Below are positions 1 to 64,000 of a DNA stretch of 64,000 nt, in pieces. The DNA comes from Pseudomonadota bacterium (lineage in GTDB: Bacteria > Pseudomonadota > Gammaproteobacteria > Burkholderiales > REEB80), in NCBI GenBank assembly GCA_028873515.1, contig JAGWIG010000002.1, positions 93,950-157,949 of the forward strand, read 5' to 3'. Under the pieces are notes generated by a model. It ran no database searches. It was not told the DNA's origin and saw nothing but the letters and a program-made list of their open reading frames with translations. Position numbers and translations under genes: made by a program. Within the stretch, counting starts at the first letter, position 1; every line of letters starts with the position of its first letter.

Positions 1-14
1 CTTGCCAGCTTCAA

Positions 15-1337
15 TCAAAGAATATAACGTGCCAAATCTTCGTGTTCAGCTGCATAAGCCAAATGCTCCCGAACATAAGCAGCATCAATTACTTGAACCT
101 GAATTCCAGGGACATTTCCAGCCGAAAAGGAAATGTCTTCAAGAAGCTTCTCCAGCACTGTATGCAATCTTCTGGCTCCAATATTTTCCGTCTTTTCATT
201 TACCCTACATGCTATCTCGGCAATTTCCTTGACCGCATCATCTGTAAAAGACAGCTTTATGCCCTCCGTATCAAGTAAAGCCTCATACTGACGGATAAGG
301 CAAGCATCTGTCTGAGTCAGGATCCTGACAAAATCCTCAACTCCAAGACTTTGAAGTTCGACACGAATGGGTAAACGGCCCTGCAATTCCGGTATCAGGT
401 CAGAAGGTCGTGCAAGATGGAAAGCGCCACTTGCAATAAAAAGGATGTGATCGGTATGAACCATTCCATACTTGGTTGTTACTGTGGATCCCTCAATCAG
501 TGGAAGTAGATCACGTTGCACCCCAGCTCGTGAAACGTCTGCCTGGCCTTGATCAGAACGACTTGCAATCTTGTCAATTTCGTCAATAAAAACAATTCCG
601 CTCTGCTCAACACTTTCGATTGCTCTTCGACGAACTTCCTCATCATTGAGCAATCCAGCGGCGGCTTCGTCCGTCAAAATCTTCAATGCTTCCGCAATCT
701 TCATTTTTCGGGTTGTTCTTCTCTGCGTCCCGATATTCTGAAACATACCCTGCAACTGCGATGTAAACTCCTCCATTCCTGGAGGCGATAAAATTTCCAT
801 ACTTACCTGAGGTGCGGCAAGATCCACCTCGATTTCACGATCATTTAATGTCCCTTCTCGCAACATTTTCCGAAACTTTTGCCGTGTCAGGTTCTCTTGG
901 GCCTCGTTCGAGTCACGCCCTCCAGGAAGCAAAATATCCAAAACCCTGTCTTCTGCAAGATCCAGCGCACGCTGATGACACTTGTCCTTTTCTTCTTCTC
1001 TTGTCTGCTTAACAGCAACTTCAGCCAAATCACGTATGATTGTATCCACATCCCTTCCGACATAACCTACTTCTGTAAACTTGCTGGCCTCTACCTTAAT
1101 GAATGGAGCATGTGCCAACTTTGCCAATCTACGTGATATTTCAGTTTTCCCCACGCCTGTAGGACCAATCATGAGTATGTTCTTAGGAGTAATCTCGGCT
1201 CGAAGGGGCAATTCAACCTGCTGACGTCTCCATTGGTTTCTCAGGGCAACAGCAACAGCCCGTTTAGCCGCTTGCTGGCCAACGATATGTTTATCAAGTT
1301 CATGTACAATTTCCCTAGGAGTTAGATCTGACATCAA
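15..1337 (-). CDS. hslU: ATP-dependent protease ATPase subunit HslU
   Basis: 440-aa ORF. The N-terminus [37 protein letters not shown] and Walker [11 protein letters not shown] are the classic HslU/ClpY signature. Its start codon abuts the hslV stop. Confidence 0.95.
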
Positions 1338-1892
1338 TTATTCCTTCCCGGCTATAGCGGGCAAAATTTCAATTATATGATTCTGGTTGGTGTAGATGCA
1401 TAGATCAGCAGCAATACCAAGCGAATGGGAGACAATCTCTGCAGGGCTTAAATCGGTATGTACAAGCAATGCTCGTGCTGCGCTTTCTGCAAACCCTCCT
1501 CCTGATCCTATTGCCATTACCCCATGCTCTGGTTCCAGCACATCTCCATTCCCGGTAATAATAAGGGAAGATTTTTCATCAGCTATAGCCAGCATGGCCT
1601 CTAGACGTCTCAACATGCGATCAGTACGCCAGTCTTTAGCTAGCTCAACGGCAGAGCGAACCAGATTACCCTGGTGCTTTTCAAGTTTTGCTTCAAATCT
1701 TTCAAAAAGAGTGAAAGCATCAGCTGTCGCACCGGCAAAACCTGCAAGAATCCTGTTCTGGTAAAGAAACCGGATTTTCCTTGCCGTAGCCTTGATAACC
1801 GTATTTCCAAGTGTTACCTGACCATCACCACCCATAGCCACACTGTTGCCACGCCTAACTGCCAGGATTGTCGTCCCATGATAAGATTCCAT
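1338..1892 (-). CDS. hslV: ATP-dependent protease peptidase subunit HslV
   Basis: Track ORF is 1338..1964. I trimmed it to the internal ATG at 1892 ([15 protein letters not shown]...), because HslV orthologues start a few residues before the catalytic Thr. [11 protein letters not shown] and GSGG motifs are present. Confidence 0.92.
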
Positions 1893-1960
1893 AATTATTC
1901 CATTTGTTCCTGTTCCCTTAATTCGGGTATTTGCTATAAATGGGGTTATCCATACATACT

Positions 1961-2848
1961 TCAATCCACCGTTGTTTTCTTTTTTGCTCGGGGATGTGCC
2001 GAATCATAAATCTTGGCCAAATGCTGAAAATCAAGATGAGTATAAATCTGGGTTGTTGAAATGCTTGCATGACCCAACATTTCCTGCACGGCACGCAAAT
2101 CCCCACAGGACTGCAATAGATGTGAAGCAAATGAATGTCGTAAGGCATGAGGATGCACGTGCTGGACAAGCCCAAGCTTACGTGCCTTCGCTTCAACCCT
2201 GTACTGAACTGCTCTTGGTGTTAACCTTTTCCCTAGCTGGCTGATAAAAAGTGCGGTCTCCGAAGATCTGGCACGCAGTTTTCTCTGCTTGAGCCAATTA
2301 TTAATTGCCTCCAGAGCTTTTGCTCCAACAGGAATGATACGTGATTTATTACCTTTTCCTCTAACAGTAACAAGCCCTTCAGCCAAATCAATATGATTAA
2401 GGTCTATTCCTGTCAATTCACTTAAACGCAGGCCGGAAGAATAAAACAGTTCAATTATCGCCAAATCGCGAATTCCTAAAAAACCTTCGTCAGGACTCAT
2501 CAATCGGACGACTTCATCAGGAGACAAGGCGTTAGGAAGCATTTTTTTCTGTTTTGGTGCATGAATGCTCTTCACTGGGTTTTTAAGGAACCCCTCATAA
2601 GACAGTGCATATCCAAAAAAACCCCGCCAAACCGATAGAATCCTTGCAAGCGTTCGCGGACCCAAACCTGATGCATGCAAAATTGACACAAAACGTCGGA
2701 TATGCGTTGTCTCAAGAGACTTGAATGAGGCATCACCTGCCAAGTCCTCAAGCTTACGCAGATCACGAATATATTGCTCAATACTGCGAGAGGAAAGATA
2801 GCGCTCGCTTCTCAAGCGTTCAATATAACGCTCAACCGCTGGTTTCAC
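1961..2848 (-). CDS. xerC: Tyrosine recombinase XerC (chromosome dimer resolution)
   Basis: Tyrosine-recombinase catalytic boxes [14 protein letters not shown] and [13 protein letters not shown] are present. It sits in the canonical dapF-DUF484-xerC order. Track start is 2884; I prefer the in-frame GTG at 2848, which has GGAGG 5 nt upstream. The start is uncertain. Confidence 0.88.
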
Positions 2849-3521
2849 CTTCGCCTCCAAGCTGGATAGCCACAGGAATATCATTTACGAGAGCGGCACC
2901 GATTATTTCGGCCAAACGCTCAAGATAGAGCGTACCCATTTCAGAATAAAACCTTGTACTGTCGAGGCTGCCTAAAACCAGAAGGCCAAAAGCTGGGGAA
3001 CCTAACGACATAATCGCAAAAGAAGTCAGCTTTTCACCCCGATCAAACAGGAGTCTTAAGGCTTCTGGAATAATCACTCCGCATTGAGGAAATTTAACCT
3101 GCTCCATCCAATCTCGCAAAGAGGGATCCAAAGAAACAAACTCTGGGCGGTTTTCATAGCCCTTGGCCGGAGGCCATAAACGCAGTTCAATATCTGGCAA
3201 ATCAAAATCCTGCATCAAATGGGTTTTTATCGTCTCAAGACGCCCTTCAAAGCTATCAGCTTCGAGAATAGCAAGCGTTATCTCATGCACCTTACGGCCA
3301 ATAACATCATTTTCTTCCCCGTATTGAATTAGTTGTCGTAACTTCAACTCCAGAAGACGGATTTTTTCTCTTTGAGCAATCTGTTGTCGCTCAGCCAGGG
3401 AAATTGCCCTGCCTCCCTGCGGATGGGGAATGAACACGTCAGCCAACAAACCCGCATAGTCTTCAAAAAACTGTGGGTTCTCATGCAAATAGCGCACAAC
3501 CTCTTCCGAAGATTCGATCAT
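2832..3521 (-). CDS. DUF484-family protein (YigA-like)
   Basis: 229-aa ORF between dapF and xerC, the conserved position of yigA/DUF484 in proteobacteria. It overlaps the dapF stop by 4 nt (3518..3521). Function is unknown. Confidence 0.75.
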
Positions 3522-4363
3522 GAGTCAGTATCTCCTAATTCAATTTCACCCTCATAAACTATTTTGGCTGGTCCACGCATCATCATGCCGGATCCATCTG
3601 ATGGCCAACTTATCGTCAAATCTCCACCACGGGTCTGTACAAGAACATCCCTATCTGTAAAATTTCGTAACACTGCGGCGGCCACTGCTGCGCATGCACC
3701 CGTTCCACAGGCTAGTGTTTCACCAACCCCGCGCTCAAATACACGAAGCCTGATTTTCCTCCTGTCCATAATTTGTACAAACCCCACATTAACCCTTTCC
3801 GGGAACCGTTTGTGCCTCTCTATTCGCGGACCTATAACCATTACTGGGGCAGTATCAACATCTTCAACAAATAATACTGCATGGGGGTTTCCCATTGATA
3901 ATGCAGAAATCTCGAACATGACCCCATCAACATCCAGAAGATAGGCCATTGCCCTTTCATCAGCGATAAAAGGAATATCTGCCGGAGAAAAAAGCGGAAT
4001 TCCCATATCCACCTCAACCAGACCATCTTGAAGCAAGCGCGGAGCAATGACCCCTGAAGATGTTTCGATTCGAAGAGAAGTTTTACTAGACAATCCATGT
4101 TCAACTACATACCGCACAAAACAGCGAGCCCCATTACCACATTGTTCAACTTCTTTACCATCAGCATTAAAAATGCGGTAACGAAAATCAGTACCAGGAG
4201 TTGTTGGCGGTTCAACCAGTAACAATTGATCAAATCCTATCCCAAAGTGACGGTCACTCATCTCCCGGATATGAAGGGCTGAAAGTTTGACTGGTTTAAT
4301 TAAACCATTAACTACGACAAAATCATTCCCCAAGCCTTGCATCTTGGTAAAACGCAGACGCAT
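3518..4363 (-). CDS. dapF: Diaminopimelate epimerase
   Basis: 281 aa. It has the N-terminus [18 protein letters not shown] and the two catalytic Cys contexts EQCGNGARC and LACGTGACA typical of DapF. Confidence 0.93.
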
Positions 4364-4447
4364 ATCATTTCCCCAGCATCAAAATGTGACATATGACTTT
4401 GCCATGAAAAAAGTATAACCGAACTACCCCTGTCATAATACAAAACT

Positions 4448-5350
4448 TCATCGGGTTTCTTTCACTCGGGGCATCTTATACCGGTTATAGCTCCATAGAT
4501 ATTGTCCAGGTAAGGTCCGGATTACTCTTTCCATGGCAGAATTGATTTCCAAAGCAAGTCCTGCTTCATCATCAGACTCAAAATCCAGCTTTATAAATTT
4601 CAAAATATATCCTCGCCCGCAGGACAGCCTTTCTGCCCAGGTCAGCACGGTTCTCGCTTCAGTAGCCAAAATCAGTTTTGGCGCAAGAGTCATGGTATAG
4701 GCCATCCGACCAAAGAATGGGACCCACACTCCCTCTCCAGAAACAGGTACCTGATCCGGGAGCAAGCCAATCGCTTCACCAGATCTCAATGCTCTAACGA
4801 GCATTCGAACTCCTCGTAAGTTGGTTGGAGCAAGATTGGCATAAAACCGTTCGCGCCCAGCTCGCATAATTGGCTCAATCTTCGCTTCACGAGGTGGCCG
4901 ATACATTGCTGTAAGCGGTATCTTCGACCCAATATATTGACCCGCCAATTCAAATGAACCAAGATGAGGGGTCAAGAATACAACCCCCTGTCCTTCAGAA
5001 CGATTGGCGATCGCTTGATCAAAGCCTTGCACCTGTTTTACGAACTTGTTGATGCCTGATGTGGAACTTAACCATAGCTTCGGTAATTCCATCACAGCGC
5101 AGCCTGACTGACCCGCAACATGGCGGGCAAGTTTTTTGCATTTATCAGGTTCACAAACTTCCGCCTGCTGCAAATTACTCAGCAATCTATTGCGATATCT
5201 CGGACGAAGCTCATAAACACAAAATCCTGCCATTTTCCCCATTGCATGAAGCAGGACAAGAGGTAACAAAGCAAGAAAACGAAAAAGAAGTAGCATGGAA
5301 AACTTTTTGAATGAACCAAAATTTGGTATTGTATCAACTTGCCGCGTCAA
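4448..5350 (-). CDS. Lipid A biosynthesis (Kdo2-lipid IVA) acyltransferase, LpxL/HtrB/MsbB family
   Basis: 300 aa with an N-terminal hydrophobic anchor, the HX4E acyltransferase motif (TPHLGSFELAG) and the C-terminal PGQYLWSYNRYK typical of the family. The start could instead be the Met at 5296 (MLLLFRF...). Confidence 0.8.
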   Translation of the reverse strand: MTRQVDTIPNFGSFKKFSMLLLFRFLALLPLVLLHAMGKMAGFCVYELRPRYRNRLLSNLQQAEVCEPDKCKKLARHVAGQSGCAVMELPKLWLSSTSGINKFVKQVQGFDQAIANRSEGQGVVFLTPHLGSFELAGQYIGSKIPLTAMYRPPREAKIEPIMRAGRERFYANLAPTNLRGVRMLVRALRSGEAIGLLPDQVPVSGEGVWVPFFGRMAYTMTLAPKLILATEARTVLTWAERLSCGRGYILKFIKLDFESDDEAGLALEINSAMERVIRTLPGQYLWSYNRYKMPRVKETR

Positions 5351-5391
5351 AGCAGCAATCCATTTAACCCAAACAACTGTAAAAAAAGCCT

Positions 5392-6573
5392 ATGTCCGAA
5401 TTCCTGTTTACCTCAGAATCAGTTTCAGAAGGGCATCCCGACAAGCTCGCCGATCAAATATCGGACGGGATACTTGATGCAATCCTAACCCAGGACCCTC
5501 ATGCCAGGGTAGCGTGTGAAACACTGGTCAATACCGGGCTCATCGTTCTATCTGGTGAAATTACTACTACTGCTGTCGTGGATTATACAGACACTGCCCG
5601 GAACATCGTACGTCGAATCGGTTATAATAGCTCAACTATCGGTTTTGACTATCATACCTGCGCAGTTCTCACTGCTATAGACAAACAGTCCCCGGATATT
5701 GCCCAAGGAGTCAATGAAGGTGAAGGCATGGATCTGGATCAGGGAGCGGGTGATCAAGGGTTGATGTTTGGCTACGCCTGCAATGAAACACCCCAGTTAA
5801 TGCCCATGCCAATTTATTATGCCCATCGTTTAATGCAGCGTCAGTCCGAGCTGCGAAAAGATGGCAGGCTCTCATGGTTGCGTCCTGATGCCAAAAGCCA
5901 GGTTACGGTTCGTTATCAGGATGGTCGGCCAGTAGCCATCGATACCGTGGTACTATCTACCCAGCATGATCCGGACATCAGCCATGCAGCCTTAAGCGAA
6001 GCTATTATGGAAGAAATCATCCGGCCTACAATTCCAGAAGCCATGCTTTTACCTTCCACTCGCTACTTTATCAACCCTACTGGCCGTTTTGTTATCGGTG
6101 GGCCTATGGGCGATTGCGGGCTTACCGGTCGAAAAATCATAGTGGATACATATGGGGGCGCCGCCCGCCACGGGGGAGGAGCCTTTTCTGGAAAAGACCC
6201 CTCAAAGGTTGATAGATCTGCGGCATATGCAGGGCGCTATGTTGCAAAAAATATCGTCGCTGCAGGTTTGGCAGAACGTTGTGAAGTCCAGGTAGCTTAT
6301 GCCATCGGTATTGCCCGACCGGTATCCCTAATGGTCAATACATTCGGCACAGGTCGAATTGATGATGAAAAGATTGCGGAACTGGTCAAAAAACATTTTG
6401 ATCTTCGGCCAAAAGGAATTATTGCCTCGCTCAACCTCTTGCGACCAATATATTCCAAGACGGCAGCTTACGGTCATTTTGGCAGGGAAGAACCCGAATT
6501 TACCTGGGAGGCAACTGACAAGGCAATTGAACTTAAGGATGCTGCACGCCTTAAAACAAGTTTGACCATATAA
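5392..6573 (+). CDS. metK: S-adenosylmethionine synthase
   Basis: 393 aa. [32 protein letters not shown] and [16 protein letters not shown] are signature MetK blocks. Confidence 0.97.
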
Positions 6574-6610
6574 TATTACAGGAACCGGCCCAGGCCCAGA
6601 TATCCCACAT

Positions 6611-6634
6611 CCAAACAGACCCGTTTGGGTTTTC
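6611..6634 (+). terminator. Possible intrinsic terminator after metK
   Basis: Hairpin CCAAAC-agaccc-GTTTGG followed by GTTTTC, 38 nt after the metK stop. The stem is short and AT-rich, so the call is weak. Confidence 0.35.
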
Positions 6635-6789
6635 AGGAAAAGCTGCCTAAATAATACCGACAATACCGACGTCGAAAATAAATGACGGACGACACCTACC
6701 AATTTTCGCTCAAGGAGAAAGCGGATTTAATCCAGACCAACACAATCAACGATTGGTAAAATTTTGTCAGGATTATTCGCAACCGTACG

Positions 6790-8100
6790 ATGAAACTTAA
6801 ATCCATTACCGATAATAAAGATTTTCGGGTAGCAGATATCAGCCTTGCCGAATTTGGGCGTAGGGAAATCGCCATTGCCGAAACAGAAATGCCAGGTCTA
6901 ATGGCATTACGTGAAGAGTATGCGGGACAAGCCCCTCTTGCGGGAGCTCGAATAGCGGGTTGCCTGCACATGACCATTCAAACTGCCGTATTAATGGAAA
7001 CGCTTGTCAGTCTTGGTGCTGAAATTCGCTGGAGCTCATGCAACATATTTTCGACTCAAGACCATGCAGCTGCAGCCATGGCTGCGTCCGGAATTCCTGT
7101 TTTTGCCTGGAAAGGGGAATCTGAAGAAGAATTCTGGTGGTGTATTGAACAGACTGTTTTCGGCCCGAACGAATGGCACCCGAATATGATTCTTGATGAC
7201 GGAGGTGATCTAACGCAAATGCTGCACTTGCATCACCCCGAACTACTAAAAAATATTAAGGGTATCAGTGAAGAAACAACCACTGGAGTACACCGACTCT
7301 ATGAAATGCTCAAAGCTGGTTTACTAAAAGTCCCCTCATTTAATGTCAATGATTCGGTCACCAAATCGAAATTTGATAACCTCTATGGCTGCAGGGAGTC
7401 TCTCATTGATGGAATCAAACGTGCAACTGATGTCATGATTGCTGGTAAAATTTGCATTGTTCTAGGTTACGGAGATGTTGGAAAAGGCTGTGCCCAGGCA
7501 TTCAGAGGGATGGGCGCAACAGTCTGGGTTACTGAAATTGACCCTATCTGTGCCCTCCAAGCATCCATGGAAGGCTATCGTGTGGTCACAATGGACGAGG
7601 TGGCCTCAACTGCTGACATTTTCGTTACTGCAACCGGAAATTTTCATGTTATAACACATGATCATCTGATCAAGATGAAAAATGAAGCAATTGTGTGCAA
7701 TATCGGTCATTTTGACAGTGAAATCGATATAGCCAGCCTTCGTCAATACCGTTGGGAAAATATCAAACCACAGGTAGATCATGTTTTATTCCCAGACGGG
7801 AAAAGAATCATCGTTCTGGCTGAGGGTCGATTAGTCAATCTGGGCTGTGCAACTGGACATCCAAGTTTTGTCATGTCTGCTTCCTTTACCAACCAGGTCA
7901 TGGCGCAGATTGAGTTATGGCAACATGGAGAAGATTACCCTGTTGGGGTTTATACCCTTCCCAAACAACTTGATGAAAAAGTTGCGCGTTTGCACCTGAA
8001 ACGCATTGGAGCACACCTTACCCAACTGACAAGCGAACAGGAAAAATATCTTGGACTTAACGCAAATGGTCCTTACAAACCAGACCATTATCGTTATTGA
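6790..8100 (+). CDS. ahcY: Adenosylhomocysteinase
   Basis: 436 aa. [27 protein letters not shown] at the N-terminus, the NAD-binding GYGDVGKG motif and the C-terminal [10 protein letters not shown] are canonical AhcY. Confidence 0.96.
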
Positions 8101-8120
8101 CAGGGTTTTAGCCTAACATT

Positions 8121-8972
8121 ATGGATATCCGCCCAATTCAGCAACGTAAATACAGTTTTGAATTTTTTCCACCCAAAACCGAAGAAGGCATAGAACGGCT
8201 AAATGCTACTACCCTCCAGCTTGGGCAACTATCTCCCCATTTCTTTTCTGTTACCTATGGGGCGGGAGGTTCAACTCGGGATCGAACTCTAGAAACTGTC
8301 CTGACCATAAAAAATATGGGCCACGCAGCAGCACCCCATCTTTCCTGCATTGGTACCACACGTGCAAGTGTAAGAGAAACCCTTGCAAACTATAGCCAAC
8401 AAGGGATTCGTCATATGGTTGCATTGCGTGGCGACCTACCTTCAGGTATGGTTGCTGCAGGAGAATTCCGATATGCATCTGACCTAGTAGCTTTTATTCG
8501 CGAAGAACTGGGAGAAGATATCAGTATCGAAGTAGCTGCGTATCCAGAATATCACCCTCAATGTGGTTCTGCACAACAGGATCTGCTGCATTTCAAGCGT
8601 AAAATTGAAGCTGGAGCCAATTCAGCAATTACCCAATATTTTTATAACGCAGACGCTTATTTCCGCTTTATTGATGACTGTACCGCCATGGGTATTTATG
8701 TCCCGATTGTCCCAGGCATTATGCCCATCAACAATTATTTTCAGCTTGCACGCTTCTCGGAAATCTGTGGAGCAGAAATTCCACGCTGGATACGCCTTCG
8801 CCTTGAAGGATACCGGGATGACATCGCCTCAATTCGAGCATTTGGCCTCGACATTGTCACAGATCTATGTGACCGGCTATTGCAACATGGTGCACCAGGT
8901 CTTCATTTTTATACATTAAATCAGGCAGGGCCGAGCTCAACTATTTGGCAGCGCCTCGGCATACAGGCTTAA
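8121..8972 (+). CDS. metF: Methylenetetrahydrofolate reductase
   Basis: 283 aa. SFEFFPPKT, VTYGAGGSTR and ALRGD blocks are typical of MetF. It lies 20 nt downstream of ahcY. Confidence 0.93.
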   Translation: MDIRPIQQRKYSFEFFPPKTEEGIERLNATTLQLGQLSPHFFSVTYGAGGSTRDRTLETVLTIKNMGHAAAPHLSCIGTTRASVRETLANYSQQGIRHMVALRGDLPSGMVAAGEFRYASDLVAFIREELGEDISIEVAAYPEYHPQCGSAQQDLLHFKRKIEAGANSAITQYFYNADAYFRFIDDCTAMGIYVPIVPGIMPINNYFQLARFSEICGAEIPRWIRLRLEGYRDDIASIRAFGLDIVTDLCDRLLQHGAPGLHFYTLNQAGPSSTIWQRLGIQA

Positions 8973-8975
8973 ATC

Positions 8976-10136
8976 TTGAAAGTGAGCGCTCTTCCATCCC
9001 CTGATCCTTACACAAAAAAACGGAGTCAAATTTTACACAAGAGGATGCTGCAACGGATTAATCAGGGTTTTTATCCATTTTCCGAATTCATGCACGATGC
9101 CCTATATACACCCGGGCTAGGATATTATAGCGGTGGCCGAACTAAGCTTGGTAACAAAGGAGATTTTGTAACCGCTCCTGAAATTTCCCCATTTTTTGGA
9201 AAATTGCTAGCACGCCTAGCCATTCCCTTGGTCAAAGAAGGAAAGGGGATCATGGAGCTTGGAGCAGGTACAGGTCTCCTAGCATTACAGATGTTACGTG
9301 AGCTTGAAGCCCATGAGTTAACTCCAACTTACTATAATATTCTGGAAGTTAGTGCTGATCTGCGTGAGCGACAACATAAACTGCTGTCATCTGAATTACC
9401 ACATTTGATAGGACGCATACATTGGCTTGAATCCTTACCTGACCAACTGGAAGGATTAATTTTCGGCAATGAGGTTATTGATGCCTTGCCATGTTCACTT
9501 ATTCGCTGGGAAGCCCATAATATTTACGAAATAGGTGTAGGACAAAAAAAAAATTCCCTTATCTTTACTGATCGCCTTCTGACTGATGGCCCTCTTTTCA
9601 CTGAGGCCGCCCGCTTAAAATCCCTTTATGGGCTTGGCCGGGAGGAAAACTATACCAGCGAAATCGGTCTTGCTTGCCTATCACTGATTAAGTCATTATC
9701 TAAACGACTCGTATCCGGAGCACTTGTTTTTATTGACTATGGCTTTGGAGAAAGCGAATATTTTCATTCTGAAAGACAGCAAGGGACACTGATGTGCCAC
9801 TATCAGCAGCAGGTTCACTCTGACCCCTTGTTTCTCCCGGGTCAACAGGACATCACTTCTCATGTTAATTTCTCCAGAATTTATGAGATCGCAACCCAAT
9901 CTGGACTCAACCTTTCAGGTTACACCACACAAGCACACTTTCTGGTCAACCTCGACATTCTGGATTTTCTAAAGGGAATTGAACCAATAAACCCTGAAGC
10001 CATTAATGCCTTACATGGGGCGCAAATCTTACTTAGCCCAGCAGAAATGGGAGAAATATTTAAAGTCATTGCTTTCACAACAAAAGATACAGCCCTGGTT
10101 GGCTTCAACAGTTGGGATTTGAGTCGATTACTTTGA
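8976..10136 (+). CDS. Class I SAM-dependent methyltransferase, MidA/NDUFAF7-like (COG1565/DUF185)
   Basis: 386 aa. The [14 protein letters not shown] hallmark and the ELGAGTG SAM-binding loop are present. A TTG start lies 3 nt after the metF stop; GTG at 8982 is an alternative. The 3' end overlaps convergent cca by 32 nt. Confidence 0.75.
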
Positions 10137-11253
10137 CTAACGAATCGTTTCTGACACGCTTATGCTCGAATAAATATTTTTTTATCGCATCTACACGCAT
10201 TACGTATAACTGCTTACCCAATTCCGGGCCAGAAAAATTAGACAAAATCATCCTGCCCGATACCGACTTTGCCACATTAAACACCTCTTCCCAAAAATGG
10301 GTAGGAGCATTTCCCCACACTGCCATTAATTGAATCAATTCATAAAACCTGATCGGTTGGCGAAATGCATCTGCGCAGACCAAGACATGTTGCAATTCCT
10401 CTGCCTCCAAGACAAAACCTTTCAGGATTAAACTTTCCAGACGCAATGCCAACAACGCCATTGCACGGCAGGGTTTGGGCACACTTAGAAACTTGCAGGT
10501 CTCTTCAATAGATTCTTCATCAAGAGATAAAAGCATAAGCGCAAAACGTCGAGGAAGATCGAACCAAGGGGCCCAGTCAAGGCAAAAGAGCGATTGACTA
10601 TATCGTGTTACATGATCTTTACGAGCCCTTCCAAGGGAAGGAATCAACACCTCCAGCGCACCACACTCACCCAGAATTTCAAGCATGGCGGAGGGATGCA
10701 ACTCCGTTAAGCCACGAGCAATTTCCTGCCAGATTCGTTCGGCAACAAGATGTTCCAACTCCCCCAGTTCCACCATATGGCACATCAACTCAAAAGTCTC
10801 AGGTGCGACTTCAAAACCATAACGTGCCCGAAATCGGGCAACTCTCAGTATTCTTACCGGGTCTTCTTTAAATGCCGGACCAACATGGCGTAGAATTCCA
10901 GCCCGCAAATCAGCAAGGCCCCCATAAGGATCAATAATCTTGCCCTCAGCGCTTCGGGCCATGGCATTTATAGTCAAATCCCGCCGACCTAAATCTTCTT
11001 CTAGTGTTACCTCGGGTGAGGCTTGCACACTAAAACCTCGATAACCATGGCCATTCTTTCGTTCAATTCTTGCAAGAGCGTACTCTTCCTGTGTTTCTGG
11101 ATGCAGAAATACCGGAAAATCCCTACCTACTGATCTAAAACCCAGTTGCTCCATTTCCAAAGGTGTGCTACCCACTACAACATAATCCCTATCCTTAACG
11201 GGCAACCCCAGCAATTCATCTCTGACCGCTCCACCTACCTCAAAGATTTGCAT
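10105..11253 (-). CDS. cca: CCA-adding tRNA nucleotidyltransferase
   Basis: 382 aa. The N-terminus [28 protein letters not shown] plus RRDLTINA are class II nucleotidyltransferase head motifs. The C-terminal half has no obvious HD motif (see findings). Confidence 0.88.
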
Positions 11254-11478
11254 GAAGCCCCCCTGAAAAATTGCTATCTAGGAAAAGTAAGCCTTTACCC
11301 TTCTCGCATATAAACTGCACCCTGAACAGAATTGAACGCTATTTCCTGCTTCAAATACCCACCCCTGCGATCCAGCATTACCATATAAATATCTACGGGA
11401 AAAACAAGAATCTAAAGCTGTCTACCTTTCAACAAGCGCTGTAAAAATACAGTCTTGCCAGCACTCAGATAGTCTGGG

Positions 11479-13401
11479 CTATCTACTAACAGCCTTGTCA
11501 TCTGCATTTAACAAAGAAAGAGCAGGTGGAACAGGAGCAAGCCAGCCCTTCAAAGAGGGTTTGGTCAATCCCAGGCCCATTGAATAATAGGTGGCATTGG
11601 CAAGCACTTTCTCAACATAGTCTCTTGTTTCAGCAAATGGGATGGTCTCGACCCATACCTCCCCATCCATTTCGCTTTTTGGCAACCAGCTAAAAACCCT
11701 TTCTGGACCAGCATTATAGGCAGCTGCACCCAAGGCCAGCAAATTATTACACCTTTGCAAGACATACTCGAGATACCATGTTCCCTGACCAATATTACGT
11801 GAAATGACACTGTTTTCCCCTCCGACCAAATCATCGCCACTCTTCTGATCGATCCAATGGCTTGTTTCCGGCATAAGCTGCATAAGCCCCATCGCGCCTG
11901 TATGAGAAACTGCGTCCGGAGAAAACCTGCTTTCCTGTCTCATTAGCCCTAAAACAAACGCTTCATTCAGATGCCGGCTATCGCTAAAATTACTGATGAT
12001 CTGACGAAATGGAATAGGAAACTCTAGAGCATAATTATGTAATAAATGAGATTGAAGTGCTGTATTAATGGCCAAATCATACCAATGATGTTCATTGGCA
12101 AAAGCTGATGCCGCAATCAAAGATCGATCATCCAGATCACGAATTGCATAAAACCACTGGGCATTCGCTTCTTCAGGCATGCCCTTAACCATGAGGCTAA
12201 CCACTATACGGAAACCAGTTCGCTTTGCAATTTTAGCAATATCCTTTTGAGTAGGCTGATAAGACTCATGAGGCCAATTTATTTTCTTGCCCAGATCTTC
12301 ACTTGCAAGCAAAGCAAAATATCCTTGACCATGAGAAATATTCATCAAAATATCGTGTGCATGCCGCTTATTTCCAAGCTCATTTTCACTTTTAGCAAGC
12401 CAGTACTGCCATTCTGGCAAATGAGCCATATCAGTCGGCATCACATTAATCGAGTCCCTCACCAAAGCCCAATCTCCGGCACTCAATGCACTTCTCGCCT
12501 TCCAGGCCATTTCTTCATATGTCAGAGTCAACCCGGCATGAGAAAAGTATCTGACCGCCCTCTCATCATGATTGAGCGCGGCACGCATGCCCATTCCAGC
12601 CCAAATACTCTCCCGATCTGCACGGTGAAAGCCAAACTGCAATTTTCTCCACTGAGCAACTGCCTCATCTGGATCAATCTTATAGGCTCTAAGAATCGCG
12701 AACCTGACTAATTCACGATCAGGTTTTAAGGAAAGGTTATAATGAGCATCCTTTAAAAACTTAATGGGATTCTGATTCACCTCTCCCAAATGGTTCATGC
12801 GTTTCTGATCTTCTCCTTCCAGAAAATGATCCACAATAAAGCGGGCAAGACTTACATCATCAGCATCAAGCACCAAACGTAACCTATCCCAAACAAGCGA
12901 ATAATTATTATTAGATATCAAAGTGGTAAATACAGGAAGACAGCTTGATGGTCTAGGATTTGGTGAAAGCCACAGTTTTCTGGCTTCATCCAGTACACCA
13001 GTTTCATCCTTCAGCAAACGCGCATTCAGGTCGTCACAGAAAAGTTGATTGTCAGGGTTAATTAACTTTACATAGTCTTTTCTGAAGGCTGTATAATTTT
13101 CACTCTTCCCAAGCTTCTCAAGCCATAGCCCCAATAACCGTTGTGAGAGTACACTGGATTTATTTGAAGCAACAAAGGCCATCACCTCCGCATTGGTCAA
13201 TGCATTCCAATTCAGCCTTAACTGCCAATACTTCACATAAAAATAAAGTGGGTCTTTTTGAAGCAGAGATCCGTAATGGGCCAGTAATTCAGGATCATGA
13301 TTGACATAAGCCTGTTTTGCGCCTACCCATGCATCATCCTGAACGGCGGCGAGAAGGGGTTGCGTTATACCAAACAAAATAATCAATAATAAAAATTTCA
13401 T
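11479..13401 (-). CDS. slt: Soluble lytic murein transglycosylase (Slt70-like)
   Basis: 640 aa with a signal peptide (MKFLLLIILFGITQPLLAA) and a long helical N-terminal region. The C-terminal SLT domain carries RQESRFSP, GLMQLMP and AYNAGP motifs. Confidence 0.85.
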   Translation of the reverse strand: MKFLLLIILFGITQPLLAAVQDDAWVGAKQAYVNHDPELLAHYGSLLQKDPLYFYVKYWQLRLNWNALTNAEVMAFVASNKSSVLSQRLLGLWLEKLGKSENYTAFRKDYVKLINPDNQLFCDDLNARLLKDETGVLDEARKLWLSPNPRPSSCLPVFTTLISNNNYSLVWDRLRLVLDADDVSLARFIVDHFLEGEDQKRMNHLGEVNQNPIKFLKDAHYNLSLKPDRELVRFAILRAYKIDPDEAVAQWRKLQFGFHRADRESIWAGMGMRAALNHDERAVRYFSHAGLTLTYEEMAWKARSALSAGDWALVRDSINVMPTDMAHLPEWQYWLAKSENELGNKRHAHDILMNISHGQGYFALLASEDLGKKINWPHESYQPTQKDIAKIAKRTGFRIVVSLMVKGMPEEANAQWFYAIRDLDDRSLIAASAFANEHHWYDLAINTALQSHLLHNYALEFPIPFRQIISNFSDSRHLNEAFVLGLMRQESRFSPDAVSHTGAMGLMQLMPETSHWIDQKSGDDLVGGENSVISRNIGQGTWYLEYVLQRCNNLLALGAAAYNAGPERVFSWLPKSEMDGEVWVETIPFAETRDYVEKVLANATYYSMGLGLTKPSLKGWLAPVPPALSLLNADDKAVSR

Positions 13402-13441
13402 TCAAGTTAATACCGATAATCATCACGGCAAGAAACCCGAT

Positions 13442-14992
13442 TTAACTCAGGAAAAGCCGGTATGCCGGATTCCCGGTTTCGTCATATGAAACATACCCCA
13501 AACGATCCAGAAAACTCTCAAACTCCTTCATCTCCACCTTAGGGACCTGCATACCCACAAGCACCCTTCCATAGTCAGTACCATGATTCCGATAATGAAA
13601 AAGACTAATGTTCCAATCAAGACTCATGGAATCCAGAAAACGCATCAGTGCCCCAGGACGCTCAGGAAATTCAAAGCGATATAACAACTCGTTTTTTATT
13701 TCCGGGGCATGGCCTCCCACAAGATGGCGGATATGAAGTTTTGCCATCTCATTATCACTAAAGTCCCAGGTTTCAAAACCTGCCGATAATAAATGATCAA
13801 TAATTCTAGTCGTCTCTTCCCGACTTGTAACCTGGATCCCTACAAAAACATGGGCCTGTCTTTTGTCGGCATAACGATAATTGAATTCAGTAATGCTGCG
13901 GGCACCAAGCTGGCGACAGAATGACTTGAAGCTACCAGGTGTTTCGGGTATGGTCACAGCCAGAATTGCCTCGCGTTTTTCTCCTAGTTCGGCCCGTTCA
14001 GCAACATGTTGAAGACGATCAAAATTCATGTTCGCGCCTGAGGCTATCGCAACAAGCGTTGCGCCTTCAAGACACTCTCGCTCAACATAGGCCTTAAGCC
14101 CAGCAATGGCCAAGGCGCCGGCAGGTTCAAGAATTGAACGGGTATCCTCGAATACATCCTTGATTGCCGCACAAATCTCGTCAGTGCTGACTTCGATCAT
14201 TTCATCCACAAGATTCTGACACAATCGAAAAGTCTGGTCTCCTACTTGCTTAACTGCTACCCCATCTGCAAAAAGTCCCACCTGATCAAGACGTACACGA
14301 TGTCCTGCAGCCAGAGAAAGGCTCATCGCATTTGCATCCACAGGCTCAATCCCTATGATTCGGGTAGAAGGGCTTATTCTTTTCACGTAAGCCGCAATCC
14401 CTGCTATCAACCCTCCCCCTCCGACAGGTACAAATATCGCATCAATCGGATTTTGATGCTGGCGCAGAATTTCCATTCCTATCGTACCTTGTCCAGCAAT
14501 TACATCAGGATCATCATAAGGATGAATGAACGTAAAATCAGACTCAAGAGAAATTTTAAGGGCATGCTCATAAGCCTCATCATAAGAATCTCCAGCCAGA
14601 ACCACTTTAGCGCCAAGTGCTTTTACTGCCTCAACTTTAATATGTGGTGTTGTTTCAGGCATTACAATTATGGCAGAGCATTGCAAACGCTGAGCAGCCA
14701 AAGCTACACCTTGCGCATGATTTCCAGCAGAAGCCGCAATAACACCACGTTCCATAGCTGTACGTGGCAGATTGATCATTTTATTGTAAGCCCCACGTAA
14801 CTTGAATGAAAATACCTGCTGCAAATCCTCACGTTTAAGCAGGACTTGGTTAGACAACCGTCTTGACAGATTAACCGAAACTTCAAGAGGACTCTCAATC
14901 GCAACATCATATACACGTGCGCGCAAGATACGCTCAAGATAATCTGTAGCATTCAACTCAAGGGCCCCATTCCGGGATACAGCATTATTCAT
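13442..14992 (-). CDS. ilvA: Biosynthetic threonine ammonia-lyase (threonine dehydratase)
   Basis: PLP-lysine motif SFKLRGAYN, a glycine loop GGGGLIAG, and duplicated C-terminal ACT-like regulatory domains. Trimmed from 15034 to the ATG at 14992 (MNNAVSR...), which is preceded by AGAGGTG. Confidence 0.92.
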   Translation of the reverse strand: MNNAVSRNGALELNATDYLERILRARVYDVAIESPLEVSVNLSRRLSNQVLLKREDLQQVFSFKLRGAYNKMINLPRTAMERGVIAASAGNHAQGVALAAQRLQCSAIIVMPETTPHIKVEAVKALGAKVVLAGDSYDEAYEHALKISLESDFTFIHPYDDPDVIAGQGTIGMEILRQHQNPIDAIFVPVGGGGLIAGIAAYVKRISPSTRIIGIEPVDANAMSLSLAAGHRVRLDQVGLFADGVAVKQVGDQTFRLCQNLVDEMIEVSTDEICAAIKDVFEDTRSILEPAGALAIAGLKAYVERECLEGATLVAIASGANMNFDRLQHVAERAELGEKREAILAVTIPETPGSFKSFCRQLGARSITEFNYRYADKRQAHVFVGIQVTSREETTRIIDHLLSAGFETWDFSDNEMAKLHIRHLVGGHAPEIKNELLYRFEFPERPGALMRFLDSMSLDWNISLFHYRNHGTDYGRVLVGMQVPKVEMKEFESFLDRLGYVSYDETGNPAYRLFLS

Positions 14993-15111
14993 AATGACAC
15001 CTCTAAGACAAGCACCTAGCGTAACAAAAAACAAGACAAATCAGAAGCGAGCACCTGCATAGCAAAATTTGTTAAGATAAACAGTTTATACAACTTTCAT
15101 TCAGGCAGGAC

Positions 15112-15792
15112 ATGTCTAAAATTCAAAACCAGCTCAAACTTGCAGTTGCCAAAGCTGCGCTAGCCTATGTACCTGACCAGGAAATTATCGGAATTGGTAC
15201 AGGCTCAACTGTCAACTGTTTTATTGATTTACTAGGCGACCAGCAAGCTGGAAAAATCCGGGCCGCTGTAGCAAGTTCCATTGCATCTGCTGATAGACTC
15301 CGCCACTGGGGCATAGAGGTCATTGATCTCAATTCAGTCGATAAATTACCTGTCTATATCGATGGTGCAGATGAGATCAATTGCCAACTTCACATGATAA
15401 AAGGCGGAGGCGGTGCCTTAACCCGAGAAAAAATTCTTGCCGCCGCCAGTACAGATTTTGTGTGTATCGCTGATTCATCCAAACTGGTTGAACATCTTGG
15501 CACATTTCCTCTTCCTATTGAAGTCATTCCTATGGCCTGTAACTATGTTGCTAGGAAAATGGCTTCATTTGGAGGAAAACCCATTGTGCGGGAAGGAAAA
15601 ATCACCGACAATGGTAATGTTATAATTGATGTCCATAACCTTGTTATTACCGATCCGGTAAGCTTGGAAACAGAAATCAATCAAATTGCGGGAGTAGTCT
15701 CCTGTGGTCTCTTCGCACATCGGGGCGCCGATGTTTTATTGCTAGGCTGCAATTCAGGCGTCAAAACACTCCTTCCCTACAGCCATTCTTGA
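15112..15792 (+). CDS. rpiA: Ribose-5-phosphate isomerase A
   Basis: 226 aa. [13 protein letters not shown] and [11 protein letters not shown] motifs are typical of RpiA. Confidence 0.93.
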
Positions 15793-15897
15793 ATTTTAGA
15801 TGAAATCGCCAAAAGTTACTTAACAAAGCCCTGCCATATTTGTTAACCTTGAATTATTGACAACCATGACGCGTGCTGCAAAACAGGAATTCATATC

Positions 15898-16599
15898 ATG
15901 CATGAACATACTTCAAAACAATTCGATGCCGATCTAGAAGCGGTTCGCTCACGTGTTCTCAAAATGGGTGGCCTTGTAGAAGAGCAAATAGTCAAGTCTG
16001 TTGAAGCACTTACTACAGGAAATATTGAACTGGCAAAGCAGGTGCAACAACAGGATCATCTTGTCAATGGCATGGAAGTTGCCATTGATGAAGACTGTAA
16101 TCACATTATTGCCAGAAGACAGCCTACAGCAGGAGATCTGCGCATGGTCATGACAGTTGTCAAGACCATTACTGATCTGGAGCGAATTGGTGATGAAGCA
16201 GCAAAAATTGCCCGAATGACCCTAACACTTTATGGAGCCAATCGACTCACTTCACCGCGTTTCTCAGAAATCCGGCTTATGAGTAGCCAGGCGCTCGATA
16301 TGCTGCGTACTTCGTTAGATGCATTCGCTAGATTAGAGGTGGCTTCAGCAGTCCAGGTCGCCAAACAGGATCTGCAGGTAGATGATGAATTTAAAGGCCT
16401 ATTACGCCATCTCATTACGTTCATGATGGAAGATCCACGGACTATTTCCGACTCAATCGATATTCTCTTCGCTGCAAAAGCCATAGAAAGAATGGGGGAT
16501 CATGCAAAAAACATGGCTGAGTATGTTGTGTATATGGTTAAGGGGAAGGATGTCCGTCATACGAACATCCTTGAACTTGAGCAAGAACTGCAGGATTAA
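15898..16599 (+). CDS. phoU: Phosphate signaling complex protein PhoU
   Basis: 233 aa. Two PhoU repeats each carry the ERIGD/ERMGDHA motif. It stands alone, with no pstSCAB in the window. Confidence 0.92.
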   Translation: MHEHTSKQFDADLEAVRSRVLKMGGLVEEQIVKSVEALTTGNIELAKQVQQQDHLVNGMEVAIDEDCNHIIARRQPTAGDLRMVMTVVKTITDLERIGDEAAKIARMTLTLYGANRLTSPRFSEIRLMSSQALDMLRTSLDAFARLEVASAVQVAKQDLQVDDEFKGLLRHLITFMMEDPRTISDSIDILFAAKAIERMGDHAKNMAEYVVYMVKGKDVRHTNILELEQELQD

Positions 16600-16625
16600 A
16601 CCATTCATTCTTTCAAGTCGCGGGA

Positions 16626-16892
16626 TTAAGGGGGGACATAACCTGAAGCTGTCTCTGCCCCATCACCAAAAAAATGTTTTTCAGTTTGCTCGGCAAGATA
16701 TTTCCGAGCTTTGGGATCTGCAAGATTCAGCCTATATTCATTAACAAGCATGGTCTGTTGACGAACCCATTCCTGCCAAGCCTGCTTCGAAACACAATCA
16801 TAGATACGCTTGCCAAGCGCCCCTGGATAAGGGGGAAAATCAAGCCCATCGGCATCCACTCCAAGTTTAATGCAATGTACTGTTCTAGCCAT
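16626..16892 (-). CDS. yggX: Oxidative damage protection / Fe(2+)-trafficking protein YggX
   Basis: 88 aa. [42 protein letters not shown] matches the YggX family pattern. Confidence 0.88.
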
Positions 16893-16912
16893 AAATCTCC
16901 CTGGATTCGCAG

Positions 16913-18262
16913 TTAGATGTTAATCAGGCAAGCAGACATATTCAGTCTGCGGATAAATATCTTTGACCGCCTCTGATGATTATATAATTCCTGCCGTGAT
17001 TTTGGCAGTTGTGAAATATCGGCTTCGAGAAAACCATGTTCAATAAACCAATGGGCTGTCCGCGTAGTCAAAACAAAAAGGCTTTCCATCCCTCCTTGTC
17101 TTGCCAACTCAGTAACGTGTTCAAGTAACACCTCGCCGTACTTGCCCGCTCGATAATCGGGATGAACAGCAAGACAAGCCATTTCGGCAAGTTTTTCACT
17201 GACAAAAGGATAAAATGACACACAACCAATTATAAGCCCGTCATGCTCGATAACGATAAAGTGCTCAATATCCTGCTCGATTCGATCAGATGAACGAGGA
17301 ACCAGTAAGCCCTGCTCAACCATAGGGTTTATCAATGCCAGAATTCCCGAAACATCATCAATCCCAGCGGGTCGCAGGGATTCTATGCGATCAATGGTTA
17401 ACATTGTTCCACAACCATCATGCGTAAATAACTCATGCAGAATGGCCCCATCTGTATGTCTGCCAATAAAATGTGCCCTTTGAACACCATGCTTCAGAGC
17501 ATTGGCTGCATGAGGGAAAAACAACCTGATATCTTCATCAGCAGCCTTTGCATGCTTAAACCAAGTCATCCCTTCCTGCACGGTCAACGCGCGCAGTAAT
17601 TCGCCATTTTTACCCATGACTCCGGGAGAATCCATTAGAAATATCAATTTATTTGCCTCAAGTGCAATGGCTACCTGTGCGGCAACTTCTTCAACTGCAA
17701 GATTAAACACTTCTCCTGTAGGAGAATATCCTAGAGGCGACATCAACACCATTTCACCAAATTCGAGTCTGGAACGAATTGCATCCGCATCAATACGGCG
17801 TACTTCACCAGTATGCTGCAAATCCACACCTTCCCGAATCCCGGCAGGACGGGCAACAACAAAATTTCCACCTGCAACACGAAGTCTTGCGTTGTGCATC
17901 GGTGAATCAGCAAGCCCCATCGATAAAATGGCCTCGATTTCAACGCGTGCAATCGCCGAAGTTTCAATCACACACTCCAACGCTTCCTGATCAGTCACTC
18001 GTAAACCCGCAGCATATTGAATCCTGGCATTCTGCGCTCGAAGCTTTTCTTCAACCTGTGGACGGATGCCATAAACCATAACCAGCTTCACACCAAGACT
18101 ATTAAGTAAATTCAAATCATGCGCCAAGGCAATAAACTGCCCATCTACCAGAACTTCACCCCCAAATGCGAGTACAAAAGTTTGCCCACGGAAAGCATGA
18201 ATATAAGGTGCCACATCTCGAAACCAGCGTACAAACTGAACAGGTTTATTTCGTATACTCAA
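16913..18262 (-). CDS. argA: Amino-acid N-acetyltransferase (N-acetylglutamate synthase)
   Basis: N-terminal amino-acid-kinase fold ([27 protein letters not shown]) plus a C-terminal GNAT domain. Track start 18352 would overlap rsmE. I use the in-frame TTG at 18262, preceded by GAGGAG 6 nt upstream, which leaves a clean 10-nt gap to the rsmE stop. Confidence 0.9.
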
Positions 18263-18272
18263 GCAATTCTCC

Positions 18273-19001
18273 TCAGAAATCCCCCCAAAGGGCGTTAATG
18301 GCAGAAAGCGCAGCAAGAGCAGCAGTTTCGGTACGAAGAATGCGTGGGCCAAGTTTTACAGCTACAAATCCCGACCTTAAGGCTTTCTGCTCCTCAGTCT
18401 CGGTCAGACCTCCTTCCGGCCCCACAAGAAGACTCAAATTGCTCGGCGCCAAAAAGGAGCTAAATCCATGATCTGAACGAGGAGACAGCATAAACTTAAC
18501 CCCTTCCTCAGAACTGGTTTTCAAATAAGAATCCAACGACTCTATCGGTGCTACCTTTGGCACTATGCTGCGCCCACATTGCTCACAAGCTGAAACAACA
18601 ACCTGTCTCCAATGAGAAACACGGCGGGTAGCCTTTTCTACATCAAGTTTGCTAAGACAGCGCTGGGTCAGTAATGGAACAATTTTTACGACCCCCAATT
18701 CCACAGCTTTTTGCAATGTAAAATCCATTTTGTCCGCGGCCGATATGCCTTGTGCCAATTCCATCATGACAGGTGATTCCCGATCCGGTATTGAACAGGT
18801 TTCGGTTATGATATATACCCCAGATTTGGACAGGCTTAATATCCGGGAAAGATAATCTTTCCCTTCCCCATCAAAAAGTGTGACATGATCGCCAGGTTTA
18901 AGGCGAAGAACATGCGCAGCATGATGCCCGGCCGATTCTGACATTCGTGTCTCTATTCCAACACATAGTAATTCCGGATGAAAAAAACGGGGTTCACGCA
19001 T
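18273..19001 (-). CDS. rsmE: 16S rRNA (uracil1498-N3)-methyltransferase RsmE
   Basis: 242 aa. N-terminus MREPRFFHPE..., HHAAHVLRLKPGD (PUA-like part) and the C-terminal SPOUT knot GPEGGLTETE ... LGPRILRTETAALAALS. Confidence 0.88.
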   Translation of the reverse strand: MREPRFFHPELLCVGIETRMSESAGHHAAHVLRLKPGDHVTLFDGEGKDYLSRILSLSKSGVYIITETCSIPDRESPVMMELAQGISAADKMDFTLQKAVELGVVKIVPLLTQRCLSKLDVEKATRRVSHWRQVVVSACEQCGRSIVPKVAPIESLDSYLKTSSEEGVKFMLSPRSDHGFSSFLAPSNLSLLVGPEGGLTETEEQKALRSGFVAVKLGPRILRTETAALAALSAINALWGDF

Positions 19002-19304
19002 GCAGAGCCTTTACAGAAAACTTGATTTTCTCCTGGAAAACCATCATCACTTCTTATTATTCATCCAACCAATCTTAAATTCTGGGTTTTTCGAGTCAAT
19101 AAATACACTTAGCAAAAAAACGGATTGATCGATTTATTGGCCAATGACAACTTGTTATAAATCAGAGTATAAGTTCTATAAAGATTTAATGACATAGTTC
19201 CTGTTGCATATTTAGCTTAAATTTTCACCATGACAACCTTATTATTTTGGCAATAGGGGGTTACACTTAACAGACATTTAAACTAGGCAGGCCCAATTGA
19301 TGCC

Positions 19305-19862
19305 ATGATCAGCCTACAGACGCCTATTTGTAATTTTGGTGAAAAAGCCCCAGAATTCAAACTAGTTCAAAACCAGAAAACCTACACCTTAAATGAGGTG
19401 AGAGATGAAAAGGGGCTTCTGGTCATCTTCATGTGCAACCACTGTCCCTATGTGAAATGCATTTTACCCGATCTGGTCATAACAGTTCATAAATGCCAGG
19501 CGATGAAAATCGGATGTCTTGCCATCATGTCCAATGACATCAACGATTATCCGGAAGATTCACCTAAAAATATGAAAGCCCTGTCCGAGTCATTCCATTT
19601 TTCCTTCCCTTATCTTTATGATGCATCTCAGGAGATTGCCAAAAAATTTGGTGCCATTTGCACCCCAGATTTTTTTGGATATAACAGCAATCTTGAACTC
19701 CAGTATCGTGGAAGATTTGACTCAAGGGGAAAAAGCACAGGATCTTTCGGAAATAATGATCTCATTGAGGCAATGCACCTCATTGCCTTAACTGGTTCAG
19801 GCCCTAAAAACCAGTCCCCATCAATTGGATGTTCTATCAAATGGAAAAACCAAAACAAATAA
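19305..19862 (+). CDS. Thioredoxin-fold (AhpC/TSA-like) protein
   Basis: 185 aa with a CNHCPYV redox-type motif in a thioredoxin-fold context (LLVIFMCNHCPYVK). The exact function is not inferable from sequence. Confidence 0.7.
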   Translation: MISLQTPICNFGEKAPEFKLVQNQKTYTLNEVRDEKGLLVIFMCNHCPYVKCILPDLVITVHKCQAMKIGCLAIMSNDINDYPEDSPKNMKALSESFHFSFPYLYDASQEIAKKFGAICTPDFFGYNSNLELQYRGRFDSRGKSTGSFGNNDLIEAMHLIALTGSGPKNQSPSIGCSIKWKNQNK

Positions 19863-20065
19863 TGTACCTTTACGAAAGTTGAAATAGCCCAGTTATTCAG
19901 CCATAATTTCACATTTCAGGCACCCACTCTGGCATGGGCTCTGTAATTAGCCTGTCAATTCTCCTGTTTATCCTATTTGGGTATTTCGGTTTGAGCCGGA
20001 TTCTTGAGAAAAAGCATAATTTTTTTGGCATACAGATTTCATTCTGATTGACAAGGAATCATCAA

Positions 20066-22060
20066 ATGGCAACTCGCAAGGATCTCGCCAACGCTATTCG
20101 TGCCTTGGCAATGGATGCCGTACAAAAAGCAAATTCCGGCCACCCTGGCATGCCCATGGGGATGGCTGATATAGCTGAAGTACTCTGGCGAAAACATCTA
20201 CACCATAATCCTGCCAACCCACATTTTCCAAACCGCGATCGTTTCGTTTTATCTAACGGCCATGGGTGCATGCTGCTATACGCTCTACTCCATCTAAGTG
20301 GGTACAATTTACCTATGAGCGAAATTAAACAGTTCAGGCAACTGCATTCCAAAACCCCCGGCCACCCCGAATATGGTGTTACTCCCGGTGTGGAAACAAC
20401 AACAGGGCCATTAGGTCAAGGTATAGGTAATGGGGTAGGCATGGCCATAGCCGAGCGAATCCTGGCAGAATATTTCAATCGTCCAGGCCATGAGATAGTC
20501 AATCATTATACCTATGTCTTTCATGGGGATGGCTGTCTCATGGAAGGAATCTCTCATGAAGCCTGTTCTATAGCCGGTACTCTGGGCCTGGGTAAACTCA
20601 TTATGTTTTACGACGATAATGGGATTTCTATTGATGGAGCAGTCAAAGGCTGGTTTACAGACGACACCCCAAAACGTTTTGAGGCTTATGGCTGGCAAGT
20701 AATTCCCCATGTTGACGGACATAATGCAGAGTCCATCGAATCAGCTATCCTAATGGCAAAATCGGATCAGGCCAGACCAACCCTAATCTGTTGCAAAACT
20801 GTCATTGGATTTGGCAGCCCCAATAAAGCAGGGAGTGAAAAAGCTCACGGCAGCCCTCTTGGCATAGATGAGGTTGCTGCAGCACGAAAGGAGCTAGGCT
20901 GGCCTTACCCGCCTTTTGTAATCCCGGAAGACATCTATGCAGCATGGGATGCCAAAGTTCAAGGTAAGAGACTTGAAGAGGACTGGAATATCAAATTTTC
21001 CAAATACTGCAAGACTTTTCCGGAACTGGCTTCAGAATATGAACGTAGAGTTTCTGGTCAGCTCCCTGATGGCTTTGAAGTAGGTATCGAAAAAGCCATT
21101 TCCTCCATAATTGCCAAACGCGAATCAATCGCAACAAGAAAAGCTAGCCAGCAGGCCATTTCTGTTCTTGCATCTCTTCTACCAGAACTTATTGGGGGAT
21201 CGGCGGACCTGACTGAATCAAACCTGACTGAATGGGCAAATGCCCAGCAGATAAACCATCAGAAAAATGGTAATTATCTTCATTATGGGGTACGTGAGTT
21301 CGGAATGTCAGCCATTATTAATGGGATAACTCTTCATGGCGGACTCATCTCTTTCGGTGGCACATTCCTTACCTTTTCTGATTATGCCCGAAATGCCCTA
21401 CGTCTAGCTTCCCTGATGAAAATCAGAAGCATTTTCATTTTTACCCATGACTCCATAGGGCTTGGCGAAGATGGCCCAACACACCAACCAATCGAGCAAG
21501 CAGCTTCATTGCGCTATATCCCAGGCATGGATGTCTGGCGCCCGGCAGACACACTGGAAACAATGCAAGCCTGGGTTTCTGCAGTAAAAAAAAGCAATGG
21601 GCCAAGCTGTTTACTTCTTTCCAGACAAAATCTGCCTTTCACCGATCGCTCTGTGGAGCAAATTTCGGACATAAAACGTGGAGGTTATATCCTGAAAGAT
21701 TGTGCAGGCCAACCAGAAATCATCATTATTGCTACTGGATCTGAGGTTGGTCTAGCCCTAAAAACTCAGGAAGCCATGACAGATTTGCGAGTACGGGTGG
21801 TCTCCATGCCCTGTACTAATATTTTTGACCGTCAGGAACCATCATGGCAACAACATGTGCTCCCTGATGGGATTCCACGTCTTGCTCTTGAAGCCGGAAC
21901 CGCTGATTTCTGGAGAAAGTACGTCGGACTGGAGGGTGGAGTCATTGGAATGAACTCCTTCGGAGAATCCGCTCCAGCAGACAAACTTTTTGATTATTTC
22001 GGTTTCACGGTCGAAAACGTAAGCAAACTCGTCCGCCAGACCCTTATGGCTAACAAATGA
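20066..22060 (+). CDS. tkt: Transketolase
   Basis: [25 protein letters not shown] and [13 protein letters not shown] are TPP-binding signatures. Track start TTG 20048 was trimmed to ATG 20066, with AAGGA 8 nt upstream. Confidence 0.95.
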
Positions 22061-22175
22061 GTGCGATAGCCATTTTCATTCAATAACATGATTCAGCCGA
22101 TATGACAAAAACACAGGAATATATCCGGTTTTTTCCCCGATTCGGAATCTATCCTATGCCTAGAGGATAACATCA

Positions 22176-23372
22176 GTGCCTATCATCAACATGCTCAGTC
22201 TGGATCTGCACAATAAGCGTGTCATGATTCGTGAAGATTTCAATGTTCCGCTAAAAGAGGATGGAAAAATTACTGATGACACACGCATCCGGGCGTGCAT
22301 TCCAACCATTAAAGCGGCTTTAAAGCAAAGTGCAAAAATCATCCTTTTAAGTCATCTTGGGCGGCCAAAAGAAGGATATCCTGACGCTTCCCTGTCTCTT
22401 TTACCTGTTGCCAGGCATCTGGAACAACTGCTTCATTATCCAGTAAGATTCGTAGAAAACTGGCTAGACGGCATAACAATCAATCCTGGAGAAATCGTCC
22501 TTTGTGAGAATGTTCGATTTAACATCGGTGAAGAAACGAACAACGAAAACCTCGCACGAAAAATGGCTGCGCTTTGCGATATTTTTATAATGGACGCCTT
22601 CGGAACTGCTCATCGCGCACAGGCCTCCACAGAAGGGATAGCCCGATTTTCTCCTATCGCCGCAGCCGGGCCTTTGCTTGTTAATGAACTCAATGCATTG
22701 CATCAGGCGTTAAAAAACCCGGCACGCCCCATGGTTGCAATCGTTGGGGGAGCAAAAGTATCAGGAAAACTGAAGCTTCTTGAAAACTTACTGGATCAGA
22801 CCGAATTTCTTATTGTTGGAGGAGGTATTGCGAATACCTTTCTCGCAGCTACCGGTAAACCTGTTGGCTGCTCCCTGTATGAACCCAAACTGGTAGATGA
22901 TGCAAGAAATATTCTTCATCAAGCGGAAATGAAGGGCATCCAGATTCCCATCCCGGTTGATGTTGTCTGTGGCAAATCCTTTAGCTCAACAACAAAGGCA
23001 GCCATCAAGAATACAGATAAAGTCGAACCGGATGATCTGATACTCGATATTGGTCCCCATTCATGTGAAACCCTGGAAAAAATCATGAAAAGTGCTGGAA
23101 CAATTGTCTGGAATGGGCCAGTTGGGGTATTCGAATTTCCAGCCTTCTCTCAAGGCACCAGAAGGCTTGCGCAAGCCATCGCTGAGTCCCCGGCCTTCTC
23201 GATTGCTGGTGGAGGGGATACACTTGCTGCTATCGCCCAGTTTAATATCGCTGACCACATTTCCTATATCTCGACCGGTGGTGGAGCTTTCCTGGAATAT
23301 CTTGAAGGGCGTGTACTTCCAGCTGTAGCCATCCTTGAAACACGTGGCAGCAACTATTCAATCCAAGTATAA
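22176..23372 (+). CDS. pgk: Phosphoglycerate kinase
   Basis: 398 aa. [28 protein letters not shown] and STGGGAFLE blocks are present. The GTG start has GAGGA 8 nt upstream; ATG at 22191 is an alternative. Confidence 0.94.
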
Positions 23373-23383
23373 CGAATATATCA

Positions 23384-24832
23384 ATGGAGATTTATACGGT
23401 GTTACGTAGAACAAAAATTGTCGCGACACTTGGACCTTCGTCCAGTGATCCAATAGTGCTGGGTCGATTGATTGATGCCGGTGTGGATGTCGTTCGCCTG
23501 AATTTCTCACATGGAAAGGCTCAAGATCACATCAATTCCGCCGCACTCGTCCGTGAACTCGCCGAAGCCCGGGGGCGCACGGTTGGTATTATGGTGGATT
23601 TGCAAGGACCAAAAATTCGTGTGGGTAAATTTGAAAATAATAGTGTTACTTTAAAAGCCGGTGCCAAATTTATTCTTGATGCCAACTGCACGCTTGGCAA
23701 CGAAGAAAGAGTCGGGATTGATTACAAGGAACTGCCACGTGATGTCGAACAGGGCGCAATCTTGATGCTAAATGACGGCATTATCCAGATGGTGGTTGAC
23801 AAAGTTTTAGGCAATGAGATTATTTGTTCAGTTACTGTTGGGGGAGTACTCTCCAATAATAAAGGAATCAATAGGCAGGGTGGGGGGTTAACTGCACCTG
23901 TTCTTACAGACAAAGACAAGGAAGATATCAAAACTGCCGCTCTACTAGATGCGGACTATCTGGCTGTTTCTTTCCCGAAATCGGGTGAAGACATGCACAC
24001 AGCCCGCCGTCTTTTGCACGATGCAGGTGGACACGCTTGGCTTTGTGCAAAAATTGAGCGCACTGAAGCCATCAGTGCTCTTGAAGATATTCTCGCTGCA
24101 TCTGATTCAATCATGGTGGCGCGAGGTGACCTTGGTGTCGAAATGGGTGATGCAGCAATTCCGGCCCTACAGAAACAGATGATCCGACTAGCCCGTAAAA
24201 TGAACAAAACCATTATCACTGCAACACATATGATGGAATCCATGATCAACAATCCAATTCCAACACGTGCGGAAGTATCAGACGTCGCGAATGCTGTTTT
24301 GGATGGAACCGATGCGGTCATGCTTTCAGCAGAATCTGCAGCTGGAACCTATCCCGTGGAAGCCGTAGAGGCTCTTGATCGAGTCTGCAGACAGGCAGAG
24401 CGAATGATCGAAATTTATGTCGATTCACAAAAGGTAGCACCCCATCAAAGCGGCATGCACCGTGATGAAGCAATTGCACAAGCTACCATGTATACCGCCA
24501 ATCATTTAGATGTCAAAGCCATTGCTTCTATGACACAAACCGGGCTCACTCCACTTTGGATGTCACGGTTCAATTCCGATGTCCCTATTTATGCGCTGTC
24601 TGATGATCTTCGCACCTGTCGTAAAGTGACACTATTTCGCGGTGTTCAGCCCATTCATTTCGTATATGCCACTAACAACCGTGAAGAAATACTCCTTCAG
24701 GCTGAAAGATTGATCCGGCAGTGTCACGCGGTCAAGGAAGGAGATCTTGTTATCATGACCATTGGCGAGCCCATCGGAAAACCAGGGGGTACAAATACAA
24801 TGAAAATCATCAAAGTCGGTGAGCATCGATAA
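23384..24832 (+). CDS. pyk: Pyruvate kinase
   Basis: 482 aa. RRTKIVATLGP, VRLNFSHG, MVARGDLGVE and the C-terminal regulatory domain are present. Confidence 0.93.
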   Translation: MEIYTVLRRTKIVATLGPSSSDPIVLGRLIDAGVDVVRLNFSHGKAQDHINSAALVRELAEARGRTVGIMVDLQGPKIRVGKFENNSVTLKAGAKFILDANCTLGNEERVGIDYKELPRDVEQGAILMLNDGIIQMVVDKVLGNEIICSVTVGGVLSNNKGINRQGGGLTAPVLTDKDKEDIKTAALLDADYLAVSFPKSGEDMHTARRLLHDAGGHAWLCAKIERTEAISALEDILAASDSIMVARGDLGVEMGDAAIPALQKQMIRLARKMNKTIITATHMMESMINNPIPTRAEVSDVANAVLDGTDAVMLSAESAAGTYPVEAVEALDRVCRQAERMIEIYVDSQKVAPHQSGMHRDEAIAQATMYTANHLDVKAIASMTQTGLTPLWMSRFNSDVPIYALSDDLRTCRKVTLFRGVQPIHFVYATNNREEILLQAERLIRQCHAVKEGDLVIMTIGEPIGKPGGTNTMKIIKVGEHR

Positions 24833-24856
24833 TCTAAATCATTAAAGGGGATTGAA

Positions 24857-25921
24857 GTGGCACTCGTAACTCTACGGCAGCTTCTAGATCATGCAGCAGA
24901 CAATGCATATGGTTTACCTGCATTTAATGTCAATAATATGGAACAGGTACATGCTATTATGCAGGCTGCCAACACCTGCTCGAGTCCCGTTATAATGCAA
25001 GGTTCCGCTGGGGCTAGAAAGTATGCGGGCGAGCCTTTCCTAAGGCATCTTATTCTTGCCGCGATTGAGGCCTACCCTCACATTCCTGTCGCCATGCACC
25101 AGGATCATGGCCAGTCTCCGGCAGTCTGTATCAACGCTATTCGATCTGGCTTTTCTAGCGTCATGATGGACGGCTCTTTACTCGAAAATGGCAGATCTCC
25201 TTCAGATTATAATTACAACATTACAGTCACGCGTAAAGTTGTTGAAATAGCTCATGCGGTCGGCGTCTCAGTCGAAGGGGAACTTGGAGTGCTTGGTTCG
25301 CTTGAAACCATGAAAGCGGACAAAGAGGATGGGATAGGAGCCGAAGGGAAAATGACCAGGGAGCAGCTTTTGACAGATGTAAACCAGGCTGCAGATTTTG
25401 TGAAACAAACGGGCGTTGATGCCCTGGCGATTGCAATCGGCACTTCTCATGGGGCCTACAAATTTAGCCGGAAACCTACCGGCGATATTCTAGCGATCCA
25501 CAGAATCAAGCAAATCCATGCCCGATTACCCAACACTCATCTTGTTATGCATGGTTCGAGCAGTGTGCCTCAGGAATGGCTGGATATTATTCGAGAGTTC
25601 GGCGGGGACATGAAAGAGACCTATGGAGTTCCTGTTGAAGAAATTGTTGAAGGAATACGTCATGGTGTACGTAAAGTAAATATAGATACAGATATCAGGC
25701 TTGCCATGACAGGGGCAATACGGCGCCACCTTGCAACACATCGGACTGAGTTCGACCCCCGTAAATACTTGCATGACGCAGAAGCTGCTGCTCAGGATAT
25801 CTGTAAGAAACGCTTTGAAGCCTTTGGAAGCGCTGGCCAGGCAGAGCGGATCAAACCCATCCCACTCGAAGAAATTGCCCTTCAGTATTCCAGAGGCGCG
25901 CTACAGGCTGTTGTACGATGA
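24857..25921 (+). CDS. fba: Class II fructose-bisphosphate aldolase (Calvin-cycle/CbbA-like subtype)
   Basis: 354 aa. [17 protein letters not shown] and GTSHGAYKF motifs are present. It has a GTG start with AAGGGG upstream, and its stop overlaps the purC start (ATGA). Confidence 0.93.
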
Positions 25922-26820
25922 TAAAACAAGAAGCGCTGATCCAATCCAGCCTCAGTAGTCTCAAACTTCTAAGCCGTGGCAAAGTGCGGGATATTTATGA
26001 GGTTGACAATGAATATTTACTACTAATCACTACTGATCGTTTATCTGCATTTGATGTAATTTTGCCTGATCCAATACCAGGAAAAGGAAAAATTCTCACC
26101 ATGATGTCGATCTTCTGGTTCAAGATGCTCGGTAGCAGCCTTACTACACAATTGACCAACATTGATCCCGAGTCTGTTGTCATGATAGCCGAGCGGGACG
26201 AAATTCGAGACAGATCTCTGGTAGTTAAACGAACAAAACCCTTTGCCATTGAGGCAATCGTGCGAGGGTACCTTGCTGGCAGCGGGTTCAAGGAATACCA
26301 AAGAAACGGGGCTGTTTGCGGGGTCAATCTTCCTCGGAATCTTAAAATTGCAGATGCATTACCCGAAGCCATCTTCACTCCTTCGACGAAACCTTCAGAC
26401 AAAAGTCATGATGAAAATATCTCTTTTGAACAGATGGCAAGCATAACTGGCAAGGAACACGCTAACAAAATCCGTGAAATAAGCTTGGATATCTATCGGC
26501 GTGCCAGCAGGTACGCTGAGACACGGGGCATTCTCATTGCTGATACAAAATTTGAATTTGGTCTGGACACACAAGGACAGCTATGTTGGATTGATGAAGC
26601 GCTCACCCCTGATTCATCAAGGTTCTGGCCTGAAGATGCCTGGAGCCCGGGCCATAACCCACCAAGTTTTGACAAACAGTTTGTACGTGATTACCTCGAA
26701 CAAATTGACTGGGATAAAACTTCACCAGGCCCGCGTTTACCAGAGGAGATAGTCAGAAAAACCTCAAATAAATATGCTGAGGCATTATGGCGCTTAACCG
26801 GCCAGCGAATCAATTTGTAA
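25918..26820 (+). CDS. purC: Phosphoribosylaminoimidazole-succinocarboxamide synthase
   Basis: 300 aa. [18 protein letters not shown] and ADTKFEFG are SAICAR synthetase (long form) blocks. Confidence 0.93.
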
Positions 26821-27082
26821 AACTCCAGAGTCACACACACAATTACCTAGATAATTGCTGAAAGAATACATCAATACGAATAAGCATTAAACCAGCTACG
26901 TCAAATCCTAAAACCTTTATTGGCCTCAGAAAACTCCCCCTGTTTTTTTATGCGCCTGCAAAGATCTGCATTTAAAAAAACCGATCAAGCCATGGATAAA
27001 TTTCAGGAAGGCTTCTAATCATTCTCACGATTCGAAGTCAACGCTAAATCTACTGTTGGAAAGATAAAGCAGATGGCAGAAG

Positions 27083-27259
27083 GGGCCTCCCGCATATGCC
27101 GTCAGGCCATCATCCTGAACCTAGTGGTTCAAGGCGGTCGCCACGCCCCAGCTTCAGGCTCATTCGCAAAGGAATGCGCACAACGGCCAGCACCTGCAGC
27201 AACCCTGTTTCAAATATTGGTTCAAAGAGTCTTTGACCTTAACCAACACAGCAGGAGGA
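27083..27259 (-). ncRNA. ssrS: 6S RNA (SsrS)
   Basis: Starts right after the zapA stop, as in the zapA-ssrS synteny of E. coli. On the minus strand, 5' CCUCCUGC pairs with 3' GCGGGAGG and the pairing extends into a long closing stem. There is an internal hairpin GCCUUGAACCACUAGGUUCAGG analogous to E. coli CCUUGAACCAAGGGUUCAAGG. Length is about 180 nt and the ends are approximate. Confidence 0.72.
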
Positions 27260-27262
27260 ACT

Positions 27263-27571
27263 TTAAAGACCAGCTTGCAGTTCATCCACGGCGGTACCTA
27301 GGGCGTCCTGCAACGATTTAATCTTACTCCGAATTTCAGCAACATCAAAGGATTTACTTATCTTACGAGAATAGAATTCATGAGCAATTTGCAAAGCAGC
27401 AAGTATCGCCACCCTCTCGTTACCGGGCACTCCCCCAGAGTTCTTGATTTCCTGCATACGCAAATTAAGCATGTCAACTGAGGCAAGCAAAGCTTCCCGT
27501 TCATTTTCTGGGCAACCGATACGAAATTCTCGCCCCATAACCAAAACAGTTAAATCCTGATTTTCTGGCAT
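27263..27571 (-). CDS. zapA: Cell division protein ZapA
   Basis: 102 aa. LTVLVMGREFRIGCPENEREALLASVDMLNLRMQEI fits the ZapA family, and it sits in the conserved position upstream of 6S RNA. Confidence 0.9.
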   Translation of the reverse strand: MPENQDLTVLVMGREFRIGCPENEREALLASVDMLNLRMQEIKNSGGVPGNERVAILAALQIAHEFYSRKISKSFDVAEIRSKIKSLQDALGTAVDELQAGL

Positions 27572-27573
27572 AT

Positions 27574-27864
27574 TCAGCGTCTTCCTTGAGGTTCAGGAAT
27601 CTCTCCCAGCAAATCCTGTAAACGAAGCCTCGCCTCTTCCATCCTGCTTGTCAGGAGGCGATTTTGTATCTGCGCATCATCAATCAAGCGCTGACGCGCA
27701 TCGATCTCCAATTGGGCTGATGAGATATGCTGACTTAAAGCCTCATTGATTGCTTGTGCTTTAGCCAACTCAATACGCTGATCATCAATAATCTCGCGCA
27801 TTCGACGCGCAAGTCCAATAAGCGCATCAATCCTGTTTTCCAGAAGATGAATATCCTGCTCCAT
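27574..27864 (-). CDS. Small coiled-coil protein upstream of zapA (ZapB-like / TIGR02449-like)
   Basis: Track ORF is 27574..27996. The heptad-rich portion starts at Met 27864 (MEQDIHLLENRIDALIGLARRM...). A sigma70-like promoter lies inside the longer ORF, which favours the short form. Its stop is 2 nt before the zapA start. Confidence 0.55.
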   Translation of the reverse strand: MEQDIHLLENRIDALIGLARRMREIIDDQRIELAKAQAINEALSQHISSAQLEIDARQRLIDDAQIQNRLLTSRMEEARLRLQDLLGEIPEPQGRR

Positions 27865-27870
27865 GCGCAC

Positions 27871-27900
27871 ACTATAATGGGAAAGGGAAAGCCTGGTCAA
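27871..27900 (-). promoter_or_regulatory. Putative sigma70-type promoter for the zapB-like/zapA/ssrS unit
   Basis: Minus strand reads TTGACC-N18-TATAGT-GTGCGC-ATG. The -35 matches 5/6 and the -10 matches 5/6. The ATG at 27864 sits where the TSS is expected, so the transcript may be leaderless. Confidence 0.35.
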
Positions 27901-28039
27901 CCAAACAAACATATAAAAACCAGGAAAAAGATCGGGCTTACCCCTCCTGAATACATAATCGAGGATCCCCATTAAAGCCAATAAGCCGAAAATCAATAAA
28001 TTCTACCTACCAGATCAAAGATTTCCTCGCAGAATAGGT

Positions 28040-28232
28040 TAGAATAGCACCGTTTCAGGTGCCCTAAACTTTACTGAGTTAGGGAGAATCGGGAAGCAGG
28101 TGAGCACCATGCAATTCCTGCACTGCACCCGCAGCGGTAAGTAAGTGTGGGCGTATCAGCAAGCCACTGTGATTTTAGTCACGGGAAGGCGATACGCCAA
28201 GTCTTGCAAGTCCGAAGACCGGCCTGTCACAT
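28040..28232 (+). promoter_or_regulatory. Cobalamin (B12) riboswitch
   Basis: Conserved core elements are readable: GGTGCC...AGGGAGAATCGGGAAGCAGGTGAGCA..., CTGCACTGCACCCGCAGCGGTAAG, GCCACTG...GGGAAGGC, and the B12 box AGTCCGAAGACCGGCC. It lies directly upstream of a TonB-dependent receptor. Confidence 0.85.
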
Positions 28233-28364
28233 CATATTGAGAATGCTGCGGGGAAGCAGATGAACACTCACCCTTTCCAACCGGCTCGTTCGTCGGCCCG
28301 CGCTTCATTCTCATCTTATTAAAAGACGCTCCGTTGCGGGATGCAGACGGAAAGGAGAAAAAAG

Positions 28365-30227
28365 ATGAGTCCAATCAAAATTGGAAGAACCCTGCTTGCA
28401 ATATCAATAATGAAGTCAGCCCTTACCTATGGGTCAACCGTGTATAAAGGGCAGGATTTTGTAGTTACAGCCACACGAACTCCCGAAGCTGCAAGCAACA
28501 CTACTCAGGATGTAACTGTAATCAGTTCTGCCGAGCTTCTCAATTCTGGTCAAAGAACACTTGGGGAAGTGCTCCAGATGACACCAGGAATTGAAATAGC
28601 ACAAACAGGAGGTGCAGGACAAACTGGCAGCATCTTTATGCGTGGAACAAATTCAAACCAGACCCTTATATTACTCGATGGCGTTCCCATCAATACAGGA
28701 AGTATAGGCACAGCCTCCTTCAATATCATTCCTGTCAATGAAATTGATCATATTGAAATTCTTCAAGGCCCAGCAAGCAGTTTGTATGGTGCGAATGCCA
28801 TAGGAGGGGTTATTCAGATATTTACCAAAAAAGGTAGAGGCACCCCCCATCCCTACATCTCTGCAGGAATGGGGAGCTACAATACCTCCCGGATCAGCAC
28901 AGGCTATGAAGGACAAAAAGGAAACCTGAGTTTTAACATTCTGGGCGGACACGATGAATCCACCTCTATCTCGCAAACGAATTCCAGCAACCCATTCAGC
29001 TTTAATCCCGACACGGATCCTTACCGAAATAACTATGTATCAGGACAACTTTCTTATCTCCTTGCCCCCGGTCAAAAACTGGGAATCGTATTTTTACGAA
29101 ACCATGCAACGGTATTCAACGATGATGGGATTTATGGACCAGCCTCCCTGCAGGATCATACAACAACTACAGTAGGCAACTATGAAGCCTATAGCAGAAA
29201 CCGGATCAATTCATATTGGGTGAGCCAGGTCAATTTTGATCATTCTGTAGATAATGAATTCACTCAAACTGCCAATCCCTTCAGCAGCAACGGTTCCATC
29301 AACAATACCCAGAATGAGATTAACTGGCAAAACGACTTCAGTACTTCACTCGGCATAATAACCCTAGGTGAAGAGAATCAATGGCAGTCAGTTGGTGGCT
29401 CAGCAACTACTTTCGTAATTAACAGAAGAACCAACTCTTCACTCTTTGGCGCTTATCATGAAAATTTCGGTCCCCAGTCTTTCATGATAAGCGGGCGTCA
29501 TGACCAGAATAGCCAGTTTGGTGGCCAAAATACCGGCACAGTAGGTTACGGTTACAGGCTTATACCGGATTTAAGAGTTACTGCTACGATCGGCACCGCT
29601 TTCAGGGCTCCGACTTTTGATGATCTATACGCTGTATATCCATACTATATTGCAAATCCAAACCTGAAACCGGAATTTGCCCTAGACAGGGAAGTGGGGC
29701 TACATTATTCCGGCGGACATGGTGGATTCAGTCTTATTTATTTTGATAATAAAATCAGGAATTTAATCACCGGGTACACCGATACAAATTTCAATTACGT
29801 CATGACAAATGTAGGTTCGGCTAGGATAAAGGGATTGGAAATCGGCTATGACACCAAATTAAAGGGGTTTAGATTTCATTCGTCCATTACCTTCCAGCAA
29901 CCTATCAATGAAGATACCAATACACTCTTGGGTCGCAGGGCACGGCAGCACGGCTTTATCAGGGTCAGCAGAAACTTCAATCGCTGGGGAGTGGGAATAG
30001 AGACAGTTTTCTCAGGGAAACGGTATGATTCATCAGTCAGCAACAACAGTTCAAACAGGCTTGGAGGCTACGGAATCGCCAATTTAACTGCAACTTACAG
30101 GGTGAACTCAGAATTTTCCTGGTATTCCCGTTGGGATAATATTTTCAACAAGCAGTATGAATTGGCACAGGGTTATAATACGCCAGGAAGCAACATTTTT
30201 GTCGGCTTTAATTATTCACCAGATTAA
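28365..30227 (+). CDS. btuB: TonB-dependent outer-membrane receptor, vitamin B12 transporter BtuB-like
   Basis: Signal peptide, TonB-box-like DFVVTATR, plug-domain motifs (IEILQGPASSLYGANAIGGVIQI), and a beta-barrel with C-terminal NIFVGFNY. Controlled by the B12 riboswitch. Start trimmed from 28341 to ATG 28365, preceded by AAGGAG. Confidence 0.88.
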   Translation: MSPIKIGRTLLAISIMKSALTYGSTVYKGQDFVVTATRTPEAASNTTQDVTVISSAELLNSGQRTLGEVLQMTPGIEIAQTGGAGQTGSIFMRGTNSNQTLILLDGVPINTGSIGTASFNIIPVNEIDHIEILQGPASSLYGANAIGGVIQIFTKKGRGTPHPYISAGMGSYNTSRISTGYEGQKGNLSFNILGGHDESTSISQTNSSNPFSFNPDTDPYRNNYVSGQLSYLLAPGQKLGIVFLRNHATVFNDDGIYGPASLQDHTTTTVGNYEAYSRNRINSYWVSQVNFDHSVDNEFTQTANPFSSNGSINNTQNEINWQNDFSTSLGIITLGEENQWQSVGGSATTFVINRRTNSSLFGAYHENFGPQSFMISGRHDQNSQFGGQNTGTVGYGYRLIPDLRVTATIGTAFRAPTFDDLYAVYPYYIANPNLKPEFALDREVGLHYSGGHGGFSLIYFDNKIRNLITGYTDTNFNYVMTNVGSARIKGLEIGYDTKLKGFRFHSSITFQQPINEDTNTLLGRRARQHGFIRVSRNFNRWGVGIETVFSGKRYDSSVSNNSSNRLGGYGIANLTATYRVNSEFSWYSRWDNIFNKQYELAQGYNTPGSNIFVGFNYSPD

Positions 30228-30291
30228 AACAATAAATTATTAATTATAATGCTCCCCATTGCCCCCATAACCCAAAGGGTGCCACTTATTT

Positions 30292-31620
30292 TCACGGCCT
30301 ACGGCGCCCAATGGGATAATACTCAAAACCCTCGTTTTTCATTTCTATTGGTTCATAAAGATTCCGGCCATCAAAAATAACAGGCGTCCTAAGTCTAGAA
30401 GCCATCAGCCCGAAATCCGGGCTTCGGAAACTTTTCCATTCCGTAACAATAATCAGTGCATCAGCAGAATCAAGGGCCTCCATGGCTGAATTGGCATAGC
30501 TTAATCCCGGTTTATTGCCAAAAACTCGCTTGGCCTCATGCAAAGCAGCAGGATCATAGGCACAAACTGTCGCACCGTGACTCAAAAGCAAGCTTATCAC
30601 AGAACGGCTTGGTGCCTCACGCATGTCATCTGTATTCGGTTTGAAAGCGAGACCCCATAAAGCAAAATGATATCCACCAAGATCCTTGCCATATCGTAAC
30701 AATATTTTATCTACGAGCACCTGTTTCTGATCTTCATTGACTTTCTGAACTGCATCAATAATGCGCAGATTCATTCCTTCATCCATGGCGCGACGTTGAA
30801 GTGCTTGAACATCCTTGGGAAAACATGACCCCCCGTAACCACACCCAGCATACAGAAAGTGATATCCAATACGTGCATCTGAACCTACTCCCTGACGCAC
30901 CTGTTCAATATCTGCACCCAGTTTTTCAGCTAGCTGGGCAAGCTCATTCATGAAAGAAATACGAGTAGCAAGCATCGCATTTGCCGCATACTTGGTCAGC
31001 TCAGCTGAGCAAATATCCATAACAAGAATACGCTCATGATTTCTCTGAAACGGGGCATAAAGAGTACGTAGCCTATGAATCGCTTCGTCATCATCTGCTC
31101 CTATGATGATTCTGTCAGGTCGCATAAAATCATCTATGGCTGCGCCTTCCTTGAGAAATTCCGGATTGGAGGCTACACTGAAAGGCAAATCCAGTCCGCG
31201 TTTTTGCAATTCTTCCCGAACAACACCCTGCACGCGATAGGCTGTACCTACGGGCACAGTAGATTTATCTACTATCGTTACATCATGCGTCATATAACGG
31301 CCAATATTCCGGGCGGCAGTTAAAACATATTGCAAATCAGCTGATCCATCCTCATCGGGAGGAGTGCCGACAGCAATGAACTGTAGCAACCCATATTCCA
31401 CGCTCTCAACGATGTCCGTGGTAAATCTTAACCGGTTCTCTCTGCAATTTTTTTGAACCATGGCTTCAAGTCCTGGCTCAAAGATTGGAATTTCGCCACG
31501 ATTCAGCATTTCAATCTTTACCGGATCAACATCCAGACATAACACTTCATTGCCCATTTCAGCCAGACAGGTTCCCGTAACGAGTCCGACATAACCGGTT
31601 CCGATAATAGTAATTTTCAA
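30292..31620 (-). CDS. ugd: UDP-glucose 6-dehydrogenase
   Basis: 442 aa. [16 protein letters not shown] Rossmann start, the catalytic-Cys context GGSCFPKD, and the UDPG/GDP-mannose dehydrogenase family layout. Confidence 0.92.
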
Positions 31621-31765
31621 TCTCGATTATCCTGCAATTAGCAATGCATAGGCCGGATACACCAGCATGTCAGTCCATTGTATCAAATGTAGCAGCCTGC
31701 TGCAGCAGGCGAGAAATAACGATATCAGTTATAATCCCCGCATCTTCCACAGGATCTCCAAAAAC

Positions 31766-33520
31766 GTGACAGACACTCCAGACAGCAAAAAGCTTTACCA
31801 TAGGCTGCTGCTTTATGTTCTACCCTACTGGCGAATATTTGGCCTGTCGGTTCTGTCAACCATCATTTATGCAGCCACCGAACCCGCAATCCCAGCATTG
31901 CTCAAACCTCTGCTCGATGGCAGTTTTGTGCACAAGGATCCAACCTTATTACATTTGGTACCTGTCGTGCTGATTTCTCTTTTCCTGGTGAGAGGAGTCT
32001 CAAGTTTCTTGTCCAGCTATTCACTTGGCTGGATATCCAGCCGGCTAGTAATGGACTTACGCAATCTGATGTTTAGCCAACTTCTTCGTTTGCCTAGCAG
32101 TTATCATGATGAACATTCTTCAGGTGAGCTCATTGCAGACATTGCCTTTAACGTTAATCAGGTTACAGATGCGGGAACATCTGCCATTTCGGTTCTTGTA
32201 CGAGATTCGTTCACAATTATTGGACTATTGGCCTGGATGGTCTACCTGAACTGGAAACTTACATGCATTGCCTTTGCTGTCATCCCCCTCATTTATATTG
32301 TAGTAAGGCAGGCTTCGTCCAGATTACGCAGCATGAGCCTTAAATCACAGGCAAATCTTGGCGATCTGACCCATATTCTTGAAGAAGCCATAATTGGTCA
32401 GAAAGTCGTCAAGATTTTTGGAGGCGAAAACAGAGAATATGCTCGCTTCATAGATGCCAGCAACTGGTCCCGACGGTTTACTATGAAACGTCTGGCTGCT
32501 TCTGCAGCAAATGTTCCGCTAGTTCAGCTCATTTCAGCGATTGCCTTGTCCGGGATCATTTATGTAGCAACCAAACAAGCATTGGACAATCATACTACTG
32601 TAGGTGGGTTTGTCAGCTTCATTACTGCAATGCTACTTCTATTTTCTCCAATTAAGCGCCTTACCAGCGTAAACGAAACATTACAGAGGGGACTTGCAGC
32701 GGCAGAAACCATTTTCGCCTTAGTAGACGCACCAATCGAAACCGATTCCGGGCACATAAAACCATCCGGAATTCAAGGAGCATTGAGCTTCAAAAACATA
32801 ACAATAAAGTATCCGGGTAGCACAAAAGCTGCTCTTAATGACTTAAGCCTCGAAATTGCAGCAGGAGAAACCATTGCTCTTGTTGGAGCTTCAGGTAGTG
32901 GTAAAACTACTCTGGTTAACCTTATTCCCCGTTTTTATATCCCTGACAGTGGAGCTATCCTCCTTGATGGGATCAACCTTTCCGATATTATTTTGCCCGA
33001 GCTTCGAGCACATATTGCCCTAGTAAGCCAGGACATTGTCCTGTTCAATGATACGATTGCCAATAACATTGCCTATGGCGGCCAATCTTCTGCCAGTAGG
33101 GAACAAGTTATGGAAGCGTCAAAAATAGCAAATGCTGAAGAATTCATTCTTCAGTTAGCGAAGGGCTATGACACAATGGTAGGTGAAAACGGAGCCAAGC
33201 TTTCAGGTGGTCAACGTCAACGAGTCGCAATTGCTCGGGCACTGCTCAAGAATGCACCCATTCTTATTCTTGATGAGGCAACATCGGCTCTGGACGCCGT
33301 ATCAGAAGGTCTGGTACAAACAGCTCTTGACAGGCTTATGAAAAACAGGACAACACTCGTAATTGCACATCGCCTCTCCACCGTAGAAAAAGCAAACCGA
33401 ATTATTGTCCTTCAAAGGGGCCGGATTGTTGAATCCGGGTCACACCAGGATTTATTAACCAAAAATGGAACTTATGCGCATTTATATAAAGTCCAGATTA
33501 CAAAACCAATCATGGAGTGA
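31766..33520 (+). CDS. msbA: Lipid A export ATP-binding/permease protein MsbA
   Basis: Six-TM ABC exporter domain plus an NBD with GASGSGKTT, LSGGQRQR and ILILDEATSALD. Track start ATG 31667 adds about 33 non-conserved residues and has no SD. The in-frame GTG at 31766 gives a typical length of about 584 aa. The start is uncertain. Confidence 0.88.
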   Translation: MTDTPDSKKLYHRLLLYVLPYWRIFGLSVLSTIIYAATEPAIPALLKPLLDGSFVHKDPTLLHLVPVVLISLFLVRGVSSFLSSYSLGWISSRLVMDLRNLMFSQLLRLPSSYHDEHSSGELIADIAFNVNQVTDAGTSAISVLVRDSFTIIGLLAWMVYLNWKLTCIAFAVIPLIYIVVRQASSRLRSMSLKSQANLGDLTHILEEAIIGQKVVKIFGGENREYARFIDASNWSRRFTMKRLAASAANVPLVQLISAIALSGIIYVATKQALDNHTTVGGFVSFITAMLLLFSPIKRLTSVNETLQRGLAAAETIFALVDAPIETDSGHIKPSGIQGALSFKNITIKYPGSTKAALNDLSLEIAAGETIALVGASGSGKTTLVNLIPRFYIPDSGAILLDGINLSDIILPELRAHIALVSQDIVLFNDTIANNIAYGGQSSASREQVMEASKIANAEEFILQLAKGYDTMVGENGAKLSGGQRQRVAIARALLKNAPILILDEATSALDAVSEGLVQTALDRLMKNRTTLVIAHRLSTVEKANRIIVLQRGRIVESGSHQDLLTKNGTYAHLYKVQITKPIME

Positions 33521-34544
33521 AAAGCAATTGATCAACCTTCTCCTTAACAGCTTCCATCCCAATTAATCCCATTGCACCCGGTGAGCGTACACGGGAGCCA
33601 AATACGACATGTTCCATGGATCGCCTATCCAACGAAACCAACGCTTCCGGATAACAATTCACCACATTCCCTATCTGATGCCAGGGACCAGTGCTATACG
33701 GATTAGATACGGCATAAAGCCCAATAACCGGGGTTCCCAATATATCAGCCATATGTACTGGGCCTGTATCCGGAGCAACAAGGAGTTTTGCTCCCCTAAT
33801 CAAGGCCAGCAATTCCTGTAATCCCAGCTTACCCCTAAAATTAATACAGTCAGGTGAATAATTGATAATATTCTGAACTACTGCTTGTTCAAGCAGATTA
33901 TTGCCTCCAGTAAGAATTACATTCAACCCTTTGCTTTGAAAGTAACATGCCAATTCTGCGTATCGCTGAGGCAACCAGTTACGGGAAGCATCACTTGCGG
34001 CTGGGTGAATAATGACATAATTTTTATTCACAATTACACTTAATAAAGCCTGAACAGTTTCTAAAGCTTGTGGGAGAATAGGCAACTGCCAGTCATCTTC
34101 AATCGGGAAAGCGCCAAGATGTCGAGCAAAGTCCAAAAAATTTTCCTGTGCGTGCTTTCGCGGATTTGGAGCCAGCCGAAAGCCAGTCACCAATGTCTGT
34201 CCTTCTCGAGAACGCTTTCGATCATAACCAAGCTTATGCCGAGCAGGAATCAGTGGTGCCAGTAGATTAGCCCTGAATGTCGGCTGCATATGCAAAAGCC
34301 AGTCAAAATTCCTGCCCTTCATACGCCGCCTCAAATTGACATAAGATGACACACCAGCCAGTTTATCAAAAACTATAAATTCAATACCTTTTACTGCGGC
34401 AAAAAGCTCCTGACCTTGCGCCCCGATAATCCAGGTCAGGCGCGCTTCAGGCCACATCCGTTTTAAGGCATTAGCTACAGGCAAAGTTTGCACTAAATCT
34501 CCCAATGCCGATAACCTGAGCAAACAAAAGCTGTCGTGATCCAT
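33510..34544 (-). CDS. Glycosyltransferase family 9 (LPS heptosyltransferase)
   Basis: 344 aa. N-terminal LRLSALGDLVQTLP and C-terminal APDTGPVHMA are GT9 heptosyltransferase motifs. It is divergent from waaA and convergent with msbA. I cannot tell which heptosyltransferase (I, II or other) it is. Confidence 0.8.
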   Translation of the reverse strand: MDHDSFCLLRLSALGDLVQTLPVANALKRMWPEARLTWIIGAQGQELFAAVKGIEFIVFDKLAGVSSYVNLRRRMKGRNFDWLLHMQPTFRANLLAPLIPARHKLGYDRKRSREGQTLVTGFRLAPNPRKHAQENFLDFARHLGAFPIEDDWQLPILPQALETVQALLSVIVNKNYVIIHPAASDASRNWLPQRYAELACYFQSKGLNVILTGGNNLLEQAVVQNIINYSPDCINFRGKLGLQELLALIRGAKLLVAPDTGPVHMADILGTPVIGLYAVSNPYSTGPWHQIGNVVNCYPEALVSLDRRSMEHVVFGSRVRSPGAMGLIGMEAVKEKVDQLLFTP

Positions 34545-34623
34545 AGAAAAGCTGGCATAATCCTATATTTGATGAAGCCCGATTGTAGCTGTTCATACAA
34601 CAGTTGCATATGGTTGACCAGGA

Positions 34624-35886
34624 ATGAACAGGCGTAACTGGCGAATTGCCCTCTATACTTTACTGCTTTATCTTCTGGCTCCCTTTGTTTTTGCCAGATT
34701 GTTCATACGCGGGCGAAAACAGTCCCATTATCTAAAATCTCCAGAACAGCGGCTAGGTTACGGCTACCCGTCTTTTAACAGGCCAGTCATCTGGATTCAT
34801 GCAGTATCAGTTGGGGAAACCCGGGCCGCTCTTCCTCTCATTAATGCCCTTGAAAAATCCTACCCGGAACATACTCTTCTTCTTACCCACATGACTGCAG
34901 CAGGGTTGGAAACGGGTAAGAATCTTTTCAATAACAGAGTCATTCAAACCTGGTTGCCCTATGATTTACCCTTCGCCTGCCGGCGATTCCTTAAGCATTT
35001 TTCTCCCACCTTCGGCTTGCTCCTTGAGACTGAAATCTGGTTTAATCTCATTAACTGTGCAAAAACAAGACATATCCCGCTTTATCTCATCAATGCACGC
35101 CTCTCTGAAAAGAGCGCAGAGGGTTATGCACACTTTCAGAAGCTGACCCGTGAAGGCCTTGCCGCATTAAGCGGAGTAATTGCCCAGAGTGAAGACGATG
35201 CTAAACGTCTTGCAAAACTCGGTGCAAAAAACCCCATCATTGCTGGGAACATCAAATTTGACATTAATCCACCAGATGGGACCGATTCTTTGACCCATCA
35301 ATTTCTCTCCCTGATTGGAAAACGTCGGGTCTGGCTTGCTGCCAGCACCAGAGAAGGTGAAGAACGGATTATTCTGGATACAATCAGGCAATTACCGGAA
35401 GATATTCTAACTATCATTGTTCCAAGACATCCTCAACGGTTTGACGAGGTCGCAGCATTGATTACAGCTTCTGGGTTCAAGATACAACTACGCAGTGATT
35501 GCAATAATATTGAAGAAAAAACAAGAGTATGGATTGGAGACAGCATGGGGGAAATGTATGGGTATTACGGAGTAAGTGACATCGCATTAATCGGCGGAAG
35601 CCTTTTACCATTCGGGGGTCAGAATCTTATAGAAGCGACCGCCATGGGAACACCAGTTCTACTGGGCCCACATACTTTTAACTTCAACCAAGTTGCCAAA
35701 GATGCCATACAGGCTGGTGCTGCCATAAAAGTGGAAGACATATCAAGTCTTGCGAGGGCGATAATCCAGTTGTTTGACTCACCTCAACAACTCAAAGATA
35801 TGCAGATTGCTGCCAGAATTTTTGCAAAGACACATACCGGAGCCACGCAGCGAATCATTGAACACCTCAGACAAGAGCTTTCATAG
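34624..35886 (+). CDS. waaA: 3-deoxy-D-manno-octulosonic acid (Kdo) transferase
   Basis: 420 aa. IWIHAVSVGETRAA, the N-terminal membrane anchor and GGSLLPFGGQNLIEA are typical of WaaA/KdtA. Confidence 0.9.
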   Translation: MNRRNWRIALYTLLLYLLAPFVFARLFIRGRKQSHYLKSPEQRLGYGYPSFNRPVIWIHAVSVGETRAALPLINALEKSYPEHTLLLTHMTAAGLETGKNLFNNRVIQTWLPYDLPFACRRFLKHFSPTFGLLLETEIWFNLINCAKTRHIPLYLINARLSEKSAEGYAHFQKLTREGLAALSGVIAQSEDDAKRLAKLGAKNPIIAGNIKFDINPPDGTDSLTHQFLSLIGKRRVWLAASTREGEERIILDTIRQLPEDILTIIVPRHPQRFDEVAALITASGFKIQLRSDCNNIEEKTRVWIGDSMGEMYGYYGVSDIALIGGSLLPFGGQNLIEATAMGTPVLLGPHTFNFNQVAKDAIQAGAAIKVEDISSLARAIIQLFDSPQQLKDMQIAARIFAKTHTGATQRIIEHLRQELS

Positions 35887-36207
35887 GCTATCAAATATAA
35901 GAAGGAATCAAATCCAGACTTTCATACATTCCATAAAATACCCTTACTTCTCTGGCTTATATTTTATCTGGATCCCATTACACATTAAGGACATTTTAAT
36001 TTGGTACAGTATCATTTCCCCACTTTATAACCTTCATGGTAACCATAAAAAGACATCAATGTAATGAATCAACAGAGCAGAAGATTGATAATCCCCAAAT
36101 GGGATTTTCAATCCTGGCTCTATACAGCATATGGGCACTTACAGGGTATAGGCAATTATCCTGTTTCACCACAGGTTCTGACAGAAACCTCTATGGTGTA
36201 ATTTCAA

Positions 36208-36864
36208 TTAAAATACAAAACGTTCAGGTTGCACGGCATTAATAAGAGGCAAAACGCAAGTTTCAAACAAATCGGTAACCTGATGATTGCCAGGACTAAT
36301 ATTCTGTATACGTTCTACACTCATTACCGGTACATCTCCCAATATTGCAATAAGCCTGCCTCCCGGATTTAGCATTTCGATTAGTCCTCCTGGAAGAACG
36401 GGTTCCGAACCTGTCATGATAATAACATCATACGGCGCTTTTTCCGCCCAGCCTCTTGAAGCATCGCCTGTTCGTAGTAAAACATTACCGATGCCAAGTT
36501 TTGCCAGCCTAATTGTTGCCGCATCGATAAAATCAGAAAAAATATCCACGCTTATCACCTGCCTTGCCATATATGAAAGCAGGGCCGTCATATATCCTGT
36601 TCCGGTTCCAATTTCAAGTACCTTGTCTTCACTTTTGATAAGCGCTTCCTGCAATAACCTCGCTTCAAGCTTCGGTTGTAACATCAGCTGATCATGGCCA
36701 ATAGGCAATTCCACATCCGCAAAAGCCAAATCTTCACTGCCTTCTGGCACAAAATCCTCACGCTTGATCCTGAACAACAGATCCAGCAATCCAGGATCCA
36801 GCACCTCCCAGGTTCGAATTTGCTGCTCTACCATGTTAAAACGAGCTTGTTCAACATTCATCAT
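36208..36864 (-). CDS. Protein-L-isoaspartate O-methyltransferase family protein
   Basis: 218 aa with the SAM-binding VLEIGTGTGY and overall PCMT-like layout. It may be the Pcm paralogue rather than canonical pcm. Confidence 0.78.
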   Translation of the reverse strand: MMNVEQARFNMVEQQIRTWEVLDPGLLDLLFRIKREDFVPEGSEDLAFADVELPIGHDQLMLQPKLEARLLQEALIKSEDKVLEIGTGTGYMTALLSYMARQVISVDIFSDFIDAATIRLAKLGIGNVLLRTGDASRGWAEKAPYDVIIMTGSEPVLPGGLIEMLNPGGRLIAILGDVPVMSVERIQNISPGNHQVTDLFETCVLPLINAVQPERFVF

Positions 36865-37059
36865 AATATGACGGCTTCGGCACTTTCTTATAGTGCACGA
36901 AGTGTTTCCTCCTTACAAAAATGATTCTCATACACAATCAGGAACAAACATGTAGCGTCTCCACCCTGTCCGCCTGATACCAGTCCAGATTTCGATCTGG
37001 CATTAACCCAATCAGGTTCAGCTTGCAATTCTGCCACATTTTTAGTACCTTCTCATCTT

Positions 37060-39063
<2,004 letters not shown>

Positions 39064-39069
39064 TTACAT

Positions 39070-39103
39070 CAATCCCGGTTCAAAATGATAATGGCCGGGA
39101 TTG
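39070..39103. terminator. Hairpin after thiC (possible terminator)
   Basis: Perfect 9-bp inverted repeat CAATCCCGG / CCGGGATTG with a 16-nt loop, 7 nt after the thiC stop. There is no clear U-tract on either strand. Confidence 0.3.
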
Positions 39104-39312
39104 ATAAAACTTTAGGATCTTTTCACTCACTTCACTTAGCTCAACATGTGATCTTCCAAAAATACCTGATTCAGGATACCAGCAAGCATAAAATGAACCC
39201 GACCAAACAGGCAAAACCTGAATCTTGCAAGATCGGTCATATTTTCAACCCATACATCGAGAAAATATCTTTCTAACCCCACCATGATTTTCTGGGTTGT
39301 TCGTCAAACGCC

Positions 39313-39477
39313 CTAGATTTCGATCATTTCGAAATCTTCCTTGCGGGCTCCGCATTCTGGGCAAGTCCAGTTCGGCGGCACATCTTCCCAGCGTGTTCCA
39401 GGTGGAACACCTCCCTCAGGGTCACCTTTTTCCTCTTCATAAAGCCATCCGCAAATCAGACACATGTAAGTTTTCAT
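39313..39477 (-). CDS. Rubredoxin
   Basis: Absent from the ORF track because it is under 60 aa. My translation of the minus strand is MKTYMCLICGWLYEEEKGDPEGGVPPGTRWEDVPPNWTCPECGARKEDFEMIEI (54 aa). It has both CxxCG knuckles and the PGT..W.D.P..W.CP.CG pattern diagnostic of rubredoxin. Confidence 0.85.
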   Translation of the reverse strand: MKTYMCLICGWLYEEEKGDPEGGVPPGTRWEDVPPNWTCPECGARKEDFEMIEI

Positions 39478-39572
39478 CATTCCCAAGATTTCAGCTAAAA
39501 TAGTAATTTTAACGTCATTACGCCGGGAAAGACAGGCCTCATCTGTTCACTCCCGTCATTTAACGAGTCTAT

Positions 39573-40400
39573 ATGGCCAACACCCCTCCCATTACCCTGA
39601 CTTTTGCTGGTAGCGACCCTTCTGGTGGCGCCGGATTGCAGGCAGATTTGATGACTTTTGCAAGTATGGGTTGTCATGGTTTAACTGTTATTACAGCTAT
39701 AACAGTGCAAGATACTCTGGGCATTGAAAATATTCTGCCAATTGAAGCGGAGTGGATCAGCGATCAAGCAAGACAGGTACTTGAAGATATGCCTGTCTCA
39801 GCATTTAAGGTAGGCATGATCGGAAGCATTGAAAATATCGCTGCCATCGCTGAAATCATGGCTGATTATCCAGACATACCCTTAATTGTTGATCCAGTTT
39901 TGTCGAGCGGCAGAGGGGATGAAATTAGCAGTGAAGACATGACACGTGCGCTACTGGAACTCCTCATCCCGCAAGCTACCCTTATTACTCCAAACAGTCT
40001 GGAAGCCAGACGGCTAACCATTGACGATCAAGACGAGGAGCTGAATCTGGATTCATGTGCTACCAAATTACTAAGTACAGGTTGTGAATATGCTCTCATC
40101 ACGGGAACTCATGAGAACACTCCAAAAGTACTCAATACCCTTTATGGACATAACGGTATCATTCGCCAGGACAGCTGGAAACGCTTACCTGGCAGTTATC
40201 ACGGCTCAGGATGTACACTTTCCGCAGCCATAACTGCAATGTTAGCGCATGGCCTGCCAATCGAGACGGCTGTAAAAGAGGCTCAGGATTATACTTGGGA
40301 AAGTCTTGCAGCAGGATTCCGCCCGGGCATGGGGCAATTCCTGCCTGACAGATTTTTCTGGGCGCAGGATGCGGATGGAGAGGAAGATGGCGAATCCTAG
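39573..40400 (+). CDS. thiD: Hydroxymethylpyrimidine/phosphomethylpyrimidine kinase
   Basis: 275 aa. LTFAGSDPSGGAGLQADL at the N-terminus and GSGCTLSAAI near the C-terminus are ThiD signatures. Confidence 0.92.
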   Translation: MANTPPITLTFAGSDPSGGAGLQADLMTFASMGCHGLTVITAITVQDTLGIENILPIEAEWISDQARQVLEDMPVSAFKVGMIGSIENIAAIAEIMADYPDIPLIVDPVLSSGRGDEISSEDMTRALLELLIPQATLITPNSLEARRLTIDDQDEELNLDSCATKLLSTGCEYALITGTHENTPKVLNTLYGHNGIIRQDSWKRLPGSYHGSGCTLSAAITAMLAHGLPIETAVKEAQDYTWESLAAGFRPGMGQFLPDRFFWAQDADGEEDGES

Positions 40401-41028
40401 AATTTATGGACTGTATGCAATAACTCCGGATTTACAGGAATTCGATTTATACAGTGACCACACTCGTTCCATCCTTGCCCAAGGGGCGCAGGTACTCCAA
40501 TATCGAAACAAGTGTGCCACACCCGCCCAAAAACTTGAACAGGCAGGAATACTCCGACTCTGGTGCAGTCAATCCGGATCACTATTTATTGTTAACGATG
40601 ATATTAATCTCGCACTTGCTGTTAACGCCGATGGTGTCCACCTTGGCTCGAAGGATGTATCCTTGACTGATGCTAGGCGTAAACTTGGACCTCATAAGCT
40701 TATAGGGATTTCCTGCTATAACCTTATAGATCGGGCACATGAAGCCGAAGCAAAGGGAGCTGATTATGTTGCATTCGGAAGTTTTTTCCCTTCTCAAACC
40801 AAACCTGCTGCCCAACCTGCTCCTCTTTCCCTTTTAACCACAGCCCGCATAAAACTCAAAATACCAATTGTTGCCATAGGAGGTATCACACCCCAAAACG
40901 GTAAAAAACTTGTCGAAGCAGGCGCAAACGCTCTTGCTGTCCTCCATGCACTATACTCTAGCCCTGATCCAGCAACTTCAGCCCGATCATTTTCGGAACT
41001 ATTTAATTTGGAGTCACTTCCAACATGA
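40387..41028 (+). CDS. thiE: Thiamine-phosphate synthase
   Basis: LYAITPD start, QYRNK, VNDD and [16 protein letters not shown] blocks. Trimmed from 40306 to ATG 40387 (GGAGAGGAAG upstream), which overlaps the thiD end by 14 nt. Confidence 0.9.
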
Positions 41029-42320
41029 CCAACCAGGAGCTTTTCAACCAATCACGCCACCTTATACCAGGGGGTGTCAACTCGCCAGTTCGCGCTTTTG
41101 GAGCTGTAGGCGGAAATCCTATCTTTATTGAACGTGGCGATGGTTGCAAAATTATTGATGTCGAAGGAAACAGCTATATTGATTATGTTGGCTCATGGGG
41201 CCCATTGATTTTAGGGCATAACGATCCTGATGTTCGTATCGCTGTCTTAAATGCCATAAACAAGGGATTAAGCTTCGGGACCCCCACAGAAGGAGAGCTT
41301 CGACTTGCAGAAGAAATCTGTCGTCTGATCCCGTCTGTTGAGATGGTTCGTCTTGTCAGTTCAGGCACTGAAGCAACAATGAGTGCCATTCGTTTAGCAA
41401 GGGCTTATACAAAGCGTGATCTAATCATAAAATTTGAAGGATGTTATCACGGACATGCTGATTCACTCCTCGTCAAGTCTGGTTCAGGAGCACTAACATT
41501 TGGTCAACCAACCTCAGCTGGCGTGCCAAAATCCATTGCACAATTAACCCTTCCACTGCCATACAACAATATTGATGCCGTAATTTCTACCTTTAATGCT
41601 TATGGTAATGATATCGCAGCAATCATAGTTGAACCCATTGCAGGCAATATGAACCTTGTCATCCCAGACCCACAGTTTCTACAAACACTTCGCAACTTAA
41701 GCACCCAATATGGAAGCATTCTTATTTTTGACGAGGTCATGACCGGTTTCAGGGTAGCTTTAGGTGGTGCGCAGTATAAATTTGGCATAAAACCGGATCT
41801 AACCACGCTTGGCAAGATTATTGGAGGGGGGTTACCAGTGGGGGCCTTCGGTGGAAGAAGCGACATTATGAAAAATCTGGCTCCAGAAGGTTCTGTTTAT
41901 CAAGCAGGGACTTTATCAGGCAATCCAGTAGCTGTGGCTGCAGGTCTTGCCACTCTAGGCAAGATCCAGTCTCCGGGATTTTATGAAAAACTCCACACCA
42001 AAGCCGAATTGCTGATTCATGGACTTATTGACGCTGCATCCGTCTATGGCGTTCCCTTTTCTGCTCAGTCAGTTGGAGGAATGTTCGGTCTTTATTTTCG
42101 AGAAGAAATACCAACATGCCTGGAAGAAGCAAAAACTGCAGATTCAATTGCATTTAACCGATTTTTTCATGCCATGCTTAGCCATAATGTCTACCTTGCC
42201 CCTTCCGCTTACGAAGCAGGGTTCATGAGCGCTGCTCATACAGAAAATGATATAAAGACAACAATTGAAAAATCTGAGCTAGCCTTTTCAACCATTAATC
42301 ATACGTCAGCAAAAGAATGA
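41025..42320 (+). CDS. hemL: Glutamate-1-semialdehyde 2,1-aminomutase
   Basis: 431 aa. [12 protein letters not shown], the PLP-lysine region [18 protein letters not shown] and the class III aminotransferase layout. Its ATGA overlaps the thiE stop. Confidence 0.95.
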
Positions 42321-42322
42321 CA

Positions 42323-42344
42323 TTTCCGGCCTTTTGGCCGGAAA
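42323..42344. terminator. Hairpin between convergent hemL and ccsA (possible bidirectional terminator)
   Basis: Perfect TTTCCGGCC-tttt-GGCCGGAAA hairpin in the 31-nt gap between two convergent stops. The A/T arms could serve as short U-tracts in both directions. Confidence 0.5.
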
Positions 42345-42351
42345 CTGAACA

Positions 42352-43491
42352 TCATAACTTCCCGTATGAGTGCAATCCTGAAAGGAACATATTCACACCA
42401 AGAAATGCAAAAGTCGTAACCATTAGTCCTCCAATCGACCACCACGCTAGTATAGGGCCCCTAACTCCCTTAACCAGCCGCATATGAAGCCATGCTGCAT
42501 AATTTAACCATACTATCAATGCCCATGTTTCTTTCGGGTCCCATGACCAGTACCCACCCCATGCCTGAGCAGCCCAAAGAGCGCCTAAAATCGTCGCTAT
42601 CGTAAAAAATAGAAATCCAATCGCTATCGATTTGTACATTACATCATCTAGCATAACCAAATCAGGCAATCTATCGGCAAGAATTCCTTTACTTTTAAGG
42701 AGATATGCAACACCCAACATCGCCGAAAGCGAAAATGAGCCATAGCCGACAAAATTTGCGGGCACATGAATTTTCATCCAGTAAGATTGCAATGCGGGAA
42801 CCAAAGGCTCAATTCCATTTGCATGACGATCGAAAGTGTACCAGAGTAAAAAGCCAATGGCTGCCGCAATTACAAGCAAAACAAACGCACCCATCTGGTA
42901 TGATTCATAACGGTCTTCATAATAAAGATAAAACAGCGCTGTCATGAACGAAAACAAGATGAAAACTTCATACAGGTTTGAGATGGGGATGTGCCCAATG
43001 TCCGGCCCCATCAAATAGGACACATACCAGCGCGTCAACATGCCAACCAATCCCATCACGACGGCACACCAAGTCAATACGCTAGCAAATTTCCCGGCAA
43101 ACTCAGAACGTCCAAGCAAAGCCACCCAATAAATCAATGTTGCCAGGACAAATAGAAAGCTCATCCACATAATGGCGGTCTGGCTACCCAATAAATACTT
43201 GAGCCAAAGCTCTTGCTCGGCCGATGCAATCTGACCATGGTACTCATATATGGCAAAAAGACTAAGTACAGCGGTAATTACACACATAAGCCTAAAAGGC
43301 TTCCAAAACCAGCCTAATGCAATAAATCCCAAGGAAGCAGCACAAAGGATTCCTTTTGAATATACGTTCATCCCAGCACCAAACTTATCCAAGGTATATA
43401 GGCAACCTAAAAGCCAGACAAGCGCATAACCCCAATCCCCAAGACGCAATTCTCTTAAGAGGGCAGGCTTTGATTCATGTACAAGTTCCAT
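42352..43491 (-). CDS. ccsA: Cytochrome c biogenesis protein CcsA/ResC (system II)
   Basis: 379 aa polytopic membrane protein with the WWD heme-handling motif WGGYWSWDPKETWALIVW. It is downstream of resB. Confidence 0.88.
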   Translation of the reverse strand: MELVHESKPALLRELRLGDWGYALVWLLGCLYTLDKFGAGMNVYSKGILCAASLGFIALGWFWKPFRLMCVITAVLSLFAIYEYHGQIASAEQELWLKYLLGSQTAIMWMSFLFVLATLIYWVALLGRSEFAGKFASVLTWCAVVMGLVGMLTRWYVSYLMGPDIGHIPISNLYEVFILFSFMTALFYLYYEDRYESYQMGAFVLLVIAAAIGFLLWYTFDRHANGIEPLVPALQSYWMKIHVPANFVGYGSFSLSAMLGVAYLLKSKGILADRLPDLVMLDDVMYKSIAIGFLFFTIATILGALWAAQAWGGYWSWDPKETWALIVWLNYAAWLHMRLVKGVRGPILAWWSIGGLMVTTFAFLGVNMFLSGLHSYGKL

Positions 43492-43599
43492 TGCATTTTC
43501 CTTTCAAGCATCGGCATTACAATAAAATTGCCATTTTTATGCAAACCTCTAATACTCATTAACTGGTAATTTCTTTTCATGATTTCCAACAAGCTTTTA

Positions 43600-45627
43600 T
43601 TACAATTCCTTATTATCTGCAAAAGCCTTACTGATTATATTTGATAACTTCTTGAATTCTAATTCGAAATCAAGCGTTTGTCTCGATGACGACATCGCAA
43701 AAAGTACTTTACCATCTGAACTGGCATAAACAAATACCCGACGTTCACGAATATAGAACATGGCAAAGATACCCAACACCAAACATAATGAACCAAAATA
43801 AACCAGATACTTACCTGGTGCTCTGGTCATTTGTAAGCCTGTTGCCATGACCGGCTTGAAACTTTGAAGTTGGAGATAAACAGGTGGCCCGTACAAAAAG
43901 GAATCATTCATTGCGTTTAGGCTATCCCGGACAAAGGATGCTTTATCTTTAATTGGCGTGCCAGGTGGGATTACTTCATTCAAAGCTTCCAGAGCCGTAC
44001 CCTGGAGTACTTTCAGATAAGTCTGCGCCGCATTTTCCTGTTCATTCTGAGGCACGTCTTTTGAAATGAAACCGGCAAGGGCATTGTAACCCCCTTGACG
44101 AAAAAGAGCCAAAACGCTTTCGCTGATCTGTGCTAGCTTGGGTTTCATTGCCTGCATATTTGGAATACCAGCCAATGCCTTTTTAGCAAATCTTGATGCT
44201 ATCCCATTCGCTGCAGAAGGATCATCCAAATGAGCGCGTAACTGCATAAACGAATTCACATTGCCATTATCATCAAGTGGTAAACGAATATACTGATAGC
44301 TTGCTCCGGGGTTATCTCGCATTCCGGTCAAAAAATAGGAATGACCGCCTAGCGTAATCGGCAGCATGTAATTCAAATACTCTCGCGCCTCGCCCTGAGC
44401 ATTTCGAATCTTAAACTGGACACTGGGTCCAACATTACGTAACTCTTGATCTTTATGCGCTGCGGGTGAGAAAACGCTAAGTATATTCTGCATAAAACTG
44501 GAAGGCGCCTTAACAACTCCTTGCGATAGATCTTCAACATTAAACTTTCGGAAATCATCAAATTCTATAGCATAAGGATGGCCATTTATGGTCATGGGCT
44601 CATGATGCTTAACTATCCCATCAAGCGGCGTAGTTAATGTAGAAGCGCCTGTCAATGGCCACACCAGGAAATGAAGATGACTTCCCCCATCACCGAAACT
44701 TGCCTGATAAATATCAACCCCATCCATTGTTAATGGATGATTGACTTCAAGGCGTACTGATTTTGATTTGCCTGTTTTCTTGTCCTGGATCACTAAATCA
44801 CTTGCAAACAGGCGAGGTTGACCGGTCGAATAATATTTAACGATAAACTTTTTAACAGAAACGATAAATGGTAGTTCCTGTACCAGGTATCCATTGGCAA
44901 CATTAAGAAATATAACATCTGCCGAAGAGCCTTCAGGAATCGTCACATCACCACGAAATGAGAGATTATTAGATCCAAGCCGGCTAACTGATGGTACCTG
45001 GGATTCAGGCATATCCCGTGTTTCAATGCGCTTGTATCCAAGAAACTGGTCAACCTTCAGTGGAATGTTTCCATCAATCAAACCTCCTATGCAAATAATT
45101 ACTATCGCTGAATGGGTCAAGATATAGCCAAGCCTGTTCCAGCTCCCTCGCTTGGCTGCAAGCAATTGACCAGTCTTACGAATCTGGGTACGGCTTTTAT
45201 AGCCGTACCCGGCTAAAACCTTATCCATCAATCTTACAGACTGCTCTGGCGCCAAAGAAGTAACAAGCTCCTGACGAAAACGAAAATGCCGAAGTGATGA
45301 AAGTGTAGACCGCTCTCGATAGCTTTTCATCTCTTTCAACATTATGGGAGAAAGACGGATAATGCAAAAACTCGTAGAAATAACCAGAAAGAGAAGAATT
45401 ACCAGAAACCAGAGACTGTGATAAACATCAAACAGGCCTAGCGTCCTGAACATATCAAACCAGTATGTCCCAAATTCAAATAAATAATTGGGATAGGGTT
45501 CATTCTGTTTCAGAACAGTACCTATAATTGACGCAATAGCGAGAACAAGCAACAAGCTAATCGCAAAACGCATTGAACTCAGTAGTTCATGTGTTCGACG
45601 TAAAAAAGAAGAGCGGGAATTGGCCAC
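43600..45627 (-). CDS. resB: Cytochrome c biogenesis protein ResB/Ccs1 (system II)
   Basis: 675 aa. The N-terminus LSSMRFAISLLLVLAIASIIGTVL, a large periplasmic domain, a C-terminal TM segment and the pairing with ccsA all fit ResB. GTG start. Confidence 0.85.
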   Translation of the reverse strand: MANSRSSFLRRTHELLSSMRFAISLLLVLAIASIIGTVLKQNEPYPNYLFEFGTYWFDMFRTLGLFDVYHSLWFLVILLFLVISTSFCIIRLSPIMLKEMKSYRERSTLSSLRHFRFRQELVTSLAPEQSVRLMDKVLAGYGYKSRTQIRKTGQLLAAKRGSWNRLGYILTHSAIVIICIGGLIDGNIPLKVDQFLGYKRIETRDMPESQVPSVSRLGSNNLSFRGDVTIPEGSSADVIFLNVANGYLVQELPFIVSVKKFIVKYYSTGQPRLFASDLVIQDKKTGKSKSVRLEVNHPLTMDGVDIYQASFGDGGSHLHFLVWPLTGASTLTTPLDGIVKHHEPMTINGHPYAIEFDDFRKFNVEDLSQGVVKAPSSFMQNILSVFSPAAHKDQELRNVGPSVQFKIRNAQGEAREYLNYMLPITLGGHSYFLTGMRDNPGASYQYIRLPLDDNGNVNSFMQLRAHLDDPSAANGIASRFAKKALAGIPNMQAMKPKLAQISESVLALFRQGGYNALAGFISKDVPQNEQENAAQTYLKVLQGTALEALNEVIPPGTPIKDKASFVRDSLNAMNDSFLYGPPVYLQLQSFKPVMATGLQMTRAPGKYLVYFGSLCLVLGIFAMFYIRERRVFVYASSDGKVLFAMSSSRQTLDFELEFKKLSNIISKAFADNKEL

Positions 45628-45692
45628 GACTACCAGCTATCAGAATTAAAAATAAAGAAAATCTCAACAGGAATGACTAAAAATCCAAAATG

Positions 45693-45744
45693 AAAAAAAA
45701 CGCTATCAATTCTGGCAAAGCTTCCCATACCCCTTCGCCAGAAT
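45693..45744 (-). terminator. Possible intrinsic terminator after cytochrome c4 gene
   Basis: On the minus strand, ATTCTGGC-(20 nt)-GCCAGAAT is followed after 7 nt by T8. The loop is long, so the call is moderate to weak. Confidence 0.35.
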
Positions 45745-45772
45745 CGTTGAAACCGGATTTCATATCTGGAAA

Positions 45773-46399
45773 TCAATGCAAACCTGCAATGTACTGTGAA
45801 ACTGCCTGCATTTGAGCGTCCGTCATCCGTGATGCGATATCACGCATCATTTTATTTGGATCATTTGCCCGTTCACCAGTACTGAAGGCCTTGAGCTGTG
45901 AAACGATGTATTCTGCATGTTGTTCGCCTATCCGCGGAAATTCAGTCGGGATACCCTCTCCAGTAGGGCCATGGCAAGCCATACAGGCTGGCACACCAGT
46001 TCCCTTGTCTCCAGCCCTATAAATTTGCTCTCCCTGAGCAACAAGAACAGGGTCTTTGCCGGTTCCGGGTTTAATGGACTGGCTGGAAAAATAATCAGCC
46101 AATGCATGCATGTCCGCATCACTTAAAGTAGAAGCAATTCCATTCATAATCGGACTTTTACGCCGGCCAGACTTGAAATCAGTCAATTGGTGATAGATAT
46201 ACGCTGCATGCTGTCCAGCAAGTTTAGGGTACATTCCACTTGTACTGTTGCCATCTGCGCCATGGCATGCAGCACATACCTGAGTCACAATCTGCCCAGC
46301 CCGGGCCGAAGGATCCCCGGCAGATGACGCATCCGCCAAAACCACACGTGAAAAGACCATTAATCCGGTCAATACCATCATTGCCCCAAACTGTCGCAT
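45773..46399 (-). CDS. Diheme cytochrome c4
   Basis: 208 aa with a signal peptide and two CXXCH heme sites (CAACHG, CMACHG), each followed by a distal Met region. It lies upstream of resB-ccsA. Confidence 0.85.
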   Translation of the reverse strand: MRQFGAMMVLTGLMVFSRVVLADASSAGDPSARAGQIVTQVCAACHGADGNSTSGMYPKLAGQHAAYIYHQLTDFKSGRRKSPIMNGIASTLSDADMHALADYFSSQSIKPGTGKDPVLVAQGEQIYRAGDKGTGVPACMACHGPTGEGIPTEFPRIGEQHAEYIVSQLKAFSTGERANDPNKMMRDIASRMTDAQMQAVSQYIAGLH

Positions 46400-46496
46400 G
46401 CAACTGCTCCTTATGTTTTAGCCTGCCCATTGACCAAAAGCGACATTTTACATCAATTCTAGGCTATGATACCAGATTGAATAGTTATTCTGAGTT

Positions 46497-47162
46497 ATGC
46501 TAAACAATCTTAAATTTATAACCTCCGCGAACAGCCTTTCTGACTTACCAAAAGAAGGTCGTTCAGAAATCGCATTTGCAGGCCGTTCCAATGCGGGAAA
46601 ATCTAGCGCAATAAACACGCTTACGAATCAAAATCGACTCGCATTCGTAAGCAAGACCCCCGGTCGGACACAGCTTATCAACTATTTTTCTCTTGGAGCA
46701 CATTACATAGTAGATCTGCCAGGGTATGGATATGCCAAAGTACCTGAAAAAATCAGGCTGCATTGGCAGGATATCCTTGCAGCATACCTTCAATCGCGTG
46801 AAGTTCTTAAAGGCTTAATCCTTATAATGGATGCGAGGCATCCACTTACCCCCCTTGACTGTCAGATGCTTGAATGGTTCGCTCCTACAGGAAAACCTGT
46901 TCATATCCTACTTAGCAAAGCAGACAAACTTTCCAAGGGGCAGGCAGCTTCGGTATTAAATCAAGTCAAATCTGTTTTAACAAATAATTATCCATCAACA
47001 AGTGTCCAGCTCTTTTCAAGCCCGAAAAAACAAGGTGTAGAAGAGGCATGTAAAATTATACTGAAATGGCTGGATGAACCCTTTTCAATTGAAAAAGAAG
47101 CCCCCGGTAAAGGGGAGGAAGGCCGGGGGCATATGCCTTATAAGGTTAAGGCACCCGCATAG
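46497..47162 (+). CDS. engB: Ribosome biogenesis GTP-binding protein EngB/YihA/YsxC
   Basis: 221 aa. G1 [17 protein letters not shown] and the LSKADK (NKxD-type) motif are present. The last 23 codons lie inside the repeat element described below. Confidence 0.9.
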
Positions 47163-47225
47163 GGATAGAGCGGGTTGATGATGTATCCATCACCTAGCCA
47201 TAGGACAAAGGAAAAAATAATTAGT
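47091..47225 (-). ncRNA. Candidate sRNA, copy A (promoter-distal)
   Basis: Minus strand: TATAAT (47231-47236) precedes GGGAACU... Stem-loops are GGUGAUG-GAUA-CAUCAUC, ACCCGC-UCUAUCCCUAU-GCGGGU and GCCUUA-ACCUUA-UAAGGC. The terminator is CCCCCGG-CCUUCCUCCCCUUUA-CCGGGGG followed by CUUCUUUUUC. Confidence 0.5.
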
Positions 47226-47235
47226 TCCCTATTAT

Positions 47236-47375
47236 AAAAAAAACCCCCGGGTTAAAAGGGGAAGAAAACCCGGGGGTACAACGCCTTAACGGGTGTTAAG
47301 GCCCCGCTCAGGGAGGTAAGCAGGAGATGGCCTTTCGCCACCTGCTAGATAAGACCAGCTTCAGATGATAAAGTT
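47236..47375 (-). ncRNA. Candidate sRNA, copy B (promoter-proximal to hemB side)
   Basis: Minus strand: TAATAT (47381-47386) precedes GGGAACU... Stem-loops are GGUGGC-GAAAG-GCCAUC, CCUGCU-UACCUCCCUG-AGCGGG and GCCUUAAC-ACCC-GUUAAGGC. The terminator is ACCCCCGGG-UUUUCUUCCCCUUUUAA-CCCGGGGGU followed by U8. Confidence 0.5.
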
Positions 47376-47402
47376 CCCGAATATTAAAAAATTTTAGGAT
47401 TC

Positions 47403-48404
47403 ATGATGACCTTTGATGCCACCTTTCCTTCCCGACGCATGCGTCGAATGCGTCGAGACAACTTCAGCAGAATCCTCATGCAGGAACATGCTCTTCTACC
47501 TGGAGATTTAATCTATCCAGTTTTTGTCATGGACGGGAAAACCAAAGCATCGGCCATATCAAGCATGCCGGGCATCAACAGGTTAAACATTGATGGTTTA
47601 CTGAATATGGCTGAAACTGCAGTAAATCTTAGCATTCCTGCACTTGCCCTGTTTCCTTTCATTGACCCCACCCTAAAAACTGAAGATGCATCGGAAGCAT
47701 GGAATCCTGACGGACTCATACCCAAAATAGTACGTAAACTCAAATCGTCTTTTCCCGATCTTGGCATTATTACCGATGTAGCCCTCGATCCATATACTAC
47801 ACACGGACAGGATGGGCTTATTGATGCTTTTGGTCACATCGATAACGAATCAACTGTAGAAGCACTAATCAGGCAAGCGCTGGTCCAAGCCCAGAATGGC
47901 TCCGACATGGTCGCACCTTCAGATATGATGGATGGCCGCATTGGTGCTATACGGCTTGCTCTGGACACAGAAAAACACTATCAGACTCGTATTCTTGCCT
48001 ATTCTGCAAAATATGCATCGGCATTTTATGGCCCATTTCGTGAAGCGATCGGTTCCGCCACATCTCTCCGGGGTAATAAAAAAACTTATCAGATGGATCC
48101 TGCCAATGGCAATGAAGCACTATGGGAAGCGGGCCTTGATGTGCATGAAGGTGCAGATATGTTGATGATAAAACCTGGTATGCCCTATCTCGATATTCTC
48201 TGGAGAATAAAACAGAATTTCCTCATGCCCACCGCTATATATCAGGTCAGCGGGGAATATGCCATGATCAAAGCTGCAGCAGAGCGCGGCATGATATCAG
48301 AAAAAGAATGCGTTATGGAAGTCTTAACGGGATTTAAACGTGCTGGAGCCGATGCCATCCTGACCTATTATGCACTGGATGCAGCACGCTGGCTTAAAAG
48401 CTAG
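47403..48404 (+). CDS. hemB: Porphobilinogen synthase (delta-aminolevulinate dehydratase)
   Basis: 333 aa with the RRMRRMRR N-terminal pattern. The Asp-rich DVALDPYTTHGQDG site stands in place of a Cys-rich Zn site. The catalytic-Lys regions (SAKYASAFYGPFR, MIKPG) are present. Confidence 0.95.
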   Translation: MMTFDATFPSRRMRRMRRDNFSRILMQEHALLPGDLIYPVFVMDGKTKASAISSMPGINRLNIDGLLNMAETAVNLSIPALALFPFIDPTLKTEDASEAWNPDGLIPKIVRKLKSSFPDLGIITDVALDPYTTHGQDGLIDAFGHIDNESTVEALIRQALVQAQNGSDMVAPSDMMDGRIGAIRLALDTEKHYQTRILAYSAKYASAFYGPFREAIGSATSLRGNKKTYQMDPANGNEALWEAGLDVHEGADMLMIKPGMPYLDILWRIKQNFLMPTAIYQVSGEYAMIKAAAERGMISEKECVMEVLTGFKRAGADAILTYYALDAARWLKS

Positions 48405-49150
48405 CTCCGTTTCCTTGCAAGCTGTTCACGTTCTACATCCAATATATATCGTTGTATTCTAATTTGCATATCGGGCTCAATATTAACAAACATACACCCA
48501 TATCGAAAATCAGGATTTCCATTTCTAACTCCCGAATCCATCACATGCCGGATTTTTAAACCCGTTTCAATCGTGCCTTCATCTGGTAAATGTATGCGGC
48601 ACTGATTGAATGTTTCATTTAAGGACAGCTTGAGCCCGTCTTTTGGAGACATGCAAATTCCACCTGCACTGATATCAAATATGCTGAGCTCTACTGCCTC
48701 ACCATTCGAAACAAAGAGCTCACCATCCAATGGGCGGGTTATCGGTGTGGCAACCCGATAATATTCTCGTCTTTGAAGTTTTATTAATGAGCCAGGCAAG
48801 GGGATGCTCAATGCGGGCAGGGACTTATCTGTTATCGCAACAACCTTGTCCGCTGCAAACTGAATCTTGACACGATCATGCGCTGTAACAAAAATTACCC
48901 GCCCGGCTTCTGTTATCCTGAGGTTGGTTCGATTACTTCCTCCATAATCGAGAAAAACTTCTTTGCGCTGATGATGAATACGAATAATTGAAGTCAACAG
49001 AAAATCGGCGCCATGATTAAAATACGCGGTAACCCATTGTCTTTTCTCGGCAATAGAATGTAATAAAGTCCTGATTTCTAGCTGAGACGTTACCAGATAG
49101 CGGCCTGAGTCATTGTCACTGATCAGTGCCTGTTTGTTTTCTTCAGCCAT
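48401..49150 (-). CDS. PilZ-domain c-di-GMP receptor, YcgR-like two-domain architecture
   Basis: 249 aa. The C-terminal PilZ motifs RREYYR (RxxxR) and DISAGG (D/NxSxxG) are present, preceded by an N-terminal YcgR_N/PilZN-like domain of about 110 aa. Its stop overlaps the hemB stop within CTAG. Confidence 0.8.
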   Translation of the reverse strand: MAEENKQALISDNDSGRYLVTSQLEIRTLLHSIAEKRQWVTAYFNHGADFLLTSIIRIHHQRKEVFLDYGGSNRTNLRITEAGRVIFVTAHDRVKIQFAADKVVAITDKSLPALSIPLPGSLIKLQRREYYRVATPITRPLDGELFVSNGEAVELSIFDISAGGICMSPKDGLKLSLNETFNQCRIHLPDEGTIETGLKIRHVMDSGVRNGNPDFRYGCMFVNIEPDMQIRIQRYILDVEREQLARKRS

Positions 49151-49417
49151 GCTTGCGTCCAGGGATAGGTAATCAGCCTACGCCCAGTCTCCCCATAGGT
49201 ATCCACCAGTTAATACGGGACTGCTCCCATCATTAATATCTGATCCGGATTTATGCGTCATTTTCAAAATTTCTCGATAAAAGCCAGAACATTAAATTAA
49301 AATATCTGCAGCTGCTCTAGTTGTACGTCAACTTGTTCAAACCTTGAATCCTAATACTTTTTATTATCATACAGGCTAAATCTTTTGCAACAATCACCAA
49401 ACTAACAAAACGGATTT

Positions 49418-50017
49418 TTAATCCAAAAGCCTTTTAACTTCATCAAGAGATGCACGTTCAATTACCGTCCCATCAGCACGTGTTTTTGGCAAACTTCTCC
49501 AGTCATCATTTTCATAAACAGACAATTCTATGGTTACATCTTCGGCATACAGCTCATATACAGGTATACTGCGTATACGTTCCCGCAACATTACCCGCTT
49601 TTCACCTGCAACATAGGGACAATTTTCATTAATCAGAAAAATTTCCACATCCTTGGCACTCTCAGCAAAAATCTCAATATTAACCTGAGCATACCGTGAT
49701 GCAAGTCCAGTTAGAACTGGGCCAACAAGACGAGGCTTGAAGATGGAAATCCACCGCATCGTCTCAAGGGCAATTGCACGAAAGTGTTTTAACCTTTCGG
49801 CCTGCTCTTCAGACTGGTAAAGTGAATGATAGGCCCGTAACGCATCTTCAACCTCACTATTATTGGGCATGATGCGATCAGGTGCGCCGATTATTTTCGC
49901 AGCCTTACGTTTTGCGACAGCAAAATCCTCGATTCCATCCTCAGCAATAAGGCGCGCGGCCTGGGCTGCAATCTCTTCGCGCAATCTTAGGCGCCCCGAA
50001 CTATCAGACTTTGCCAT
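49418..50017 (-). CDS. Conserved hypothetical protein
   Basis: 199-aa ORF with good coding look and no competing ORF. It lies 13 nt upstream of the mrcA stop. I recognise no family motifs. Confidence 0.6.
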   Translation of the reverse strand: MAKSDSSGRLRLREEIAAQAARLIAEDGIEDFAVAKRKAAKIIGAPDRIMPNNSEVEDALRAYHSLYQSEEQAERLKHFRAIALETMRWISIFKPRLVGPVLTGLASRYAQVNIEIFAESAKDVEIFLINENCPYVAGEKRVMLRERIRSIPVYELYAEDVTIELSVYENDDWRSLPKTRADGTVIERASLDEVKRLLD

Positions 50018-50030
50018 AGCTTACCCTCAT

Positions 50031-52445
50031 TTACCCATTTGGACGGGAAGATGGCCAAGGTGCCTCTGTTGCAGGGGGTGCATGAGATGTAGTGCTGGTA
50101 CCAGATCCAGACGAAGGTTGGGTTACCTCTTCAGGGGGGACAGGTCCAAGAGGTTGCATCAGTGGAACACTCTGGCCAGGTAGCACCGGCTGTTCGGGAT
50201 TCATGGCTGGAGCACCCCGTCCCGGGACATATTCCTGATAGAAAAATTCACTCATGCTGTTTACTGGACTATCGCTCAACAGTCCGGTAGTTTTGTCTAT
50301 CTGAGCAACTACAACCCCAGGTGGAACAGGCATCGGTATATCTGGAGTTCCTTTTAATACCGATCCCATGTAATGCATCCAGATTGGTAATGCAACGTTT
50401 GCACCGGTTTCTCCTCTTCCAAGAGGTTGCGGCTTGTCAAAGCCCATCCAGGCTATGGCAACGACTTTTGGATTATAACCACAGAACCAGCCATCTACCT
50501 GCTGATTTGTTGTTCCTGTTTTACCGGCAAGATCATGCCGACCCAAACTCATCGCAGCAGCAGCCGTTCCGTACTGAACTACAGATTGCATCATGCTGGT
50601 CATTATAAATGCGTTTCTCGCATCAATAACCCTTTGGGCACCTTTACCAGCCTGAACAGGATGAGATTGTGACAGTACACGCCCTGATTCATCTACAATT
50701 CGGTCAATGAAATATGGCTTGACCAGATAGCCTCCATTAGCGAAGACCGAGTATCCTTCAGCCATCTGTAGTGGCGTGACCGAAACAGCCCCAAGTGCCA
50801 TCGTTAGGTAATCTGGAATCTGTGAAGGGGAAAATCCAAAACGTGTTACATAATTTTGTGCATATTTAGTGCCAATTGCCATCAAAAGTCGAATTGCAAC
50901 TAAATTCTTTGATTTTGCCAATGCATCACGTAATCTCATTGGTCCTTCAAAATTATCCTCATAGTCCTTAGGCTGCCAAATACCGCCTGAACCATTTGGA
51001 AGAGAAAGCGGTGAATCGTTGATCACTGAAGCTGGGGTAAATCCCTTCTCCAATGCAGCTGAATAAATAAATGGCTTAAAACTCGAGCCAGGTTGCCGCC
51101 AAGCCTGAATGACATGATTAAACTTGTTGGCACTGTAATCAAAACCCCCATCAAGTGCCAGTATGGCTCCAGTTTTAGGATCAACCGATACGAAGGCTGC
51201 TTCTACAAGTGGTAACTGGGAAATCTGCCAGAATTTACCTAGCCGTTCAACCCGTATAATCGAACCCGGAACAATTCGATGATTACTCGAAACCTTCAAT
51301 GAAGAACTGGCAAATGATAATCCGGCTCCTTTTATCCAGATTTTTCGCCCGCCTTGAAGATAGGCCTCCACTCTCTTTGCTGATGCTGAAAGGACCACAG
51401 CAGGCTCCAGCCCCTGAATTGCATATAGCCCGGAAAGCCGATCTTCCATGACGACTGGGTCAAGCGAACTGACTTTACCTTCCGGGCCACGATAACCATG
51501 CCGATGATCATACGCCATAACCTCATCATGAAGGCCTACATCCGCAGCAGCCTGATCGGCCCGGCGCAGGGTGGTGTATACTTTCATGCCACTTGTATAG
51601 ATACTCGGCCCATATTTGCTGTACATTGCCTCACGCACCATCTCGGCAACATAATTAGCCCTAACATCAAAAAAATGTGCATGACGAACTATAATTGGAG
51701 TTTTAAGTGCCACTTCATACTGAGTATTTGTAATATATTTCAGGGCAAGCATCCTGCCAAGCACATAATGCTGCCGTTCTCGGCAGCGAGACAGGCTGGC
51801 GATAGGATTAAAACTGGAAGGTGCTTTAGGCAAACCGGCAAGAACAGCCATTTCTGCCAGGTTGAGCTGCTTAAGATGTTTACCAAAATATGTTTCAGAG
51901 GCTGCTTCAAAACCATAAGCCCTCTGCCCAAGGTAAATTTGGTTTATATACAGCTCTAAAATCTGATCCTTGGTAAAATTATGCTCTATTTTCCAGGCCA
52001 GCAATACTTCACTAATCTTTCGAGAAAACGTTTTTTCGTTACTCAGGAAAAAATTCCGTGCAACTTGCATGGTAATTGTAGAAGCACCCTCAACTTTGCC
52101 ACCATTTACCAAATCGGCTAATGCTGCCCGCACAACACCTATGTAATCAACCCCGTGATGCTTATAAAAGCGATCGTCTTCAGCAGAAATTATCGCCTCT
52201 TTCATTAATTTCGGAACTTGGTCAATTTTAACCAAGGCACGATTCTCAACTCCAAATTCCCCAATAAGGGCTCCATCCTCTGTATAGACTCTCAATGGTA
52301 CCTTAGGATGGTAATGCCGCATGGTTTCTAAAGAAGGGAGTCGTGGATAAACCAGAGTAGCCGCAAGCCCCAAAGGTATAACTGCAATAACAACAAGCAC
52401 AACAGCTGTAAACAAGGGTATGCTTACCCATCTGGATAACTTCAT
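50031..52445 (-). CDS. mrcA: Penicillin-binding protein 1A (bifunctional transglycosylase/transpeptidase)
   Basis: GT51 motif EDDRFYKHHGVD. Transpeptidase motifs SSFKP (SxxK) and KTGTT. Pro-rich C-terminal tail. Trimmed from 52472 to ATG 52445 (MKLSRWVS...), with GGAG 5 nt upstream. Divergent from pilM, as in many beta/gamma-proteobacteria. Confidence 0.92.
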   Translation of the reverse strand: MKLSRWVSIPLFTAVVLVVIAVIPLGLAATLVYPRLPSLETMRHYHPKVPLRVYTEDGALIGEFGVENRALVKIDQVPKLMKEAIISAEDDRFYKHHGVDYIGVVRAALADLVNGGKVEGASTITMQVARNFFLSNEKTFSRKISEVLLAWKIEHNFTKDQILELYINQIYLGQRAYGFEAASETYFGKHLKQLNLAEMAVLAGLPKAPSSFNPIASLSRCRERQHYVLGRMLALKYITNTQYEVALKTPIIVRHAHFFDVRANYVAEMVREAMYSKYGPSIYTSGMKVYTTLRRADQAAADVGLHDEVMAYDHRHGYRGPEGKVSSLDPVVMEDRLSGLYAIQGLEPAVVLSASAKRVEAYLQGGRKIWIKGAGLSFASSSLKVSSNHRIVPGSIIRVERLGKFWQISQLPLVEAAFVSVDPKTGAILALDGGFDYSANKFNHVIQAWRQPGSSFKPFIYSAALEKGFTPASVINDSPLSLPNGSGGIWQPKDYEDNFEGPMRLRDALAKSKNLVAIRLLMAIGTKYAQNYVTRFGFSPSQIPDYLTMALGAVSVTPLQMAEGYSVFANGGYLVKPYFIDRIVDESGRVLSQSHPVQAGKGAQRVIDARNAFIMTSMMQSVVQYGTAAAAMSLGRHDLAGKTGTTNQQVDGWFCGYNPKVVAIAWMGFDKPQPLGRGETGANVALPIWMHYMGSVLKGTPDIPMPVPPGVVVAQIDKTTGLLSDSPVNSMSEFFYQEYVPGRGAPAMNPEQPVLPGQSVPLMQPLGPVPPEEVTQPSSGSGTSTTSHAPPATEAPWPSSRPNG

Positions 52446-52936
52446 AACAACTCCGCGAAGCACAGGAACCACCCCACAAAGAGGGTGCAGCCAACACTTT
52501 TATCAGATATACAGAGCGGTATCAATGATACGCCTGCAATAGACTGGCCGAAAGCTCACAATTTGACCTATAAACCTTGCCGCTAATTTCAAATCTGGGT
52601 GAGAACAATCAACCATTACTAGCAATTTTCAAAATTTACCTATTATAACGACCAAAATGGCTAGCGCCCATAAATTAGCGACAAAATCAGCAACCCCTTG
52701 AACAATTACAAATTGATCCGGTCTTAATGTTGCTTTTATGCCTATTTAATATCCTTTTGCAAACGTCCACGCAACAAACCATTGCATCTACAAACTTTCT
52801 GGATACAATGGTAACCAAATTGGAATGGAAATTCGCCTAATATAAGGCGCAATCCTACACAAAATAATTTTAAGGATCAGCAATTAAATTCCGATCTAGC
52901 AGCAGGACGCTCATATCGCGTTAAAAAGGGGGGAGC

Positions 52937-54010
52937 TTGAAGCTGCCGTTTTCAAACAAATCAATCCCTGGACTTATCGGGATAGACATCAGTTCCTCTG
53001 CAGTCAAAATGATTGAATTGGATCAGGATGAGTCACATCGCTATAAAATTGCACATTATGCCATTGAATCCTTGCCAAGGGATGCAGTAGTAGATGGAAA
53101 CATCATTCAATTAGACATAGTAATTGATGCAGTTCGTCGAGGACTTCGAAGGATCGGAAGCCGAACCAAGCTGGCCGCATTGGCCATGCCATCTGCAGCA
53201 GTCATCACAAAAAAAATTCTTGCCCCTGCTGAATTAGGCGAAGATGATCTGGAAATCCAGGTCGAAACCGAAGCTACCCAATACATTCCTTTCCCCCTTG
53301 ATGAAATCAATCTAGATTTTCAAATAATCGGCCCTTCAGCAGGAAATCCAGATGAACTGGAGATACTGATTGCAGCTTCTCGTAAAGAAAAAATAGAAGA
53401 CCGCGTTGCCATAGCTGAAGGAGCTGGGATACGACCGACCATAATGGATGTTGAACAATATGCTCTTCAAGCATCCTGTTCTGAAATCCGTAAAGCGTGG
53501 TCTAAGGAGGTAACCGCAGAAACAATCGCTCTTGTTGATATTGGTGCGACCCTAAGTCACCTTATCGTGCTCCATAAAGATGAGATTGTGTATACCCGTG
53601 AACAAGCCTTTGGGGGCGATCTGCTAACACAAGAAATTGCTTCGAGATATGAAATGTCTCTAGAAGAAGCGGAACTTGCAAAAAAACACAATGATCTACC
53701 ATCGGACTATGACATTGAAATTTTTGAGCCATTCCGAGAAACACTTGTTCAGGAGATTTTACGACTTTTGCAGTTTTTTTATTCCTCAACTCACTTTAAC
53801 AAAGTTGACCATATTATTCTGGCCGGGGGTGGCTGTTTGCTGCAGGATTTGTCGAAAAAGGTCATGGAGGCTACTGGAGTCATAACAGAGCTTGCCAATC
53901 CTTTTACTTTGATGACTACTGGCCCAAAAATAAAAGCATCTCAATTTCAACAGGACGCGCCCATGCTACTCGTTGCCTGTGGTCTTGCCCTCAGGAAATT
54001 CCATCCATGA
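52937..54010 (+). CDS. pilM: Type IV pilus assembly protein PilM
   Basis: 357 aa actin-like ATPase fold (GIDISSSAVKMIEL) and first gene of pilMNOPQ. TTG start with GGGGGAG upstream. Confidence 0.9.
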   Translation: MKLPFSNKSIPGLIGIDISSSAVKMIELDQDESHRYKIAHYAIESLPRDAVVDGNIIQLDIVIDAVRRGLRRIGSRTKLAALAMPSAAVITKKILAPAELGEDDLEIQVETEATQYIPFPLDEINLDFQIIGPSAGNPDELEILIAASRKEKIEDRVAIAEGAGIRPTIMDVEQYALQASCSEIRKAWSKEVTAETIALVDIGATLSHLIVLHKDEIVYTREQAFGGDLLTQEIASRYEMSLEEAELAKKHNDLPSDYDIEIFEPFRETLVQEILRLLQFFYSSTHFNKVDHIILAGGGCLLQDLSKKVMEATGVITELANPFTLMTTGPKIKASQFQQDAPMLLVACGLALRKFHP

Positions 54011-54579
54011 TGCGAATCAACCTGTTACCGCACAGAGAGCTAAAACGGGCTGCACGTCGGAGGCAATTTAGCCTTATCACTGCTGCAACTGCAGGTGCTG
54101 CTGTAATCTTGATTGCCCTAATACACGTTTGGCTTGTCAGCCGTCTACACACCCAGGTAGAAAGAAATAATTATCTCGAACAGATCAACAATCAACTCGA
54201 TCAACAAATAGCACAAATCCAGAAATTAAAAATCGAGCGGACAAAAGTACTGGCAAGAAAAAAAATTATTGAGGCTCTAGAAGAAAAACGCTCTAGAGTC
54301 GTTCATATGCTGGATGAGATACCTCGTCTGATACCTGATGGCGTTTATCTGACCTCACTCAAACAGGTCAATACCACGATTACGCTTAACGGGATGGCTC
54401 CTAGCAATTCAAAAGTTGCTGATTTTATGCATAGTATTGAAAAATCATCTTTTTTTAGCACGCCAACTCTTATCCAGACACAACTGGTAACTGGCAATGG
54501 GCCTCGCCTCATAGCCTTTTCATTAAGCGTCAAAATGTATTCTAGCCAATTTCACAATTCGACCGGGGTTTCCCAATGA
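54007..54579 (+). CDS. pilN: Type IV pilus assembly protein PilN
   Basis: 190 aa. N-terminal MMRINLLPHRE (the INLLP motif), a single TM segment and a coiled coil. It overlaps pilM by 4 nt. Confidence 0.87.
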   Translation: MMRINLLPHRELKRAARRRQFSLITAATAGAAVILIALIHVWLVSRLHTQVERNNYLEQINNQLDQQIAQIQKLKIERTKVLARKKIIEALEEKRSRVVHMLDEIPRLIPDGVYLTSLKQVNTTITLNGMAPSNSKVADFMHSIEKSSFFSTPTLIQTQLVTGNGPRLIAFSLSVKMYSSQFHNSTGVSQ

Positions 54580-55208
54580 CTTTAAGCGAACTTAGGGAAC
54601 TTAATCTGAGGGATATCTACCGCTGGTCACAAACTGCTAAAACTCTAACCCTCGCTTTTCTGTTTATGGTCCTGCTTGGTGCTGCATACTGGTTTGACTT
54701 CAGCAACCAGCTAAAAGAACTATCTACTGCCAAAAATCAGGAAAACCAGCTCCGCCAAATTTTCCTTATAAAAAAACGCGAAGCTGTTAATCTTCCGGCC
54801 TATAGGCAGCAATTAACAGATCTCAAACGTACTTTAAGTACTTTTCTCAAGCAATTACCCAATCGCGGCCAAATGGATGAACTCCTTCGGGCCATCAATC
54901 AGGCCGGTGTCAGCGAAAACCTTGCTTTTGATCTGTTCCGCCCCGGCAAGGAAATCCTGAATAACTTTTATGCAGAATTACCCATAACCATAAAAGTCGA
55001 AGGCCATTACCATGAAATGGGAGCCTTTGCTAGTGCAGTCGCTCACCTACCTCGAATTGTTACGCTGTCCAATGCTGATATCAGCATGCAATCAAATGGA
55101 CAACTCTTGATGAATGTGACTGCCAGAACCTATCGCTATCTCGATGCCAACGAACTTGCAGCGCAAAAAAAATCTCCAGGAGCCAGGCTTAAAAAGGGGA
55201 ATGAATGA
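54576..55208 (+). CDS. pilO: Type IV pilus assembly protein PilO
   Basis: 210 aa. TM segment, coiled coil and ferredoxin-like C-terminus in the expected operon position. It overlaps pilN by 4 nt. Confidence 0.85.
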   Translation: MTLSELRELNLRDIYRWSQTAKTLTLAFLFMVLLGAAYWFDFSNQLKELSTAKNQENQLRQIFLIKKREAVNLPAYRQQLTDLKRTLSTFLKQLPNRGQMDELLRAINQAGVSENLAFDLFRPGKEILNNFYAELPITIKVEGHYHEMGAFASAVAHLPRIVTLSNADISMQSNGQLLMNVTARTYRYLDANELAAQKKSPGARLKKGNE

Positions 55209-55711
55209 AACGCTTGACTCCAGTTGTTCTCATACTGCTGTTCCTCTCTGGGTGCGGGAGACATAATCTTCAGGATCTCAAATCCTTTGTAAGAAAAGCA
55301 GGTCAAGCCATGAAAGGTCAAGTTACACCTATTCCGAGCATTCAGCAAAAAAATCCGTATACGTATACTGCGCAAAACCTTCGTGATCCCTTTGAACCCC
55401 AACATGTTACCCTTCAGGCAAGCGGTGAAGGTCCAAACCTTAAAAGACCACGGCAACCGCTTGAAATGTACCCGTTGTCTTCTCTGAAATTTGTGGGAAC
55501 ACTTTATATGAATGGGCATATGCAAGCCCTCATTCGAATTCCAGATGGACGCATCATTACTGTTTCTTCAGGGCAATATATGGGACAAGATTTCGGTCTC
55601 ATCACAGCTATCAGCAACCATAGCATAGATCTTCAGGAAACGATTCTAGACGACAAGGGGGTTTGGGTCATTCGACACACCAAGGTCGTCTTACAGGGAA
55701 AATCAAAATGA
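55205..55711 (+). CDS. pilP: Type IV pilus assembly lipoprotein PilP
   Basis: 168 aa with lipobox LLFLSGC, in the expected position between pilO and pilQ. Confidence 0.82.
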   Translation: MKRLTPVVLILLFLSGCGRHNLQDLKSFVRKAGQAMKGQVTPIPSIQQKNPYTYTAQNLRDPFEPQHVTLQASGEGPNLKRPRQPLEMYPLSSLKFVGTLYMNGHMQALIRIPDGRIITVSSGQYMGQDFGLITAISNHSIDLQETILDDKGVWVIRHTKVVLQGKSK

Positions 55712-57780
55712 GAATAATTCATTGGTTATACAGGGTTACAATAATAGGCCTGTTACTTGCCAGCCAACCTGTCATGGCAGCTTCATTCAACCATATTGTA
55801 GCCCTGCATTTTGGCTTGGGTGAAAATGGAAACGCCATTGTACGAATTGTTATGGACAAGCCATTGACAAAGCTACCTAAAGATTTCAGCATTGACACAC
55901 CCCCACGAGTTGCTATTGATTTACCAAATACACAAAGTACCCTCAAAAACAATTTACAGGCCATACAAATCGGTTCACTTCAATCCATTTACATTGCCCA
56001 GTCAACAGGAAGAACCCGGGTCATTCTGACTTTAACCCGCCAGACTCCATATCAAACAAGGTTAAAAGGAAATACCCTTGTCGTCTCACTTGGCAAACCT
56101 GCCATGGCCAGTCCCCCCGCACCAGTACATGCATCAACGACATTCATACAACCTCCTCTCGAAGATACACTACATAGTATCAACACTATATCCTTTCATG
56201 TAGAGCCTGATGAGACAGGGCAAATAAGCGTCAACCTTTCTGACAGAAATGTAGGTATAAATATCCATAAAAAAGAAGGTAATCTAATAGTTGATTTTCT
56301 TAATACGGAGCTTCCAGAAAAACTTCAGCGTCAACTAGACGTTACAGATTTTCACACTCCAGTGGATACTATCAAAACTTTTAAATCAGGTCGCAACACG
56401 CGTATGATCATCTCTGCGCGAGGATTGTGGGAGCATTCCGCCATACAAAGTGAAAACCACTTTATCCTTTATATAAAACCTGCCACCCCGAATCTTTCTG
56501 GTCTTAATCAAGAGAATCATTTCCATGGGAAGAAAATTTCCTTCAACCTGCAGGATGTCAGCGTGAGAGATATTTTGCAGATTATTGCAGGAGAAGCAGG
56601 GCTTAATATTATAACCAGCGACAATGTTACAGGTAACCTTACACTCAATCTCAAAAATGTGCCTTGGGATCAAGCTCTTAACATAATCCTCCAGACCAAG
56701 GGGCTCGCCATGCGACGCGATGGCAATATTATCTGGGTTGCTCCGGCCAAAGATATGGCGGCAATGGATCTACAAAAATTACAAGAGCAGCAGGAAATTG
56801 CGGACATGGAACCCTTGTATTCTGAAACCATCAGACTTAAATACAAAAAGGCTGAAGATTTCAAAGAAATGATAACAGATTCCAAACAACCCATACTGTC
56901 CAAAAGAGGCTCAGCTGTTGTTGATCCAAGGACAAATACTGTGTTCATCGAAGATACAGCCGCAAAACTTGAGGCTATTCGCAAACTGGTAAATGAAATA
57001 GACGTCCCTGTAAGGCAGGTCATGATTGAGGCCCGTATCGTTGAAGCCGATCAAAGTTTTGCAAGGGATCTTGGAGCCCGCCTCAGGCTCAATGCAGTAA
57101 AAACCAACGGATTAACGAGCGCATCTGTTGGTGCTTCGCTCACTCCTGGTGTAATCAATGCAGTAAACCTTCCTGCTCTAACCAATGCATCCGGCATTTC
57201 ACCAGGAAGTTTGGCGGTGCAAATTATTCATGGTGCTAGTGATACCCTGGGTTTGGAGCTTTCCGCACTGGAAGCAGACGGGAAGGGAAAAATTATTTCA
57301 AATCCACGCCTCATCACCTCAGATCAGGTTGAAGCAACCATTGCACAGGGCACTGAAATCCCATATGAACAAGCTACGAGTAGCGGTGCAACTTCCGTAG
57401 CTTTCAAAGAAGCTGTCTTAAGCCTAAAGGTCAAGCCACAAATTACACCCGACAACAAAATCATCATGGATATTCAGGTCAACAAAGATAGTCCCGGAAC
57501 AACTACAACTCCCGCAGGTCCGCCAATAGATACCAAAAAAATCGTTACCCAGGTGCTTATCAATAATGGAGATACTCTCGTAATTGGTGGAATTTATATG
57601 CAAAATGATACCAAATCAGTAAATAAAATCCCCTTCCTGGGTGATTTGCCCTATGTAGGAGCCGCATTTCGGGAAACTGTGGTTAATCGACAACGAACTG
57701 AATTACTGATATTTGTAACGCCACATATCCTGGGCAGTACATCAGGTCCGAATATTTCAGCCCCTGTCGCGGTGCAATAA
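55708..57780 (+). CDS. pilQ: Type IV pilus secretin PilQ
   Basis: Signal peptide, N-terminal AMIN-like repeats, and a C-terminal secretin domain (VNKIPFLGDLPYVGAAFR). Trimmed from 55663 to ATG 55708, where ATGA overlaps the pilP stop. Confidence 0.92.
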   Translation: MRIIHWLYRVTIIGLLLASQPVMAASFNHIVALHFGLGENGNAIVRIVMDKPLTKLPKDFSIDTPPRVAIDLPNTQSTLKNNLQAIQIGSLQSIYIAQSTGRTRVILTLTRQTPYQTRLKGNTLVVSLGKPAMASPPAPVHASTTFIQPPLEDTLHSINTISFHVEPDETGQISVNLSDRNVGINIHKKEGNLIVDFLNTELPEKLQRQLDVTDFHTPVDTIKTFKSGRNTRMIISARGLWEHSAIQSENHFILYIKPATPNLSGLNQENHFHGKKISFNLQDVSVRDILQIIAGEAGLNIITSDNVTGNLTLNLKNVPWDQALNIILQTKGLAMRRDGNIIWVAPAKDMAAMDLQKLQEQQEIADMEPLYSETIRLKYKKAEDFKEMITDSKQPILSKRGSAVVDPRTNTVFIEDTAAKLEAIRKLVNEIDVPVRQVMIEARIVEADQSFARDLGARLRLNAVKTNGLTSASVGASLTPGVINAVNLPALTNASGISPGSLAVQIIHGASDTLGLELSALEADGKGKIISNPRLITSDQVEATIAQGTEIPYEQATSSGATSVAFKEAVLSLKVKPQITPDNKIIMDIQVNKDSPGTTTTPAGPPIDTKKIVTQVLINNGDTLVIGGIYMQNDTKSVNKIPFLGDLPYVGAAFRETVVNRQRTELLIFVTPHILGSTSGPNISAPVAVQ

Positions 57781-57808
57781 TCTAGAAGGAACGACTTTCA
57801 ATCTGCAA

Positions 57809-57849
57809 GATACTCCATCCAATTCCTATCCCCGCGGGGATGGAGTATC
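57809..57849 (+). terminator. Strong hairpin between pilQ and aroK (terminator/attenuator candidate)
   Basis: Perfect 12-bp stem GATACTCCATCC / GGATGGAGTATC with a 17-nt loop, followed by CTTTGAGTT and then the aroK ATG. The 3' arm contains the only GGAG upstream of aroK. Confidence 0.4.
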
Positions 57850-57858
57850 CTTTGAGTT

Positions 57859-58428
57859 ATGATGAAAAACTGTAACAATCTATTCCTTATAGGTCTTATG
57901 GGGGCTGGAAAGACAACTATTGGGCGGCAACTGGCGCGAACCCGAAACCTTACTTTTTTAGATTCTGACCAGGAAATTGAGCACCGGACGGGCGTTACAA
58001 TCCCGCTTATATTTGAGCTCGAAGGTGAAGAAGGATTCCGTAACCGCGAAATAGAAGTAATAGAAGAGCTTACCCGTGGAGATAACAAAGTAATTGCTAC
58101 GGGTGGTGGTACAGTCCTGAATGAAAAGAATCGAAAAATACTCGCTACACGAGGAATAATTATCTACCTCAGGGCTTCTGCCGAAGAATTATGGGAACGC
58201 ACAAGATACGACAAACACCGACCACTCCTGCTTACTGAAGATCCTCTTGCCAAACTGAAACAGCTTGAATGCCAACGAAAGCTACTCTATGAATCCCTGG
58301 CTGACATTATTATCGATACCGGAAAACGCAATCTGTACAATCTCGTACAGCAAATAGGCCAGAGCGTTGATGCCTATATTGCCAAACACTCTCAAGACAA
58401 AGCTACAAATGCAAACATTAACCGTTAA
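57859..58428 (+). CDS. aroK: Shikimate kinase
   Basis: 189 aa. Walker [21 protein letters not shown] and GGG(T)V motifs are present. Confidence 0.92.
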
Positions 58429-59485
58429 TCTAAATACATCTTACCCAATTCATATCGGCCAAGGTTTACTTGATAACGAGGCCCTTTTCGCTCCACATGT
58501 TTCAAACAAAGTCGCTGTCGTCACGAATACTAAAGTAGGTCCTTTATACCTTGATCAGGTTTGTACCATGCTTGCTCGTCTAGGCACAAACTGCATTTCA
58601 ATAATTCTTCCAGATGGAGAGGTCTACAAAACCTCTGATACCCTCAACAGCATTTATACCAAACTTCTTGAAAATCATTGCGAACGAAAAACGCCTATCC
58701 TTGCCTTGGGGGGGGGGGTGATCGGAGATATGGCTGGTTTTGCTGCAGCTACCTATCTACGTGGCGTCCCTTTCATTCAAATCCCGACTACCCTGCTTGC
58801 CCAGGTAGATTCATCTGTAGGAGGGAAAACAGGAATCAACCATGCATTAGGTAAAAATATGATAGGCGCCTTCTATCAGCCACGCATGGTAGTTGCTGAC
58901 ACAGACACGCTAAATACCCTTGAAAACCGCGAGCTTTCTGCCGGTCTTGCCGAAATAATAAAATATGGTCTCATTCGGGATCTTCCTTTTTTTGAATGGC
59001 TTGAGAACAATATGGAAGCGCTTACTGAAAAAAATCCGGATGCACTTATCTATGCAATAAGCCGCTCCTGTTACAACAAGGCTCAGGTTGTAAGTGAAGA
59101 TGAAAAAGAAGCAGGTATCCGCGCTACCCTGAACTTAGGCCACACATTCGGGCATGCAATTGAAAATGGTGTAGGATATGGTAAATGGCTGCATGGTGAG
59201 GCCGTTGCTGCTGGAACCGCAATCGCAGCCAGCTTGTCTGAAACGTTGGGTTGGCTTAACGATAAGGATGTTGAACGTATCATCGGGTTATTGAAGCGCG
59301 CACACTTGCCGATCGTCGCTCCTGAACTTGGAATATCCCGCTATTTTGATTTGATGGAACTCGATAAAAAGGTAGAAAATGGAAAAATCCGCTTTATTCT
59401 GCTTAAAAAACTGGGTAAAGCTGCTATCTGCGACAATGTATCGCGAGAACTTGTAGAAAAAGTTCTTAAAGCCAATACCCGCTGA
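58409..59485 (+). CDS. aroB: 3-dehydroquinate synthase
   Basis: [39 protein letters not shown] and the HTFGHAIE metal-site motifs are present. Trimmed from 58367 to ATG 58409 (MQTLTVNL...), which overlaps the aroK end by 20 nt. Confidence 0.93.
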
Positions 59486-59584
59486 CAGAAAGTCATCGTC
59501 GCCCACAAACATCTATGCCATTGCGACAGGCATGTAGCCGATGTAAAATCAAATGATTTTCTCTGGAATTCAAGGCTTCTGCTC

Positions 59585-62500
59585 ATGAACAAACCTGATT
59601 GGCTCAATGACACACTTTACAGCCCCCAATTCGAGCAGGATAGCTGCGGCTTCGGCCTGATGGCCCAGATGGATGACCATCCAAGCCATTGGCTTGTCGA
59701 GACTGCCATTTCGTCTCTGGGCTGCCTCACACATCGTGGAGCCGTTGCTGCTGATGGGCTTTCTGGCGATGGGTGTGGGCTAATGTTCAAGAAGCCGGAC
59801 TTGTTCCTGCGAGAAATGGCGTCTCAATCCGGTATTAAATTAGGCGCCATTTATGCATGTGGTGTAGTTTTTTTAAACCAGGATAAAAACCTGGCTGAGT
59901 CGGCCAGAAGAAAACTGCTTTCTGAACTTGCAAAACAGGGGTTGGCTGACGCCTCATTCAGGGTCGTTCCGACTAATCCAGATGTATGTGGCGCTTATGC
60001 TTTAAACACACTCCCTCAAATCGAGCAAATTTTTGTAAACTGCCCCCGAGGAATGGCTGAAGAAGTTTTCGAGCGAAGCCTCTATTGCGCCCGCAGATTA
60101 GCAGAAAAGGCTATTGCGTCTAATGACGCTGATTTTTACGTCTCCTCACTTAATCCACGAACAGTGTCTTATAAAGGCTTGGTGATGCCTTCGCTTCTGT
60201 CAATATTTTACCCGGATTTATGCGATGGAAGATTTGAATCCAGCATGGCCGTCTATCATCAACGGTTTTCAACCAATACTTGGCCACAATGGCGTCTTGC
60301 ACAACCATTTAGGATGTTAGCCCACAATGGGGAAATCAATACCCTCCAAGGTAACAGAAACTGGTCACGCGCGAGAGAAAACAAATTTTCATCCCCGAAT
60401 ATTCCAAATATAAGTGATATTCTGCCGATCGTCTCGATGACAGGTTCAGATTCACTTTCCCTTGATAACATGGTTGAAGGTTTAGTCATGGGTGGCTTAC
60501 CCTTATTTCATGCCCTACGACTCGTAATTCCCCCTGCATGGCAAAATGTGGAGCATATGGATCCAGATCTCCGTGCCTTTTACGAATACAACTCCATGCA
60601 CATGGAGCCTTGGGATGGGCCTGCTGGAATAGTTCTGACTGATGGACGTTATGGCGCCTGCATTCTTGATCGTAATGGACTTCGCCCAGCCCGATATGTA
60701 ATAACCAAAGATCGCTATTTCACTATTGCTTCTGAGGTCGGTGTCTGGCCTTACGAACCGGAAAATGTAGCAATAAAGGGCCGTGTTAAACCCGGGGAAA
60801 TTGTTGCGGTAGATCTCACAAAGGGTGAACTATTACTGTCTGAATCCATCGATCAGAGCTTAAAAAGCCAAGCCCCCTACAGAAGCTGGCTTAAAACCTA
60901 TGCGAAACACATAGAACTGGGCCCTAATGAAGATGCCGGGCTTCCCTTGATGGAAACCGAAGATCTCGCCTTACATCAGAAGCTCTTCAATATTACCCTT
61001 GAAGAACGTGATCAGGTTGTTCGTGTTCTTGCAGAAGATGGGCAGGAAGCGACCGGATCAATGGGTGATGACACGCCCATGGCTGTTCTCTCGCAACAAA
61101 TCCGCCAGCCTTTTGATTACTTGCGTCAACAATTCGCACAGGTAACCAATCCGCCTATCGATCCCATTCGTGAAGCCATAGTCATGTCATTAAATACCTG
61201 CTTCGGGAGCGAACTCAATCTTTTCGAGGAAACACCCAGGCATGCCAAAAGAATTGAAATCAATTCTCCGTTACTTAGCCATGATAAATTCTCGCTATTG
61301 TTAAGCCAAAATGACCCTGATTACCAAAGCCAGGTTCTCAACCTGCATTATAATCCTAATACCTCAGATCTACGTATAGCCCTCAGAGAGCTGGCATCAA
61401 ATGCCGTAAATGCTGTTCGAAATGGAACTGTTATTCTGGTTCTCAGCGATCGACATCCTGATCAAGAAAAAATTGTCATCCCTTCACTTCTCGCAACAGG
61501 CTGCGTCCACCATGCACTGATTCGCGCCGGTTTGCGTTGTGACTCCAATTTGGTGATCGAGACCGGAGCAGTCCGCGATCCCCACCAGGTTGCTTCACTG
61601 ATTGGTTATGGAGCTACTGCCGTCTACCCTTACCTTGCCTTCCAGGTTATTGCCGAAATGGTTCAATCGGGCAAAATTTCTACTGAGTTACCTCAAGCAT
61701 TGGCAAATTATCGAAAGGGGATCAATAAAGGGTTACTCAAAATCATCTCGAAAATGGGTATCTCTACTATTGCCAGCTATCGTGGTGCACAGCTTTATGA
61801 AGCCATAGGAATCCATGAAGATATAATTGAGCTTTGCCTGCCAGGAACGGTAAGCCGTATTAGTGGGGCTAACTTTGAAGATTTTGAAGCCGATCAGAAA
61901 GCTTTGGCCAAATCTGCATTTAATCCCATTAAGTCAATACGGCAAGGGGGGCTACTCAAATTTGTCTTTGGTGAGGAGTATCACGCCTACAATCCAGATG
62001 TAGTCATGCAACTTCAGCGAGCTGTGCAAGAAGAAGACTACAACGCCTTCTTGCGCTATTCAAGGCTGGTAAACGAAAGACCTGTTGCCATGCTCCGCGA
62101 TCTAATGCGCGTTAAAGGCGATACGGCTCCCATTCCTATTGATGAAGTAGAGCCTATTGAAGCCATTCTAAAACGGTTTGATTCTGCGGGGATGAGCCTT
62201 GGCGCGCTATCTCCTGAAGCACATGAAGCTTTGGCAGAAGGAATGAACCGTTTGGGCGGACGCTCAAATTCTGGGGAAGGCGGTGAGGACCCGAAGCGCT
62301 ACGGCACTATTCGCATGTCAAAAATCAAGCAGGTTGCTTCAGGGCGCTTCGGGGTTACGCCACACTACCTTGTCAATGCAGAAGTATTGCAAATCAAAAT
62401 AGCTCAGGGTGCAAAACCGGGTGAAGGCGGCCAACTTCCCGGGGAAAAAGTTTCACCCATGATTGCAAGGCTTCGCTGCTCCAAGCCAGGTATCTCCCTG

Positions 62501-64000
62501 ATTTCACCACCACCTCATCATGACATATATTCCATCGAGGATCTGGCCCAGTTAATTTTTGATTTAAAACAGGTCAATCCCAAGGCGCTGGTTTCAGTCA
62601 AACTAGTCGCCGAACCGGGTGTGGGCACCGTTGCTGCAGGTGTAGCCAAGGCATACGCCGACCTCATTACCATATCAGGCTATGATGGAGGCACTGGAGC
62701 AAGCCCCCTATCTTCAGTTAAATATGCGGGAACCCCATGGGAGCTAGGCTTAACCGAAACCCAGCAAGTTCTTCGAGCAAATGGCTTAAGAGGACGCGTT
62801 CGTGTACAAACTGACGGGGGACTGAAAACCGGACTTGATATCATAAAAGCTGCCATTATGGGTGCCGAATCCTTCGGATTCGGAACAGCTCCCATGATTG
62901 CTCTAGGCTGTAAATACCTGCGTATATGTCATCTTAACAATTGTGCAACAGGTGTTGCTACCCAGGAAATGCGACTTAGGGCAAAATATTTTATTGGGCT
63001 GCCAGATATGGTCGTGAACTTCTTTACCTTTATCGCACAGGAAACACGTGAATGGATGGCCAAAATAGGTGTACGTAGCCTGAATGAATTGATCGGTCGG
63101 TTTGATTTACTAGAACTTACAGAAGGTGCAAACAACCGCCAGCAACATCTCAAACTTAACGTCCTGCTCAACCAAGGAAATATCCCTGACTCAGAGCCAC
63201 GCTATTGTATTCAACCATCCAACCCTTCATTTGATAAAGGTGAACTCGCAGAAAGAATGCTTGCAGATACCCAGTTGGCAATCCAATCAAAGCTGCCCAT
63301 CTCATGTAGATATGAAATAAAAAATACAAACCGTTCCATTGGCGCCCGTCTGTCAGGAGAAATAGCCCGTATTCATGGGGCTCAAGGCCTACCTGATGGT
63401 TGCATTCGTATCGAACTTACTGGTCATGCTGGTCAAAGTTTCGGGGTATGGAACGCAGCGGGACTTGATCTCATATTGGAAGGAGACGCCAATGATTATG
63501 TAGGTAAAGGCATGTCAGGTGGTCTTATCTGCATCTATCCTCCTAGCGAATCATCTTTCGTGGCCTCCGAAAACATTATTATTGGCAACACCTGTCTATA
63601 TGGGGCAACAGGGGGAAGACTCCATGCTGCTGGAATCGCAGGTGAACGATTTGCGGTACGTAATTCTGGAGCAATAGCAGTCATTGAAGGAGTAGGAGAT
63701 CACGGATGCGAATATATGACTGGAGGCTGTGTAATCATTCTTGGTGAAACCGGACTCAACTTTGGCGCAGGCATGACGGGAGGGTTTGCTTTTGTCTATG
63801 ATGAATCAGGACAATTTGCCTACCGTTATAACAATGAAGTAATCGACATTCATTTTATTAATACTGAAAGCACCGAACAGTACCGCCAATTTCTCCGTGA
63901 GCAGGTTGAAAAACACCATAGCCTGACGCAAAGTGAAAAGGCAAAAAACCTTTTATCTCATTTCAACGACGAAATCAGCCGTTTCTGGCTCATTAAACCT
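59585..64000 (+). CDS. gltB: Glutamate synthase (NADPH) large subunit, 3'-truncated by window end
   Basis: Not in the ORF track because no stop falls within the window. ATG at 59585 gives MNKPDWLNDTLYSPQFEQDSCGFGLMAQMDD... The Cys-1 amidotransferase context, AHNGEINT and LRPARY were read in frame. The frame closes exactly at 64000 (...HFNDEISRFWLIKP), giving 1472 codons. I translated only about 59585-60700 and the last 13 codons by eye. Confidence 0.92.
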   Translation, partial: MNKPDWLNDTLYSPQFEQDSCGFGLMAQMDDHPSHWLVETAISSLGCLTHRGAVAADGLSGDGCGLMFKKPDLFLREMASQSGIKLGAIYACGVVFLNQDKNLAESARRKLLSELAKQGLADASFRVVPTNPDVCGAYALNTLPQIEQIFVNCPRGMAEEVFERSLYCARRLAEKAIASNDADFYVSSLNPRTVSYKGLVMPSLLSIFYPDLCDGRFESSMAVYHQRFSTNTWPQWRLAQPFRMLAHNGEINTLQGNRNWSRARENKFSSPNIPNISDILPIVSMTGSDSLSLDNMVEGLVMGGLPLFHALRLVIPPAWQNVEHMDPDLRAFYEYNSMHMEPWDGPAGIVLTDGRYGACILDRNGLRPARYVITKDRYFTIASEVGVWPYEPENVAIKGRVKPGEIVAVDLTKGELLLSESIDQSLKSQAPYRSWLKTYAKHIELGPNEDAGLPLMETEDLALHQKLFNITLEERDQVVRVLAEDGQEATGSMGDDTPMAVLSQQIRQPFDYLRQQFAQVTNPPIDPIREAIVMSLNTCFGSELNLFEETPRHAKRIEINSPLLSHDKFSLLLSQNDPDYQSQVLNLHYNPNTSDLRIALRELASNAVNAVRNGTVILVLSDRHPDQEKIVIPSLLATGCVHHALIRAGLRCDSNLVIETGAVRDPHQVASLIGYGATAVYPYLAFQVIAEMVQSGKISTELPQALANYRKGINKGLLKIISKMGISTIASYRGAQLYEAIGIHEDIIELCLPGTVSRISGANFEDFEADQKALAKSAFNPIKSIRQGGLLKFVFGEEYHAYNPDVVMQLQRAVQEEDYNAFLRYSRLVNERPVAMLRDLMRVKGDTAPIPIDEVEPIEAILKRFDSAGMSLGALSPEAHEALAEGMNRLGGRSNSGEGGEDPKRYGTIRMSKIKQVASGRFGVTPHYLVNAEVLQIKIAQGAKPGEGGQLPGEKVSPMIARLRCSKPGISLISPPPHHDIYSIEDLAQLIFDLKQVNPKALVSVKLVAEPGVGTVAAGVAKAYADLITISGYDGGTGASPLSSVKYAGTPWELGLTETQQVLRANGLRGRVRVQTDGGLKTGLDIIKAAIMGAESFGFGTAPMIALGCKYLRICHLNNCATGVATQEMRLRAKYFIGLPDMVVNFFTFIAQETREWMAKIGVRSLNELIGRFDLLELTEGANNRQQHLKLNVLLNQGNIPDSEPRYCIQPSNPSFDKGELAERMLADTQLAIQSKLPISCRYEIKNTNRSIGARLSGEIARIHGAQGLPDGCIRIELTGHAGQSFGVWNAAGLDLILEGDANDYVGKGMSGGLICIYPPSESSFVASENIIIGNTCLYGATGGRLHAAGIAGERFAVRNSGAIAVIEGVGDHGCEYMTGGCVIILGETGLNFGAGMTGGFAFVYDESGQFAYRYNNEVIDIHFINTESTEQYRQFLREQVEKHHSLTQSEKAKNLLSHFNDEISRFWLIKP

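Follow-up and report, generated by a model that had tools for sequence, protein, structure and literature searches.

Tandem units in the engB-hemB spacer

The minus strand of positions 47091-47377 of the window (the whole stretch of DNA analysed, 64,000 nt from the MAG of an uncultured bacterium) carries two 150-nt units arranged head to tail, located in the spacer between engB and hemB and in the 3' end of engB. On this strand, each unit consists of a predicted promoter, four hairpins, C-rich loops and a terminator. We refer to the unit nearer to engB as copy A and to the one nearer to hemB as copy B. The features of the locus, with all hairpins given as predicted folds, are as follows.

46497-47162, plus strand: engB (yihA), Pfam MMR_HSR1, 221 aa
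47091-47195, minus strand: copy A RNA, ~104 nt, predicted 5' end, RF02837 score 38.4 bits
47100-47130, minus strand: copy A terminator, loop CCUUCCUCCCCUUUA, with an interrupted U-tail at 47091-47099
47135-47152, minus strand: copy A hairpin 3
47154-47174, minus strand: copy A hairpin 2, diverged loop UCUAUCCCUAU
47177-47194, minus strand: copy A hairpin 1
47201-47205, minus strand: copy A predicted -10 box TCCTA, with a third-position C found in no other instance
47222-47228, minus strand: copy A predicted -35 box GGAACTA, beginning 7 nt past the copy B U-tail; promoter matching at 9/11 positions, 16-nt spacer
47236-47346, minus strand: copy B RNA, ~108-111 nt, predicted 5' end, RF02837 score 61.1 bits
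47244-47276, minus strand: copy B terminator, U8 tail at 47236-47243
47283-47302, minus strand: copy B hairpin 3
47303-47324, minus strand: copy B hairpin 2, loop UACCUCCCUG
47325-47343, minus strand: copy B hairpin 1
47350-47354, minus strand: copy B predicted -10 box TCTTA, 16-nt spacer, fitting the AlgU/RpoE consensus
47371-47377, minus strand: copy B predicted -35 box GGAACTT, part of the only 11/11 match on either strand of the window
47403-48404, plus strand: hemB (porphobilinogen synthase), Pfam ALAD, E 3.5e-130

The 150-nt period is apparent from the starts of hairpin 2, at 47324 in copy B and 47174 in copy A. Local alignment of the two copies yielded a score of 49, compared with 16.2 +/- 2.4 (maximum 27) for 300 shuffles, and 89 columns are invariant in a MAFFT alignment of the units. 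The tandem pair is not an assembly artefact, because an independent assembly from Logan (L081) shows no difference over 3666 nt. All sequence features from which the original prediction had deduced a pair of sRNA genes are present where it had placed them; the C/U-rich, anti-Shine-Dalgarno-like loops were recovered in the predicted folds, and the intrinsic terminators in a terminator scan (minus-strand terminator-like sites at 47261-47244 and 47118-47101). Copy B folds at -62.0 kcal/mol (z -4.6), with the C-rich loops CCUCCCUG in hairpin 2 and UCCCCUU in the terminator, and copy A at -47.1 kcal/mol (z -3.5).

Both sRNA genes face engB in convergent orientation, and their RNAs are antisense to the transcript that spans engB and hemB. 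A distance of 25 nt separates the start codon of hemB from the copy B -35 box, and no plus-strand terminator was found in the spacer; the hemB mRNA or its leader would thus cross both sRNA genes in antisense. Neither scanning nor inspection of the plus strand of the spacer revealed a hemB promoter. A 13-codon plus-strand ORF preceded by GGGAGG (47327-47368) is shared with the nearest relative (L082), whereas its ATG is missing in two other homologous loci (L084 and L088); this ORF is probably a by-product of the constraint on the sRNA.

Both copies belong to the anti-hemB family

Searches against Rfam assigned both copies, on the minus strand, to the anti-hemB family (RF02837), and the pair of sibling sRNA genes proposed at the outset is thus of a known kind rather than a new RNA class. 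Copy B (47236-47327) matched the full model (positions 1-81) with 61.1 bits, above the gathering score of 49.5 (E 8e-12). Copy A (47092-47178) also matched the full model, with 38.4 bits, which is below the gathering score but significant (E 2e-7 in a 601-nt search); it is a diverged homologue that annotation at the Rfam gathering threshold would miss. The family is characterised by a hairpin with the loop CUUCUCCUCCCUGAG, a second hairpin and a U-run terminator. Copy B has the loop CUUACCUCCCUGAG, the two hairpins and U8, whereas copy A keeps three hairpins but carries CUCUAUCCCUAUG in the loop and thus conforms in structure only. As is typical of the family, the sRNA genes lie between engB and hemB, upstream of hemB and on the strand opposite to it.

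The family was predicted in 2007 with CMfinder as the hemB/anti-hemB motif by Weinberg et al. (PMC1950547) and is also known as Bc7 (Ramos 2013) and ncS04 (Sass 2015/2017). It has long been in Rfam, is widespread in Betaproteobacteria and binds Hfq. In Burkholderia cenocepacia, the gene for ncS04 separates hemB (BCAL0264) from engB (BCAL0265) and is encoded on the other strand; the RNA is 105 nt long (transcription start by dRNA-seq, at 292,949 on chromosome 1 of J2315, AM747720; 3' end by RACE), gives a Northern blot signal and is recovered together with Hfq (PMC5688073 with supplement, PMC4603805, PMC6321483). The primary transcription start site of hemB in that species, at 293115, yields a 248-nt leader that runs through the whole ncS04 gene, so that both strands are transcribed.

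The order engB(+), sRNAs(-), hemB(+) in the window mirrors that of BCAL0264/ncS04/BCAL0265, down to the adjoining cytochrome c4 and resB genes, and the hairpin order, the terminator arrangement and, in copy B, the CUUCUCCUCCCUGAG-type loop are likewise those of the family. Three features set the locus apart from anti-hemB as described: two tandem copies are present instead of one; copy A has an altered seed loop and overlaps engB; and the terminator loop carries an additional C-rich motif, UCCCCUUUA, which is shared with Nitrosomonadales-like relatives but missing in the Burkholderia RNA. What is new here is the tandem duplication, the seed loss and engB overlap of copy A, and the reading of the promoter as RpoE/AlgU-type.

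The original prediction had instead likened the architecture to that of the betaproteobacterial toxic sRNA and the Neisseria sibling sRNAs, neither of which was what the Rfam search returned. The toxic sRNA model (RF02278; two hairpins and a GUCUCCUCC-type 5' end) gave no match at E<=10 on either strand of 46950-47550, and among ten related loci it matched L015 only, with 29.3 bits (gathering score, 50). The Neisseria sibling sRNAs gave no match on the transcribed strand; on the plus strand, IR_84 scored 22 bits (gathering score, 51; E 0.2).

Conservation, covariation and copy number

With our own four-hairpin covariance model (R1; 117 bits for copy B, and 78.4 bits for copy A, which is itself in the seed alignment), we found one homologue at each of 24 further loci of Betaproteobacteria, placed upstream of hemB or following engB. 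The RNA is single-copy in all 24 of these loci, including that of the nearest relative, in which neither the model with filters off nor local alignment against shuffles revealed a relic of a second copy. The duplication is thus lineage-specific. In two settings, L084/L085 (Sulfuricella) and L133, the RNA is kept without an adjoining hemB. Metagenomes were also scanned for pairs of CTCCCTGAGC loops at a spacing of 130-160 nt. Among the 80 loci listed, out of at least 120 matched stretches, the model confirmed one true member (L133), and this member is single-copy, its second loop match falling inside an OMP-like gene; as a search for further tandem pairs the scan carries little weight, because pairs with one diverged loop would be undetectable and the listing covered 80 loci.

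That the units represent a dispersed repeat of the REP or MITE type, for which the presence of two similar structured units next to each other is the sole argument, is scarcely credible. In keeping with the original prediction, the covariance model finds only these two copies in the 64-kb window; moreover, the 24 other genomes carry one copy each at the syntenic locus, terminal inverted repeats and target duplications are absent, and the family is a curated Rfam sRNA.

In an alignment of 25 matches, built from a hand-specified structure and covariance-model re-alignment, 93% of the cells pair, compared with 72% in shuffles, and slid controls attain no more than 54%; changes on both sides occur in 26 of the 29 pairs; MAFFT and RNAalifold applied to 21 sequences recovered hairpin 2 only. 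The compensatory changes claimed from the two copies alone are therefore borne out among the 25 homologues, but between copies A and B only two clear double changes exist, both in hairpin 1. Similarly, the conservation claimed for the C-rich loops is half true: the hairpin-2 loop CUCCCUGAG is invariant in 21 of 24 instances, but is absent from copy A, as otherwise only from the diverged Nitrosomonas homologues (L086 and L087).

There are 34 G-U pairs but 9 A-C combinations, a bias that speaks for the minus strand. This bears on the alternative that the functional element is a plus-strand 'hemB motif', that is, a duplicated cis-regulatory leader, with the minus-strand features being incidental. 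Covariation alone had left the strand of the motif undecided (PMC1950547), the spacer folds well in its plus-strand reading, too (z -4.8), and hemB of B. cenocepacia has the long leader described above. Yet the U-run terminators and the conserved promoter occur on the minus strand only, the minus-strand RNA of B. cenocepacia has been mapped, blotted and found bound to Hfq, and some instances have no hemB downstream. We consider this alternative very unlikely.

A predicted RpoE/AlgU-type promoter

The conserved GGGAACU of each unit had been taken for the start of the transcript, with the TATAAT and TAATAT hexamers upstream of it as -10 boxes. The strings exist, but judging from the sequence, GGGAACU represents the -35 element in an RpoE/AlgU-type promoter, GGAACTT-N16/17-TCTxA, rather than the 5' end of the RNA, and the hexamers lie upstream of this likely -35 box. 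The boxes match the published AlgU/RpoE consensus GAACTT-N16/17-TCtgA (PMC3819740, PMC10651043). In 17 family instances a GGAACTT-type box stands at a fixed distance from hairpin 1, and 15 of 23 instances match GGAACTT-N15-18-TC[T/A]nA at 9 or more of 11 positions, ending 5-8 nt before the model start, whereas 1.7% of random 70-nt windows reach this score at any position. Three further loci (L213, L215 and L133) fit the motif. Carriers of the GGAACTT-TCTGA form include Nitrosospira sp. Nsp2 and Sulfuricella denitrificans. The AAC and TC are invariant and the spacer sequences unrelated, and the motif accompanies the RNA where hemB is missing (L084 and L133). Copy B carries the sole perfect site in 128 kb (the window, with both strands counted). 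The GGAACTA form seen in copy A recurs in L084, L090 and L086; its -10 box is predicted to be weaker, because the third-position C is unique among the instances.

The transcription start predicted from this promoter lies 1-3 nt before hairpin 1, in agreement with the mapped 5' end of ncS04, one nucleotide before hairpin 1 (PMC5688073); the 5' end of copy B was derived from the -10 box together with this mapped end. With GGGAACU as the -35 box and the 105-nt ncS04 starting at hairpin 1, RNAs of ~105-110 nt would be expected, rather than the 135-140 nt originally proposed. For the sigma-70 anatomy, with TATAAT/TAATAT as the -10 box, a start at GGGAAC and RNAs of 135-143 nt, it can be said that the hexamers are good -10 matches, that GGGAAC is at a suitable distance and that several relatives have A/T-rich boxes upstream of GGAACT. 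But the hexamers have no -35 partner, and a sigma-70 promoter scan of 46400-47600 returned 0 sites on both strands. Furthermore, relatives differ in the sequence of the A/T tract and in its distance, whereas GGAACT and TCTxA are fixed; L088, L090 and L215 lack a -10-like hexamer directly before GGAACT; and ncS04 starts at hairpin 1. This anatomy thus appears improbable.

The conserved RpoE/AlgU-type promoter in most members outside the Comamonadaceae predicts which sigma factor, and which stress, may drive these genes. Such control is not family-wide, because homologues of the Comamonadaceae type have sigma-70-like boxes instead. No rpoE gene is present in the 64-kb window.

Expression data from B. 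cenocepacia touch on the same subject. The level of ncS04 was unchanged in biofilm, in stationary phase and under starvation, osmotic, acid or low-iron conditions, which is a poor fit to a gene strongly inducible by envelope stress. Exposure for 20 min to 0.01% SDS or H2O2 mostly failed to induce the sRNAs tested in this species; the lack of ncS04 induction by brief SDS treatment is a weak counter-sign to membership in the RpoE-dependent class.

Copy A is a diverged paralogue overlapping engB

Copy B is the conserved orthologue. Unlike copy B, which lies in the spacer as originally described, copy A extends beyond it: its 3' 72 nt (47091-47162) lie within the reading frame of engB, in antisense. 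These last 72 nt of engB encode a lineage-specific tail of 24 residues; the nearest relative has an EngB of 197 aa, compared with 221 aa here, and the two proteins are similar up to ..WLDE. Read-through into an sRNA gene has thus lengthened the engB frame.

Copy A is a lineage-specific paralogue that has kept the fold and the promoter but changed the hairpin-2 seed and, for this reason, may either have different targets or be drifting. The extreme form of drift, in which copy A is a decaying, non-functional duplicate and copy B the sole working gene, is a serious possibility, though one that we doubt. Copy A no longer carries the near-invariant CUCCCUGAG loop, has a unique -10 sequence and an interrupted U-tail, and does not reach the Rfam gathering score; no member of the group is more divergent (~60% identity to every other member), the nearest relative has neither this copy nor a relic of it, and the engB frame now runs into copy A. 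On the other hand, its four helices are intact (z -3.5, as above), hairpin 1 shows paired changes relative to copy B (GGUGGC/GCCAUC versus GGUGAUG/CAUCAUC), the -35 box is intact and the loop of its terminator, CCUCCCCUUUA, resembles the consensus of the relatives more closely than does that of copy B. A sibling pair in which one member carries the invariant seed loop and the other does not offers a natural comparison for the role of this loop.

Proposed function

We consider it fairly probable (roughly 0.6) that the locus comprises two tandem anti-hemB sRNA genes, each with its own RpoE-type promoter and terminator, the products of which act through pairing of their loops with ribosome-binding sites. 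Each unit would consist of an A/T-rich tract, a promoter of the sigma-E (RpoE/AlgU) type with the sequence GGAACTT/A-N16-TCTTA/TCCTA, a region encoding an RNA of ~105-110 nt, and a Rho-independent terminator; the RNA is predicted to form four hairpins, three of them with C-rich loops. Activation of an RpoE-type sigma factor would, as the sequence suggests, lead to synthesis of both RNAs, which may then bind Hfq, as is known for the B. cenocepacia homologue only. The exposed C-rich loops would pair with the Shine-Dalgarno sequences (GGGAGG/AGGAG) of target mRNAs and block their translation. Among the start codons of the 64-kb window, none was found beside GGGAGG or AGGGAT in a way that made a convincing target, the window being too little sequence for this purpose.

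By position, both RNAs would be perfectly complementary to engB-hemB read-through RNA or to the hemB leader, and an antisense effect on the hemB leader as well is possible. A further-reaching alternative holds that the RNAs are mainly cis-acting, as antisense to the hemB leader and, for copy A, also to the 3' end of engB, and trigger hemB processing or block its expression; haem synthesis would then be coupled to the signal driving the sRNA promoter, and the C-rich loops would be secondary. The short distance from the hemB start to the copy B promoter, with no plus-strand terminator, entails overlap with both RNAs, and the 248-nt leader of B. cenocepacia spans ncS04, with transcription of both strands. 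In addition, hemB is the predicted target of Bc7 (PMC6321483), and the family is found mostly upstream of hemB across families (bioRxiv 10.64898/2026.09.01.748597). However, the RNA persists without an adjoining hemB (L084/L085 and L133), an antisense role needs no loop that stays invariant across lineages with covarying stems, and sRNAs that act in trans typically bind Hfq and end in a U-tail. We therefore regard a mainly cis-acting role as rather unlikely. It is compatible with the pairing of the loops with ribosome-binding sites.

Comparison with other sRNAs

The slot next to engB houses sRNA genes in other bacteria as well. In Pseudomonas aeruginosa, ersA lies in the polA-engB spacer and its product is Hfq-dependent (PMC8575079); it is transcribed by AlgU/sigma-22 (PMC8395346), the consensus of which fits the boxes described here at the level of sequence, and both RNAs have a C-rich terminator loop. 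ErsA differs in its length of 132 nt, in its U-rich single-stranded seed (nt 26-56; PMC5819304) and in having polA, not hemB, as the other neighbour; the RNAs predicted here consist of four abutting hairpins with linkers of 0-6 nt and lack a U-rich single-stranded stretch. Copy B matched the ErsA/Pseudomon-1 model (RF01719, positions 34-108 only) with 26.9 bits (E 0.004) against a gathering score of 50, and ten other family loci gave no match to this model at E<=10. ErsA is thus an analogue in position and regulation, its common ancestry with the RNAs described here being unproven, given that the weak match does not recur and that the RNA features and the neighbour differ.

Spot 42 (spf) of E. 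coli and other Gammaproteobacteria likewise occupies a slot convergent with engB/yihA, its 3' end lying ~120 nt from the engB stop codon (bioRxiv 10.64898/2026.07.10.737749). This locus and ten related loci showed neither an Rfam match to Spot 42 at E<=10 nor sequence similarity to it, and its fold and seeds are unlike those described here. The spf promoter is a CRP-repressed sigma-70 promoter. We tentatively propose, with rather low confidence, that anti-hemB outside the Comamonadaceae is the RpoE-dependent envelope-stress sRNA of Betaproteobacteria, in the engB-convergent slot of ErsA and Spot 42, and that it has been duplicated here, with one copy acquiring a new seed. If so, the occurrence of an sRNA gene where engB ends would be ancient in Beta- and Gammaproteobacteria and would have been rewired repeatedly.

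MicA, RybB and MicL of Enterobacteria share the promoter type (GGAACTT-N16-TCxxA) and are Hfq-dependent base-pairing repressors, but use a single-stranded seed at the 5' end rather than C-rich hairpin loops. An earlier in-silico analysis listed RybB as a 'homolog' of Bc7 (PMC6321483); no RybB or MicA Rfam match at E<=10 was obtained for this locus or ten related ones.

Several UCCC/CCUCCC loops pairing with ribosome-binding sites are known from LhrC1-5 of Listeria, sX13, alpha-r14 and the toxic sRNA/NcS27/S17. The genes for LhrC occur in multiple copies, some of them in tandem, and envelope stress induces them. Sub-threshold matches to these models fall on the same spots (LhrC, 25.5 and 33.6 bits; sX13 and ar14, ~25 bits each; RF02278, 29.3 bits), with scores far below gathering and from unrelated lineages; the likeness to these C-rich-loop sRNAs is one of motif and logic, not of family.

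Two tandem anti-hemB RNA genes between engB and hemB

Two units lie head-to-tail on the minus strand (47377-47091, period 150 nt) of the window, which derives from an uncultured betaproteobacterial MAG with 45% G+C. They are referred to below as copy A, nearer engB, and copy B, nearer hemB. The flanking genes are:

46497-47162, plus strand: engB/yihA
47403-48404, plus strand: hemB

Cytochrome c4 and resB genes lie upstream and a YcgR-like PilZ gene downstream. Over 3666 nt, the window agrees base for base with an independent Logan assembly of this organism.

The two units are clearly related, with a local alignment score of 49 (16.2 +/- 2.4 in shuffles) and 89 invariant columns in their MAFFT alignment. 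Each consists of four consecutive hairpins (hairpins 1 to 3 and a terminator), the last being a G+C-rich stem followed by a U-run; the computed folds reach -62.0 kcal/mol (z -4.6) for copy B and -47.1 kcal/mol (z -3.5) for copy A. A pattern scan placed the terminators of both copies on the minus strand and reported no sigma-70-like promoters on either strand of 46400-47600. The tandem sRNA-like units are thus present as the original prediction described them; their placement in the spacer holds for copy B but only in part for copy A, the last 72 nt of which overlap the engB reading frame.

Copy B (47236-47327) matched the Rfam family anti-hemB (RF02837, 'Burkholderia RNA 7') with 61.1 bits, the gathering score being 49.5, and copy A (47092-47178) matched the full model below threshold (38.4 bits, E 2e-7). 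Judged by these matches, both copies are anti-hemB RNAs, copy B by the curated threshold and copy A as a diverged paralogue. The original prediction was therefore correct in calling an sRNA locus, but not in the families that it named: the toxic sRNA model RF02278 gave nothing in the locus at E<=10, and the sole match of a Neisseria model was on the wrong strand (E 0.2). Rfam model searches ruled out membership in these families as well as in ErsA, Spot 42 and RybB. The sRNA pair is genuine, and of a kind already known.

Anti-hemB was predicted with CMfinder in 2007 with the strand left open ('hemB/anti-hemB'); the terminator led the authors to favour a non-coding RNA (PMC1950547). Its homologue in Burkholderia cenocepacia J2315, ncS04 or Bc7 (292949-293053), lies on the strand opposite hemB (BCAL0264) and engB (BCAL0265). 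This RNA of 105 nt, with a start mapped by dRNA-seq and a 3' end mapped by RACE, has been seen on Northern blots and co-purifies with Hfq (PMC5688073, PMC4603805, PMC6321483). The gene order in B. cenocepacia (hemB, sRNA, engB, cytochrome c4, resB) is the exact mirror of that in the window.

Conservation and covariation

The window EngB shares 79% identity with its counterpart in one other MAG and no more than 70% with the Sulfuricella, Nitrosomonas and Nitrosospira proteins. Our own covariance model, comprising four hairpins (the Rfam model plus hairpin 1), was searched against 80 hemB loci listed from genomes, together with 12 engB loci retrieved through their exact proteins. Among these loci, exactly one anti-hemB copy was found in each of 24 others, and two copies only in the window. 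Across 25 aligned model matches, 93% of cells pair, compared to 72 +/- 1.1% in column shuffles and at most 54% when partners were slid within the same alignment; these figures are biased towards the structure, the alignment having been fitted to the model, but the margin is large nonetheless. Two-sided changes occur at 26 of the 29 pairs and are distributed across all four helices. Paired columns hold 34 G-U and 9 A-C combinations, an excess that a structured minus strand would produce.

The surroundings of the RNA vary. In Sulfuricella (L084/L085, 3087-3197, minus strand) a member follows engB without hemB, and in locus L133 (82-197, minus strand), which shows neither hemB nor engB, one follows an OMP-like gene. 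In Nitrosomonas (L086, 4819-4930; L087, 3521-3636; minus strand) an IS110 insertion separates the member from engB, and the hairpin-2 loop is diverged. Two Methylophilaceae-like engB loci (L214, L216) contain no anti-hemB copy; their engB instead overlaps with a methyltransferase gene (Pfam Methyltransf_4) convergent to it, so that not every Nitrosomonadales-like genome has the sRNA slot after engB.

Copy A and its overlap with engB

The nearest relative (L082), which shares the gene order, has a single copy that is orthologous to copy B (82% identity) and differs from it by paired changes in hairpins 1 and 2. Between this copy and the engB stop codon lie 128 nt of unrelated spacer, where searches for remnants of a second copy, with the model run unfiltered and by local alignment, were negative. 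Copy A shares about 60% identity with each of the other members, including copy B: it is an old paralogue or else evolves fast. In copy A the four helices are kept, together with the -35 box and a C-rich loop in the terminator (CCUCCCCUUUA); the -10 box and U-tail are weaker, and the hairpin-2 loop CUCCCUGAG, invariant in 21 of 24 instances, is gone.

In other genomes it is the single copy that abuts engB; here copy A takes that position. Antisense to copy A, the engB frame continues across terminator, hairpin 3 and hairpin 2 to a TAG stop (47160-47162) created by a loop change specific to copy A, giving EngB a C-terminal extension of 24 residues (221 versus 197 aa; 47091-47162, plus strand). 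What is new is this overlap, together with a lineage-specific tandem paralogue with an altered seed. Tandem sibling sRNAs are familiar elsewhere (PrrF1/2, LhrC, AbcR1/2). Among the matches listed by a metagenome scan for pairs in which both loops are intact, a search blind to diverged copies, no true tandem pair occurred.

The EngB of locus L090 (P0041, 244 aa) also reads through its sRNA terminator (..PPVKGEENRGEHKP). Antisense to copy B, a 13-codon plus-strand ORF (47327-47368, MAFRHLLDKTSFR) begins 10 nt behind GGGAGG; L082 has a similar short ORF (MTFCHLLDMTSSK), and the ATG is absent in L084 and L088. This ORF is probably incidental, a by-product of the constraint that acts on the sRNA and promoter.

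A conserved RpoE-type promoter

Aligned upstream regions of the homologues share GGAACT[T/A/C], 16-18 unrelated bases and TC[T/A]nA, ending 5-8 nt 5' of hairpin 1, with an A/T-rich tract upstream of the GGAACT box. Across 17 instances AAC and TC never vary; 15 of 23 instances score at least 9/11, a level that 1.7% of random 70-nt windows reach at any position. Sites are perfect in L213 (Nitrosospira sp. Nsp2) and L215, and L133 scores 10/11. The copy B site, GGAACTT-N16-TCTTA (47377-47350), is the only perfect one on either strand of the 64 kb window; copy A has GGAACTA-N16-TCCTA. The AlgU consensus is GAACTT-N16/17-TCtgA, with variants TCttA and TCctA (PMC3819740, PMC10651043). By sequence, the upstream motif is the consensus of RpoE-type extracytoplasmic-function sigma factors. 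It accompanies the RNA at the hemB-less loci L084/85 and L133 and is thus not part of a hemB leader.

A start about 6 nt past the -10 box would precede hairpin 1 by 1-3 nt, which matches the 5' end of the B. cenocepacia RNA. The predicted RNAs are accordingly about 108-111 nt (B) and 104 nt (A) long, rather than the 135-140 nt originally proposed from TATAAT/TAATAT as -10 boxes and GGGAACU as the start: GGAACT is the -35 element of the conserved pair, and the TATAAT assigned to copy A falls in the stretch that separates its -35 box from the copy B U8 tail. In homologues of Comamonadaceae type (L002, L006, L010, L022, L026-28), sigma-70-like boxes take the place of this motif, such as TTGTTA-N17-TGATAAAT, or TAGAAT/TAGATT, indicating that the promoter type has been exchanged within the family.

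Proposed mode of action

With anti-hemB membership, a covariation-backed fold and a conserved minus-strand promoter and terminator established, and expression and Hfq binding established for the Burkholderia homologue only, we propose that an RpoE-type sigma factor would read the promoter and that the exposed C-rich loops, which are complementary to GGGAGG/AGGAG, would pair with Shine-Dalgarno sequences and repress translation. Such pairing is the mode of other C-rich-loop sRNAs, and sub-threshold Rfam matches on these RNAs included the C-rich-loop families LhrC, sX13, alpha-r14, mmgR and RF02278. Against strong stress control, the ncS04 level in B. cenocepacia was unchanged in every condition tested, and brief 0.01% SDS left the sRNAs tested largely without induction. 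The conserved RpoE-type promoter, likewise new, gives the family its first testable regulator.

An additional cis component, antisense to the hemB leader, is likely. In B. cenocepacia J2315, the primary hemB start (293115) lies 5 nt past the engB stop, with the promoter inside the engB 3' end, and the 248-nt leader spans the whole ncS04 gene, fully antisense (region 292867-293174); both motif strands are thus transcribed there. In the window, 25 nt separate the copy B promoter from the hemB start codon, and the pattern scan found no plus-strand terminator in the spacer.

The closest analogue in function and position is ErsA of Pseudomonas aeruginosa, whose gene lies in the polA-engB spacer; this sRNA depends on Hfq, is transcribed by AlgU/sigma-22 and is regarded as the functional orthologue of Spot 42 (PMC8395346, PMC8575079). 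The E. coli Spot 42 gene, spf, is convergent with yihA/engB, as are the window sRNAs. However, the ErsA seed is U-rich and single-stranded, unlike the window RNAs, and the ErsA model gave one weak match only, not recurring in ten other family loci; common descent is therefore conjectural. In E. coli K-12 (L092, 4046500-4052500), engB/yihA lies between two sRNA genes, spf and csrC, with the haem gene hemN two genes off, a curious parallel to the betaproteobacterial engB-sRNA-hemB layout.

Other RNAs in the window

27083-27260, minus strand: 6S RNA (RF00013, 66.9 bits)
28040-28241, plus strand: cobalamin riboswitch (110.3 bits), ahead of ORF 28341-30227
37056-37159, plus strand: TPP riboswitch (68.7 bits), ahead of ORF 37192-39063
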